This document shows, one piece after another, positions 1 to 64,000 of a stretch of 64,000 nucleotides of DNA. The stretch covers positions 20,150,001-20,214,000 of the forward strand of contig NC_073394.1 of assembly GCF_028641065.1 (NCBI RefSeq). Reading direction: 5' to 3'. The translations under genes were made by a program, and so were the position numbers. Origin of the DNA: Leucoraja erinacea. Its lineage: Eukaryota. A model generated the notes under the pieces. That model was not told the DNA's origin. It searched no databases and saw only the letters and a program-made list of their open reading frames with translations. The stretch's first letter is position 1, and each line of letters opens with the position of its first letter.

Positions 1-1833
1 TAGAAAATAGGTGCAGGAGTAGGCCATTCGGCCCTTCGAGCCTGCACCGCCATTCAATATGATCATGGCTGATCATCCAACTCAGTATCCCGTTCCTGCC
101 TTCTCTCCGTACCCCCTGATCCCTTTAGCCACAAGGGCCACATCTAACACCCTCTTAAATATAGCCAATGAACTGGCCTCAACTACCTTCTGCGGCAGAG
201 AATTCCAGAGATTCACCACTCTCTGTGAAAAAGGTTTTCCTCATCTCAGCCCTAAAAGATTTCCCCCTTATCCTTAAACTTTGACCCCTTGTTCTGGACT
301 TCCCCAACATCGGGAACAATCTTCCTGCATCAAGCCTGTCCAACCCCTTAAGAATTTTGTAAGTTTCTATAAGATCCCCCCTCAATCTTCTAAATTCTAG
401 CGAGTGCAAACCGAGTCTATCCAGTCTTTCTTCATATGAAAGTCCTGACATCCCAGGAATCAGTCTGGTGAACCTTCTCTGTACTCCCTCTATGGCAAGA
501 ATGTCTTTCCTCGGATTAGGAGACCAAAACTGTACGCAATACTCCAGGTGTGGTCTCACCAAGACCCTGTACAACTGCAGTAGAACCTTCCTGCTCCTAT
601 ACTCAAATCCTTTTGCTATGAATGCTAACATACCATTCGCCTTCTTCACTGCCTGCTGCACCTGCATGCCTACTTTTATTGAGTGGTGTACCATGACACC
701 CAGGTCTCGTTGCATCTCCTCCTTTCCTAATCGGCCACCATTCAGATAATAATCTACTTTCCTGTTTTTGCCACCAAAGTGGATAACCTCACATTTGTCC
801 ACATTATTCTGCATCTGCCATGCATTTGCCCACTCACCCAGCCTATCCAAGTCACCTTGCAGCCTCCTAGCATCCTCCTCACAGCTAACAGCTTTGTGTC
901 ATCCGCAAACTTGGAGATGTTGCATTAAATTCCCTCATCCAAATCATTAATATATATCGTAAATAGCTGGGGTCCCAGAACTGAGCCTTGCGGTACCCAA
1001 CAAGTCACTGCCTGCCATTGTGAAAAGGACCCGTTTACTCCTACTCTTTGCTTCCTGTCTGCCAACCAGTTCTCTATCCACATCAATACTGAACCCCCAA
1101 TACCGTGTGCTTTAAGTTTGTATACTAATCTCTTATGTGGGACCTTGTTGAAAGCCTTCTGAAAATCCAGATATAACACATCCACTGGTTCTCCCTTATC
1201 CACTCTACTAGTTACATCCTCGAAAAATTCTATAAGATTCGTCAGACATGATTTACCCTTCATAAATCCATGCTGACTTTGTCCAATGAATTCACCACTT
1301 TCCAAATGTGCTGCTATCCCATCTTTAATAACTGATTCTAGCAGTTTCCCCACTACCGACGTTAGACTAACTGGTCTGTAATTCCCCGTTTTCTCTCTCC
1401 CTCCCTTTTTAAAAAGTGGTGTTACATTAGCTACCCTCCAATCCTCAGGAACTACTCCAGAATCTAAAGAATTTTGAAAAATTATCACTAATGCATCCAC
1501 TATTTCTGGGGCTACTTCCTTAAGTACTCTGGGATGCAGCCTATCTGGCCCTGGGGATTTATCGGCCTTTAATCCATTCAATTTACCTAACACCACTTCC
1601 CGGCTAACCTGGATTTCACTCAGTTCCTCCATCTCATTTGAGCCCCGGTCCCCTGCTATTTCCGGCAGATTTTTTATGTCTTCCTTAGTGAAGACAGAAC
1701 CAAAGTAGTTATTTAATTGGTCTGCCATGTCCTTGTTCCCTATGATCAATTCACCCGTTTCTGACTGCAAGGGACCTACATTTGTTTTAACTAATCTTTT
1801 TCTCTTCACATATCTATAAAAGCTTTTGCAGTC
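1..1833 (-). mobile_element. CR1 LINE, 5'-truncated (RT domain and 3' end)
   Basis: ORFs 925-1923 and 179-850 give CR1 ORF2 motifs ([45 protein letters not shown]); near-identical to the copy at 40117-42523. Confidence 0.95.
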
Positions 1834-2220
1834 TCTCATCATTATTATTAATAAAATATAAGTAATAATGTTGATTCTGACATAAATGACAATTAATATA
1901 TAATTGCTTGCTTTCTCTTGCACCGCTGGTTCGTTGACACTCTACAATGAAATAGAAAACAAGTACTGATAAATAGATGATGTTTTCAGGATATTTAGTT
2001 TCTTTAAAATCTAAACAAAAACCTCTGACATTACACAACAGTCACAAACCTGCAAGGCAGCACTTGGACTGACACCAAGAGGAGAGAATGACCTAGATGT
2101 GTTTTAGCAGCCAGACATGGATAGCAGAGGATTTTGAAGGGTGGAAGATGGAGCAAGACTCAACAACAGCTGATGCATGAGCTGGTACTCCAAAGCACCA
2201 ACTTGTGGCAGTGACACATT

Positions 2221-2580
2221 AAAAGACACAAAATGCTGGAGCAACTCAGCGAAACAGGCAGCATCTCTGGATAGAAGGAATGTTTTGGGTCGAGATCCTT
2301 CTTCACATTGAGAGTCAGGGGAGAGGGAGTCTAGAGATATAGAAGGGTAAGGTGTGAAAATGACGGATCAAAGCAGATGATGCTAAGAAAGTGTGGAATG
2401 GTTTATTGTTAGCTGTGGGGAAGGCGACAACGTGGCATGCAATCATTAATATTTTATCAGGAGGACAGTGGAACTAGTTGGAGAACTAGGATGGGTGAGG
2501 GAAGGTGAGAGAGGGAAACCAATGGTTACGAAGTTAGAGGAATCAATATTCATACCACTTGGTTGTAAGCTGGCCAAGCT
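2221..2580 (-). mobile_element. Degenerate Penelope-like element 3' fragment
   Basis: Similar to the terminal region of the Penelope copies at 27094-27655 and 54563-57150. Confidence 0.6.
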
Positions 2581-2796
2581 GGTCTTGATTAGTCTCTGCT
2601 AACATGTCTTCTGTAGGTATTGTGAACAACAGATGACATGAACGTAAAGATATGCCTCACAACCTTTAAAAACTGCTTCGCAGCTGTCACCTGTGCTGCA
2701 AAATCCAGCCACGGGGCAAGCAGAGAAAGGGAATAGAACTAGAGAAGTTAGGTGACATATACAAAATAACCCTTTACCTTGTCCATCCTCCCTCAG

Positions 2797-3036
2797 AGTG
2801 CAACTCATTGAACAGTCTGGTGTCGGAAGCATTCATTCGGTACTTTGTGGAAACTATAGGCCATTATTCATTGTTTTTGACCCAAAATGAGAGGAATGAA
2901 CGGATATTCCAGAGAGAAGCTTTCCGCAAGTCAGTGGCTTCCAAGAGCATCCGCCGTTTTCTTGAGGTCTTCATGGAGTCACAAATGTTTGCTGGATTCA
3001 TACAAGACCGAGAACTGCGAAAGTGCAGAGCTAAAG
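2797..3036 (+). CDS. DENND2B: DENN domain-containing 2B (ST5), third-to-last coding exon (dDENN region)
   Basis: cctcag acceptor, AAG|gtag donor; encodes ECNSLNSLVSEAFIRYFVETIGHYSLF...FMESQMFAGFIQDRELRKCRAK, matching the ST5 C-terminus. Confidence 0.95.
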
Positions 3037-3250
3037 GTAGAACTGAACTTTTGTGTTTTTGTGTTCTTATGACTGTTGGCAGATCAATTTCCCTTCTGGG
3101 ATAAATAAAGTTTATAAGCTCGTATCGTAAGCTCCAAAGGCACAATATCACCTCCGCGTACTTCTCTATTAAACATTGCAGAGTTGCTTCTTTTAACCTA
3201 CCAACACCAATGGTTTAATGCAAAATATGACAGTATTGAAAATTTATCAG

Positions 3251-3422
3251 TTATCATGACATTTGTGTTTTTTTTCCTCTTTCTCTCTTACTTCCTATCT
3301 TTAAAAAAAAAACTAGAAGCAGAACCAATCCACAATTGATAATATTAATAATGTACGACTGATATACATGAAATGTTTATAATATGTGTTTGCTTCTAAT
3401 AAAAATATTTAAAAAAAAAAAA
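3251..3422 (+). mobile_element. Short poly(A)-tailed retroposed insert with 13-bp TSD
   Basis: GAAAATTTATCAG at 3238-3250 and 3423-3435; AATAAA near 3398 followed by an A tail. Confidence 0.75.
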
Positions 3423-3749
3423 GAAAATTTATCAGATCAAATTGCAGCTCTGCTGAATGACCACTCTTTCACTGCAGTAATCACTCAAGATGCTTTTATT
3501 GAATAGAACCCAAATTGGAAACTGTGGCGGTCCCTGGGGGTTAGGCCACTCCTTGGGTCATCCCCCTCAGCTCTTGAGGGACAGGGGCGATTGTCTGGCC
3601 ACGGGGTTTCCCGGGGGCTGCTCACGGGTGTTCTGTGTGTTTGCCATGATTCATTAAATTACTTCTGAACCTGCCTGGTGACTGGCCTTTTCCTGACCTC
3701 ATCCAGGCCACTACAAAACCACAATTTATTGTATAAACTGGTAATATTT

Positions 3750-4197
3750 AAGTAAGCAAGTTTATTGGCCAAGTATTCACATACAAGGAATTTGCCTTGG
3801 TGCTCCGCCCACAAGTAACAACATGACATACATGAGTTATGAATCACAAGTAACAACAATAACATGAGTTATGAATGACTCAGAAAACACTAAACATTAA
3901 TAATAATAAAACATTAATGATAAAACACAATTGATCAAGCATGTGAACCAACAAAATACCAGACCAAAGGGAGGCTACAGATTTTTGGCTGTTAAGTAGA
4001 GCAACTACTCGGGGATAAAAACTGTTTTTATGTCTGGCTGTGGCAGCTTTGGCAATCCGGAGTCGCCTTCCAGAGGAAAGTGATTCAAAGAGTTTGTGGC
4101 CAGGGTGAGAGGGGTCAGAGATGATCTTGCCCACTCGCTTCCTGGCCCTTGCAGTGTACAGTTCATCAATGGAGGGAAGGTTGCAGCCAATAACCTT
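3750..4197 (-). mobile_element. Rex1/Babar-type LINE 3' fragment
   Basis: ORF 3880-4134 (IISDPSHPGHKLFESLSSGRRLR...KNSFYP) is the Rex1-type ORF C-terminus. Confidence 0.75.
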
Positions 4198-4986
4198 ACG
4201 TCATCTGAAGTACACCAAAATTGCTAATATCAATTGTCATTGCATTTCAAGTATTTAAAAAACCTCTCAACCATTTGAGTATTGTTTAAAAAAAAAAAAG
4301 GTATCCTGCACTTATCTTTCTTGACACACTTGCACTCCGTAGCAGAGACTTGGGACAACTTCATTATCCCATTTCAAGTAGCAGGTACTTTCAATATTTG
4401 ACCCAGTGAATAAAATATAAATATTGGAAGAGTATTTATTCAGCACACTTGCAGCAGTATCATATGTTATTAAAAATAAAAAAATAAAGAAATTCATAGT
4501 TTAGTTATATATATATATATATATATATATAAGCAGAGTGAAAATGGCTTTGGAGTTATAAAATTGGTGACCTACCATGAACTGTTTACACATACATGGG
4601 ATTCTGGAACATCTGGGTTTTTTCTGTAGCTTTGCACTGTTGCTAAGTTTATCAATTGAAGATATAAACAATTTACCCACAGAACTCACAGTGGATATGC
4701 ATAATCCATGGCAATAAATATTGATTTGTAAGATCTTTTGAGACTCTAAATGTCTCAAGGTTAATTATTTTAGCAATAATTACAGCCACCCAGGGATTGC
4801 AGACTTAAACATGGTAAACCTACTGCCAATTTAGTTTGACCAAACTCACAGTAGGAAATGTACTTTGTGTAATCAATTAAAATTTCTAATAGCGTTGATT
4901 TCTATTTTAGCAGTTGAAAGAGTGTAGGCATTTAAAGCCACATTTAAGGCCTCATTTAGTGATTTTTTAAATTCTCTACTCTATAG

Positions 4987-5073
4987 GTCTATTTGAGCAG
5001 AGAGTTGAGCAATATTTGGAGGAGCTGCCTGACACAGAACAGAGTGGAGTGAACAAATTTCTGAAAGGCCTTG
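4987..5073 (+). CDS. DENND2B: DENND2B penultimate exon
   Basis: ctatag acceptor, G|gtgag donor; GLFEQRVEQYLEELPDTEQSGVNKFLKGL, in phase with flanking exons. Confidence 0.95.
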
Positions 5074-6225
5074 GTGAGTACCTTTGCATAGGATTTCTCA
5101 ACTGCTGAGAGAACAGCAAATCTGATGCTTGAATGACACGAGGACATGGCTACAAAATGGTTTAGGAGATCAATAAATGCAATAAATCCTGAGCAGCACC
5201 AAGAATAACTGATAATCTGAAATGCACTGCCTGAAAAGATGATGGAAACATCTTTTTATTGAATAGAACCCAATTGTACCTAATTTGACACATCCCAGAC
5301 TTGCCAACACCCAACCCCAGAACTCTGTTGCCCAGTCGCTTTGATCTCATAATCAAGGCATCATTGTATGCAGCTAAGGCACTGTTCTCAGAACACCCCA
5401 GCTGAGATACAGCCTTGCCTCCTGTCAGAGTCTAATAGGTTTTTAAAATAGCTTAAAAAAAAATTACGCTTGTTTAAAATTATTAAATAATTTATTAAGA
5501 CATCAATATGGAATTAAAGACATTAAAAAAAAAAGTTCAAACATAATAATTGACCTTTCTCCACTTTGGGGATTCCCATTCGAAATGATTGTGGATTCGG
5601 AACCTACACCAGATTTGGTTGGAGTAGGAAAGCAGAGCAGGATTTCTCATTCTAATACACAATCGGGAACACAGCAACAGTGGAGTGAAATGTGCTACTG
5701 TCTATCGTTCAGCTTGTCCCTACTACTTACAACCAGTTGACCCCTGGTGGTTGCTTTAGGAATCATTAACCAGTCGGCTCAAATGTACCCAGTAATCATT
5801 TCTTGAGAGGATCTGGATAAATACTTGAGGAAAAAATATGTGCAAGGTTATGGCGATAAGAGAATGCAACTGATTGGCTGGCAGTTTTCAAGAGGCATGA
5901 AGTGATGAATGGCCTCCTGTGTTGCATGAGTCTATGAGGATATTCAGAATTTGAGCACCAGCTAGAAATTAGACGGAGCGGGAAGGGATATCAGAAACGC
6001 ATCCCAACCTCCTGTGCTCCCATGAAATGTTTACAAGGAAAACTGGGAACGGAAACAGACCAGTCACCTGCTCTTGACATCAGTTGAGAGAAGAACAAAC
6101 AATGACATCAACTTGTAAAATTTGCTGTTCTCGGTAAAACTCTGCAAATCATTTTTTTAAAATCTCGAAATAAATTGTTTTGTTTCCTGATTTACATTAC
6201 TAATGAAACTTAATGTGTCTTGCAG

Positions 6226-6260
6226 GAAATAAAATGAAATTCCTTCACAAGAAGAGTTAG
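6226..6260 (+). CDS. DENND2B: DENND2B last coding exon, followed by 3' UTR
   Basis: tgcag acceptor; GNKMKFLHKKS-stop matches the ST5 C-terminus. Confidence 0.93.
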
Positions 6261-8039
6261 TTGCATTTGTACTACGTTCATGTTACAAGGACCACTGACC
6301 ATTGCACAACAGACTCATTCGCTGACTCGTTTATTTTTGGGGGAAAAATCAATTCTGTCTTTACCATCTTCGCGAAATTTCAAAGACTGAACTATGACAA
6401 GATCAGAGGATGATCCGAAGTGGAACAAGTACATTTAGCCATGCTCATCTTTCATAGGGATTTGATTATATATTGTAAATATATTTACTGTATTTTTATT
6501 AGTATTTTATTGTCTGGGTTCAGCAGTCATTATACTGAATATCTGTAACTAGTTGACTGCGACAGATTGTTGTGATGCCAGAGTGACTTATGACTTGAAG
6601 GATGAATGGTCTAACTGAGCATGTGCAAAAGATGCAGCGCATGCTGGGGATGGGGTGGGAAACTTTCTTCATATGATTTACAATTTGATTATTTTTCTGG
6701 TGTGATTATGGAGAGAATGTACGATTCTATCAACTTGGAAATATTTTGTCGCTGAACGCCATGAAAAACAATGAACTATCGTCTTTTCTCTTGCTGTAGT
6801 TGTGGAGTTGAGATTGTATCCATTTTGGCTCTCTTTTCTGCATTTTGGAAACAAAATGTGATAAAGTTACACTGAAAATACTTGGTACATGTTTTAATCT
6901 TGCTTGAAAATTCATGCTGCCATAGAAAGAGGCAGGTGAATGAATCACCAACTGTTTTCCATTATGTTAAGCACTGCTGTAGCTGAGTGTAATGAGAAAG
7001 ATGCAGAGGCCTTTACTATTCTGCCATTCTCATCAAGCATGACTGGGTAAGCCTTGCAGTATTTCTACGTATCGGTTTTCAAAAAAAAGAAAATTATTAG
7101 TTTTCTTAGCAATTGTTTGTCAGTTAGAAATATGACCTAAATTGCGGAATCTTTTTGAAGGTATTGTATATGTGGTGTTGGGATCAAGACATGTCAGATA
7201 AGCTCACCCTCTCAGCATTCCCAAATGAGGTAATAGTCTTCCTTTATAAGCTGTGGACATTAATGAGAATACCAGCATTTCTTGCTCAAATCTAATCTTT
7301 GACCAAATTGGGTTGCTTTGGAGTGTCATAGAGTCATACAAAACAGAAACAAGTCTGTTGGTCCAATTCCTTCATGACAACTTAGATGCTCCTTCTAAGC
7401 TACTTCCATTTGCCTGTGTTTGGTCTGTTTCAAATAAAACCTTTCCTATCCCTGAACCAGTCCAAGTGCCTTTTAAATATTGTTACTGTACCTGCCACCA
7501 CTACCCCGTGTGGTAGCTCATTCCAGATAACCACCTCCTTCCAAGTGAAAAAGTTGCTCCTTGGGTTCCTATTCTTACCCTTCTCACCTTAAACATTTGT
7601 ATTGTGGTTGTTGATTCCACGACCTTGGGTACAAAAACTCTGTGCATTCACCGTATCAATTCCCCTGATGCACCTCTATAAGATCACCCCTTTGTCGCAT
7701 ACACTCGAAGGAATAAAGTCTTAGCTTGCCCAATCTCTCCTTACAGCACTAGCCCTCAAGTCCTGGCAATATCATTTGGATGCAAGCTGTCAAACGCCTT
7801 AGGATGCAGCTCTTCGACAATAATATGGACTCTCCTCAAGACATCTTCATTAACTATCCCCACATTTTATGCTTTCTTCACAGTAAACACAAAGGAGAAA
7901 TACTCATCTCGTGTAGTACCTTACATAGATGACCGCATTAGTTTCTGAGGGGCTTTATTCTCTCTCTAATTACTCTTTATCCCATAATGTACTTGTGAAA
8001 TACAGAGTCAAAGAGTCGTACAGCATGGGAACAGTTCAG

Positions 8040-8340
8040 TTTTAGTTCAGAGCTTAGAGATGCAGCATGGAAGTAGGCCCTTCAGCCCACGCTGACCATC
8101 GCACACCTATTCACACTAGTTATATGCTATCCCCTATTCACAGCCACTCCTTATTTATTAGGAGCAATTTTACAGAGGCCAAATAACATACAAATCTACA
8201 TCTATTTGTAATGTTGGAGGAAACCCACACGATCACAATGAGAAAGTGCAAACTCCACACACACAGCACTCAAGATCAGAATCGGACTCGGGTCTCTGGC
8301 ACTGTAAGGCAGCAGCTCTACCAACTGTGTCACTGTGACC
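8040..8340 (-). mobile_element. tRNA-derived SINE (HE1/V-SINE-like)
   Basis: Reverse complement shows a tRNA-like head and the V-SINE-like core also seen at 22030 and 33754. Confidence 0.7.
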
Positions 8341-10699
8341 ATCTTAGTTCGCAGTTATCCCACTGAACCTCTTCTTGCTAGTCATTTCCTAGCTCAATAC
8401 CTCCCAATGTATGCAAGGCTATGAAATACTATCCATTAAACCCATGAAGCAAATTTCATCTACAAGAGATGTGACACCTTGCAGGTTAAAGAAACTCATT
8501 GGATTGGCACCGTGATAAATACTCACTTCTCCCCATCATTGGCTCATTATGCGTGCCATAGGTGCCATCTACAAAATAGTCAGTCATACAGCATGGAAAC
8601 AGGCCTTTTGTTCCAACTAGCCCATACAGATCAACGTCCCATCGACATTAGTCCCACCTGCCTGCGTTTGGCCAATATCCTTCTAAACCTGTCCTATCTA
8701 ATTGTTTCTGAAATGTTGCAACAGTCCCTGCCTCAACTACCACCTCTGGCAGTTCGTTCCATACTCCCACCACTCTTTGTGTGAAAAGGTTGCCCCTCAA
8801 ATTCGTATTAAAATCTTTCCCCCTTCACCTTAAACCTATGTCCTATGGTTGTCGATTCCCCTACTCTGGGCAAGTCACTCTACCCAATATCCTCTCATGA
8901 TTTTATACACCTCTCTAAGATGCACTGCAGCGACTTGAATTCTTATCTCAAGCATGTAGGCACTACCATTTAGCAGGACAAAGGGAAAGAGTACAAGGAG
9001 AAACCATCTCAACTTGCACACAATCCTGACTTGGAAATATTTCACAGTTCCTCAATTTCACTGGTTCTAAACTCTGGAACCCACTATCCCAATAACATTA
9101 TGGAATTAACTTCACCACAACAGGCCTCAAAGGTTCAGGAATGTAGCTCACCCAAAACTTATCAAAAGAATTTAGGGATTGACATAAATGTTGGTCTGGC
9201 CAATGATGTCTACATCCTATAAAATAAATGTATTGATAGCTGGAGAAACTCAGTGGTCAGGCAGCATCTGTGATGGGAAATGGACTGACGATGTTTTGGA
9301 GAAAGGGGTGGGGAGCAAGGCAGAGCATGTTTATTGGAGAGATACAGGTGAGGGGTTGATTGGCAGATGTCAGGTCGGGGAGAGAATTGAAGCCAAGATT
9401 GGAGATGATAAATGGAGACGCCAAAATGGTGCAGAATGTGAGGAAAGAATATGGAGAATTAACTATAGGACCAGTTGAAGGAATAATGGGTTGTAAGGAA
9501 TGATGAGGGTTAAGTAAAATGGGAGACTCGCAGTAGAGTGGAGTGAGAGATGAGTGGTGGAGGAGGGGCATGTAACTGGTTAACAGGGGCAGGGAGCGTG
9601 AAAGGAAAGTGGGTGTTGGGACTGGATAGATGAGAAGGGGGTGGGTTATGTGAAATTGGAGAATTCAACGTTCAGCCCCACTGGTTTATAGCTTACCCAA
9701 GCAGAATATGAGGTGCTGTTCCAGTTTGTATCCTATCTCTAACATTTATTACGAAAGATGCCAGTATGTGCACTCTCTTGTGAGCCCAATGTATTGATAG
9801 CTCTACAACTTCAGAGTCAGAATGTTGTAGGTTGTATTCCCACTCGAGAAACTGAAGCAGAAAAATCTAAGCCCTTGTTTAATGCACTATTGAGAGTCTC
9901 TTTGAGATGACACAATAAACTTAGGCCATTATTTTCTCTCTAAGGAAGAACCTCAAGTTCCCATAATACAATCTCCACGAGGATGGGCATTAGCTCCAAT
10001 GTTCTGACAAATAATCATTCAGACCAACAATATAGGATACAAGGTCATGCCACATTGCCAGGAGAACATCATCTGCCAGCCTACAATAATGATTGCACTT
10101 CAGAAGTACTTTATTAGTTGAAATGAACTAACCAAGTCTGTAAAGGTCATATATAAAATGTAAGTGCTTCCTTTATAAACTTTTATACAATTTTCTCTTC
10201 CTTGTTTCATTTTAGTTTTTGTGTTTTCCATTAAATAGATGTTTGTTCAAAACAGGAGAAAGGCAGAAGTCAGGGAATTTCACAGGTCAAATAACTTAGC
10301 AGTTATTGCAGGTCCACCATCAATATTCCGGCACACTTGGTTCCAGAGCCTTGCTGGATTATCCACTTTGCCAGACCAACAGAGGTCACAGCCTCGGGGG
10401 CCCGAAATACAAATTCAGTCATTGAAGTCGGAAATGGGAACAGACCTGCCAACTCTGGCCGGTCTGGAGTTCCAGAACACAGTCACAGGGGGTAAATTCG
10501 ACCCAACGATCTCCTCGGTAGTCCCGATGAGATCAAGACCGGCAGCATCACCTGACCTAGGCGCCATATTTTGGGGGGGACTTCAGGGGGATATTTCAAG
10601 CGTACTCTTGTCATTTTGTTCCTTTGAAAAGGTGCCGGACCTCCAGTTGCTGCAAAATCGGTGGTGGACCTGTATTACTGAGATGTAAGAGTCAGTAAT

Positions 10700-13180
10700 C
10701 AAAGAGGAAAAACTTAATCATTTAGGAAAGCTAATCATAATTAAACGTAATTGACATTATTTTTTAAAAGGCAAATCATGTTTGATGAATTTACTTCAAT
10801 TTTTTGAAGATATAAATGTGAGAATTGATAAAGGAAGCAGAGATGTCATGCATTTATATTTCCAAAGGGCATGTGACATGGGTCTGAAAGGTAAATTAGA
10901 AGCCCATGGCATTGAAGGAAGAGTATTGGACTGGATTGATACTGCCTGACTCGTAGAAAACAGAGTTTGAATAAGTGGATCATTTTCATAATGGAAGGAA
11001 GGACTTAATTAGTGGAATACCACAGGAATAATTATTGACCACTATTTAATGCCCTAGAGGAAGTAACACTAACAAAGGTTTCCACATTTGCCAATGATGT
11101 GAAAAGGATCCTGTGATTCTGCAATAGGATATAGATTGATTGAGTGAATGCAAAAACACAGGCAAATGGCATATAATGTTGGGGAGTATTACATCGTGCA
11201 TGCCAGTAATCAAAGGTCGAATGCATAATGAAGAGAGACTGGAAGTCATAGAGTATCACAGCATGGAACACGCCCTTTAGATCAACTTGTCGACCAAGAT
11301 GCCCCATCTAGGCCAGTCCACCTGCTTGTGTTTGACCCATATCCCTCTAAACTTTTTCCATCCATGTACCTGTCCAAATGTATTTTAAATGTTGTTATTG
11401 TACCTGCCACAGTGACCTCCTCTAGCAGATTAATTTAATTTGGCATCCATATTTGGCAGTCCTTCCTGACCAAAATAGACCCTTTGCTGCAACTATCCTA
11501 TCTACCTGTGACATCACTTTCAGGGAATCGTGTACCTGCACTCCTAGATCCCTCTGCTCTACAACACTCTCTAGGGCCCTGACATTCACTGAGAAGGTCC
11601 TGCACTGGCTTGACATCCCAAAATGCAACATATCGCACTTATCTGCATTAAACTTCATTAACCATTCTCAGCACACTTGCCCAACTGACAGAATTTTTGA
11701 TAACCATCTTCACTATCTACAATACCACCAACTTTAGTGTCATCTGCAAGTTTACTAATCATGCTTTGTCCATTCTCATCCAAATCGTTAATCTAAACCA
11801 CAAACAGCAGAGTCCAGCACCAATCCCCAAGGCTCCAGCTTCCCATTAATCTTTGCAGTATTGTATCCCTTCCCTCTTAGTTTTATGCTGTGTTTGACTT
11901 TCCTTGTCAGCCATTGCTGCTCCACCATCATTCGTGCTAGGGTCCCTTTCCAATCAACTTTAGCCAACTCCTTCCTCATGCCTCTACAGAGCCATTTACT
12001 CTACAGTCACCTTTACTCTACAGTAATACCAACACATCTGATTTCATCTTCTCCGCTATTTTATATATTATAGTCACTACCTCCTAAGCGTTCCTTTACC
12101 TTAAACACCCATGTATTCATGTATAGTCTTTTCTTTGACTGATAGCACACAAACAAAAGCTTTTCACTGTACCTCAGTACATGTGATAATAAACTAAACT
12201 CTTCAAACCACTGACTCCTCCAAGGATAATTTTGATCCCATCTGCTTATACCCGACCCATACCTCCTTCTTCCCAAGAGCCTCGGTTTCTCCTGTTGTCG
12301 TGTTCCTTACTCCTACCTGCCTTGCCATTCACTCTACCCACGCATCCTTTTCTAAATGTCCCTTTGCCCACAACCTACTCTAATAAACTCTTGTAAGTTC
12401 CTGTCCAATACCATCAAAGTTGACCTTGCCTCAATTTAGAACTTAGATCAGCGCTGTCCTGATCCATAACTATCTTAAAGCTAATAAAACTGTCATTGCT
12501 GGTCCCAAAGTGCTTGCACATTGACACTTAAGTCACTTGCCCTGTCCAATACCCTAATAGTAGGTCAAGCTTTGCCCTCTCCCTTGTTGAATCCTCTGTA
12601 TATTACCCGAAAGAACTTCTCTGAACCTACTTGCAAAATTCCACCCCATCTAAGGCCTTGGCATTATAGTTGTTTTCTAGGGCATGTAAATATTATGGGG
12701 GTGGTGTTGGGTGTCCTGTAAAAAATTAAGTAGGATTAAGTCCCCAGGCCTAATGGAATCTATTGTAGAATACTGTGGGAGGCAATGGAGGAGATTGTGA
12801 GGACCACAACAGAGATCTTTGTATTCTATTTATCAAAAAGTTAGGTCCAAGAAGACTGCAGAATAGACAGTGTTGGTCTTTTGTTTAAAAAGGGCAACAG
12901 GGATAATCCAGTAAATTATAGGGCAGTAAGCCTCATTTGAGTGATGGGGGAATTATTGGAGAAGATTCTTGGGATATTAGATAGTAAGCACAGCTTTGTG
13001 CGGTGGATGTCCTGCCTCACACATTTGATTAATTTTATTTTTTGAGATGGTGAGGGTGGGGCTGTGAATGTTATCTACATGAACTTTAGTTAGGAATTTG
13101 AGAAAGCCCCTCCTTTGGTAGACTGGTCAATAAGATTAAGTCACACAGGATCCACAGTAAGCTGTTAAGTTGAATTCAAA
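10700..13180. mobile_element. Cluster of old CR1 fragments in both orientations
   Basis: Degenerate RT motifs: GKSCL.NL (~10770, +), MKFNADKC (11658, -), KSPGP (~12740, +). Confidence 0.7.
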
Positions 13181-13699
13181 AGTCATAGAAGTATCAAGTA
13201 TCCTTTATTGTCATTCAGACTTTTCAGTCCGAATGAAATTTTGTGCCTTGCAGTCATAACATAGAATAAAATAACAACACACAATAAACACAGATTTAAC
13301 ATCCACCACAGTGAGCCTACCAGGCCCTCCTCACTGTGATGGAAGGCAAAAGTCTTAAAGTCCTTGTCTCTTCCCTCCTTGTTCTCCCTCTTCGTTGAGT
13401 CGATCCAGGCTTCCGATGTTGTGACCCCGCCAGGTGATGGTAAGTAAATCCAACGACTGAATCCGAGCTGCCACCCTCCAGTCCAGCGGACGAAGCTGTT
13501 GCGGGAGCTCCGGAGAACAGGTCACCAACTTGTGACCTGCGAGCTCCCGACGTTGTCGTCCACTGGGCCCCGCAGCCGAGCCTCCGAAGATGGAAGGTAG
13601 TGATTCAAGGTTTGTGATAAATTGTGTTCTGCCAATGAATATTGCCGGGAGACCTGTTCTTTGTAATCTGTTAGCAAATGACAAAAATGAGCCTAACAG

Positions 13700-15121
13700 A
13701 GTGCCCTGCATGTTTGGGACAAAGAGCCATAATTTATTTATTTGCCTCTGCACTCCACAATTTACGATTTATAATAGAGAAAAAAAAAAATCACATGTGG
13801 CTAAAGTGCACATTATCAGATTTATTAAAGGCCAATGTTATACATTTGGTTTCAATATGTAGAAATTACACATCTCTCCCCCCCCCCCCCCACCTACTCT
13901 TTTATTGCCGTTTATCAACAGGAGGACCAGAGTTGTGCCAAAGAAGCCATTACGAGACTGAGAAACAAGAATAAAACTGTTACATCAGCCAAACATTAGA
14001 CTTACCAAAATCAACTGTTTAGAACTTCATTAAGAAGAAAGAGAGCCCTGGTGAGGTTACTAATCGCAAAGGGACTGGCAGGGCAAGGAAGACCTCCACA
14101 GCTGATGATAGAATTATTTCTATAATTAAAATAAAATCCCCAAACATGTGCCCGATAGATCAGAAATACTCTTCAGGAGTCAGATGTGGATTTGTCAATG
14201 ACCACTGTCCGCAGAAGACTTCATGAACAGAAATACAGAGGCTACACGGCAAGATGCAAACCACTGGTTAGCCGCAAAAATAGGATGGCCAGGATTTGCC
14301 AAGTACTTAAAAGAGCAACCACAGTTCTGGAAAAAGGTCTTGTGGACACATAAGGTGAAGATTAACATATCAGAGTGATGGCAAGAGCATAGTATGGAGG
14401 AGAGAAGTAACTGCCCAAGATTCAAAGCATACCACAACATCTGTGAAATGGCCTGGGCATGTGTGGCTACTGAAGGACCTGGATCACTGATCTTCATTGA
14501 TGATACAACTGCTGATGGTAGTAGCATAATGAATACTGAAGTGTATACACATCCTATCTGCTCAAGTTCAAATAAATGCCTCAAAACTCATTGGCCGGCG
14601 GTTCATTCTACAGCAAGTGAATGATCCCAAACATACTGCTAAAGCAACAAAGGAGTTTTTCCAAAGCTTAAAAATGGTCAATCCTTGAGTGGCCAAGTCA
14701 ATCACCCGAGCTGAACCCTGAGCTGAAAAGCATGCATTTTATACGCTGAAGAGAAAACTGAAGGGGACTAGCCTCCAAAACAAGTATAAGCTAAAGATGG
14801 CTGCAATACAGGCCTGGCAGAGCATCACCAGAGAAGACACCCAGTATCTGGTGATGTCCATGAATCGCAGACTTCAGTCAGTGCACGCGAAGGATATGCA
14901 CCAAAGTACTAAACATGACTACTTTCATTTACATGAAATTGCCGTGTCCCAAACATTATGGTGCCCTAAGATGGGGGAAGCTATATATAAACACTGCTGT
15001 AATTTCTACATGGTGAAACCAAAATGTATAAAAATGGCCTTTATTAAAATCTGACGATGTGCACTTTAACCACCTGTAACTAGATGATGGGTCTTTGTCC
15101 CAAACATTATGGAGAGCACTG
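13700..15121 (+). mobile_element. Tc1-like DNA transposon with decayed transposase
   Basis: Degenerate TIRs sharing ATGTTTGGGACAAAGA.CCAT; right end ...GAGCACTG+TA; frameshifted motifs MAWACVATEGPGSL, QQ.NDPKHTAK, WPSQSPELNP. Confidence 0.85.
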
Positions 15122-15387
15122 TACATCTTTTCGATCTCCCCCTACAGTGAAATACATTTTGAATATATTACACATGCAGGCGCTGTCATTATTCAAAGTC
15201 TGGCCCACCCACACGCTTGGAGTACAGCAGTTCACACCAACGCATGTCCCTCTCCCCTCCTTGCCATCTTTTTGTCCCGGGACACATCTTGCAGCATACC
15301 TATAGGTGCTGGAAGCATTACCCAGATTCTCAAATCCTTCTTTTCCAGCTCCCTCCCAGTTATGCTGTCTGCCAAGCCCTCAGGAAG

Positions 15388-15922
15388 CAGAGCTGCCAAG
15401 AAGTACGGATTCCTGTATTTTGTACGGAAATGCAATAAGAATACAGATGCACGGATTTTATTTATTTATTTTTAATTGGCCCGACTTCCTGGTTCATCTT
15501 GCTGCTTAAAAAGCACGGATATAAAAAGTCATACTGTAACTCTACAAACTATAGCAGATTAAACCTATTAGTATTTTTAATTTCAAGATCTGGATGATTA
15601 TTTTTGTAAATTTGATCTGCCTGTCCTGCTCCAGGTTTAAATAGCGCTGTCAGTTTAGCGTGTGGGAATTTAAACGAACAGCACTATGGGTTCTAATTAT
15701 AGTGCTACCAGCTGGAGCGCTATTGCCTTTACACATAGCGCTATGGCCAGACTGTTTGGGGAGGGAGAGAGGGAGGGAGTGAAAGGAGAGGGAGGGAGGG
15801 AAAGAGGAAGGAGGGAGAGCAAAATGGCACTGCGTAAAAATACCGATTTCCTCAGCATAATACTGATTTTCAGGTACCTGTACTAGAATACTGAAATGCT
15901 CTCAGAAAACTTGGCAGCTCTA
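15388..15922. mobile_element. Non-autonomous DNA transposon with hAT-like ends
   Basis: CAGAGCTGCCAA ... TTGGCAGCTCTA inverted ends; no clean TSD. Confidence 0.5.
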
Positions 15923-17911
15923 AGAAAGGTTCCCAATGCTGCTGACCACACGCCTTCAGACAAGGACCCGTCTATCGCAAGCCTTTGGGTAGGTTTCTGG
16001 TCCTGCTTAAGAGATCATGACAGGTGAGCCAGGGCTACCGGGCAAGTCCTCCAAGGTCAGTCTGCGGCAGGCGAGTCGGGCCTGGTTGCCAGGCGCATCC
16101 TGGCCCGCTATATACACACACTTTTATAAGATCACCCTCTGCTCATGCTCCAAGGAATAAAGTCCTAGCATGCTCTACCTCGCTACAATTTGGACCATCA
16201 AGTTCTGGCAACGTGCTCCTAAATCTTCTCTGCACTCTTTCCAGCTTAACATCTTTCCTTTGGCATGGTGACCGAACCTGAACACAATACAGCCAATGCA
16301 GACCACACTAACATCTTGTACAACTGTAACATAACATCACAACTTCTACATTCAATACCCTGACTGATGAAGTCCAATGTACTGAAAAACCTTATTGACC
16401 ACCCTATCTACCTGCAATACCACTTTCAAGGATTCATGTGACCTGTACTCTGAGATCCCTCTGCTCTACCACTCCTCAGAATCCTGCCATTCACTGCAAA
16501 GGTTATGCTCTGGTTTGACTTCCCCAAATGCAACACCTCACACTTATCTGCATTGAACTCCACTTGCTGTTCCTCAGCCCACTTGATCAAGATCCTGCTG
16601 TAATATGCCTAACCAAGTCTCTTGAATGCCATCATACTACCATCCCAGCAGGGCAATCCAGGCATTCACCACTATGTAAAAAGCTTGCGCTATACATCTT
16701 TGTACTTTGCCCCTCTCACCTCGAATCCTGTAGTATTTGATATTTCCATTCTGGGAAATGGTTCTGACAGTCCACCCTACCTCTGCCTCTCAATTTAATA
16801 TACTTCTATCAGGTCTCTTATGTAGCTTCTGGCATTCCAGAGAAACCAATGAAAGTCTGTCCAATTTCTCCATGTAACCAATACCCTCTAGCCAAAGCAT
16901 CATTGTGGTATCTTCCTGGATGCCTTTCCAAAGCCTCAACATCCTCTCTAAATTGGGACAATCAGAACTGCATGCAGTGCTCCAAAGTCTTATGAGGCTG
17001 CATTATAACTTCCCGAAGGTAGACACAAAATGTTGCAGTAACTCAGCGGGACAGCAACATCTCTGGAGAGAAGGAATGGGTGACATTTTGGGTCAAGACC
17101 CTTCTTCAGTAACTTCCTGACATGTACTCATTGCCCTAGCCAATAAAGAGGCTAATTTACAATTATCTAATTGAGTTACTATTTTCAGGGAGTTATGGAC
17201 CCCAAGATCTCTTAATCCCAGAAAAATAATTTGGGAGACGAGATGGTGTGGGTAGAATTATAAAATGTAATTTATGTAAATGAGCAGAAATGGGTGTTTG
17301 ATGGTCAGCATGGTAGATGGAAGGGACATTCTATTTTCTCTAGTCAAATAAAATACATTTTCACTTGGACAATATTGATCTCTGCATATTCAAATCATTC
17401 CCTGATTTACAATCAAACCCAGAGGCAAGCCATACACCAAAGTATTGGTCAGAATATAGTGCAGCACAGGAGCAGGCCCATTGGCTCATGACATCTGAGC
17501 TATGACTCAGTTTGTCCAATTAAAAAAAACTTGCCAGCTATATACTTTCCTTCCTGCTCTTGACAGCTAATTTTCCTTAAGTATAAATTTTGTTCCTTTC
17601 TAAAATTAGTTTCCCTTTGACCCATGTATTAAAATATACAGCAATGTACAAAATCAATAAAGTGAAGTCAGCCGAGATCAAGGGACCAAACTAATCGACT
17701 GCTAATCTCCATTTAAATTTGCAAACGTAATAATCTTCAACACCAGGTAAAAACTCTGTTCCACTTTAGTGATTTAATGTCTCTGGCTTACATAAAAAGT
17801 AAATTTTTTAGAAAAATAAATTTGGTGACTAAGGGAAGGAACAATTTCTTCCACCATCTATAACAATTTAAAAAAATGAAAACGTTAGCGACCAGTTAAA
17901 AGTGAGTTTTT

Positions 17912-17921
17912 TTTATTTATT
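17912..17921 (-). terminator. RPL27A: RPL27A polyadenylation signal (overlapping AATAAA)
   Basis: TTTATTTATT on + strand about 20 nt past the stop codon. Confidence 0.75.
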
Positions 17922-17937
17922 CTTACACAGTTAAACG

Positions 17938-18078
<141 letters not shown>

Positions 18079-18958
18079 TTAAAATGTGTTATTGACAGTC
18101 CAAGGATGCATTTTAAAGAGAAATCAAGACCCAGCAGGCATAGAGGCGAGAGGGGAAAGCTATAATAGGAATCCGAGTGGTACCTTCTTCCACAGAGGAT
18201 GGGTATTTGAAACAAGCCGCCATGGTAAGTAGATGAGGCAGGTATAACATTTAAAAGACACTGACATGTAAATGTATAGCAAAAAAAGGGATATGGGCCA
18301 ACTGCAGGCAAATGGTACAAGTTTGAATGGAGCATCTTGGTTGGTATGGGAAAGTTGGACGAGAGCCTGTTTTCATGCAGCAAGACTACAAGTAGATATA
18401 GGATATAGAAGTCTTGGAGAGGATGCAGTGGATATCAGGATGCTGTCTGGATTAGTATAAAGAGAGATTGGACAAACTTGGTCCACTGTGGGGCATAGAA
18501 GGGATCCGAAAAAAAGTTTATAAAATGATGGGTATAGATAGGGCACTGTTAAGAGACACACAGCAGAACAATGGAACCAGATGCAAAAGTGGCATCTGAG
18601 ACTTTTAAACAGGCACACAAATATGCAGAGAATGTTTCATACGTAGACTGAAGAGGATAGTTTAATTTAGCATCCATATCTGGCACATGGTCAACATGAC
18701 CAAAAGAGACCCTTTTGGTCCAACTTACTCATGCTGACCATGATGCCCCATCAAAGTTAGTTAGTTCACATTCACCCATGTCCCTCTAAACCAGTACCAT
18801 CCATGTGCCTGTCTAAATGTATTTTAAAAATTGTACCTGCTACTTCCTCTGACAGCTCATTCCATACAGCCACCACTTAAAAAAAAAACCCCACCAGGTT
18901 CCAATTATATTTTCTCCCTATCCCCTTAATCCTAGGCTCTCTATTTTTTATTCTGCTG

Positions 18959-18960
<2 letters not shown>

Positions 18961-18995
<35 letters not shown>
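18961..18995 (+). repeat. Poly-G tract (similar G/C runs at ~29137, ~54698, ~62950)
   Basis: Directly visible homopolymer. Confidence 0.9.
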
Positions 18996-18996
<1 letters not shown>

Positions 18997-20209
18997 ATGA
19001 CGACGACACGGGGACATTCATCCTACCTATTCCCCTCATGGTTTTAGCCACCTCTACAATATCACACTTCAGCCACCCGTGTCAGGAATAAAGTCAGACT
19101 GCCCAAACTCAACCCATAGCTCAAGCCCTCAACTGTAACATGCCAAAAGCTTTCTTCACTATCCCATCTACCAGTGATGCCACTTTCAGGAAACTAGGTA
19201 CTTATATTTTAGATTCCTCTGTTCTACAATACTACCCAGGCCCCAATGGTTTAACTGTGAAGGTTCTGCCCTACTGAGACTTCCCAAAATGTAATACAAC
19301 TTACACAAATAACCTCCATTAGCCATTCCTCAGACTTCTTGCTCCACTGTCATTCTTGATAATAACCTTCAATGTCTATACCACCCATTTTTGTGTCATC
19401 TGTGAACTGACTATTTTTGCCTTGTACATTTTCATCTAAATCATTGATATTGATGAAAAACAGCAATAGACTTAGCACAAATCCCAAACATATCAATGCC
19501 CATAGGCCTCCAATGAGGAAAAACAACCTTCCACCACCACCCTTTGCTTTCTACCATGAAGCAAATTCTGTATCCAGCTAGCTAGCTCACTGGATCCCAT
19601 GGAACCTAACCTTCCAGAGCAGCCTACAATGTGGAACCATAATGTTTGGAGGTCCACATTGCGATGTCTATGACTCTTCTCTGATCAACCTCCCTGATTG
19701 CTCAGCACTAATTCCCCCTCCCATTCCCAATCTGTCCTTTTGGACCTGGGCCTCCTCCATTATCAGAGTGAGGCCAAGTGCAAATTGGAGGAACAGCACC
19801 TCATATTTCGCTTGGATAGCTTACACCCCAAAGGTGTGAACATTGACTTCTCCAACCTCAAATACCATTTGCTTTCGCTCTCTCTCCATCCCCTCCCCCT
19901 TCCCAGTTGTCCCACCAGTCTTATTGTCACTAACTACATTCTATCTCTATCCCACCCACTCCCCTGACATCAGTCTGAAGAGGGTCTCAACTCGAAACAT
20001 TACCCATTCCTTCTCTCCAGAGATGTTGATTGTCCCGCTGAGTTACTTCAGCATTTTGTCAACCTTCTTGGCTACTTAGCCTACCAAGTCCACACCGACC
20101 AGCAATCCCCACACAATAACACATAAACCTGTACGTCTTTGGAGTGTAGGAGGAAAACAAAAATCTCGGAGAAACCCCAATCACGGGATGAACATACAAA
20201 CTTCGTAAG

Positions 20210-21156
20210 ACAAGTTCAAGTTTATTGTCGTGTGTCCCTGATAGGACAATGAAATTATTGCATTGCTTCAGCACACAGAACATAATAGGCATTGACTACA
20301 AAACACATGAATAAATAAACTGATAAAGTGCAAACAACAAATAATGGGTTATTAATGTTCAGAGTTTTGGCCGAGCCAGGTTTAATAGCCTGATGGCTGT
20401 GGGGAAGTAGCTATTCCTGAACCTGGTCGTTGCAGTCTTCAGGCTCCTGTACCTTCTACCTGAAGGTAGCAGGGAGATGAGTGTGTGGCCAGGATGGTGT
20501 GGGTCTTTGATGATACTGCCAGCCTTTGAGGCAGCGGCTTCGATAAATCCCCTCGATGGAAGGAAGTTCAGAGCCGATGATGGACTGGGCAGTGTTTACT
20601 ACTTTTTGTACTCTCTTCCTCTCCAGGGCGCTCAAGTTGCCAAACCAAGACACGATGCAACCGGTCAGCATGCTCTCTACTGTGCACCTGTAGAAGTTAG
20701 AGAGTCCCCCTTGACAAATCGACTCTCCGTAATCTTCTCAGGAAGTAGAGGCGCCGATGTGCTTTCTTGATAATTGCATCAGTGTTCTCGGACCAGGAAA
20801 GATCTTCAGAGAAGTCTGAAGAAGGGTTTCGGCCCGAAACGTTGCCCATTTCCTTCGCTCCATAGATGCTGCTGCACCCGCTGAGTTTCTCCAGCTTTTT
20901 TGTGTACCTAAGATCTTCAGAGATGTGCATGCCCAGGAATTTGAAGCTCTTGAGCCATTCAACAATTGACCCTTTGATATAAACGGGACTGGGTCCCCAT
21001 CCTACTCCTTCCAAAGTCCACAATCAGTTCCTTGGGTTTGCTGGTGTTGAGGGCCAGGTTATTGTGCTGGCACCACATGGACAGTTGCTCAATCTCTCTT
21101 CTATACTCGGACTCATCCCCATCAGTGATACGTCCCACAACAGTGGTGTCGTCAGC
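20210..21156 (-). mobile_element. Rex1/Babar LINE fragment interrupted by a 97-bp insertion
   Basis: ORFs with ADDTTVVGRI, FKFLGMHISEDL, LTGCIVSWFGN...VVNTAQSIIG. Confidence 0.85.
20813..20909 (+). mobile_element. 97-bp Penelope-terminus mini-insertion with hammerhead-like core and 14-bp TSD
   Basis: AAGATCTTCAGAGA at 20799-20812 and 20910-20923; insert starts AGTCTGAAGAAGGGTTTCGGCCCGAAACGTT. Confidence 0.85.
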
Positions 21157-22029
21157 CAGACAGCACCCGTAGTCGGGATCGAACACGTCTCTGGCACTAA
21201 GGCAGCAACCCTACCGCTGCGCCACCCCACTTCTTAAAAAAAAAAAAAATCACTAGACAGTCTTCCATGCGCACAACCATGCTGACTATCCCAAACCAAC
21301 CAGCATTTCCAAAGGCATGTATATCTTATCTGTCAGGATCCTCTCCAGTAACCCTCCCAACACAAAGGTTGGGCTTGTGTAACTGCGCTAGCCACTAGCA
21401 TCTCTGGAGGACAGGTGACATTGTAGAAAGTCCCACGTTACTACAGCACTGTGTCAATGCATGTTTCCAGCATCTACAGTTCCTTGTGTCTGCAGATGCC
21501 TGGCTGACTGACAGTTCCCAGTTTTTTCTTTGCAGCCCTTCTTAGAGGGACATTAGTCACCCTCCTGTCTTACCTGCGTCTAACAAGAATCCATATATTC
21601 AGAATTTCATATAACCAGGACTTCTGCAATTTATCTTCTAGCTTTCCAGTGTTGGATATCTGATCAGACCCAGGAGATGTATCTACTTCATGCATCTCAA
21701 TTTATTTACTTCGTACATCCAGCCCCACCAACCATATTACATTCCCAGGTTCCCGAGACCATATCTGTCCCAACAGTAAAGAACAGAATTATTGATAACC
21801 TAGCCCCCCCTTTTTCTGTCTTCTCTATTTTCTACTTTTTTTTCCTACTTCCCAAACATCCCTTTGCCTACAAACCACCTACTCCAATCAACGTTAGTAA
21901 GTTCCCATCTAATGCCATTAAAGTTGGCCACGCTCAATGTAGAAATTTACCGTGTGGATCAGCCCTTTCCTTATCCATATCCACATTAAAGCTAATAAAA
22001 TTGTTGCTTCTGGTCCTAAAAGAACAGCA

Positions 22030-22325
22030 GAGTGGCACAAGTAGCTGCTGCCTTACTGCACTTGCAGCGCCAGAGACCTGGGTTCAATCCCAAGTACGGC
22101 TGCTGTCTGTACGGAGTTTGTACTTTCTCCCCATGACTACATGGGTCCGAGATCTTTGGTTTCCTCCCACACTCTAAAGGTCTACAGGTTTGTAGGTTAA
22201 TTGGCTTAGTACAAGTGTAAAGATTGTCCCTAATGCGTGTGTAGGATAGTGTTAATGTGCAGGGACCACTGGCTGGCACGGACTCAGTAGGTTGAAGAAC
22301 CTGTTTCCGTGCTGCATCTAAACTA
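22030..22325 (+). mobile_element. HE1/V-SINE-like tRNA-derived SINE
   Basis: B-box-like GGTTCAATCCC, core GGAGTTTGTACTTTCTCCCC, (CTAAA)n tail. Confidence 0.75.
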
Positions 22326-23005
22326 AACGGCTTGGCCACTGGTACGAGACTTTGGCGAGGGCATATTGTGCTCAGTTTCGGTCACCCCGTTATGGAAAAA
22401 TATTACGCTGAAAAGGGTGAAGAAAAGATTTACAAGGATGTTGCCAGGAAAGAAGGCCTGAGCTATAGGTAGAGGTTGAGCAAGCTTGGACTTTATTTGT
22501 TATAGCACAGGATGAAAAGCACAAAATCTCCAGGAGAGAACTATACAAACAGGCAACACAGGTATTGAATAGTTTGAACAAAGGGACATGGGATTCAGTC
22601 CAAAAAGGACCTTGTTGTTGCCCGATTAGTATTGCGTGCAATTCTGGTCACCCCATACAGGAAGATTATGGAGGCTATGGTATGTAGAGGAGATTCACCA
22701 GAATGAAGACTGGATTAGAGGGTATTATCTACCACAGGAGGTTGGACAGGCTGCTTATTTTCTCTAGAAGGCCAGAGGTTGAGGGGAGACCCAATAGAAG
22801 CATATAAAATGAGGCACAGATACAATAGTCAGAACCTTTTTCAAACTATGAATATAGCAAATACGAGGGGGCACAGATTCAAGGTGAGAGGGCAAAGTTT
22901 AAAGACGCATGGGGCAGGTTTATATAGTGTGGCAAGTGCCTCGAATGTGCTGCCGGGGGTGGCGGACGCAGATAGAAAAGGGGTCCATTCACTATTTTGC
23001 AGTGA

Positions 23006-23134
23006 TGATGTCACTAATTTTGTGGCTGACTGGGCTACAAAAGTCACAGCCAGTGAATAATATCAGTGATTACTCTACGAAAGCTCTAGCACACCAAAAC
23101 AACGGAAATGTAAGGGCGTGACTCTAGCCTCGAA
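23006..23134 (-). ncRNA. SNORA3: H/ACA snoRNA SNORA3 (ACA3/SNORA45 family), intron 4 of RPL27A
   Basis: Minus strand reads TCGAGGCTAGAGTCACGC...GTGTGCTAGAG...AGAGTA (H box)...TTATTCACTGGCTGTG...CAGTCAG...ACA+3 nt, matching recalled ACA3; RPL27A is the known host. Confidence 0.93.
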
Positions 23135-24550
23135 TCCTGAGAATTGAGTACTAATTCTGTTATTTAACCAAAGCTTCATGCTCCATATTGAAAACTAGCT
23201 CTGCATGATCACCGATTGGTCAGACAGCATTTAATTTCTGTGCATACACTTCATACGCCCAGTCTGCCTTGGCCAATGTGATCTCCCGAAATGGCACCTA
23301 TTATTTTTCTCCAGAGATGCTGTCTTACCCTCGGAGTTACTCTAGCAATTTGTGTCCATCTTTGGTATAAACCAGCATCAGCTCCTTCCTACATATACAC
23401 ATTAATTTGTTTTAGTGCTATTTACACCTTACATTGCAAAATCAAATGCCACTAAACAGAGGCAGCAAAATCTGTCTTGCTCTAACCAATTAAAGTAAGC
23501 ACATCTTTACGATGTGGAAAGAACAAGAGCTTTAGGTAGAAACTCTCCCAGTCCAAGGGAGAATGTGCAAACTCTACAAGGATCCCTGGAACTGAGGCAG
23601 TCACAATAACTAGTGCAGCAGGAAGCCACTATGATTGTTTGAAGAATCAAGTTATCAAGAAGCACATTAGGTCACGAATGAAGACAAATTATGAAAGGAT
23701 AAAAATGTGAATGACAATCAATCAAGTGCAATAGCATACTTTGGATGATAAATATTTTCTTAATGGCAAGACTAAGAATAGTGGCAGAGAAATGGAAGGT
23801 GGATGGCACTCAGTTCAAAGTGAGGGCAAGCATACTTCAGATCCCCCAAACTTACAATCACCAGACCTATGCACAGCCATATACAAGAAACAACTTTTGA
23901 GGCCAGCAGGATAGCTTAAGTAAGTAATTTTTATTTATATAGCACGTTTTAAGTCAACTCGTATTAACACCAAAGTGCTTTACATAAAATACACACAAAG
24001 TTTCCATACAAACCAGAGAAAAAGCTTGTCATAGTCAAACAGCACTGAAATAGGCCCTTCGGCATACATTGCCCATGCCGACCAAGTTCGCATACCAGCC
24101 GAGCCCAATATGCCTGCATTTGGTCCATTGCCCTCTAAAACCTTCTAATCCATTTACAAGTCACAGTATCCACTTCTACATGTTCCTCTGGCAGCCAATT
24201 CCAGAGACAGACTATCCTTAGCATGAAATAGTTGCCCAATGCGCCTTTAAAATCTCTCTCCCCTCACCCTAGGCCTATGCCCTATACACTGGGAAAATGT
24301 GACTGCTCAGTTTACCCATTCCTCACAATGTCACCACACAGCCTTCTATGTTTCAAAAAAGTCCCATCATAAGATCACGTTAGGAGCAGAATTGGGCCAT
24401 TCAGCCCATCAAGTCAATCATGGCTGATCTATCCCTCCCTCTTAAACCCATTATCCTGCCTTCTCATAACGTATGACATCTGTACTAATCAAGAAACCCT
24501 CACCTGCAAATGATTGGAAAAATTTGAAACCAACATGTGGCACTACTTAC

Positions 24551-24725
24551 TGCATGTACAACATCAATAACGGGTGCTGGTCCTTCAGGCTTTTTAGCAT
24601 AGTTTAATCTGGTTTGTTCACTAACCAGTGTCCACAATTTATCCAGATTTATGGTAGGACAGAATAACTGGCACTTCTTTAAATGGAAATGTCTCATACC
24701 AACTTTTCCGAAATAACCAGGATGA
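24551..24725 (-). CDS. RPL27A: RPL27A exon 4
   Basis: [58 protein letters not shown]; ag/gtaagt boundaries. Confidence 0.97.
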
Positions 24726-25505
24726 CTGAAAAATAATGGGTGGTAAAATCAAATCTTGTCAGCATTAATAAACCATACATTTTCCATACAAAATTCAACC
24801 AAATCAAACAAGCATTTTTTTTAAAGTATCATTTAAGGAGTTATTCCTTAAATGATACTTAAAAAAACCCCACTAGTTTGATCAAACCTACTAACACTTT
24901 TAAAGTCAGGTGAAAATTAAGAATCTTCATCCCCGCTGCACGGAACAGTCCAGCACAGGACCACAGTACACCACAATGTTTGTGCCGAACATGATGCAGT
25001 AAAACTGAACTCACCTGCCTGTACAAGATCCATATCCCTCTATACAAAGAAACAGCTGGAGTAACTCAGCAGGACAGGCAGCGTCTCTGGATAGAAGGAA
25101 TGGACTTTATGGACTAGACTGAAGAAGTCTCGACTCAAAATGTCATCCACTCCTTCTATCCCGAGTTGCTGCCTGTCCCCATAGTTACTCCAGCATTTTG
25201 TGTCTATCTTCAGGGTAAATCAGCATCTGAAGTTTCTTCCTACACATCCATATTCCTCTATCCCCCGCATTCCCATGAGCCCATCTAAAACCTCTTAAAC
25301 ACTATACGATAATATCAGCTTCGCTAACGGGATCGCCCTATGCGCGAAGAGTTCACTGGTGCATCTTGTGACCTGGCAACTTTGGAACATCCGTCCGCTC
25401 TAAATGAAATCCGTATAAAGGGGTCCGTTATAAAAAGTTTACTGGAGATACCCCCCACTGTGATCACACTCAAGGATTGAAACACTTATTTGTACAAAAA
25501 CATAC

Positions 25506-25606
<101 letters not shown>

Positions 25607-25663
25607 TCATCTAGTGTTTAAAAAAACACACAAAAAAAAAACAATTTTGCATTTTTGACTCAC

Positions 25664-25727
25664 CAATACGGCCATGACCATGGCTAACGTGCCCTCTCAA
25701 CTTCCTGGTTTTTCTAAATCTGGTGGG
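25664..25727 (-). CDS. RPL27A: RPL27A exon 2
   Basis: [22 protein letters not shown]; tag/gtgagt boundaries. Confidence 0.97.
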
Positions 25728-26659
25728 CTAAAATAAGTTTAAAATGTCAGGTCATTTTGACAATCCAACAACATTGTTTGCAGTCCTGTGATGTACACTA
25801 TTTTAACTAATGCACAAATATAAAAAAAATCATGTCCATGGAGTTTACTATATTTTATTGTAAAATTTCTTGTTTTGAACCAGTTTTTGCAGTCTTTTAT
25901 TTTAACTTTGCAGTTGAATAAACTCTCACCAATTTCTAGATGCGCCATTGAAAACATTTTATCACAACATGGTTTGGGAGTAGCTCCTGTCTGACTGGAG
26001 GAAGTGCAGACAGGTGTGGACGTAGCCCAGACCATCATACAAACCAACCTCCCTTCCATTGACTCCATCTACACTTCACGCTGCCTTGGCATGGATTAAG
26101 GATGAGTCACACTCCCTCTTCTCCCCTCTGGCAAAACACACCTCCAGATTCAGGGACAGTTTCTTCCCAGCTGTTATCAGGAACTGAATCATCCCTTCAC
26201 CAACTAGAGTGGCGACGAGAGAACATTAACAGACATTAATGAACTCACTATAATTATTGGCATTTTCATGTTTTGCTTCCTTCTATTCTCACCTAGATTA
26301 AAACTCTCAATAAACACATTTGAATGAGAGCTTGCCTAAGGCACTGGATGAATTTGCACACAAGAGAATGCAGATGCTAGAATCATACTTTTTAAAAAAA
26401 TGCTGGTAGAACTCTGCAAAACAAACCTGAAACGCCGTCAGTCCGCATCCCACCTCAGATGCCAAACCTGACGGGTTAATTTGTACACAACTCAACCCCA
26501 ATGTTCTCCTCTAGCTCAGGCACTCGAGTCCTACACTTTTTTATACCTCTAGTCTTCCTCCCCCGATTCCTAGCCTGAAGAGTCTCGACCTGAAACGTCA
26601 CCTATTCCTTCTCTCCAGTTATCCCGCTGAGTTACTTCAGCATTTTTGTTTCAACCTGC

Positions 26660-27080
26660 ATCGCCCGGCTAACAGTGAATTCTGCAAGAACCAGGGAGCG
26701 GGAAGCCGGCCGGTCAGCAGCGCATCGCCGCACCGCGCTCAGCTTCTCCTCACTAGGCCGCAAATATAGGCCGGCGAAAACTAGGTGAATTTCGCCAAAT
26801 CACATACAACCCCATAGCGAAATCACCACCCGCTTTACGGGCAGGAGACGCCGCATCGATGCCTACACGTTAAAGCCCGGGATGGTGTCGCCGGGCGGAG
26901 GATGGCGGCGGATTCAGTGCGCGGAGGAGGGCGCAGAGCAGCCGGCTAGACCTACCATCTTGGGCCGTGACGTAAGAGGAGCAATGGCCACGGCGCGCGC
27001 GCTTTTATCCCTCACGCACCGCGCGTTACGCAGCGCATGCGCCGTCACACATCTCCACTATTCAGTCTCCGGGGCGGAGC
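26660..27080 (-). promoter_or_regulatory. RPL27A: RPL27A CpG-island promoter
   Basis: Pyrimidine TCT/5'TOP-like start CTCCTCTT (~26974-26981), TATA-like GATAAAA (~27003-27009), NRF1 palindrome GCGCATGCGC 27033-27042, GC box 27071-27079. Confidence 0.8.
26956..26958 (-). CDS. RPL27A: RPL27A exon 1 coding part (ATG only)
   Basis: CCCAAGATG|gtagg within a CpG island; phase 0 joins exon 2. Confidence 0.9.
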
Positions 27081-27093
27081 ATTCTCAGCCTTT

Positions 27094-27655
27094 AAGAGGG
27101 AACTGCAGATGCTGGAGAATCGAAGGTTACACAAAAAAAGCTGGAGAAACTCAGCGGGTGCAGCAGCATCTATGGAGCGAAGGAAATAGGCAACGTTTCG
27201 GGCCGAAACCCTTCTTCAGACTGATCGGGGGCGGGGGTGGGTGGGGACAAGAAAGGGAAAAGGAGGAGTAGCCAGAAGGCTGGGGGATGGGAGGAGACAG
27301 CAGGGGAGCTGAGGAAGGGGAGGAGACAGCAAGGACTAACAAAATTGGGAGAATTCGATGTTCATGCCCCCGGGGTGCAGACTCCCCAAACGGAATATGA
27401 GGTGCTGTTCCTCCAATTTCCGGTGCTGCTCGCTGTGGCCATGGAGGAGACCCAGGACAGAGAGGTCGGAGGCGGAGTGGGAGGGGGAGTTGAAGTGCTG
27501 AGCCACCGGGAGGTCAGCTTGGTTATTGCGGACCGAGCGGAGGTGTTCGGCGAAACGATCGCCCAACCTCCGCTTGGTCTCACCGATATAGATCTGCTGA
27601 CATCTAGAGCAGCGGACGCAATAGATGAGGTTGGAAGAGATGTTGGAAGAGGTTG
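27094..27655 (-). mobile_element. Young truncated Penelope-like element (GIY-YIG end and terminal region)
   Basis: NLIYCVRCSRCQQIYIGETKRRLGDRFAEH; 15-bp TSD GCATTCTCAGCCTTT at 27079-27093 and 27656-27670. Confidence 0.92.
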
Positions 27656-27832
27656 GCATTCTCAGCCTTTGTGGGTCAGGGGGTTGGAGCTTCACCTCAG
27701 GTCAAATAGACACCACAACTCAGCAGGACATGCATCTTTGGAAAGAATGGATGGGTGAATGGATTTTTTTAAAAGCAGAGATAGATAGATTCTTGATTAG
27801 TACAGGTCTCGGGGGTTATGGGGAGAAGACAG

Positions 27833-28558
27833 GACAATAGACAATAGGTGCAGGAGTAGGCCATTCGGCCCTTCGAACCAGCACCGCCATTCAATGTGAT
27901 CATGGCTGATCATCCCCAGTCAGTACCCTGTTCCTGCGTTCTCCCCATATCCCCTGACTCCGCTATTTTTAAGAGCCCTATCTAGCTCTCTCTTGAAAGT
28001 ATCCAGAGAACCTGCCTCCACCGCCCTCTGAGGCAGAGAATTCCACAGACTCACCACTCTCTGTGAGAAAAGGTGTTTCCTCGTCTCCGTTCTAAATGGC
28101 TTACTCCTTATTCTTAAACTGTGGCCCCTGGTTCTGGACTCCCCCAACATCGGGAACATGTTTCCTGCCTCTAGCGTGTCCAAACCCTTAACAATCTTAT
28201 ATGTTTCAAAGAGATTCCCTCTCATCCTTCTAAACTCCAGAGTGTACAAGCCCAGCTGCTCCACTCTCTCAGCATATGACAGTCCCGCCATCCCGGAATT
28301 AACCCTGTAAACCTACGCTGCGCTCCCTCAATAGCAAGAATGTCCTTCCTCAAATTAGGGGACCAAAACTGCACACAATACTCCAGGTGTGGTCTCACTA
28401 GGGCTCTGTACAACTGCAGAAGGACCTCTTTGCTGCTATATTCGATTCCTCTTGTTATAAAGGCCAACATGCCATTTGCTTTCTTCACTGCCTGCTGTAC
28501 CTGCATGCTTACTTTCATAGACTGATGTACAAGGCCCCCCAGATCCCGTTGTACTTCC
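27833..28558 (-). mobile_element. CR1 LINE 3' fragment
   Basis: ORFs 27920-28291 and 28222-28581 encode the CR1 ORF2 C-terminus. Confidence 0.9.
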
Positions 28559-29135
28559 ACATTTTTATTGTTCCCCCGCACAATTAAAGCATGGAATAGT
28601 CTTCACCCTATCATAGTTACCCAACCAGATGCAACTAAATTTAAGGTATCTCTTTTTTCCCCCAAGAACCTTTTTTTGTTCAAGTCAAGAGTCAAGAGAG
28701 TTTTATTGTCATGTGGCCCAGATAGGACAATGAAATTCTTGCTTGCTGCAGCACAACAGAATATGTAAACATACTACAGACCAGGAGATAAAGGTTTAGT
28801 GTGTTTATATACCATAGACAATATATATACACAATAAATAAACATATAAAATGCAATAGGCTGTTATTGTTCAACCCTACACCACCTCCAGTTTAAATTT
28901 CATTTAGAATATTTATGGAGGACCAGGAAACCAGAAGCAAGAGTTACTCCAGGGAGTTACTCCAGATCCAGGGTCAGGGATTGATTCTGCGTTTGTTTTC
29001 AGCGGTCGTAGCAGTGCGCATGTGCAAGGCGGCCTGCCGTGCCGGCGGATGAGGAGCGAGCGGAGACCTGGCGGCCCGGACACGGATGGCAGGCGGAGAC
29101 GGAGAGCGACAGAGAGAGAGAGAGAGAGAGAAATA

Positions 29136-29170
<35 letters not shown>

Positions 29171-29335
29171 CAGAGTTGAATGGCATGTGTCCTGCCTTGG
29201 CCGGAGGCCCCCTAGATCTCAAAACCCTAGGCTTCAGCCTATGAAGCTTAGTAGTAAATCCGGCTCTGCGAGACTCCCCAAGATCTCGAGGCCCTAAGCT
29301 TAAGCTTGTTAAGCTTATCAATAAATCCGGCTCTG

Positions 29336-29770
29336 CCTGTACCTTCTTCCTGATGGCAGTGGTGAGATAAGGGTGTGGCCAGGATGGTGTGGGTCTGTGA
29401 TGATTTTGGCTGCCTTTTTGAGGCAGCGACTACGATAGATCCCTTTGACGGTGGGGAGGTCAAATTCGGTGATGGACTGGGCAGTGGTCACAACATTTTG
29501 TAGTCTTTTTCACTCCTGGATGTTTAAGTTGCTGAACCAGGCCATGATGTAATCTGTCAGAATGCTCTCTACCGTGCACCTGTAAACGTTTAGGAGAATC
29601 CTCTTCGACATGCCGAATCTCTGTAATCTTCTCAGGATGTAGAGTCGCTGATGTGCCTTATTTACAATTGCATCAGTGTGCTGGGTCCAGGAAAGATCTT
29701 CTGATATATCCACGCCCAGGAATTCGAAGTTGACCCTCTCCACCATCGCCCCATTGATATAAACAGGATT
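29336..29770 (-). mobile_element. Rex1/Babar LINE fragment
   Basis: FEFLGVDISEDLSWTQHTDAIVNKAHQRLY...YRCTVESILT. Confidence 0.8.
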
Positions 29771-31199
29771 GTGGGAGGGAGAGATAGATCAGCCATGATT
29801 GAATAGCGGAGTAGACTCGATGGGCCGAATGGCCTAATTGTGCTCCTATTAATGACCTTATGACATTTCGGGTTATGACCCTTCTTCAGACTGAGAGTCA
29901 GGGGAGAGGGAGACACAGAGATAAGGAAGGGTAAGGTATGAAAATGAGACATCAAAGTAGCGATGCTACAAAACCTATCATCAGTGGCACTACAAATCTG
30001 CTACTGCCAGTGTGTGCGATTCCGGATGCTTTGGGGGTGGGGGGCGGGATTAAAATGCAGGTTTGTATTGATTGTCGGAGAGGGATTTCTTCGGGCTGCT
30101 AGCTGAAGAAGAAAAATCGTTCGCGCTTCCGTTCGCGGGTTTAAAAAAAAAATTGCTGTACCATTGCGCCGCTGTATTGAACTTAAACGCGACTAGAAAA
30201 GCCTCCACCGCCTTCAACATTACGGATCGCACGTGCAGGACAAAACAAAAGGTATTTCATTTTTTTAACATATTATTTTGCTTTTTCGTGTGACTTTATT
30301 TTAATCTTATGATGCGAAAATGTTATTTAGGCCCCATACAAATCAGCCTTGTCTTGCCTGCCAATATGGGCTTATGATTTACGGCAACGGCAACGTTTCA
30401 ATCAATGTAGAATAGGTAATTGTTAGTGAGGAGAAGGTGACAACGAAGCATACAAATATAACATTTTTAATAATGGGAGAATAGTCAGTGGTTGGAGAAC
30501 TAGGATCGGAGAGGGATGGAGAGAGATGGAAAACAAGGATTTGAGAAGTCAATATGCCGCTGGGTTGTAAGCTGCCCAAGTGAAATATGAGGTGCTGTTC
30601 CTCCAATTTACTTTGGACCTCACTCTGACAGTGGAAGAGGTCCATGACAGATGGGTCAGTATTGTTTCCATTATCATCGTTACATCAAACCCAGGTCTCT
30701 GGCGCTGTGAGGCAGCAACTCTGCCGCTGCGCTACCGTGCCATCCTTACAAAAAGCTAATTATTTTTCTGCCCGAATGGTATCTCTGGCATAGTATTCTC
30801 AAGTGAAGCCACTATTTAAAATGTATATCTCTATGTCAAAATTGCAATTTTATCTTCTGCAGAAGCAACAGTAAGATTTATAGGTCTCCCCATTTGAGAG
30901 AGACTCCACAGCAGAATTATATTTAGAGCAATTTGATTTTGGAAAGTTGGACAAGATCATGGGGTATCTTTGAGATTTACTTGAACGTTAAAGTGTTTCC
31001 TGTGGAATATCTAACCCATAGCATATAATGAACCCGGAACATGGAACAGTACTGCACAGGAACTGGCCATTCGGCCCACAATGTCTGTGTCAAACATGAT
31101 GCTAAAACAAACTAATCTCTTCTGCCTGCATGTTATCCATAAGTATCAAGTCTGCTATCAGATATTCTCCCCAATGTCTATTTCTGTTGATGAAAAACT

Positions 31200-31620
31200 G
31201 TTATCTGTGATCTCTGTGTCCGTCTCTGTCTGTAATATCTGCACCTGAAATCTCTCTATGTCTGCGATCTCTCCCTGTGATCTCTCGATCTGTGATCTCT
31301 CTCTGTCTGCGATCCCTGTGTGTGATATCTCTGATTTCTGTGACAGCGGTCTCTCTTCATCTACGACCTCTCTCTGAATCTCTCTGTCTGCGATCCCTGT
31401 CTGTGATCTCTGTCTACAGTCTCTCTTCATCTGCGACCTCTCTCTGCCTGTGATCTCTGTCTGTGATCTCCCTCTCCACCTGTGACATCTCTGTCTGTGA
31501 TCTCTCTTTCAGTCTGAGATGGAGAGATCCACTCTCGATCTGTAATCTCTCCGCCTGGGATCTGTCTGATCACTCTCTCTGGGGAAATATAATCTCTACC
31601 TCTCAGGTCTGATCTCTCTA
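31200..31620 (+). repeat. Degenerate TC-rich tandem repeat (TCTCTGTCTGYGATC-like units)
   Basis: Recurrent tctgtgatc/tctgcgatc units visible. Confidence 0.8.
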
Positions 31621-31770
31621 TTTCAGATGTCCCGCTGTCTAAGGAAACACTCCTCCCCTCCCCGAGCAGACTGCGCCAAAGATTATGGAGCGGAATCTTT
31701 GTGCTGCGCTGTGTCCCACAGAGGGAGACAGAGAGAGGCAAGGGCAAAGATCCTAGAGGCAAGAGGTTCC

Positions 31771-31802
31771 TCTCCCCGCCCAACACTGGCAAAAGTGAAA
31801 CC
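31771..31802 (+). promoter_or_regulatory. GC box plus IRF-E/ISRE in the promoter of the B7-H6-like gene
   Basis: CTCCCCGCCC (~31772-31781) and AAAAGTGAAACC (31791-31802), about 80 nt upstream of a Kozak ATG (accATGG). Confidence 0.7.
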
Positions 31803-31877
31803 TAAACCCAAGGCGGCGGCTGGCGGCGAGAGGGGTGCGGGGAGCGGCAGCTCGGGGCAGGCTGGACAGCGAGGACC

Positions 31878-31944
31878 ATGGGGTGGCTGGGGAACCCACT
31901 GCGGCCACTCCTGCTCCTGTTGGTGATGTTGACGCCACATTCAG
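31878..31944 (+). CDS. B7-H6-like exon 1: signal peptide
   Basis: MGWLGNPLRPLLLLLVMLTPHS(G); CAG|gtcaga phase-1 donor. Confidence 0.85.
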
Positions 31945-34900
31945 GTCAGAGCCGTGGCTGGGCTGCGCTGGGCTAGGGTACGCGGGCCGAGAGGCCGCTC
32001 GGGTCGCAGAATGGGGAGCTCGGTGCCGGGGTGCGCGACCTACCTTTCCCGGGGGCTGGTCGCTGCCTCGGGGGGTTTAGCCTGGCATCATGGTCGGCAC
32101 GGACATTGTGGGCCGAAGGGCTTGTTCCTCTGCTGATTAACGTGATTCTGGTAGGCCGAAAGGCGTGTTCCTATGATATTGTGGGCCAAAGGGCCTGATC
32201 CTGGGCTATAGGGTGATTTCACTAAAGGGAGGTCAGCTTGGTTATTGCGGACCGAGCAGAGGTGTTCGGCGAAACGATCGCCCAACCTCCGCTTGGTCTC
32301 ACCGATCTAGATCTGCTGACATCTAGAGCAGCGGACGCAATAGATGAGGTTGGAAGAGATGCAGGTAAACCTCTGTCGCACCTGGAACGATTGCTTGGGT
32401 CCTTGAACGTAGTCGAGGGGGGAGGTAAAGGGACAAGTGTTGCATCTCTTGCGGTTGCAAGGGAAAGTGCCCGGGGAGGGGGTGGACCGAGAGGGAAGGG
32501 AAGAATTGACAAGGGAGTTATGGAGGGAGCGGTCTTTGCGGAAGGCAGATATGGGGGGGAGATGGGAAGATGTGGCGAGTGGTGGGGTCACGTTGGAGGT
32601 GGCGAAACTGACGGAGGATTACTTTTTGTATGTGGGCGATCGTTTCGCCGAACACCTCCGCTCGGTCCGCAATAACCAAGCTGACCTCCCGGTGGCTCAG
32701 CACTTCAACTCCCCCTCCCACTCCGTCCCCGACCTCTCTGTCCTGGGTCTCCTCCATGGCCACAGCGAGCAGCACCGGAAATTGGAGGAACAGCACCTCA
32801 TATTCCGTTTGGGGAGTCTGCATCCCGGGGGCATGAACATCGAATTCTCCCAATTTTGTTAGTCCTTGCTGTCTCCTCCCCTTCCTCAACCCCCCTGCTG
32901 TCTCCTCCCATCCCCCAGCCTTCGGGCTCCTCCTGCTTTTCCCTTTCTTGTCCCCACCCACCCCCGCCCCCGATCAGTCTGAAGAAGGGTTTCGGCCCGA
33001 AACGTTGCCTATTTCCTTCGCTCCATAGATGCTGCTGCACCCGCTGAGTTTCTCCAGCTTTTTTGTGTAACCTCCGGTACATGTTAGTGGATGGGAAAAC
33101 ACGCACTTTCCCACCCGTTAAAAACATAAAAAACGGCCAGGTTTTGATCTGCAATTTATTGTGCCAGTCGGGGTTACCGTGAGGCACAGCTAGCTAGAGT
33201 TATAGAAAAAAAAAGATAGAAACTAAGATTTAAAGGTTTAAAGGTCCAAAATATCGTGAATTATCGCGTTTGCTCGCTGAATTTCATCAAAAGTAAGTCA
33301 ATAATGCCTTACTTTTGATGAAATTCAGCGAGCAAACGCGATAATTTCCGATATTTTGGACCTTTAAATCTCCACGGCAAATGTCCGCTGTTCACTTCCG
33401 CTGGATTGGTACCTTCAGCTCCCTCTTTAATTTACCTTAGTTTCTATCTTTTTTTTCCTGTAAATCTAGGTAGCTGTGCCTCACGGTCACCCCGACTGGC
33501 ACAATAAATTGCAGATCAAAACCTGGCCGTTTTCTACGTTTTTAACGGGTGGGAAAGTGCGTGTTTTCCCATCCACTAACATGTACCGGAAGTCTAGCAT
33601 GTCCTCCACTTGAGATTTTTGGTCACGTGGGTGCGGATCTACGCTCCAGTGACCTTTAGTGAAATCACCCTATACTGTTTTATGTATAATAGCACAAATA
33701 TTACGGGCTGACAGCTCTGTTCCTCCACTGTGCTGTTCTATGTGTAATTGTCAGGGCGGCGCAATGGCGCAATGGTAGAGTTGACTTGCTGCCTTACAGC
33801 GCCAGAGATCGTGGTTTGTTCCTGACATCGGGTGCTGCCTACAAGGAGGTTGTACGTTCTCCCTGTGACTGCGTGGGTTTCCCCGGATATTCCGGTTTCC
33901 CCCCACACTCAAAGTACAAGTTTGTAGGTTAACTAACTTTCTGCCAAAATTGTTCCTAGTGAGTAGGATAGTGCTTGTGTACGGGATTATAGCTGGTCTG
34001 CACTGACTCGGTGGGCCAAAGAGCCTATTTCTGCATTGTATCTCTAAAGTTTAAAGCCTCTAAACTCAGCATAGACATTGTGGGCTGAAGGGCCTATTTC
34101 TCTGCTATACTGTTTTATGTAGAATGGGTGGCACGATCTTGTACTGTACTATTTAAGATCCTTGGTGGGGGGTGTCTTTGACAAGATAGTACTTGAGATG
34201 TTTTCTCTGGTGGGAGAGGCATGATCAAGGGGATATGGCTACAAAGTAAGGAGTCGGTCATAGAGCCGCACAGCATGGAATCAGGCCTGTCGACCCACCT
34301 TGTCCATGCTGACCAACGTACCCCATCTAAGCTAGTCCCACCCATCCTCGTTTAGATCATTTTTCTAGGGTGCATTCTAACATGCAAATATTTTAACATA
34401 TTTTAATATGTATATTTGTAAAAAAAATATTCATATTTTAATGTATTTAAAATAATTTTTAATATTCTAATATGTACTTTTTTTTCCAATTTACAGGACA
34501 GTTGACGTTGAAAGCAAGCAAAAGTCCAGCGGAACTCATCCTGTACGAAAATGGACTTCTCGAGTGTGAGATTGCTAATCTCAGTGCGATTACTTTGAAC
34601 CCAAATAATTTAGGTGTTTTATGGGTTTTTACCGGTGGAACTGAAGAATTAAATATCTTTATGTATTCTAACGGACAGATAACAAATCTGTGGGAGGAAG
34701 CAGAGCTGTCTAAAAACTCAATTTTAGATGGAAACATGTCACTTTTCCTGAGACATGTTACGTTAAAACATTTGGGGGAATATCGCTGTGAAGTTTTTAT
34801 TCCACCAAATGACAAAGCTTCTCTGACGGTAAAGCTTGAAGTTTTAGGTAAGGAGATTTCTTGCACTTCACTGTAAATATTTGCGATAAAATAATATATA

Positions 34901-37900
34901 TAGAGCAGTAGTCATTCAGTGCGGAAACAGGCCTTTTGGTCCAACAGGTCTTTTCGTTGCTGCCGACCAACATGCCCCACTTGCTGTCAAACCAAAGCTT
35001 TATTCTGGCTTGATGGAGTTTGCAAAATTATTTTCTCCGATATACAAACTTATATCCAAACTTTTTCAGTCTTCTTACTGTAGGAAGGAAGCCATTAAGC
35101 TGGCGAGAAGATTTAGAAGCATGTTGTCAGGACTCGAGGATTTGAGCTACCGGGAGAGGTTGGGCAGGCTAGGACTTTATTCATAGTCATATAGCACGGA
35201 AACAGGCCCTTCAGTCCAAATGGTCCATGCTGATCAATATGTCCCATCTGCCCATATTTGGCACATATCAGTCTTAACGTTTCCTATCCATGTACCTGTC
35301 CAAATGCTTTTAAATGTTGTTGTAGTACCTACCTCAACTACCTCCTCTGGCAGCTCATTCCATATACCTACCACCCTCTGTGTGAAAGTTTTTGTCATTT
35401 AAATCTTTCCCTTCCCACGTTAAAACTATGTCCTCTGGCTCTTGATTCCCCTATTCTGGATAAAATACTCTGTGCTTTCACCCTATGTATTCCCCTCATG
35501 ATCTTATACACGACTATTAGATCACCTCTCAGCCTTCTGCGCTCCAAGAAATAAAGTCCTAGCCTGCCCAAATGCTCCCTCTAGCTCAGGCCCTTGAGCC
35601 CTGGCAAAATCCTCCTTCGTCTTCTCTGCACTCTTTCCAGCTTAATGGTAGTTTCTTAGAGGATGGAGACCAAATGATTATGGGTACAAGTTTGTATTTC
35701 AGAGAAAATAGTTTTGCAAATTCCATGGTAGACACAAAATGCTGGAGTAACTCAGCGGGACAGGCAGCATCTCTGAAGAGAAGGAATGGGCGACGTTTCG
35801 GGTCAAGACCCTTCTTCATGGGTGACCTTTAGGGTGGAGACCCTTCTTCTAATGCAAATTCCATCTTGCTAGTATAACGCCTTAGTATGAAAGCAAAATT
35901 CTACATTTATTTGATATTTGAAGGAAGAACAAATGTTATTGGAACTCTCATATCAGGTAGAAACTATGAACTGAAAGATATCAAATGTCATAGGTTGATT
36001 GCGTTGCATGGGAGCATCCACGCTGTATTACTAAACTAAGCTAAACTGGGCTCATGCAAGAGCTGTTCCCAAACCAAGTCTTTATGTGACCCAACAGTAT
36101 GTTTTCTATGTTAAGTATAGCCGTTGAGACATTAATATATATATTTTTTTTATAGCACGACCCACAGTAACTATTGTTTCTGAGAAGCTTGTGGAGGTTG
36201 GCACTGGAGGAGAGATGATTTTAGGTTGTCAGTTAAATGGATATTATCCTTGCGAATGCAAAACGGATTGGTTTCAGTCAAACCCGTCACAAAAGAAAAC
36301 AAAGATGTTAACTGATATCTGCATCGCCCCTCCAATCAAAAATCCTGATGGGACATGCAACGTGACTACTGAAGTTCGACTGGAACCTCGTGTAGAAGAT
36401 ATTGGCAGCAGTTTTGAATGCCGGGTGACACACAAGGCATTTCCAGAGTCATACACTGCGAAAGCTGCAGTGACTTTGAAAGGTCAGTTAGTTTTAGTTT
36501 TGGAGATAGTGTGGAAACAGGCCCTTCGGCCCAATGAGTCTGTGCTGACCAACTATTTCCCATACACTAATTCTATCCTACATATTAGGGGCAATTTAAA
36601 GAGGCCAATTAACTTACAAACTCACATGTCTGGAATGTGGGACAAAACCGGAGAACCCGGAGGAAACCCACGCTGTCACGGGGAGAACGTACAAACTCTG
36701 TACAGACAGCACCTGTAGTCAGGATCGAACCTGGGACACAGGCGGTGTAAGACAGCAACTCTACCGCTGCGCTGTAGTGTTCTTTCTATTTTTTAATGAA
36801 AAGTTGAAATTTCAAACTTTTGGTTACGTTCATGTTGAGGGGTAGTCACGGAGTAATCCAGCACGAAAACAGGCCCTTCAGCCCAATTCATTCGTGCCGA
36901 CTAAGATGCCCGCGTTTGGCATATACCCCTCTAACCCTTTCCTCTCCACGTACATATCCAAATGTCTCTTAAATGTTGTGATAGTACCTGCCTCAACTAC
37001 CTCCTCCTGCAACTCGTTCCATATACCCACCACTGTGTAAAAAAAGGTAATCGGGTTTTAATTAAATCTTTCCCCCCTCACCTTAAACTTGGGATCAGAA
37101 GTGACTTTTGGGATGGGTGGAAAGTTGTAACGTGGGGTAGTCATAGAGTTGTACAGCAAGGAAACGGGCCATTCGGCCCAAAGTCTATACAGGTGCACAA
37201 CCTTTTATCCGAAAGCCTTGGGACCAGACACTTGTCGGATTTCGGACATTTTCGGATTTCCGAATGGAAGATTTTTAGCGTAGATTAGGTAGGTAGCGCG
37301 GGCGGCTTGAAAAGTCTGGAGCAGCTGCCTCCTCCCCGGAGACCGGGAGAATCATTGCATAAATGTTAGTCAGTTAGTTTGGAGGGATTTTATGTGGTGG
37401 TGGTGGTGGAGTAGGGGTGAAGGGGGAAACTTTAATTCTTAGTCCCCTACCTGGTCGGCGACTCCCAACCTCGCGGAGCTGGGGGCTTCGTCCGGCCGCG
37501 GGGCGGCGCCGGTTGTAGCTCCGACCCCGGCAACTCTACCCCTGGCTGCGCGGCTCCAAATCCAGCGACGCTCCGCGAACGTTGCATCGGCGGCCACAGC
37601 GCTCCGGAGCTTGCGGACGGCGACCCGGTAAGGCATTGCCCGTCCCCCTGGTGTCCCCAGCGCTGCGACGCCGCCGACTCCCGACATTCGCGGAGCTGGG
37701 GCTCCGGCCGCGGGCCGCGCTGGATTTGGAGCGCCTCGTTCCAGGGGTATAGTTGCCGGGGTCGGACTACACCTGCACTGCGGAGCTTACTAAAAAAAGG
37801 CATTGACCCGTCCCCGCCTCTCGACCAGGTAGGGGACTAAGAATTAAAGTTTACCCCTTCACCCCCCCTTCACATAAAAGCCCTCCAAACTAACTGACTA

Positions 37901-40900
37901 ACATTTAAGCAATGATTTACAGATGTTTAAGTGTCTCCCCGGTCTCCGGGGAGGAGGCAGCCGCTACAGTAGTACAGCCCTGGGTTGACCGTGGGTCGTT
38001 TCGGGTCAAGTTTGGCGCCAAACGCGAGCTTTGGTGCGCAGACGACATCTGGAAAAAATGGCCGGTTTTCGGCGTTTTTCGGTTTCCGGAACACCGGATA
38101 AAAGGTTGTGCACCTGTACCATCAAAATCCCCATCAAGTTTGTCCCATTGGCCCACATTTGGTCCTTATCTCTCTGACCCTTTCCCATGCAAGTATTTGT
38201 CCAAAGATCTGTTAAATGTTATTATATCTACATCAGCTACCTCCTCGTACAGCTCATTCCATACAGCCACCACCCTATGAATAAAAAAGTTGCCCCTCAG
38301 GATCCTATTAAATCTTTCCCTCTCACCTTAAACTATGGTGTGCACTGGTTCTTGATTTCCTACCCTGGGTAAAAGACTTTGAACATTCACCCTTTCAATT
38401 AGCCTCGGGATTTTCTACACCGCTATAAGCTGAAGATAAAACAAGTATGATTTTTTTTTTTTTTTAAATAGTTTGATAAAGGCTTTTTAAACTGAGTATT
38501 TTTATAAAACAATTATGCTAACCCAAACTTCTTTCTGTTAAATCTGTCCATGAACCTTTTTCTGCTAAATACATCTGTAACTATAATTATCTTCTCAAAG
38601 TGTTGAGTATTTATAACTTCAATAACTTTTTTGATAATTGCATCTCTTAAGGGCTAATTGTACTTTTACTTTTATAAACTGTAAGTTTCACATCCTAAGT
38701 AAATCATTTTCTTCTCTTCTCTTTATTTCTTGTTACCTTTTATCAATGGCTTTTAAATTCTCCCATGTGGAAAAAAATTTCCTCTTGGTCACTTCCGAGT
38801 CTTTTCCCAAACATGTTCAGGCTTTTAAATGTAGATGTGAGCGGTTCGTTCTGTACCATCTTCATCAGTTCATAAGTTATAGGAGCAGAATTACGCCATT
38901 CTGCCCGTTGAGTCTACTCTGCCATTCAATCAATCATGACTGAGCTAGCGCTGAACCTCTCAACCCCATTCCACCTCAACCCCATTCAACTGCCTTCTCT
39001 CCATAACCTTTAATGTCTTTACTAATCAAGAACCTGTCAATCTCCACTAAAAATACCCAATGACTTGGCCTACACTGCCATCTGTGGCAATGAATTCCAT
39101 AGATTTACCACCCTCTGTCTAAAGAAATTCCTCCTCATCTCTTTTCTAAAGGTACGTCTTGTAATCTTGTCATTTTTTTTGCACTTTTGTATTACAGAAG
39201 CAGAAATTCATCTGTCCAAAAGCTCAATAGTTGGAAGCATCATTGGAAGTGTAATTTTTTCTGTAATGCTGTTAGCAGCTGGAATTTACCTGTACATGCG
39301 GTACATTTATAAAGGTAATGCTTTTCTACTGTGGATTAATTTATAGAAAACGATTCAAAGAATCATAAGTTATTTGGCTGGGGTACAATTAAATATTTTT
39401 GCCTTCAGCCCACCGAGTTCATGCCAACCATCGATCATCTGTTCACACTAGTTCTATGTTATCCCACTTTCTCAATCACTCCCTACACGCTAGAGCCAAT
39501 TTTAAGAGGACAAATAACCCAAAAACCCGCACGCCTTTGGGATGTGGGAGGAAACCGCAGCACCTGGAGAAAACCCACGCTGTCGCAGAGAGACCGTGTA
39601 AACTCCACACAGACAGTCCCGAGGTTAGGATCAACCCCGGGGTTCTGGCGCTGTGAGGCAGCAGCTCTACACACTGCACCACTGTGCCAACCTAATTGTA
39701 TAATTTTCTAGTTAACCTGTGCTGTACAAACTTGTGACAATTTTGGCATTGCCAACTATACTGTAAATGATTAGTCTACTAACTATAAATAATCAATGAT
39801 ATTGTTGGTTAAGTTTGGTCCCACATACCGTATTTTGCAGATATTTGTTAATGATTATTTAAATTGATGTTCTTATTCCATTTCAAGTCCATTGCTCTGT
39901 GAAAGTGGTAACACAAGTAGATGGAGTGGTAACAAAGGCATAGGAAATGCTTGCCTTCACTGGTCGGGGCATGGCGTATAAGAGTCAGGATTTATAGGAC
40001 TTTGGTTAGGCCACATTTAGAGCATTGCATGTGATTCTGATTGCCTATTACAGGAAGGATGTGGAGGCTTAGGCAAGGGTGCAGAAAAGGTTCACCAAAA
40101 AAATGCCTGGATTAGAAACATAGAAACATAGAAATTAGGTGCAGGAGTAGGCTGATCATCCAACTCAGTATCCTGTACCTGCCTTCTCTCCATACCCCCT
40201 GATCCCCTTAGCCACAAGGGCCACATCTAACTCCCTCTTAAATATAGCCAATGAAGTGGCCTCAACTACCCTCTGTGGCAGAGAGTTCCAGAGATTCACC
40301 ACTCTCTGCGTGAAAAAAAGTTCTTCTCATCTCGGTTTTAAAGGATTTCCCCTTTATCCTTAAGCTGTGACCCCTTGTCCTGGACTTCCCTAACATCGGG
40401 AACAATCTTCCTGCATCTAGCCTGTCCAACCCCTTAAGAATTTTGTAAGTTTCTATAAGATCCCCTCTCAATCTTCTAAATTCTAGAGAGTATAAACCAA
40501 GTCTATCCAGTCTTTCTTCATAAGACAGTCCTGACATCCCAGGAATCAGTCTGGTGAACCGTCTCTGCACTCCCTCTATGGCAATAATGTCCTTCCTCAG
40601 ATTTGGAGACCAAAACTGTACGCAATACTCCAGGTGTGGTCTCACCAAGACCCTGTACAACTGCAGTAGAACCTCTCTGCTCCTATACTCAAATCCTTTT
40701 GCAATGAAAGCTAACATACCATTCGCTTTCTTTACTGCCTGCTGCACCTGCATGCCTACCTTCAATGACTGGTGTACCATGACACCCAGGTCTCGCTCCC
40801 TTTCCCAATCGGCCACCATTTAGATAATAGTCTGCTTTCCTGTTTTTGCCACCAAAATGGATAACCTCACATTTATCCACATTATACTGCATCTGCCAAA

Positions 40901-43900
40901 CATTTGCCCACTCACCCAGCCTATCCAAGTCACCCTGCAGTCTCCTAGCATCCTCCTCACAGCTAACACTGCCCCCCAGCTTAGTGTCATCCGCAAACTT
41001 GGAGATATTGCCTTCAATTCCCTCATCCAGATCATTAATATATATTGTAAATAGCTGGGGTCCCAGTACTGAGCCTTGGGGTACCCCACTAGTCACTGCC
41101 TGCCATTGTGAAAAGGACCCGTTTACTCCTACTCTTTGCTTCCTGTTTGCCAGCCAGTTCTCTATCCACATCAATACTGAACCCCCAATGCCTTGTGCTT
41201 TAAGTTTGTATACTAATCTCTTATGTGGGACCTTGTCGAAAGCCTTCTGGAAGTCCAGATACACCACATCCACTGGTTCTCCCCTATCCACGCTACTAGT
41301 TACATCCTCGAAAAATTCTATAAGATTCGTCAGACATGATTTACCTTTCGTAAATCCATGCTGACTTTGTCCAATGATTTCACCACTTTCCAAATGTGCT
41401 GCTATCCCATCTTTAATAACTGACTCTAGCAGTTTCCCCACTACCGATGTTAGACTAACTGGTCTGTAATTCCCCATTTTCTCTCTCCCTCCCTTCTTAA
41501 AAAGTGGGGTTACGTTTGCTACCCGCCAATCTTCAGGAACTACTCCAGAATCTAAAGAGTTTTGAAAGATTATTACTGATGCATCCACTATTTCTGGAGC
41601 TACTTCCTTAAGTACTCTGGGATGCAGCCTATCTGGCCCTGGGGATTTATCGGCCTTTAATCCATTCAATTTACCCAACACCACTTCCCGGCTAACCTGG
41701 ATTTCACTCAAATCCTCCAACTCCTTTGACCCGCGGTCCCCTGCTATTTCCGGCAAATTATTTATGTCTTCCTTAGTGAAGACGGAACCAAAGTAGTTAT
41801 TCAATTGGTCCGCCATATCCTTGTTCCCCATGATCAACTCCCCTGTTTCTGACTGCAAGGGACCTACATTTGTTTTAACTAATCTCTTTCTTTTCACATA
41901 TCTATAAAAACTTTTGCAGTCAGTTTTTATGTTCCCTGCCAGTTTTCTTTCATAGTCTATTTTTCCTTTCCTAATTAAGCCCTTTGTCCTCCTCTGCTGG
42001 TCTTTGAATTTCTCCCAGTCCTCCGGTATGCTGCTTTTTCTGGCTAATTTGTACGCATCATCCTTCGCTTTGATACTATCCCTGATTTCCCTTGTTATCC
42101 ATGGATGTACTACCTTCCCTGATTTATTCTTTTGCCAAACTGGGATGAACAATTTTTGTAGTTCATCCATGCAGTCTTTAAATGTCTTCCATTGCATATC
42201 CACCGTCAACCCTTTTAGAATTAATTGCCAGTCAATCTTGGCCAATTCACGTCTCATACCCTCAAAGTTACCTTTCTTTAAGTTCAGAACCATTGTTTCT
42301 GAATTAACAATGTCACTCTCCATCCTAATGAAGAACTCAACCATATTATGGTCACTCTTGCCCAAGGGGGCACGTACAACAAGATTGCTAACTAACCCTT
42401 CCTCATTACTCAATACCCAGTCTAAAATAGCCTGCTCTCTCGTTGGTTCCTCTACATGTTGATTTAGATAACTATCCCGCATACATTCCAAGAAATCCTC
42501 TTCCTCAGCACCCCTGCCAATTTGATTAGAGGGTTTTAGCTGCAATGAGAGATGGGATAGACTTGGTTTTCTCTAGAATCACCAGAAGATACGGGAGACC
42601 GGATAGAGGTATAAAAAATTATAGAAAGGAGAGACAGTTGGAACCTTTTTCCCTGGATGGAAATGTCAAAGACTAGAGGGCAGAGATTTAAGGTGAAAGG
42701 GGCAAAGTTTTAAATATATATGCGGGGCCAGTTTATTTTACACCGTTTATTATGGGTACCTGGAACCCGCTGCCAGGGATGGTGGTGGAGGCAGAACCGA
42801 TCATTTTAATTTTAGAGATTTTTAGATAGGCACATAGACATGCAGTGAATGGAAGGATATGGATCATGTGCAAGCAGAGGAGATTAGTTTAACAACATTA
42901 TGATGGGCACAGACTTTGTGGGTCAAAGGCCTGTTCCTGTGCTATGCTGTTCTATGACTATGTATTGGTTTAATTTGATATTCATCAGTCAGAAATGCTG
43001 ATACCTCTTATATAAGAATTAATATCCTCCATGCACTTAGTGCCATGAAATTGTAGGTGCAGTTTGATACAAATGTTTGTATTCATTAAACATTGTCTTC
43101 TAACTTCAGAATGACAGGCAGTGACTAGTGTGGTACCGCAAGGAATTTTCAGGAAAAGTCAAAGCTAATTTGCACAAATGCACTGAGTCTTTGGCCCAGA
43201 GTAGGGGAATTGAGAAACAAGAGGACATAGTATTAAGGTGAGGGGGGAAAGATTTAATAGGGACCTGAGGGGAAAAATCTTTGCACAGAGAGCTGCCAGA
43301 GAAGGTAGTTGAAGCAGGTATTACGACAATGTTTAAGAAACATTTAGAGAGGTACATGGATAGGTTTAGAAGGATATGGGCAAAAAGCAGGCAGGTGGGA
43401 CTAGTGTAGATGGGGCATGTTGATTGGTGTGGGCAAGTTGGGCCGAAGCGCCGGTTTCCTACGCTGACTATGACTCCATATTTGGAATAATCCATCTTTA
43501 AATTTCTAATTTTCCTTCATTTATTCTCAGTTCCACCCAATGTATGCGATCTTCAGATGCCTGCTCGATTTATCCATCAACAAACTGCAGAGATTACATG
43601 CCACGTGTCTGGATTTCGACCTGATGTCATTTCTGTTGGCTGGTATTTGAGGAGAATGAATGATGCTGAAGAGTCCTTCATTGGTGAAAGCAAAAGGAAC
43701 CAGGAGATTATAAGGTTTAGCAAAGCAAAGGAGATAACAGAAATAGGAAAGGAGAATGCAACTGACGTTAATTGGAAAGTCAGACAAAGTAATTTTGTCG
43801 TACATGATGATGGAACACAGAGCTTGTCCAGCACTCTTGAGATTTATCCTGACTTAATGGAGGACAATAAAGCAGAAATCATATGTAGAGTGTCGTATCC

Positions 43901-46900
43901 AACTGGAACTCAGGAGAAACGCACCTGTTTACAAGTTGATGCAAGTAAGCATTTTACAGATATGAAGTAATTGCGTAGAAACAAGAAACTGCAATTGCTG
44001 GTTACAAAAAAGAATGACATAAAGTACTAGACTAACTCAGCGGGCTGGGCAGTATTTCTGATGTTTAGAGTATGGACCCTTCTTCCATCAGGAAACTTTC
44101 TGACCCAAAACAAATGAAGAAGTGTTCCGATCTGAAACGTTTCCTACCCATTTTGGTAAAAGGGTCCCGACCAGAAAGGTTGGAAGGGTTCCATCCTGAA
44201 ACAACACCTATACTTGGCTGAAGAGGGGATCCGTCCCGAAATATTATTTATCCATGTTCTCCAAAGATGCTGCCTGACCCGCTGAGTTATTCCAGCACTT
44301 TGTCTCCGTTTGTTTTAAGTCAGTGTCGGGAGACTACAGTATTCTTCTTCAATTTATCCAAGTTGTGGATCACCCATATGGTTTCTTGATTCATTAATTT
44401 CTGATGGTATGTCCTAGAATTTACAGTCTTTAAATTTATAGAACGGAGGTCCTTTACTTTTCACAGAGTTTGTGATTATTCACTGTGAACAGCAAACTAT
44501 GCAAAAAACATTTGGAAAATGCTACTTTCACAGTTAAAGTGATGCATCGTTGAGTTATGTAATAGTTCTGCATTATTTGCCTTCGTCTTATAGATGGTTT
44601 GGTTTTAAGTATATCCACTGCAATAAGATAATTTATTTAAAAGCTTTCTTTAGGGGCAATTGTAGTGAATAGTTACTGGTATGGATTCAAAGATGTGGGA
44701 CTAAAAGATGTGACAAAGAAAAACAGAAGGCACCTTCAGTTTAAATACTTCAGTATTTAAAAATGCACCTGGGATCACTTCTGTAGTGTCCGGAGGACTG
44801 GGGAGGAATTGTAGCAGTGTACTGGAAAGGATTTGTGGACTGGGAATCCCCATGAAAAATTGTTGTTGGGACAAGATCAGTTTGAAACTGTTAAACACTG
44901 AGATTAATATATTTGTGTTAGGATATTTACATGGATGGCATCTTTTACAATTTTTGGGAAACTCCACAGCATTTTACAGGCAGGGAAAAACTTTTGAGAT
45001 ATAGTTATAAAGTTGGAAACAGTTTATGGCAAGAAGGTACATTAATGGAGATAAGATATAATTAAATCCAAAAACTGGTTAATGTTGGGATTTCCTTGTT
45101 TGCTGAATGGCGGATCTTATGCCCAAATTCCCGACTGCCTTTGATAAGATTACCCTTCTCTAAATTTGCTTTGAAACAGCACTATCGAGTCTGAAAATTA
45201 CTGCAAGTGAATGAGAAATTAAGGATACAGCATGAGTATCGGAAGAAAATGAGATAGGGAGTAGATAGGTTTAGGCTTATTGTCAGGTGTACCGAGGTAC
45301 AGTGAAAAGCTTTGTTTTGCATGCTGTCCAATCAGTTCATATAATACTGCACATAAATACAATCAATTCAAACTCAAGTACAATAGGTAGAGCAAAGGGG
45401 ATGATACAGAGTGCAGAATATAGTTCTCTGCATTGTAGCGCATCTGTTCCATAGACAAAGTTCAATGTCCGTTATGGAATAGAGGTGAATCGGACAGTAT
45501 CCTAACTTGTGGAAGAACCATTCTGAAGCCTGATAACAGAGGGGTAGAAGCTGTTCCTGAGTCTGGTGGTGTGTGCTTTCAAGCTTCTGTACCTTGAGAA
45601 GAAGGAATGACCTGCATGGGACAAGTCTTTGATTATGTCAGCTGCTTTCCTGAGTCAGCATGAAGTGCAGATGGAGACACTGGTGGGTAATCTGGTTTGT
45701 GTGATGGACTGGGCTGCAGCTACAGAAATTAAAATGTTACAAGCCTAATATGCGCAAGTTTATTTTTGAATTGTAAATGACCATTGCATTTTGTCACTGC
45801 TATGCGATAGACACACAGCATCTTTTCCTTAAGATTGCAAATGTTAAGCTGATTTTACTTTGTGTTTTTCTCCTTAGTTGCTCCTAAGTTGGGGAACATA
45901 ATCGCACCTCCTGTTGTGCGTCACAACACTTCAGTGATGCTGACTTGTCCAATAAGCTTTTTCACGCCACGTCAGTTAACAATCAGTTGGTATGAAAGAA
46001 TAAATGGGGTAAAATCTCTTTTGCTGGACCACACTGAGGAAAATGAGGCAAAAAACACGGTGGGCCGGTATTCCCATTGTCTGCGTGAGTTTACCTATCC
46101 AGACCACACTTACAGCGTCTACAGCATGCTCACTTTCATTGCATCAATTCAAGAAAATGATGGAAAAGAATATTTATGTGAAGTGAATCACGTTAGCTTG
46201 AAACACCAAGCCGAGAAATGGGTTAAGCTGGAAGTGAAAGGTAACTCAAACTTAAAGTCTTTGATTGCGCATTCACCATCAAACGTGTAATTGTCGTAGC
46301 TTTGTTGACATTATTATGATATATTTCAGTCAGAGGCATTAAAATGGCCTTCCACCATTCATGGGGTAGAAGGCAGGAGAATGGAGTTGAGAGGGAAAGA
46401 CAGATCAGCCATGATTGAATGGTGGAGTAGACTCGATGGGCCAAATGGCCCAATTCTGCTCCTATGACTTTATACCCACCACCCTCAGTGTGGAAATGTC
46501 ATCCCTCAGCTTCCCATTAAATCTTTCCCCTCTCACCTTAAACCTATGTCCTCAGCTTCATACACACCTCGAGGGCCTTTCTCCACCTCCCCCAGTCCTC
46601 GGCGACCACTTCTCAGTCAGCAGCACCAATGTTTTAACATCATGACTATATTTTGTGTTTACAAATGTAGTAAAATTCTATTTTCTGATTTGCAGCATTT
46701 CCTACACTTGATACCATCCGGAGCGAACCAGTGAATCCAGAAATTGACAAAGAAATGACTCTCTCCTGCAAAGTGCACTCGTTTTATCCTAAAGAGATTT
46801 CTGTCTTATGGTTCAAAGATAAGAAAGCCATAAAAGGGAATGACACATCTGAATTGATCGAGAATCCGGAGAAGTTGTATGAAATCACCACGACTTGCAC

Positions 46901-49900
46901 CACAATTCCAACGTTATCAGACAAAAAGAGTAAATATCATTGCTTGGTCACACATGAGAGCCTTCCCAAGCCAAAGTTTGCGGAATATGTTCCCGAGAAT
47001 TTAGGTATGCTTCCTCTCCTTTCAAAGATTGTTTCTGCTATTTAGACAATAAGGACATTATTAAATTGTGTTCTAATTTCATTGTATTATCTTGTCAGCT
47101 TTCCGTCATATCATAACCTTTACCTGTACATTTACTTCTAGTTGGCAAAAACATTGAGTTTAAATGTTGTAATTCCTCATGCTGGAGAACTTAGAACAGT
47201 ATTCAGTATTCACTTTATTGTCATTTCACTAAGTACTTGCATACACAGAAGAAACAAAAAATTGTTTCTCATCAGTTTTGTCATCAGTGCAATTAATAAA
47301 AACAGAAAAAATACTTACAAGTTTAAAAATGATCATCTCTAAAATAGAACTAAAACAAACATTCAGACAGAACCATCGATCCCAAACATAGGAACAATTT
47401 AAAGTGCTGTTCAGTGGCTTCACCCTGACAGGTGACTAGCTGGGGGGGGGGGGTAGGGGTGGGTGTGTGTATGGGGAGGGGACACAGTTTCATACATTCA
47501 ATATAGAGCAGTATAGTGTGTAGGAAGGAACTGCAGATGCTGGTTTATAACGAAGATAGACACAAAATGTTGGAATAACTTAGCAGATCAAGCAGCATCA
47601 CTGAAGAAAAAGAATAGGTGACGTTTCAGGTCCGACGAAGAGTTCCGACCCGGAACGTCACCTATTCATTTTCTCCAGAGATCCTGATCTGCTGAGTTAT
47701 TGCTTTAGAACAGTTCAGCACAGCAACAGGACCTTCGGCCCACAATGTCAGTGCCAAAGTTTAGTCGTTTAAAGGTACAGCATGGAAACAGGCCCTTTGG
47801 CCCACCAAGTCCGCGCCAACCAGCGATCACCCCCATAAACTAACACTATCCTACACACAGGGGACAATTTACAATTTACAGAAGACATTTAACGTGCAAA
47901 CCTTTACGTCTTTGGATAGTGTGAGGAAATGGAGCACCCATTTTGCCCCCGCTCACAGACCTATGTCCTGTGGATCTTGATTTCCCTACCCTAGCTAGAC
48001 GACTGTGCATTTACCCTATCTATTCCTCTCATGATCTTATACACCTCTATAAGATCGCCCGTCAACCTCATGTACTCCAAGGAATAAAGTCCTAGCCTGC
48101 CCAACCTCTCTCTATAGCTCAGGCCCTCGTGTCCTAGGCTATAATCTTCTTCGTATATACTCTTCGTAAATCTTCTCCGCACCCTTTCCAGCTTTCCAAT
48201 TGTTATTTCTAGTCAACTTACAAACACTGATTACATCCTCATTGTACAAAACCTTTTCTGGAACATTACCTAAAACAATGTTTTAAGATGCATTTCAGCT
48301 TTTCTTATTCCTCTTTCTTACAGTATCTTCTCCCAAAGTAAAAAAGATTACTTGTGATCCTCCGAATCCTGAAGTCGGGAAGACATTGACTTTGTCCTGT
48401 GAAATAATGGACTTTTATCCAGCGAGTATTCAAATTGACTGGTTTAGGGATGAAGTGAGAATAAATGAAGATTCAAAATATGGAATCGCTAACGAAGAAT
48501 TGATGAATGAACGCAGTCTCTGCAGCAAAGTCACCAAATTAACCTTGAGTCCAAGCACTGATGATCATCAACATCAATACATGGTTGAAGTTTATCATTC
48601 AAAATCTTCCACCAAACCTCAGAAGCAATGCTTCCGGTTACTTCTTAAAGGTGAGTTAAGGTTCTCTTTATCAAGCTGTGGTAAAATGAATTCCAGCTGT
48701 TATTTGGAAATCATAATCAGCAAGAGCAGATTCTAAGACCTGAAAAAGTTAATTGAGAGTTATTTGAGTGCAATAACATCATACTGGTAACACAGAAAAC
48801 GGCCCTTATGGTGTTTTGTTCCCATAATAGATTTTGTTTTTCTTTCCTCATAAATTGCATGAGAGCAAATTTTATTTCATTTTAACGATTTTGGGTAGTG
48901 ATTTATGAATTTTGTAAAGGTGAATTACAGAATTCACACAAAAGGCTGTAACGTGGGACTTTGCTGTAATTTTCTAATATTGTATTTTTAAAATATCTAT
49001 TGTTTTGAAAAGGAATAATTCAATTTTTGGGCAGTACAGTGGCATAGCTGCTAGAGCTGCTGCCTCACAGGGCCAGAGACCCAGCTTTAATCCTGACCTC
49101 GGGTACTGGCTGCGTGTGGAGTTTGCAGGTTCTCTGTGACTGTCGATTTTGTATGGGTGCCCCTTTTTCTTGGTTGTGCAGAGAGGGCAGTGTGTTTCAT
49201 TCTGCACATAGGTCTCACCAATGCTTTTTTAGATACAAAAGGGTTCTGGTACACATATTGCTTCTTGCTTTTGGTGTCGAAAGCAGATTATCGTCCTATA
49301 TGCTGATTAAGAGCCTGACCGACTAATGATATTAATTTGATTCTTTTAACATTTGTAATTTTTTTGTAATATTAAAAATGTTAAAATGTAGTTTTTAACT
49401 CTTTAGAGGAGCTGGTAGGCCATGCTGTACGTAGAGAAATGCGGGCCAACAGGACTAGCCGAAGGGCCTGTTTCCATGCTGTACAGCACTTTGACTATGA
49501 TTAAATGGTGGAGGAGTGACAACTTTGTAAAATGACTGTGAATATTTATCCACTTTATCCATGCCCCCTCGTCATCTTGTACTGTTACAGATCTCCGCAT
49601 TGCTTCCTGATTTCTTGGATCCAGGAAACAATGTTTCCCCTTCAACAAGGAGCTTTTATTATATATTCACAGTTTACAAAGTATTGCGTCATTGTAACAC
49701 TGACCATCAGATTACGATATCATCAGCCCTATCCACGATGCACTCGAGCCTCCCATGACCTTGGCAGCTAGTGACAGCTCGGTGGATGTAGAGTACCTTT
49801 AAATTTGTCTGAAATATGTAACGGTTATAAAAAGACTTTAAATATATGCGTAAACAAATATTAACACATTAAAACTCTAACAAATAATTAACACTAAAAT

Positions 49901-52900
49901 TAAAATGCTGAATTTACCTATTTCCACTGGATTGAATGGGACAGTCATTGACGTTAGTTTTTCTAGCAAACCTGAGGATGAAATACAAAGTGGATCAGAC
50001 CTATCTTGTCACGCATCCACCATTTAGTCAGAGTCGTAGAGTTGGCAAGCATAGAAACAGGCCCTTTGGCCTGCCTTGTCCATGCTGACTAATTTGGAAG
50101 TCTGGGAAAATCCCATTTTCCTGCATTTGGTTCATAGCCCTCTGAAATATTTTCCTCTCCATACATCTATCCAATGTCTTTTAAAAGTTATAATTACATC
50201 CGCTTCTATAGCTTCCTCTGGCAGCTCATTCCAGATACGGTCAACCCTCTGAGTGAAATAAAATTGTCATCCCTTTAAGCCTAACCTGGGTGCCTGGAAT
50301 GCAGTGGGGGCGCCGGGGGTGATGGTGGGCAGTGGAAATAATGGTGTTTAAGAGGCTTTTAAATAGTCACATGGATGTACAGGGAATGGAAGGATCACGT
50401 GCAGGCAGATAAGAATTGGGCTTGGTATCATGATTGGCACAGACATTGGTTGGCCGAAGGGCCTGTTCCTGTGCTGTACTATTCTATGTTTTAAATACAT
50501 TTTCTTTTCATTATAGGCTCACCAACAATTTCAGACTTCAAAATGGTGCCAGAGATCCCATGGTTTGGTGAATATTTATCCATATCTTGTTCCGTACATG
50601 GCCTCTTAAGAAAGGATTTCATTTTTGAATGGTATAGAGGATCTGAGCCTGTGAAATGTGGAGTAACTGATTCAGGTTTTGTGAGTACCGGTGACAACAA
50701 TTACAAAGTAGAGAGTTGCCTTATATTTCTAGTAACCGCGGAAGACTTTGAAAGAGAGTTAATCTTTCTGTGTAAAGATCGTTATAATAATGAAGCATTC
50801 AAAAGGCGTATTCAACTGCCCCTAAAAGGTGAGTGTGTTGTGAAAATGATTTGTTTAACTATATTTTGATAAGTTATTATTCTAAATTTGTATATAACCA
50901 ACATTGAAGACAGTAAAGGTTTTACAATGAGTGCAGGAGAATGGCTTTTGTTGTTGATACAAACACCCTTTTATCTACTTTCCATCTCTGGCCTTTGTCC
51001 ACACATCTGCCAATGAAAAACTCTCACCTGAATCTACCTATCATTTGCAAGGCTTTGTCCCACTCTCACTTGTCTAGCTTTCACTACCCCTGCTAAAGTC
51101 AGTATGAAGAAGGGTCCCAAACTAAAACATTGTTTATCCATGTCTTCCAGAGATGCAGCCTGACACGCTGTTACTCCAGCACTTTGTATTTTTGTTTAGC
51201 TTTTGTTGTTCATCGCCTTAAGTGAATCCCAAAATCCTGGGGCGTCACGAGCTTCACTGCCTACGCCACCACGTCTCACCATCGCGCAATGCGTGTGTAA
51301 TGCATGCCATGCGAGCGTCACGACACGGACGTGACACGTAAATGATGTCGCGTCGTGACGCATAAATGATGTTGCATAAATAACGCGGAAATAACACCCA
51401 AGTGGGAAGGCCCTTTACACAGATTTATAGTCGAAACCTCGTATTTTTGGGTGATTAGTCTAGTTTAGTTTAGAGATACAGCGCAGAAACAGCCCACAGG
51501 ATCCGGCCGACCAACGATCACCTTGTACACTAACATTATCATACACACTAGGGACAATTTACAATTCTTGCCAAAGCCAAGTAACCTACAAATCTGTACG
51601 TCTTTGGAATGCGGGTGGAAATCGGAGCACCCGGAGAAAACCCATGCAGTAACGGGGAGAACGAGCAAACTCCGTACAGACAGCACCTAGAATCAGGATC
51701 AGACCCAGGTCTCTGGCACTGTAAGGCAGCACTGCGACCAGGTGTCTAGAAGAGGCTTACCAGAATGATGCCTGGATTAGTGGGTAGTAGCTGTCAAGCG
51801 AGGTTGGGTAACCCTAGTGTTTTCTTTGGAACTGGAAATTGCAGGGAGACCTGTGAGAAATGCCGGTGTATAAAATTATGAGAGGCAAAGATAAGTTTGA
51901 CAGTTAAAGACGAGCATACATAGCTTTAAAGTGAGAGGGGCAAAGTTTAATGTGCGAGGCAAGGTTTTTTACACAATGAGTAGAGGGTGCCTTGAATATG
52001 CTGCCTGGGGTGGTGGTGGAGGCAGATATGTTAGTGGCCTTTCAGAGACTATTCGATAGGCACATGGATATACAGGGAATGGAGGGATATGGATAACATG
52101 CAGGCAGAGGAAATTATGTTCATTTTGCATAATGTTCAGCACAAACATTGTAGGTCGAACGGCCTGTCTCTATGCTGTACTGTTCTATGGTCTAATCAAA
52201 GGTGGGGCCCGACACTTCTTTGGGGTATGGGAGAAAACGGGAGCACCTGGAGGAAATCCACACAGTCTCGTGGGTACTGTGCAAACTCCACACACACACA
52301 GCACCTGAGGTCAGGATCAAGCCTGGGTTTCTGGTGCTGAGACAGCAGCTCTGTGTTTGGCAATGGGTAGTTAGTTTGAATTTGGGCCTTGTGTGTTGAT
52401 ATTATTGGCACCGACTATAGAAATAGGATTTCACTGCAAAAAAGGGTGGCACCATGGGGGGCGGGGGAAAGCCAGAAGCGAGGTGGGGGTAGGACAAAGC
52501 CTGGCATGTGATAGATCGATATAGGTGAGGTTTTTGATTGTCAGATGGTTGGACAAAGGCCAGAAATGCAACAAAAAAAAAGTTTCAAAAGAGGATAGAA
52601 GAGGCATGAAATTTGAAGCCAGAGGAAGTAGTGTGGGTGGATGAGGGCAAAGAGAAGGGGAAAGGAAGAATCGGGTGTGCATCCAGGTGGGGCACAGGGT
52701 AGAGAGGGTTTAAAAAAAAAGGTGAGGGCAGTAAAAAGGGCAAGGGGTGTTTGTAAGGTTAAATACCAAAAATTGAAGTCTCCACTGTTCATCAACATTG
52801 GGTTGTAAGCTAACCAAGCGGAATAACATTATTTTGTTTGCCCAGGTCACTTTGGAACATAAAGTAAGCATGACTTTAACTTGTATTTGATATTTGTGAT

Positions 52901-53227
52901 TTCAATTTTTCCACAGCTGTGGCTCCTAAAGTATCAAGTTTTACCAACTGTGACAATGATCGACTCAAAATAGGTGGAAAATATACCCTTGGTTGCAGGA
53001 TTGAACATTTTTGCCCAAAGGATATAGAAGTTGTTTGGTACAAGACATCAAACGATTGCACGGATTATCAAATTATGGGAAAGCCCGAAATAGACAAAAA
53101 TGGACTGTACTCGACAATCACAAAGCTGCCAATTCTCATGGAAAAAAATTCGGTAAATTATGTTTGTGAAGTTCGACATGAAAAGACCAATGAAATTTTT
53201 GAGAAGTCATTCAAACTGCGGGTTTAA
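31878..53227 (+). CDS. NCR3LG1: B7-H6/NCR3LG1-like gene, 10 exons, 965 aa: SP-IgV-IgC1-TM-(IgC1)x6 (overall span)
   Basis: Exons of 67+351+327+117+414+363+309+327+312+311 = 2898 nt, all GT-AG phase-1 junctions, no internal stop; V and C1 domains resemble B7-H6. Orthology versus paralogy is unproven. Confidence 0.8.
32211..33670. mobile_element. Palindromic (foldback) MITE whose left arm is disrupted by a Penelope insertion
   Basis: TIR GGGTGATTTCACTAAAGG / CCTTTAGTGAAATCACCC flanked by TATA; 33074-33590 is a long imperfect inverted repeat centred near 33302. Confidence 0.85.
32229..33072. mobile_element. Penelope-like insertion with internal inversion
   Basis: About 32229-32625 reads on minus (PGTFPCNRKRCNTC...NLIYCVRC); about 32631-33072 reads on plus (GDRFAEHLRSVR...EFSQFC-stop and terminal region). 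Confidence 0.88.
33754..34050 (+). mobile_element. HE1/V-SINE-like SINE (further copies at ~36490-36775, 39400-39690, 47760-47940, 51460-51735, minus strand)
   Basis: GGGCGGCGCAATGGCGC tRNA-like head and conserved core GTACGTTCTCCCTGTGACTGCGTGGGTTT. Confidence 0.8.
34497..34847 (+). CDS. B7-H6-like exon 2: IgV domain
   Basis: LLECEI...LGVLWVF...GNMSLFLRHVTLKHLGEYRCEVFIPPNDKASLTVKLEVL; ttacag/gtaagg. Confidence 0.92.
36156..36482 (+). CDS. B7-H6-like exon 3: extracellular IgC1 domain
   Basis: LGCQLNGYYP...W...PIKNPDGTCNVTTEVRL...EDIGSSFECRVTH; tatag/gtcagt. Confidence 0.92.
37190..38116. mobile_element. Tc1/mariner(pogo)-type non-autonomous element
   Basis: 22-bp TIR CAGGTGCACAACCTTTTATCCG, TA on both sides; internal inverted repeats ~37324-37457 vs ~37823-37961. 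Confidence 0.9.
39198..39314 (+). CDS. B7-H6-like exon 4: transmembrane segment
   Basis: EAEIHLSKSSIVGSIIGSVIFSVMLLAAGIYLYMRYIYK; ttacag/AAG|gtaatg; 117 nt, phase 1-1. Confidence 0.88.
40117..42523 (-). mobile_element. Young CR1 LINE (2.4 kb) nested in an older plus-strand CR1 remnant
   Basis: 618-aa ORF with RT (FADD); (TAGAAACA)n 3' tail; GATTAGA repeated at 40110-40116 and 42524-42530. Confidence 0.95.
43531..43944 (+). CDS. B7-H6-like exon 5: post-TM IgC1-like domain 1 (long insert)
   Basis: VPPNV...EITCHVSGFRPDVISVGWY...DGTQSLSSTLEI...EIICRVSY; ctcag/gtaagc. Confidence 0.87.
45878..46240 (+). CDS. B7-H6-like exon 6: post-TM IgC1 domain 2
   Basis: LTCPISFFTPRQLTISWY...DGKEYLCEVNHVSL; cttag/gtaact. 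Confidence 0.9.
46696..47004 (+). CDS. B7-H6-like exon 7: post-TM IgC1 domain 3
   Basis: TLSCKVHSFYPKEISVLWF...YHCLVTHESL; tgcag/gtatgc. Confidence 0.9.
48324..48650 (+). CDS. B7-H6-like exon 8: post-TM IgC1 domain 4 (F-strand Cys lost)
   Basis: TLSCEIMDFYPASIQIDWF...YMVEVYH; ttacag/gtgagt. Confidence 0.9.
50517..50828 (+). CDS. B7-H6-like exon 9: post-TM IgC1-like domain 5 (divergent)
   Basis: SISCSVHGLL...FEWY...NYKVESCLIF...EDFERELIFLCKD; ttatag/gtgagt. Confidence 0.87.
52917..53227 (+). CDS. B7-H6-like exon 10: post-TM IgC1 domain 6 and stop
   Basis: TLGCRIEHFCPKDIEVVWY...NGLYSTITKL...YVCEVRHEK...FKLRV-stop; ccacag acceptor. Confidence 0.9.
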
Positions 53228-54037
53228 ATTTACCTTATATCTTTAATCACACCAGCCTGTGCAGAATTATTCCAACAAATAATGTGGCATTACAGGACTC
53301 TGAGAATTTATATTGGAATCTGCATGGAAGTATATTCTGTTTAAAATCTCAATATAAGAGTTGGCCTTTGTGGGCTTTATACCATTTACAAATTTTCTCC
53401 ATTGTAAAGTTACCATAAGTAACAGGTGCATATTACTTAATTTACACAAAGTAACATTATTTACTGTAATAGCTTTCAGGGAGAACTTGATATTGCCCAT
53501 ATTCTGAGGAAAATTCATTTCCATTTAAAATTATGAAATTTGAAAAGAGTGTTGGTAGCTTGGTAGGCCTGCCTCAATGGCAATTTAAAGTCAACCTGAA
53601 TGTTGTGTCATAGAGCTGTATAGCATAGGTCATTTGGCCCACCTTGACCAAGTTGGCATATTGGGTTAGTCCAAATTGCCTGCAATTGGCCCGAAGCCCT
53701 CCAAATAACACCTGCTATCCATATATGCATCCACATTTTTTTTTTAATCGGACAGCACCCTTGCATATGGAAACTTGAGAACAGAGGGGAAGATGCTGTT
53801 CCTGAGTCTGATGGAGCACATTTTCAAATTTCTGTACCTTTTGCCTGACGGGAACAGGGAGAAGACGGATTGAGCGGGGTGGAACAAATCCTTGATGATG
53901 TTATAGAAGATCTAGGAAGACCATTAAGGGGCAGAAGGGTCTGAAGAAGGGTTTCGGCCTGAAAAGTTGCATATTTCCTTTGCTCCATAGATGCTGCTGC
54001 TCCCGCTGAGTTTCTCCAGCACTTTTGTCTACCATTA

Positions 54038-54557
54038 TGGGGCAGTCCCACTTGGGCGACCTAATTGGTGAGTTTAGGAGAGTTTGAAAAAATGTCGTGT
54101 TGAAGATCTCCTTCGACTATGTTGAAGACTAGCTTCGACTAGCTATGACTAGCTACGAATAACTTCGGGAAAATTGGACAACGAATAGTGGAGAGTGAAG
54201 ATGATCTCTTTTGACCTCCCTTCGATTATCAGCCTATCTACAATCACCTTTGACTACCTTTGATTACCTTTGACTACCCTCGGTTACCTACGACTAACAT
54301 GCCGACCTACTACGACTAAACCGAGTAAAAAAAGTACCGATTTTTTTTTTTCCATGGCGAGCTTTTTTTACTCGCGGGCATTTTTCCAAAAATATTCCGC
54401 GACCTAGCTGAGGCCTCGGGTACACGGGGACTACTCTCGAGCATGAAGGATAGTTACAAAGACCTCCTAGGATCTCATGTCGACCATGCTGCGAGTATGA
54501 GTCGAGGGCAAACTCGCCAGAACTCGCGGATTAAGTTGCCCAAGCAGGACAGCCCCT
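54038..54557. mobile_element. PIF/Harbinger-like MITE
   Basis: Imperfect TIRs GGGGCAGTCCCACTTGGGCGACCTAAT / ATTAAGTTGCCCAAGCAGGACAGCCCC, TTA on both sides, internal CGACTA-like repeats. Confidence 0.75.
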
Positions 54558-54562
54558 TTAGT

Positions 54563-54698
54563 TTAAGAAGAAACTGCAGATGCTGGAAAGTCGAAGGAAG
54601 ACAAAAATACTGGAGAAACTCAGCGGATGAGGCAGTATCTATGGAGCGAAGGAAATAGGCGACGTTTCGGATCGCGACCCTTCTTCAAACTGATATGT

Positions 54699-54732
<34 letters not shown>

Positions 54733-57150
54733 CGGGAAGAAGAAAGGAAGAGGCGGAGACAGTGGGCTGCGGGAGAGCTGGGAAGGAGAGGGGAAAGAAG
54801 GAGAAAGCAAGGACCACCTGAAATTGGAGAAGTCAATGTTCATACCGCTGGGGTGTAAAATACCCAAGCGAAATATGAGGTGTTGTTCCTCCAATTTACG
54901 ATGGGCCTCATTCTGGTCATGGAGGAGGCCCAGGACAGAAAGGTCAGATTCGGAATGGGAAGGGGAGTTGAAGTGCTGAGCCACCGGGAGATCAGGTTCG
55001 TTATTGCAAACTGAGTGGAGGTGTTGGGCGAAGCGATCGCCAAGCCTACGCTTGGTCTCACCGATGTAGAGCAGCTGACACCTAGAGCAGCGGGTGCAGT
55101 AGATGAGGTTGGAGAAGGCGCAAGTGAAATTCTTCCGCACCTGGAAGGACTGCTTGGGTCTTTGAATGGAGTCAAGGGGGGAGGTAAAGCGACAAGTGTA
55201 ACATTTCCTGCGGTTGCAAGGGTAAGTGCCAGGAGAGGGGGTGGTTTGAGTGGGAAGGGACAAATTGACCAGGGAGTTACAGAGGGAGCAGTCTCTGCGG
55301 AAAGCCGAAAAGGGGAGGAGATGGGAAGATGTGGCCAGTGGTGGGATCCCGTTCTAGGTGTCGAAAATGGCGGAGGATTATTTGTTGTATGTGATGGCTG
55401 GTAAGGTGGAAGGTGAGGACAATGGGGACTCTGCCCTTGTTACAAGTGGGGAGGATGGAGAGTGAGAGCAGAGTTACGGGGTACAGAAGAGACCCTGGGG
55501 AGAGCCTCATCTATAGTAGAAATGGGAACCCCCATTCCCTGAAGAATGAAGACATCTCCGATGCCCTGGTGTGGAACACCTCGTCCAGGGTGCATATTGG
55601 GCGTACATGGAGGAATTGGGTGTAGGGGGTGGAGTCCTTACAGGAAGCAGGGTGGGAAGAGGTGTAGTCCAGATAGCCATGGGAGTCAATGGTTTTATAG
55701 TAGATGTCGATCAGTAGTCTGCCACCTGCGATGGAGACCGTGAGGTCTAGAAATGGTAGGGAGATGCCGAAAATGGTCCAGGTGTATTTGAGTACCGAAT
55801 GGAAGTTAGTGGTGAAATGGATGAAGTTCTGTATGGGTGCAGGAGGTAGCACCAATGCAGTCGTCAATGTAGCGGAGGTAGAGTTTCAGGATAGGGCCAT
55901 GGTATGCCTCGAACCAGGATTGTTCGATGTACCCTACAAAGAGGCAGGCAAAGCTTGGGCCCATGCGCGTGCCTATAGCTACGCCTTGGATTTGGAGGAA
56001 ATGGGAGGAGTCAAATGGAAAGTTGTTAAGGGTAAGGACCAGCTCCGCTAGGCAGAGGAGAGTATCAGTAGACGGGGATTGGTTGGTTCTGCGGTCGAGG
56101 AAGAAAAGGAGGGCTTTAAGACCCTCCTGTTGGGCGATTGAGGTGTAGAGTGACTGGACATCCATGGTGAAGATGAGGGAATGGGGGCCTAGAAAACAGA
56201 AGTCATGGAGGAGACGAAGAGTGTGTGAGGTGCGTTGAACATGGGTAGGGAGGGATTTAACTAGGGGGATAGGATGGAGTCGAGGTATGTAGAAATAAGT
56301 TTGGTGGGGCACAAACAGGCAGAAACAATGGGTCTGCCAGGACAGTCAGGTTTGTGGATTTTGGGGAGAATGTAAAATCGGGCTGTGCGGGGCTGGGGAA
56401 CGATGAGGTTGGAGGCTTGGGAGGGTAGGGAGCCGGAAGTGATGAAGCTAGTGATAGTGTTAGAGATTGTGGTCTGGTGCTCGTCTGTTGGGTCATGGTC
56501 CAAGGATAAATAGGAGATGTCTGAGAGTTGGTTCGTGGCCTCAGCCTTGTAGACATCAGCACGCCAGACTACCACGGCACCTCCCTTGTCGGCAGGTTTG
56601 ATCACCAAGTCTAGGTTGTTGCAGAGTGAGCGGTGGGCAGTACGTTCAGGGGGCGAGAGGTTATAGTGAGAAAGGGGAGTGGAGAAGTTGAGGCGATTGA
56701 TGTCCCGCCGGCAGTTTAAAATAAAAAAGGTCTAAAGCCGGTAGATGGCCATGAGAAAGACTCCAAGAGGAGGGGGTCCGTTGGAGATGGGAGAAGGGGT
56801 CATCACTAGGGGCATGGAAAACGCTTTGATGGGGAGGCGACGGAAGAAGAGCTCCACATCTTGGCAGATGCAGAACTCATTGAGGTGGGGATGGGGGGGG
56901 GAACAAAGGTGAGGCCTCTGCTGAGGACAGACCGTTCGGTATCCGAGAGGGGGAGGTCAGGGGGGATGGTGAACACACGGCAAGGATGGGGTTGGAGCCA
57001 GAGGAAGGCAGGTGTGTGGACGGAGGCCGAGGCGATGTCTGGTAGGGGGGTGGTAGATGGTCAGGGAGGAGGGGGGTATGAGGACTGTAGTGCGGGTGAG
57101 GAATAGCTGGGGTCACCTGGTTTGAGGGGGAAGGGGAAAACCCAGTGGAA
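54563..57150 (-). mobile_element. Penelope-like retroelement with frameshifted RT and GIY-YIG endonuclease
   Basis: VIKPADKGGAVVVW, FYILPKIHKPDCPGRPIVS, MDVQSLYTSI, MGPSFAC, YLRYIDD, LIYC...YIGETKRRL. Confidence 0.93.
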
Positions 57151-57654
57151 CAATGGAAGACCATTACTTCCTTTGGCTCCACAAAGGTAACTTAGTTACG
57201 TTGGCAACACGGAGAGCATGTTATTCATGTATACGGAACATGCTTTTATGCTAACATATCATCAGTGAGAAAGCTGGGAGCATCATTACCGCATTAATTG
57301 ATTAAAACAAACAGTACAGAGATCTGAGGCCTGATCGGCCATTGGCTGCAATGTGTATCTCCTGACCCACCAAATTTAAAAGACATTTATTCACTGACAC
57401 TGCCGGTCATTGGACTAGGTGGACCAATGTTCACCTGATTTATAAATCTTCTATTCCTTTTTTTAATCACTTGACAAGCTTAGCATCTCTTACCCGTCCC
57501 TAATTGTCAAATAGCTTGGTGGTGATTTCAGGGGACTCTTAAAAATTAACCACAATGGTGGTTACATCTCGCCCACACCAAGTACAGAAGGCAGAATACC
57601 TTCCCTGTTGATTATGATCATGTTTGTTAAAACAGTACGCTAATATAATATAAT

Positions 57655-58165
57655 TTACTAGAATGTTGCCTGGGTTTCAGCAACTAAGTTACAGAGAAAG
57701 GTTGAACAAGTTAGGGCTTTATTCTTTGGAGCGGAGAAGGTTAAGGGGGGACTTGATAGAGGTCTTTAAAATGATGAGAGGGATAGGCAGAGTTGATGTG
57801 GAAAAGCGGGAAGGGAATGGAGGGTTATTTTCTGAGCGCCACTGAGAGTAGGGAAGATTCTGTAAAACAAGCCATAGGGGACATGACTTGAGAATTAAGG
57901 GACTGAAGTTTAGGGGTAACATGAGGGGGAACTTCTTTACTCAGAGAGTGGTAGCTGTGTGGAATGAGCTTCCAGTGAAGGTGGTGGAGGCAGGTTCGTT
58001 TTTATCATTTAAAAATAAATTGGATAGTTATATGGACGGGAAGGGAATGGAGGGTTATGGTCTGAGCGCAGGTATATGGGACTAGGGGAGATTATGTGTT
58101 CGGCACGGACTAGAAGGGTCGAGGTGGCCTGTTTCCGTGCTGTAATTGTTATATGGTTATATGGT
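57655..58165 (+). mobile_element. CR1 LINE 3' end
   Basis: LSYRERLNKLGLYSLERRRLRGDLIEVFK; FFTQRVVAVWNELP; (TTATATGG)n tail. Confidence 0.88.
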
Positions 58166-61100
58166 TTGCAAGCCATAGGTGGTAAACACTGATTTTATGC
58201 ACTTAAACTTTATTGCCAAACTTGTACATTTATTAATTTATCCCTCTGCATATACTTCAGTTATTGAACCAGGTGTGTCCATATAAATCAAATGTGGCCA
58301 TATTGCTTACAATTATAATTGTTTGATGTTTAAATGTTTTTTTAAATGTTAGTAGTTATTCTAGGCGTGAAGGAACAAATTCAAATCCTTGTAGCTGGCA
58401 ACAATATATACAATAATATGATATGTAAAGTATGTTCACTATTTGCTGACAGGACAGATCTGATGAACTGAAATGGGAATTGAAGTAATCTGTTCATTTA
58501 AACTAAACCTACAGCTTGATGCATTAATGGTTGACAAACCTTTTGTAGTACAGTTGTTCTGCTATAATGTGCATTTCCATTATCACAGATTAAATATAAC
58601 GCAATTAATGAAGTTGGGGACATTACTTGCATTGTGTGGGCTGAATTGGTTATAATGTGATTTCAATGGGCAACTTGGGAATCACTTTAAAGTTACTTTT
58701 GAAATTGACAGGCATACTGCAGACTCTTTGAGCAATGATAGCTAAAAAGAAAAACTGGTACTGTCTGTAAATTATGAGATGTAACAAAACACGCATGTTC
58801 ATACAGTTTAAAATTTGAATTCAAGTTTTACTTCTTTAAAACTTTATTTTACTTTTGTTTTACTTATTTTTTTGATTTGATTTACTAAAATGTCCCATTC
58901 CTGAATTTTGTTAAGTGAAAATTCATAAATTGCGAAGCTATTTTTCATTAGATTGCATTATTTTAACATTTTGCATGGAAACAGCCCTTCAGCCCACCTT
59001 GCCCATGCTGATAAAGTTGGAATACTGGTCTATTACTATTTGGCCCATAGCCCTCTAAACTCTTTCTATCCATGTATCTGTCAAAACATATTTTTTCTCT
59101 GGCAGCTCACTCCAGATGTGGATCACCCTGAGTGAAAGGTTTGCCTGAGGTTCGTCTTCAATTTCACCCCTCTCAACTTGAGAATGTCTTTCAGTTTTAG
59201 AATCCGCTACCTTGGGAAAAAGACTGAGAACATTAATTATATTCATGCCCCTCATGATCTTGTACATCCTTAGCCTCCCATTCTCCAAAGAAAAAGGTCC
59301 CAGCCTATCCAACCTCTCTATAACTCACGCCTGCATGCCCAGGTAACATCCTGGTGAATCTTCTAAGCACTCTTTCCAACAATGAAGTTCTTCTTGCAAC
59401 TGGATGATCAGAACTGCATACAGTCCTTCAAATTATGTCCTCAGAATTTCCGTCAAAAAACTTGAACCGTTAAAATATATTAGAAGTATCTGAAATAATA
59501 AAACACTTTAATAATCAAATTGCAAGATAATAAAAATAATTCAAAACATACTCTTTACCAAATGCAATGCACAGGTTCCTGAGAAATCCAGATTTTTTTT
59601 AAAGTTTGGGTTTATTATTGTCATCTGTACAGAGGTACAGCTTTCAATCTTCTGTATCTTCTGCCGGACAGGAGCAGGGAGAAGGAAGAATGACCAGGGT
59701 GGGACGTCTTTGATTATTTTGGCTGCTTTTCTAAGGCAACAAGAAGTATAGATAGAGTCAAAGAAGTGGGAGGAATCAAATGCAGGTCACCACCTCAAAA
59801 TAAGAGCTTGCCCGTTTAAAACCAGATGAAGTAGGCGATTACTATCTTTATATTTTACCGTTTCCAGAATTCCCGAGTACTGGTTGCAGTCCATTTTGAA
59901 ATGACATGTTTTATAATGTGTTGCTGGAGCAATTTTGAATGTAGAATCAGTATTTGGGTCCAAACAATCAATAATATAAATCAAATGGTGTAAGAGAGAA
60001 GAAATGGGATCTAGATGTTGTCACCCATACCCTAGATATTAATTATAGATATTAGAGTCAAACATATTGACAAATTGGCAAGATTCAGATTTTTCTTCAG
60101 AGAATATTGCTCAATGCAAGAGGACAGACTTTACCTGATGTGATCATAGAACAGCGTTGTTGTCAATCTGTCTCCTTTGCCACACTGAGAAAATTGGCCT
60201 TTGAAAATCACTATACAGCCCTTGCAGGCTTCTGAGTGGCGGATTAAGAGAGGCTCAAACTTTTCACCCTTCAGGATATGGCAGTGTTTGACTGATTTCT
60301 ACCTTGGAGCTATATTCTCATGAGAAACTCGTCTTCCATAAGAGCCCCAAATTGTTAAATAGTTTCTTAGGAGAAAAATCAGTTTTCTTTCAGCCCCAAA
60401 GGAAAATGTACTGCATCGCAGTACCTGTGCTTGTTGCCTCTATTACAAAACAAACATTGCAGATTTCTCATCTTATGAGGGCTCTTGCTAGCACCATTGA
60501 ACAGTGTGGCTCAATGCTCATTTTTTCTCTGGGTAAGGAAGAACTGCAGATGCTGGTTTAAACCGAAGGTAGGCACAAAATGCTGGAGTCTGAAGACTCG
60601 ACCCAAAACACCACCCATTCCTTCTAACCAGAGATGTTGCCTGTCCCCCTGAGTTACTCCTGCATTTTCTGTCTACGCTCATTTATACTCCATGCTTCTG
60701 TTATTAAACATGAGCATGCTCAGCCACAATATTTTAATCATTGGGTAGGATGATTCACAGTGAGTTAATTAGGGTGCCATATATGAATTTAGAAGTGAAT
60801 TTTAATTTAGAAGTTTGGGGTATTTAATAGAGGGTAAGAGAGAGATATCTTTGACATCCTAGCTGTGACTGCAAGCTACTTGGAGATCAATATACTAGAA
60901 ATTTCTATGCACATTACGCTAGATCTGGTCTTCACATATCCCATCTTTGTGTTCTTAGTATCAATAATTTTAAAACAATATCAAAATATGTATTATAATT
61001 TACAGAATTCTGAAATGAAATAATGTGACAATTTCAAAGTGTAAATGATACATGGTTATTTTATGAATTGCAGTGGTGAATATGACATTCAAATGTGTAT

Positions 61101-62950
61101 AGTTATGCACAACATGCAAAAGGTATGGTAAAAGGGCTGTATTGTAAAAGATTCATATTTTATGGAAATCAAGCATTTAACCCATTCTCCACATTGTCAA
61201 ACGTAAATGAGAAATCTGCTGAAAGAGCTTTAAAGTTAATGTCTGGGAGTTAACTTGAATATTTTTTAAGCATAAATTCATATCAGAAAATAATTAGTAC
61301 CATGTCTGCAAGTATTGTTTTATTTCCTTATGAACCCAATGAATGAATGGAAGCTCTCAATCCCATTCCTCCACTTATTTCCCTGTGACCTTTTTTTCCT
61401 GACATGTCCATCTCCTCCCTTCCCACATACACATGGGATAATTCTAATTTACCAACTCACTAGCATGTCTTTGGAGTGTGGGAGGAAACAGTGTATGGGG
61501 GGGGGGGGGGGGTTAGCTTACTTAGCTACAGGGGGGGTCCCGCAACCTCCACTACGAACGCATCAGCAGATAATCCAAGTTGTAGTCAGTTGAATAAAGT
61601 CAATAATTCAGATATTGTGAAACTCTTTTATTATAATGTGTAAGGATACACAGGCAGATAATTTAAAATGGCGAGTCACAAAGCTGATAATGTTCCCTTG
61701 CAGTTATGAAAATTACATTTCTGAACAATAAAGAACAGATAATAAAGAAAAGCTAACAACTTTTGAAACTTTACTCATTTTTCTAACTATTGTACACTGT
61801 ACACTGACACTGTAACTAGAATGTAACTGCCTTTGCTAACCTCAAATTGTCAATTGCAAAACTGGCAGGTATTTAAGCTGTAATTACAGCAGTTCGTCGG
61901 TAGAGGTCAGATTTTCTGAGTTCTCATTATGTTGGTTTGCTTAATACTTCATTTTTAAAACCTCTGTACCCTTATTTATGGCAAGGATCATAAGAGCAGA
62001 GCTCTATGATCTTTGTTTTATGGAAACACCCAAATAGGAATTTAAGCATTGTGATATTTTAGTGAATTATAAATTGGCTATGCGAGTTCAGGGTTGACAA
62101 ATGGAAGGCACTAATATAACCTCATGAAAAGAAAAAGAGACTGATTAACCTGCAGCAATATAATTTAACTGTGGTATGGTAACATAACTAAAATTAACCT
62201 AGCTGTGTTCTGTGAAAGATATGTCATGATTCACCAATATTACATTGAATAATAAAATGAGGGTACATTGTTATAGTTCTGAATATGTAGCAGATTCAGA
62301 ACTAATTAAGATTAGAATAAAAATACAATTTTCATGGGTAATGTCACTTGAAATGTTAGATTCATTGTTTTCTTTTTGGAAGCAGGACTATCTGATCTTA
62401 AAAATGAAACATTTAAAAAATGATCTGGTTTTCAAGTACAAAACTAACCCTTGCCATAAAGTTTGATATGTGAATTAGCAGGTGGAAAGCTACATTAAAC
62501 AATATTGATGATGTGATTGTCCCTGTATGAAAGACAAGATTATCTTAATGAAACTTTTATCATCTATTCCATTTTCAATTTAAAGAGGTTTTTTTCTTTC
62601 TTGTGGTCCTGCTGACACCTCAATATTACTTAATGCAGAAGATGTACAGCATAAAAATGTTGTAAATTATTATTTACTTCAGTGTATTGTCACGGATCTT
62701 TATTTAGCACCATTAGATCATGCAATGTCAGCCACTTAATTTAAGGTTATTTTAGTTTTCTTTGTAGAAGTTTGGATTTTAATTTTGTCCATTTCCCTAT
62801 GAAAACGTTGACAATTTGAGGTTAATTGATGCTAGATATGTTGGAATTTATTTAATTTACTACCTGTATTAACATTTCACCTGAAAATATCCTTGTATAA
62901 TTAATGAAGTGTGCACAATAATTCACTCGCCTTCCTTTTGTGGAATTGCG

Positions 62951-62981
<31 letters not shown>

Positions 62982-64000
62982 ATATGGTGCTGCTGTACAT
63001 GCTCCTGATGCAGGTTAGATCACCTGGTTCAAAATGTTTGTAATCTTTGATTGCAAACCAAGATATCATTATTCTAACCATAGGATACAAGCACCATCCT
63101 GGCAACTCCAACTTGCCATTTCTCCCTTGCACTCCAACTACATGCTTTTAGTAATCATTGACTACTTGATTCAGCAATCAATAACCAATAATTTTCTTAA
63201 AATATATGGATGCAATGTCTATATATGTGTAGATTCTGAGTAGAGCCATTGTAATTAATTTAAAGAGAAGGCTTATATGGGAATCTGAAAAGGACATTAG
63301 AATCAGTGTCATTGGAGCACCAAACAGGCCCTTTGGCCAAATACGTCCATGCCGACAAAGATGCCCCATCTAAACTAGTCTAATTTGCTCATGTTTTGCC
63401 CACATCCCTCTAAACGTTTCCTATCTATGTACATGTCCAAGAGTCTTAGAAATGCTGTTATAGTACCTGCCTCAACAATCTGCTCTGGCAGTTCATTCCA
63501 AATATCAATCTTATTGCCAAAATACATTTACATTATTATTATGTTCCAAATTCTTATCAATAAGTAATATAAAAACCTAATTCCCCTGGAATAGAGGAAA
63601 ATCCTTTTAAATAAGTCTCTGCTTTAGCATATATCACTATTATTCTTCCCATTCCAAAATAAAACTTCAAGAACATTCATTTGAAACTGATCATACTTTA
63701 AGAATGCACATATTTGCATCTGAAAAGTTCAATACATATTGTATTAAAAATACAGAAGATTAATAAATATATAATGTTTACAAAAACTTCTATTTCATCA
63801 TATTCCTGGATACATCCCTGGGTGGCTTTTTCATTCTTGGCCGTTATAAGAATTATAACAGTAGTCAACTAGTTTATTTTCAATCATTCAAGTATAGTTT
63901 CAACATTTACAGGTTGAATTATTGCTTCACTCAATTTTTGGGATTTAATTTTTCATATTTTGAAAATGGGGCATGGTAACAAACATCAATTTAAGGATAA

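What the first reader, a model, noticed from the sequence alone, without database searches (positions are those of the whole stretch)
39198..39314. Frame-neutral TM exon: skipping gives a secreted, antibody-shaped V-(C1)7 protein
Seen: the TM exon is 117 nt and phase 1-1, so 36482 can join 43531 in frame. Four of six downstream domains keep both canonical cysteines, and sequons NAT, NTS and NDT are present, which would matter only in the secretory pathway. Inference: one splice choice could flip six domains from cytosolic to secreted, giving a non-rearranging V+7xC1 chain shaped like shark IgW/IgNAR heavy chains and a possible soluble NKp30 decoy.
Basis: inference. Interest (0 to 1): 0.75.

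Follow-up and report, generated by a model that had tools for sequence, protein, structure and literature searches.

The report
Skate B7-H6 with cytosolic Ig tail
This exon is the single membrane anchor of the skate gene for the killer-cell ligand B7-H6, and every skate, ray and shark sequence examined keeps it, so six antibody-type domains likely hang inside the cell; skipping the exon to make a secreted chain appears in gene models of two frog relatives but is untested here and likely minor.

Summary
The exon is real: 39198-39314, 117 nt, phase 1-1, and skipping it keeps the frame. That is no sign of a switch, because all eight internal coding exons of the gene are phase 1-1. The gene is skate NCR3LG1/B7-H6 (best PDB hit, and it lies next to KCNJ11 and ABCC8-like exons), built as leader-V-C1-TM-(C1)6. 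All 37 cartilaginous-fish orthologue sequences spanning the junction keep the TM segment, including 5 from spliced skate transcript contigs. The three post-TM sequons are no more than chance (3 seen, 4.3 expected). Across 48 diverse homologues, sequons are enriched 1.8-fold before the TM and not after it, and several post-TM domains lose the disulfide cysteines. The six domains therefore most likely sit in the cytosol. No read-level test was obtained. The antibody likeness is generic C1 likeness: no J motif, no secretory tail, another locus. The cytosolic C1 array is the notable feature, and this scan has already recorded it several times.

The parts
31878..31944 (+). Exon 1, coding part: leader peptide (22 codons + 1 nt, phase 1)
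   Evidence: tblastn of the N-terminus of P0008, 100% identical; donor read from the printed sequence
34497..34847 (+). Exon 2: V-set domain, B7-H6-like, no FGxG J motif
   Evidence: Pfam V-set E=2.9e-6; top three PDB hits are human B7-H6
36156..36482 (+). Exon 3: ectodomain C1-set domain (C1a)
   Evidence: Pfam C1-set E=2.7e-8; boundaries
39198..39314 (+). Exon 4: stalk and the only TM helix, 117 nt, phase 1-1 (the finding)
   Evidence: KD 19-mer peak 2.26, no domain exon above 1.28; helix 266-285 in the model
43531..43944 (+). Exon 5: post-TM C1 domain D1, Cys pair kept, long insertion carrying NAT
   Evidence: Pfam C1-set E=2.1e-7; residues 346-365 low confidence
45878..46240 (+). Exon 6: post-TM C1 domain D2, Cys pair kept, NTS
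   Evidence: Pfam C1-set E=8e-10
46696..47004 (+). Exon 7: post-TM C1 domain D3, Cys pair kept, NDT
   Evidence: Pfam C1-set E=1.8e-14
48324..48650 (+). Exon 8: post-TM C1 domain D4, F-strand Cys lost
   Evidence: Pfam C1-set E=9.6e-9; pair kept in 0 of 21 species
50517..50828 (+). Exon 9: post-TM C1 domain D5, F-strand Cys lost
   Evidence: Pfam C1-set E=1.4e-4; pair kept in 0 of 21 species
52917..53227 (+). Exon 10, coding part: post-TM C1 domain D6, Cys pair kept; stop directly after the G strand, no tail and no second TM
   Evidence: Pfam C1-set E=6.6e-10

Best explanation
The 117-nt exon is the single membrane anchor of skate B7-H6 (NCR3LG1), kept in every cartilaginous-fish sequence examined, and the main product is likely a type I membrane protein with V-C1 outside and six C1 domains in the cytosol. 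Shown: exon structure, spliced transcripts with the TM, family identity, synteny. Inferred: the ectodomain binds skate NKp30, and the cytosolic C1 chain folds without needing disulfides and works as a rigid scaffold that clusters or tethers the ligand and so sets its surface level (about 0.4 for this role). The frame-neutral phase is a by-product of Ig-exon architecture. A TM-less transcript may arise as a minor product, as modelled in frogs; it would carry free cysteines into the ER and is more likely retained or degraded than secreted as a functional decoy (inference).
For: All 8 internal exons are phase 1-1. 37 of 37 orthologue sequences spanning C1a-D1 have the TM; 39 examined, 2 fragments do not span. 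These include 5 Logan proteins on 1.2-3.9 kb contigs, which must be spliced because the spanned exons lie 11-19 kb apart in the genome. Several species have more than one annotated isoform and none drops the TM, while the frog X1/X2 pairs did cluster together, so such isoforms would show. Leader plus one TM, none later. Net charge after the TM exceeds that before it in 17 of 21 orthologues. In 48 diverse homologues: ectodomain sequons 152 against 84 in shuffles (0 of 500 reach it), post-TM 153 against 141 (80 of 500); ectodomain denser in 42 of 48. In 23 diverse long homologues the Cys pair is kept 23/23 in V and C1a but 1/23 in D1, 0/23 in D4, 6/21 in D5, 1/18 in D6. AlphaFold folds all six domains as beta-sandwiches, mean pLDDT 82.4. 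116 of 150 best representatives have Ig-TM-Ig order. All 4 skate paralogues have their own TM segment.
Against: No raw reads were laid, and contigs drop rare isoforms, so minor skipping is not excluded. In the 21 chondrichthyan species the Cys pair is kept in D1 20/21, D2 20/21, D3 21/21, D6 21/21; in the diverse set D2 18/20 and D3 21/22. NAT and NTS are kept in 13 and 14 of 21 species, close to the two best ectodomain sequons (16 and 15 of 21); 3 of 17 Asn-majority post-TM columns carry S/T at +2, against 1, 0 and 1 at control offsets, too few to decide. Five of 150 representatives lack the TM (P0053, P0061, P0093, P0118, P0183). Topology and the scaffold role were not measured.
Confidence: 0.75

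Rival explanations
1. Regulated skipping of the TM exon makes a secreted 926-aa-precursor V-(C1)7 chain that acts as a soluble NKp30 decoy.
For: In-frame junction. Exact TM-segment loss in RefSeq X2 models of Bombina and Rana homologues and two further unnamed TM-less proteins. Four Cys pairs and two sequons conserved in chondrichthyans. Soluble human B7-H6 blocks NKp30 (PMC13006576, passages).
Against: 0 of 37 chondrichthyan sequences skip. No short TM-less fragment found among 185 candidates, none of which scored (weak, since fragments sit inside clusters). No family-wide sequon enrichment behind the TM. The frog D1 domains lack the Cys pair, so the frog skips are not tied to disulfide-competent tails. 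TM splice sites look ordinary. The frog isoforms are predicted models whose read support I could not see.
Confidence: 0.12
2. A soluble form exists but is the two-domain V-C1 ectodomain cut off by ADAM proteases at the stalk encoded by this exon, as in humans; the C1 tail stays in the cell.
For: Human B7-H6 is shed by ADAM10/ADAM17 (PMC13006576, passages). The model has a low-confidence stalk at 248-267. Compatible with the best explanation.
Against: No data on shedding in skates; the stalk is short (about 10 residues).
Confidence: 0.3
3. The post-TM domains face the ER lumen or outside in the main product, because the helix acts with inverted or re-entrant topology.
For: C1-set domains are normally extracellular (established knowledge). 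Retained Cys pairs and further conserved Cys. The helix is only moderately hydrophobic in skates (2.26).
Against: Leader peptide, B7-H6-type ectodomain with sequon enrichment, positive charge after the helix, no second TM, no sequon enrichment after the helix.
Confidence: 0.06

Closest known systems
Human B7-H6 (NCR3LG1), ligand of NKp30
   Same: V-C1 ectodomain is the best PDB match (E=1.2e-35 over profile positions 29-256); single TM; next to KCNJ11 and ABCC8-like exons, as in the human 11p15.1 list NUCB2, NCR3LG1, KCNJ11, ABCC8 (PMC3608171, passage). NCBI names the Amblyraja member NCR3LG1.
   Different: Six C1 domains follow the TM. The human tail is Gag-like (recalled, not confirmed by a call). 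Human soluble form comes from shedding.
UrIg and UrIg2, non-rearranging VJ-(C1)n genes of elasmobranchs
   Same: One unsplit V exon followed by many C1 exons; UrIg2 has 9-11 C1 domains (PMC12227049, section 7). This already fills the niche of a non-rearranging antibody-shaped chain.
   Different: UrIg genes have a VJ domain and lie in the MHC or the antigen-receptor complex; UrIg2 is described as VJ, then C1 domains, then TM/cytoplasmic. Here the V lacks a J motif, the TM lies after the first C1, the locus differs, and the PDB match is weaker (1.8e-18).
Shark IgW and IgNAR heavy chains
   Same: V followed by a row of C1-set domains if the exon were skipped.
   Different: IgNAR has 3 or 5 C1 domains and antibodies end in a secretory tail (PMC7916673, passages). 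This chain does not rearrange and ends at the last strand of D6. D3 matches MHC class I, Ig and SIRP C1 domains about equally; D2 has only weak hits, led by Ig heavy chains.
Frog NCR3LG1-like genes with TM-less RefSeq isoforms (XP_053576614.1, XP_040183920.1)
   Same: Same V-C1-TM-(C1)n family; X2 lacks exactly the TM segment.
   Different: Other lineage, 25-35% identity; predicted models; no such isoform in any chondrichthyan record seen.

Membership tests
B7-H6 / NCR3LG1 | V-set plus C1-set ectodomain closest to B7-H6 | tested here: met
   Top three PDB hits for the V exon and for the profile are B7-H6
B7-H6 / NCR3LG1 | Position next to KCNJ11 and ABCC8 | tested here: met
   Kir6.2 gene 15 kb downstream on the opposite strand; ABCC-type exons beyond it, named ABCC8 from recall; human order in PMC3608171
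B7-H6 / NCR3LG1 | Leader and one TM helix after C1 (type I) | tested here: met
   by sequence only, no topology predictor or experiment
B7-H6 / NCR3LG1 | Binds NKp30 | not tested
   Skate NKp30 was not fetched and no complex was folded
IgW / IgNAR heavy chain | V assembled by V(D)J rearrangement, with J motif FGxGTx(L/V)xV | tested here: not met
   One complete V exon without GxG in the G strand; motif as given in PMC11599192
IgW / IgNAR heavy chain | Secretory tail after the last C domain, TM exons downstream of all C exons | tested here: not met
   Stop right after D6; TM exon lies after the first C1; tail per PMC7916673
UrIg / UrIg2 | Germline-joined VJ domain | tested here: not met
   No J motif; no Ig or TCR V among the 12 PDB hits of the V exon
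UrIg / UrIg2 | Located in the MHC or antigen-receptor complex | tested here: not met
   Neighbours are a dDENN gene and KCNJ11
Genes with a regulated membrane/secreted splice switch | TM-less transcripts detected in the species | tested here: inconclusive
   0 of 5 spanning skate transcript contigs and 0 of 37 chondrichthyan sequences; no read-level test obtained
Genes with a regulated membrane/secreted splice switch | Secretory-pathway signature (sequon enrichment) on the switchable domains | tested here: not met
   Observed/expected 0.69 in this protein, 1.14 in 21 species, 1.07 in 48 homologues, against 1.45, 1.34 and 1.79 for the ectodomain

The most novel reading that the evidence does not exclude
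Ancestral B7-H6 carries dual-topology C1 domains: cytosolic scaffold when the TM exon is included, secreted V-(C1)7 NKp30 decoy when it is skipped. The skip is conserved from skates to frogs, and it is what keeps four cysteine pairs and two sequons under selection in cartilaginous fish.
Probability: 0.1. Interest if true: 0.8.

Novelty: new variant of a known kind. Interest (0 to 1): 0.42.

Why it matters
C1-set domains are the hallmark of extracellular adaptive-immune proteins. A row of six behind the membrane, kept from chimaeras to coelacanth, lungfish and amphibians, suggests that ancestral B7-H6 had an intracellular module that the human protein lacks, and offers natural disulfide-free C1 folds. 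If skipping were regulated, the same domains would have to work in both a reducing and an oxidising compartment, and soluble NKp30 decoys would have arisen by splicing as well as by shedding. The evidence here makes that a possibility in frogs, not a finding in skates.

Tried and rejected
Read-level test of the junction: not obtained, so skipping is neither shown nor excluded. Run search: no RNA holder listed on record; one raw RNA run of a related organism was offered. Search for short proteins covering residues 170-400: 185 candidates, none scored. Shorter annotated isoforms checked as possible skips and rejected: Chiloscyllium X2 (932 aa) and S. torazame (808 aa) are N-terminally short, Narcine X2 lacks part of D5, Callorhinchus 941 aa lacks the leader; all keep the TM. 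P0053 lacks the TM but is a partial hypothetical model of a paralogue, so it was not counted as evidence of skipping. P0087 and P0118 were dropped from the 50-protein set because their TM call was not at the C1a boundary; the sequon result was the same before and after. First leader search by hydrophobicity missed the exon; homology found it. Atlas search of the dDENN exon gave nothing. Four look-ups of three key papers failed because they are not held: Flajnik 2012, Ohta and Flajnik 2015, Ohta 2019. No complex was folded and no fold search was run.

Full report
Observation. Exon 3 ends at 36482 and exon 5 starts at 43531, both in phase 1, so joining them keeps the frame and would remove 39 codons. 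Four of the six downstream domains keep both canonical cysteines, and NAT, NTS and NDT are present. However, all 8 internal coding exons from V to D5 are phase 1-1, so the TM exon could not be otherwise, and 3 sequons in 688 residues is below the 4.3 expected from composition.

What the gene is. Ten coding exons give leader-V-C1-TM-(C1)6. Each of the nine exons tested occurs letter for letter in XP_055505482.1 of Leucoraja erinacea; that record comes from a contig of the same length as the window's, so it is not independent evidence. The same 90% cluster holds the Amblyraja protein that NCBI names NCR3LG1. Human B7-H6 is the best PDB match for the V exon and for the family profile. A Kir6.2/KCNJ11 gene lies 15 kb downstream on the opposite strand with ABCC-type exons beyond, matching the human list NUCB2, NCR3LG1, KCNJ11, ABCC8 (PMC3608171, one passage seen). 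Four paralogues lie 21 Mb away on the same contig, each with its own TM segment.

Is the exon skipped? No read-level test was obtained, so the evidence is from protein records. Of 39 chondrichthyan orthologue sequences held, 37 span C1a to D1 and all 37 contain the TM. They come from 22 named species plus Logan contigs. Five are on contigs of 1.2-3.9 kb and so are spliced transcripts. Annotated shorter isoforms differ elsewhere. Contigs drop rare variants, so this shows the main form only. Outside cartilaginous fish the picture differs: 5 of the 150 best 50%-representatives join C1a straight to a post-TM domain. Two are RefSeq X2 isoforms, of Bombina NCR3LG1 and of a Rana homologue, identical to X1 except for the 34 and 37 aa TM segment. 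One is a partial hypothetical model and two are unnamed. That RefSeq alternative isoforms usually rest on read support is my recall; I could not see it for these records.

Which side of the membrane? The protein has a leader, one helix and no later hydrophobic stretch. Net charge is higher after the helix in 17 of 21 species and in 40 of 50 diverse homologues (two of the 50 were later dropped). In 48 diverse homologues the ectodomain has 152 sequons against 84 in shuffles (0 of 500 reach it) and the post-TM part 153 against 141 (80 of 500). In the 23 longest of these the canonical Cys pair is kept 23/23 in V and C1a, but 1/23 in D1, 18/20 in D2, 21/22 in D3, 0/23 in D4, 6/21 in D5 and 1/18 in D6. 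This pattern fits domains that mostly live in the cytosol. Against it, the 21 chondrichthyan orthologues keep the pair in D1, D2, D3 and D6 in 20 or 21 of 21, and keep NAT and NTS in 13 and 14 of 21, near the ectodomain's best (16 and 15); NDT is kept in 3 of 21. These species are related, and the column test is too small to decide. AlphaFold on a 40-sequence alignment folds all six domains as beta-sandwiches, including D4 and D5 (mean pLDDT 82.4, pTM 0.44, so domain packing is unresolved); NAT falls in a low-confidence loop.

Mechanism. Shown: a spliced B7-H6 transcript with an internal TM exon and six C1 exons. Inferred with good support: type I topology with the six domains in the cytosol. 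Inferred weakly: the tail is a rigid scaffold that clusters or tethers the ligand and controls its surface level; NKp30 binding is assumed from homology. A TM-less product, if made, would bring D4, D5 and several non-canonical cysteines into the ER and is likely to be a minor or degraded species. A soluble decoy by ADAM shedding, as in humans (PMC13006576, passages seen), is the simpler route.

Comparison. The chain is not an IgW/IgNAR relative in any tested respect: no J motif (motif from PMC11599192, passage), no secretory tail (PMC7916673, passages), internal TM. D3 matches MHC class I, Ig and SIRP C1 domains alike; D2's weak hits are led by Ig heavy chains. Non-rearranging V-(C1)n chains are already known in elasmobranchs as UrIg and UrIg2 (PMC12227049, passages and section 7 read), and this gene is not one of them.

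Novelty. The layout is widespread: 116 of 150 representatives have Ig domains on both sides of a TM, with named members in chimaera, sharks, rays, coelacanth, lungfish, frogs and a newt. Seven full-text searches (listings seen, with passages of PMC13262535, PMC10751288 and PMC11599192) found no description of the cytosolic array, but the three most relevant papers and their supplements were not held, so absence from print is not established. Earlier unreviewed notes of this scan describe the same layout several times, one of them the same exon question with the same verdict; they are repeats, not support.

Verdict. Observation confirmed; secreted-switch reading possible but unsupported in skates (about 0.1); real feature is a B7-H6 with a likely cytosolic C1 array. 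Interest 0.42.

Noticed in passing
G000:C18:41238000-41517000 (L011-L033): Cluster of four paralogous V-C1-TM-(C1)n genes 21 Mb from the window gene; two are near-identical tandem copies. The minus-strand copy showed only V, C1, TM and one weak D1-like hit.
   Followed up: partly
window:46240-46287: Logan protein P0012 (546 aa) reads through the D2 donor into the intron and stops, keeping the TM: a retained-intron or pre-mRNA contig that would give a two-domain tail.
   Followed up: no
P0026 (Narcine isoform X2): Lacks 72 aa of D5, consistent with an internal acceptor in that exon.
   Followed up: no
P0067, P0077, P0092, P0105 and similar: A second group of proteins with V-C1-C1-TM followed by up to about ten C1 domains, up to 2158 aa; taxa not looked up.
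   Followed up: no
P0063, P0085, P0098: Homologues whose tail is a tandem run of D1-like repeats (seven of 167 aa in P0063).
   Followed up: no
P0042 (Amblyraja LOC116984368): Paralogue model with a doubled ectodomain, V-C1-V-C1-TM-(C1)n; may be a fusion of neighbouring genes in the model.
   Followed up: no
window:40692-42572 (-): 627-codon open frame of a LINE reverse transcriptase, antisense, in the intron between the TM exon and D1; similar copies at 928-1941 and elsewhere (class recalled from motifs).
   Followed up: no
window:2907-3035 (+): Exon of an upstream dDENN-domain gene (Pfam E=3e-13), resembling DENND2B/ST5 from recall.
   Followed up: partly
P0008 residues 614, 660, 752, 826, 874, 895: Non-canonical cysteines conserved in 16-20 of 21 species in the post-TM domains; role unknown.
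   Followed up: no
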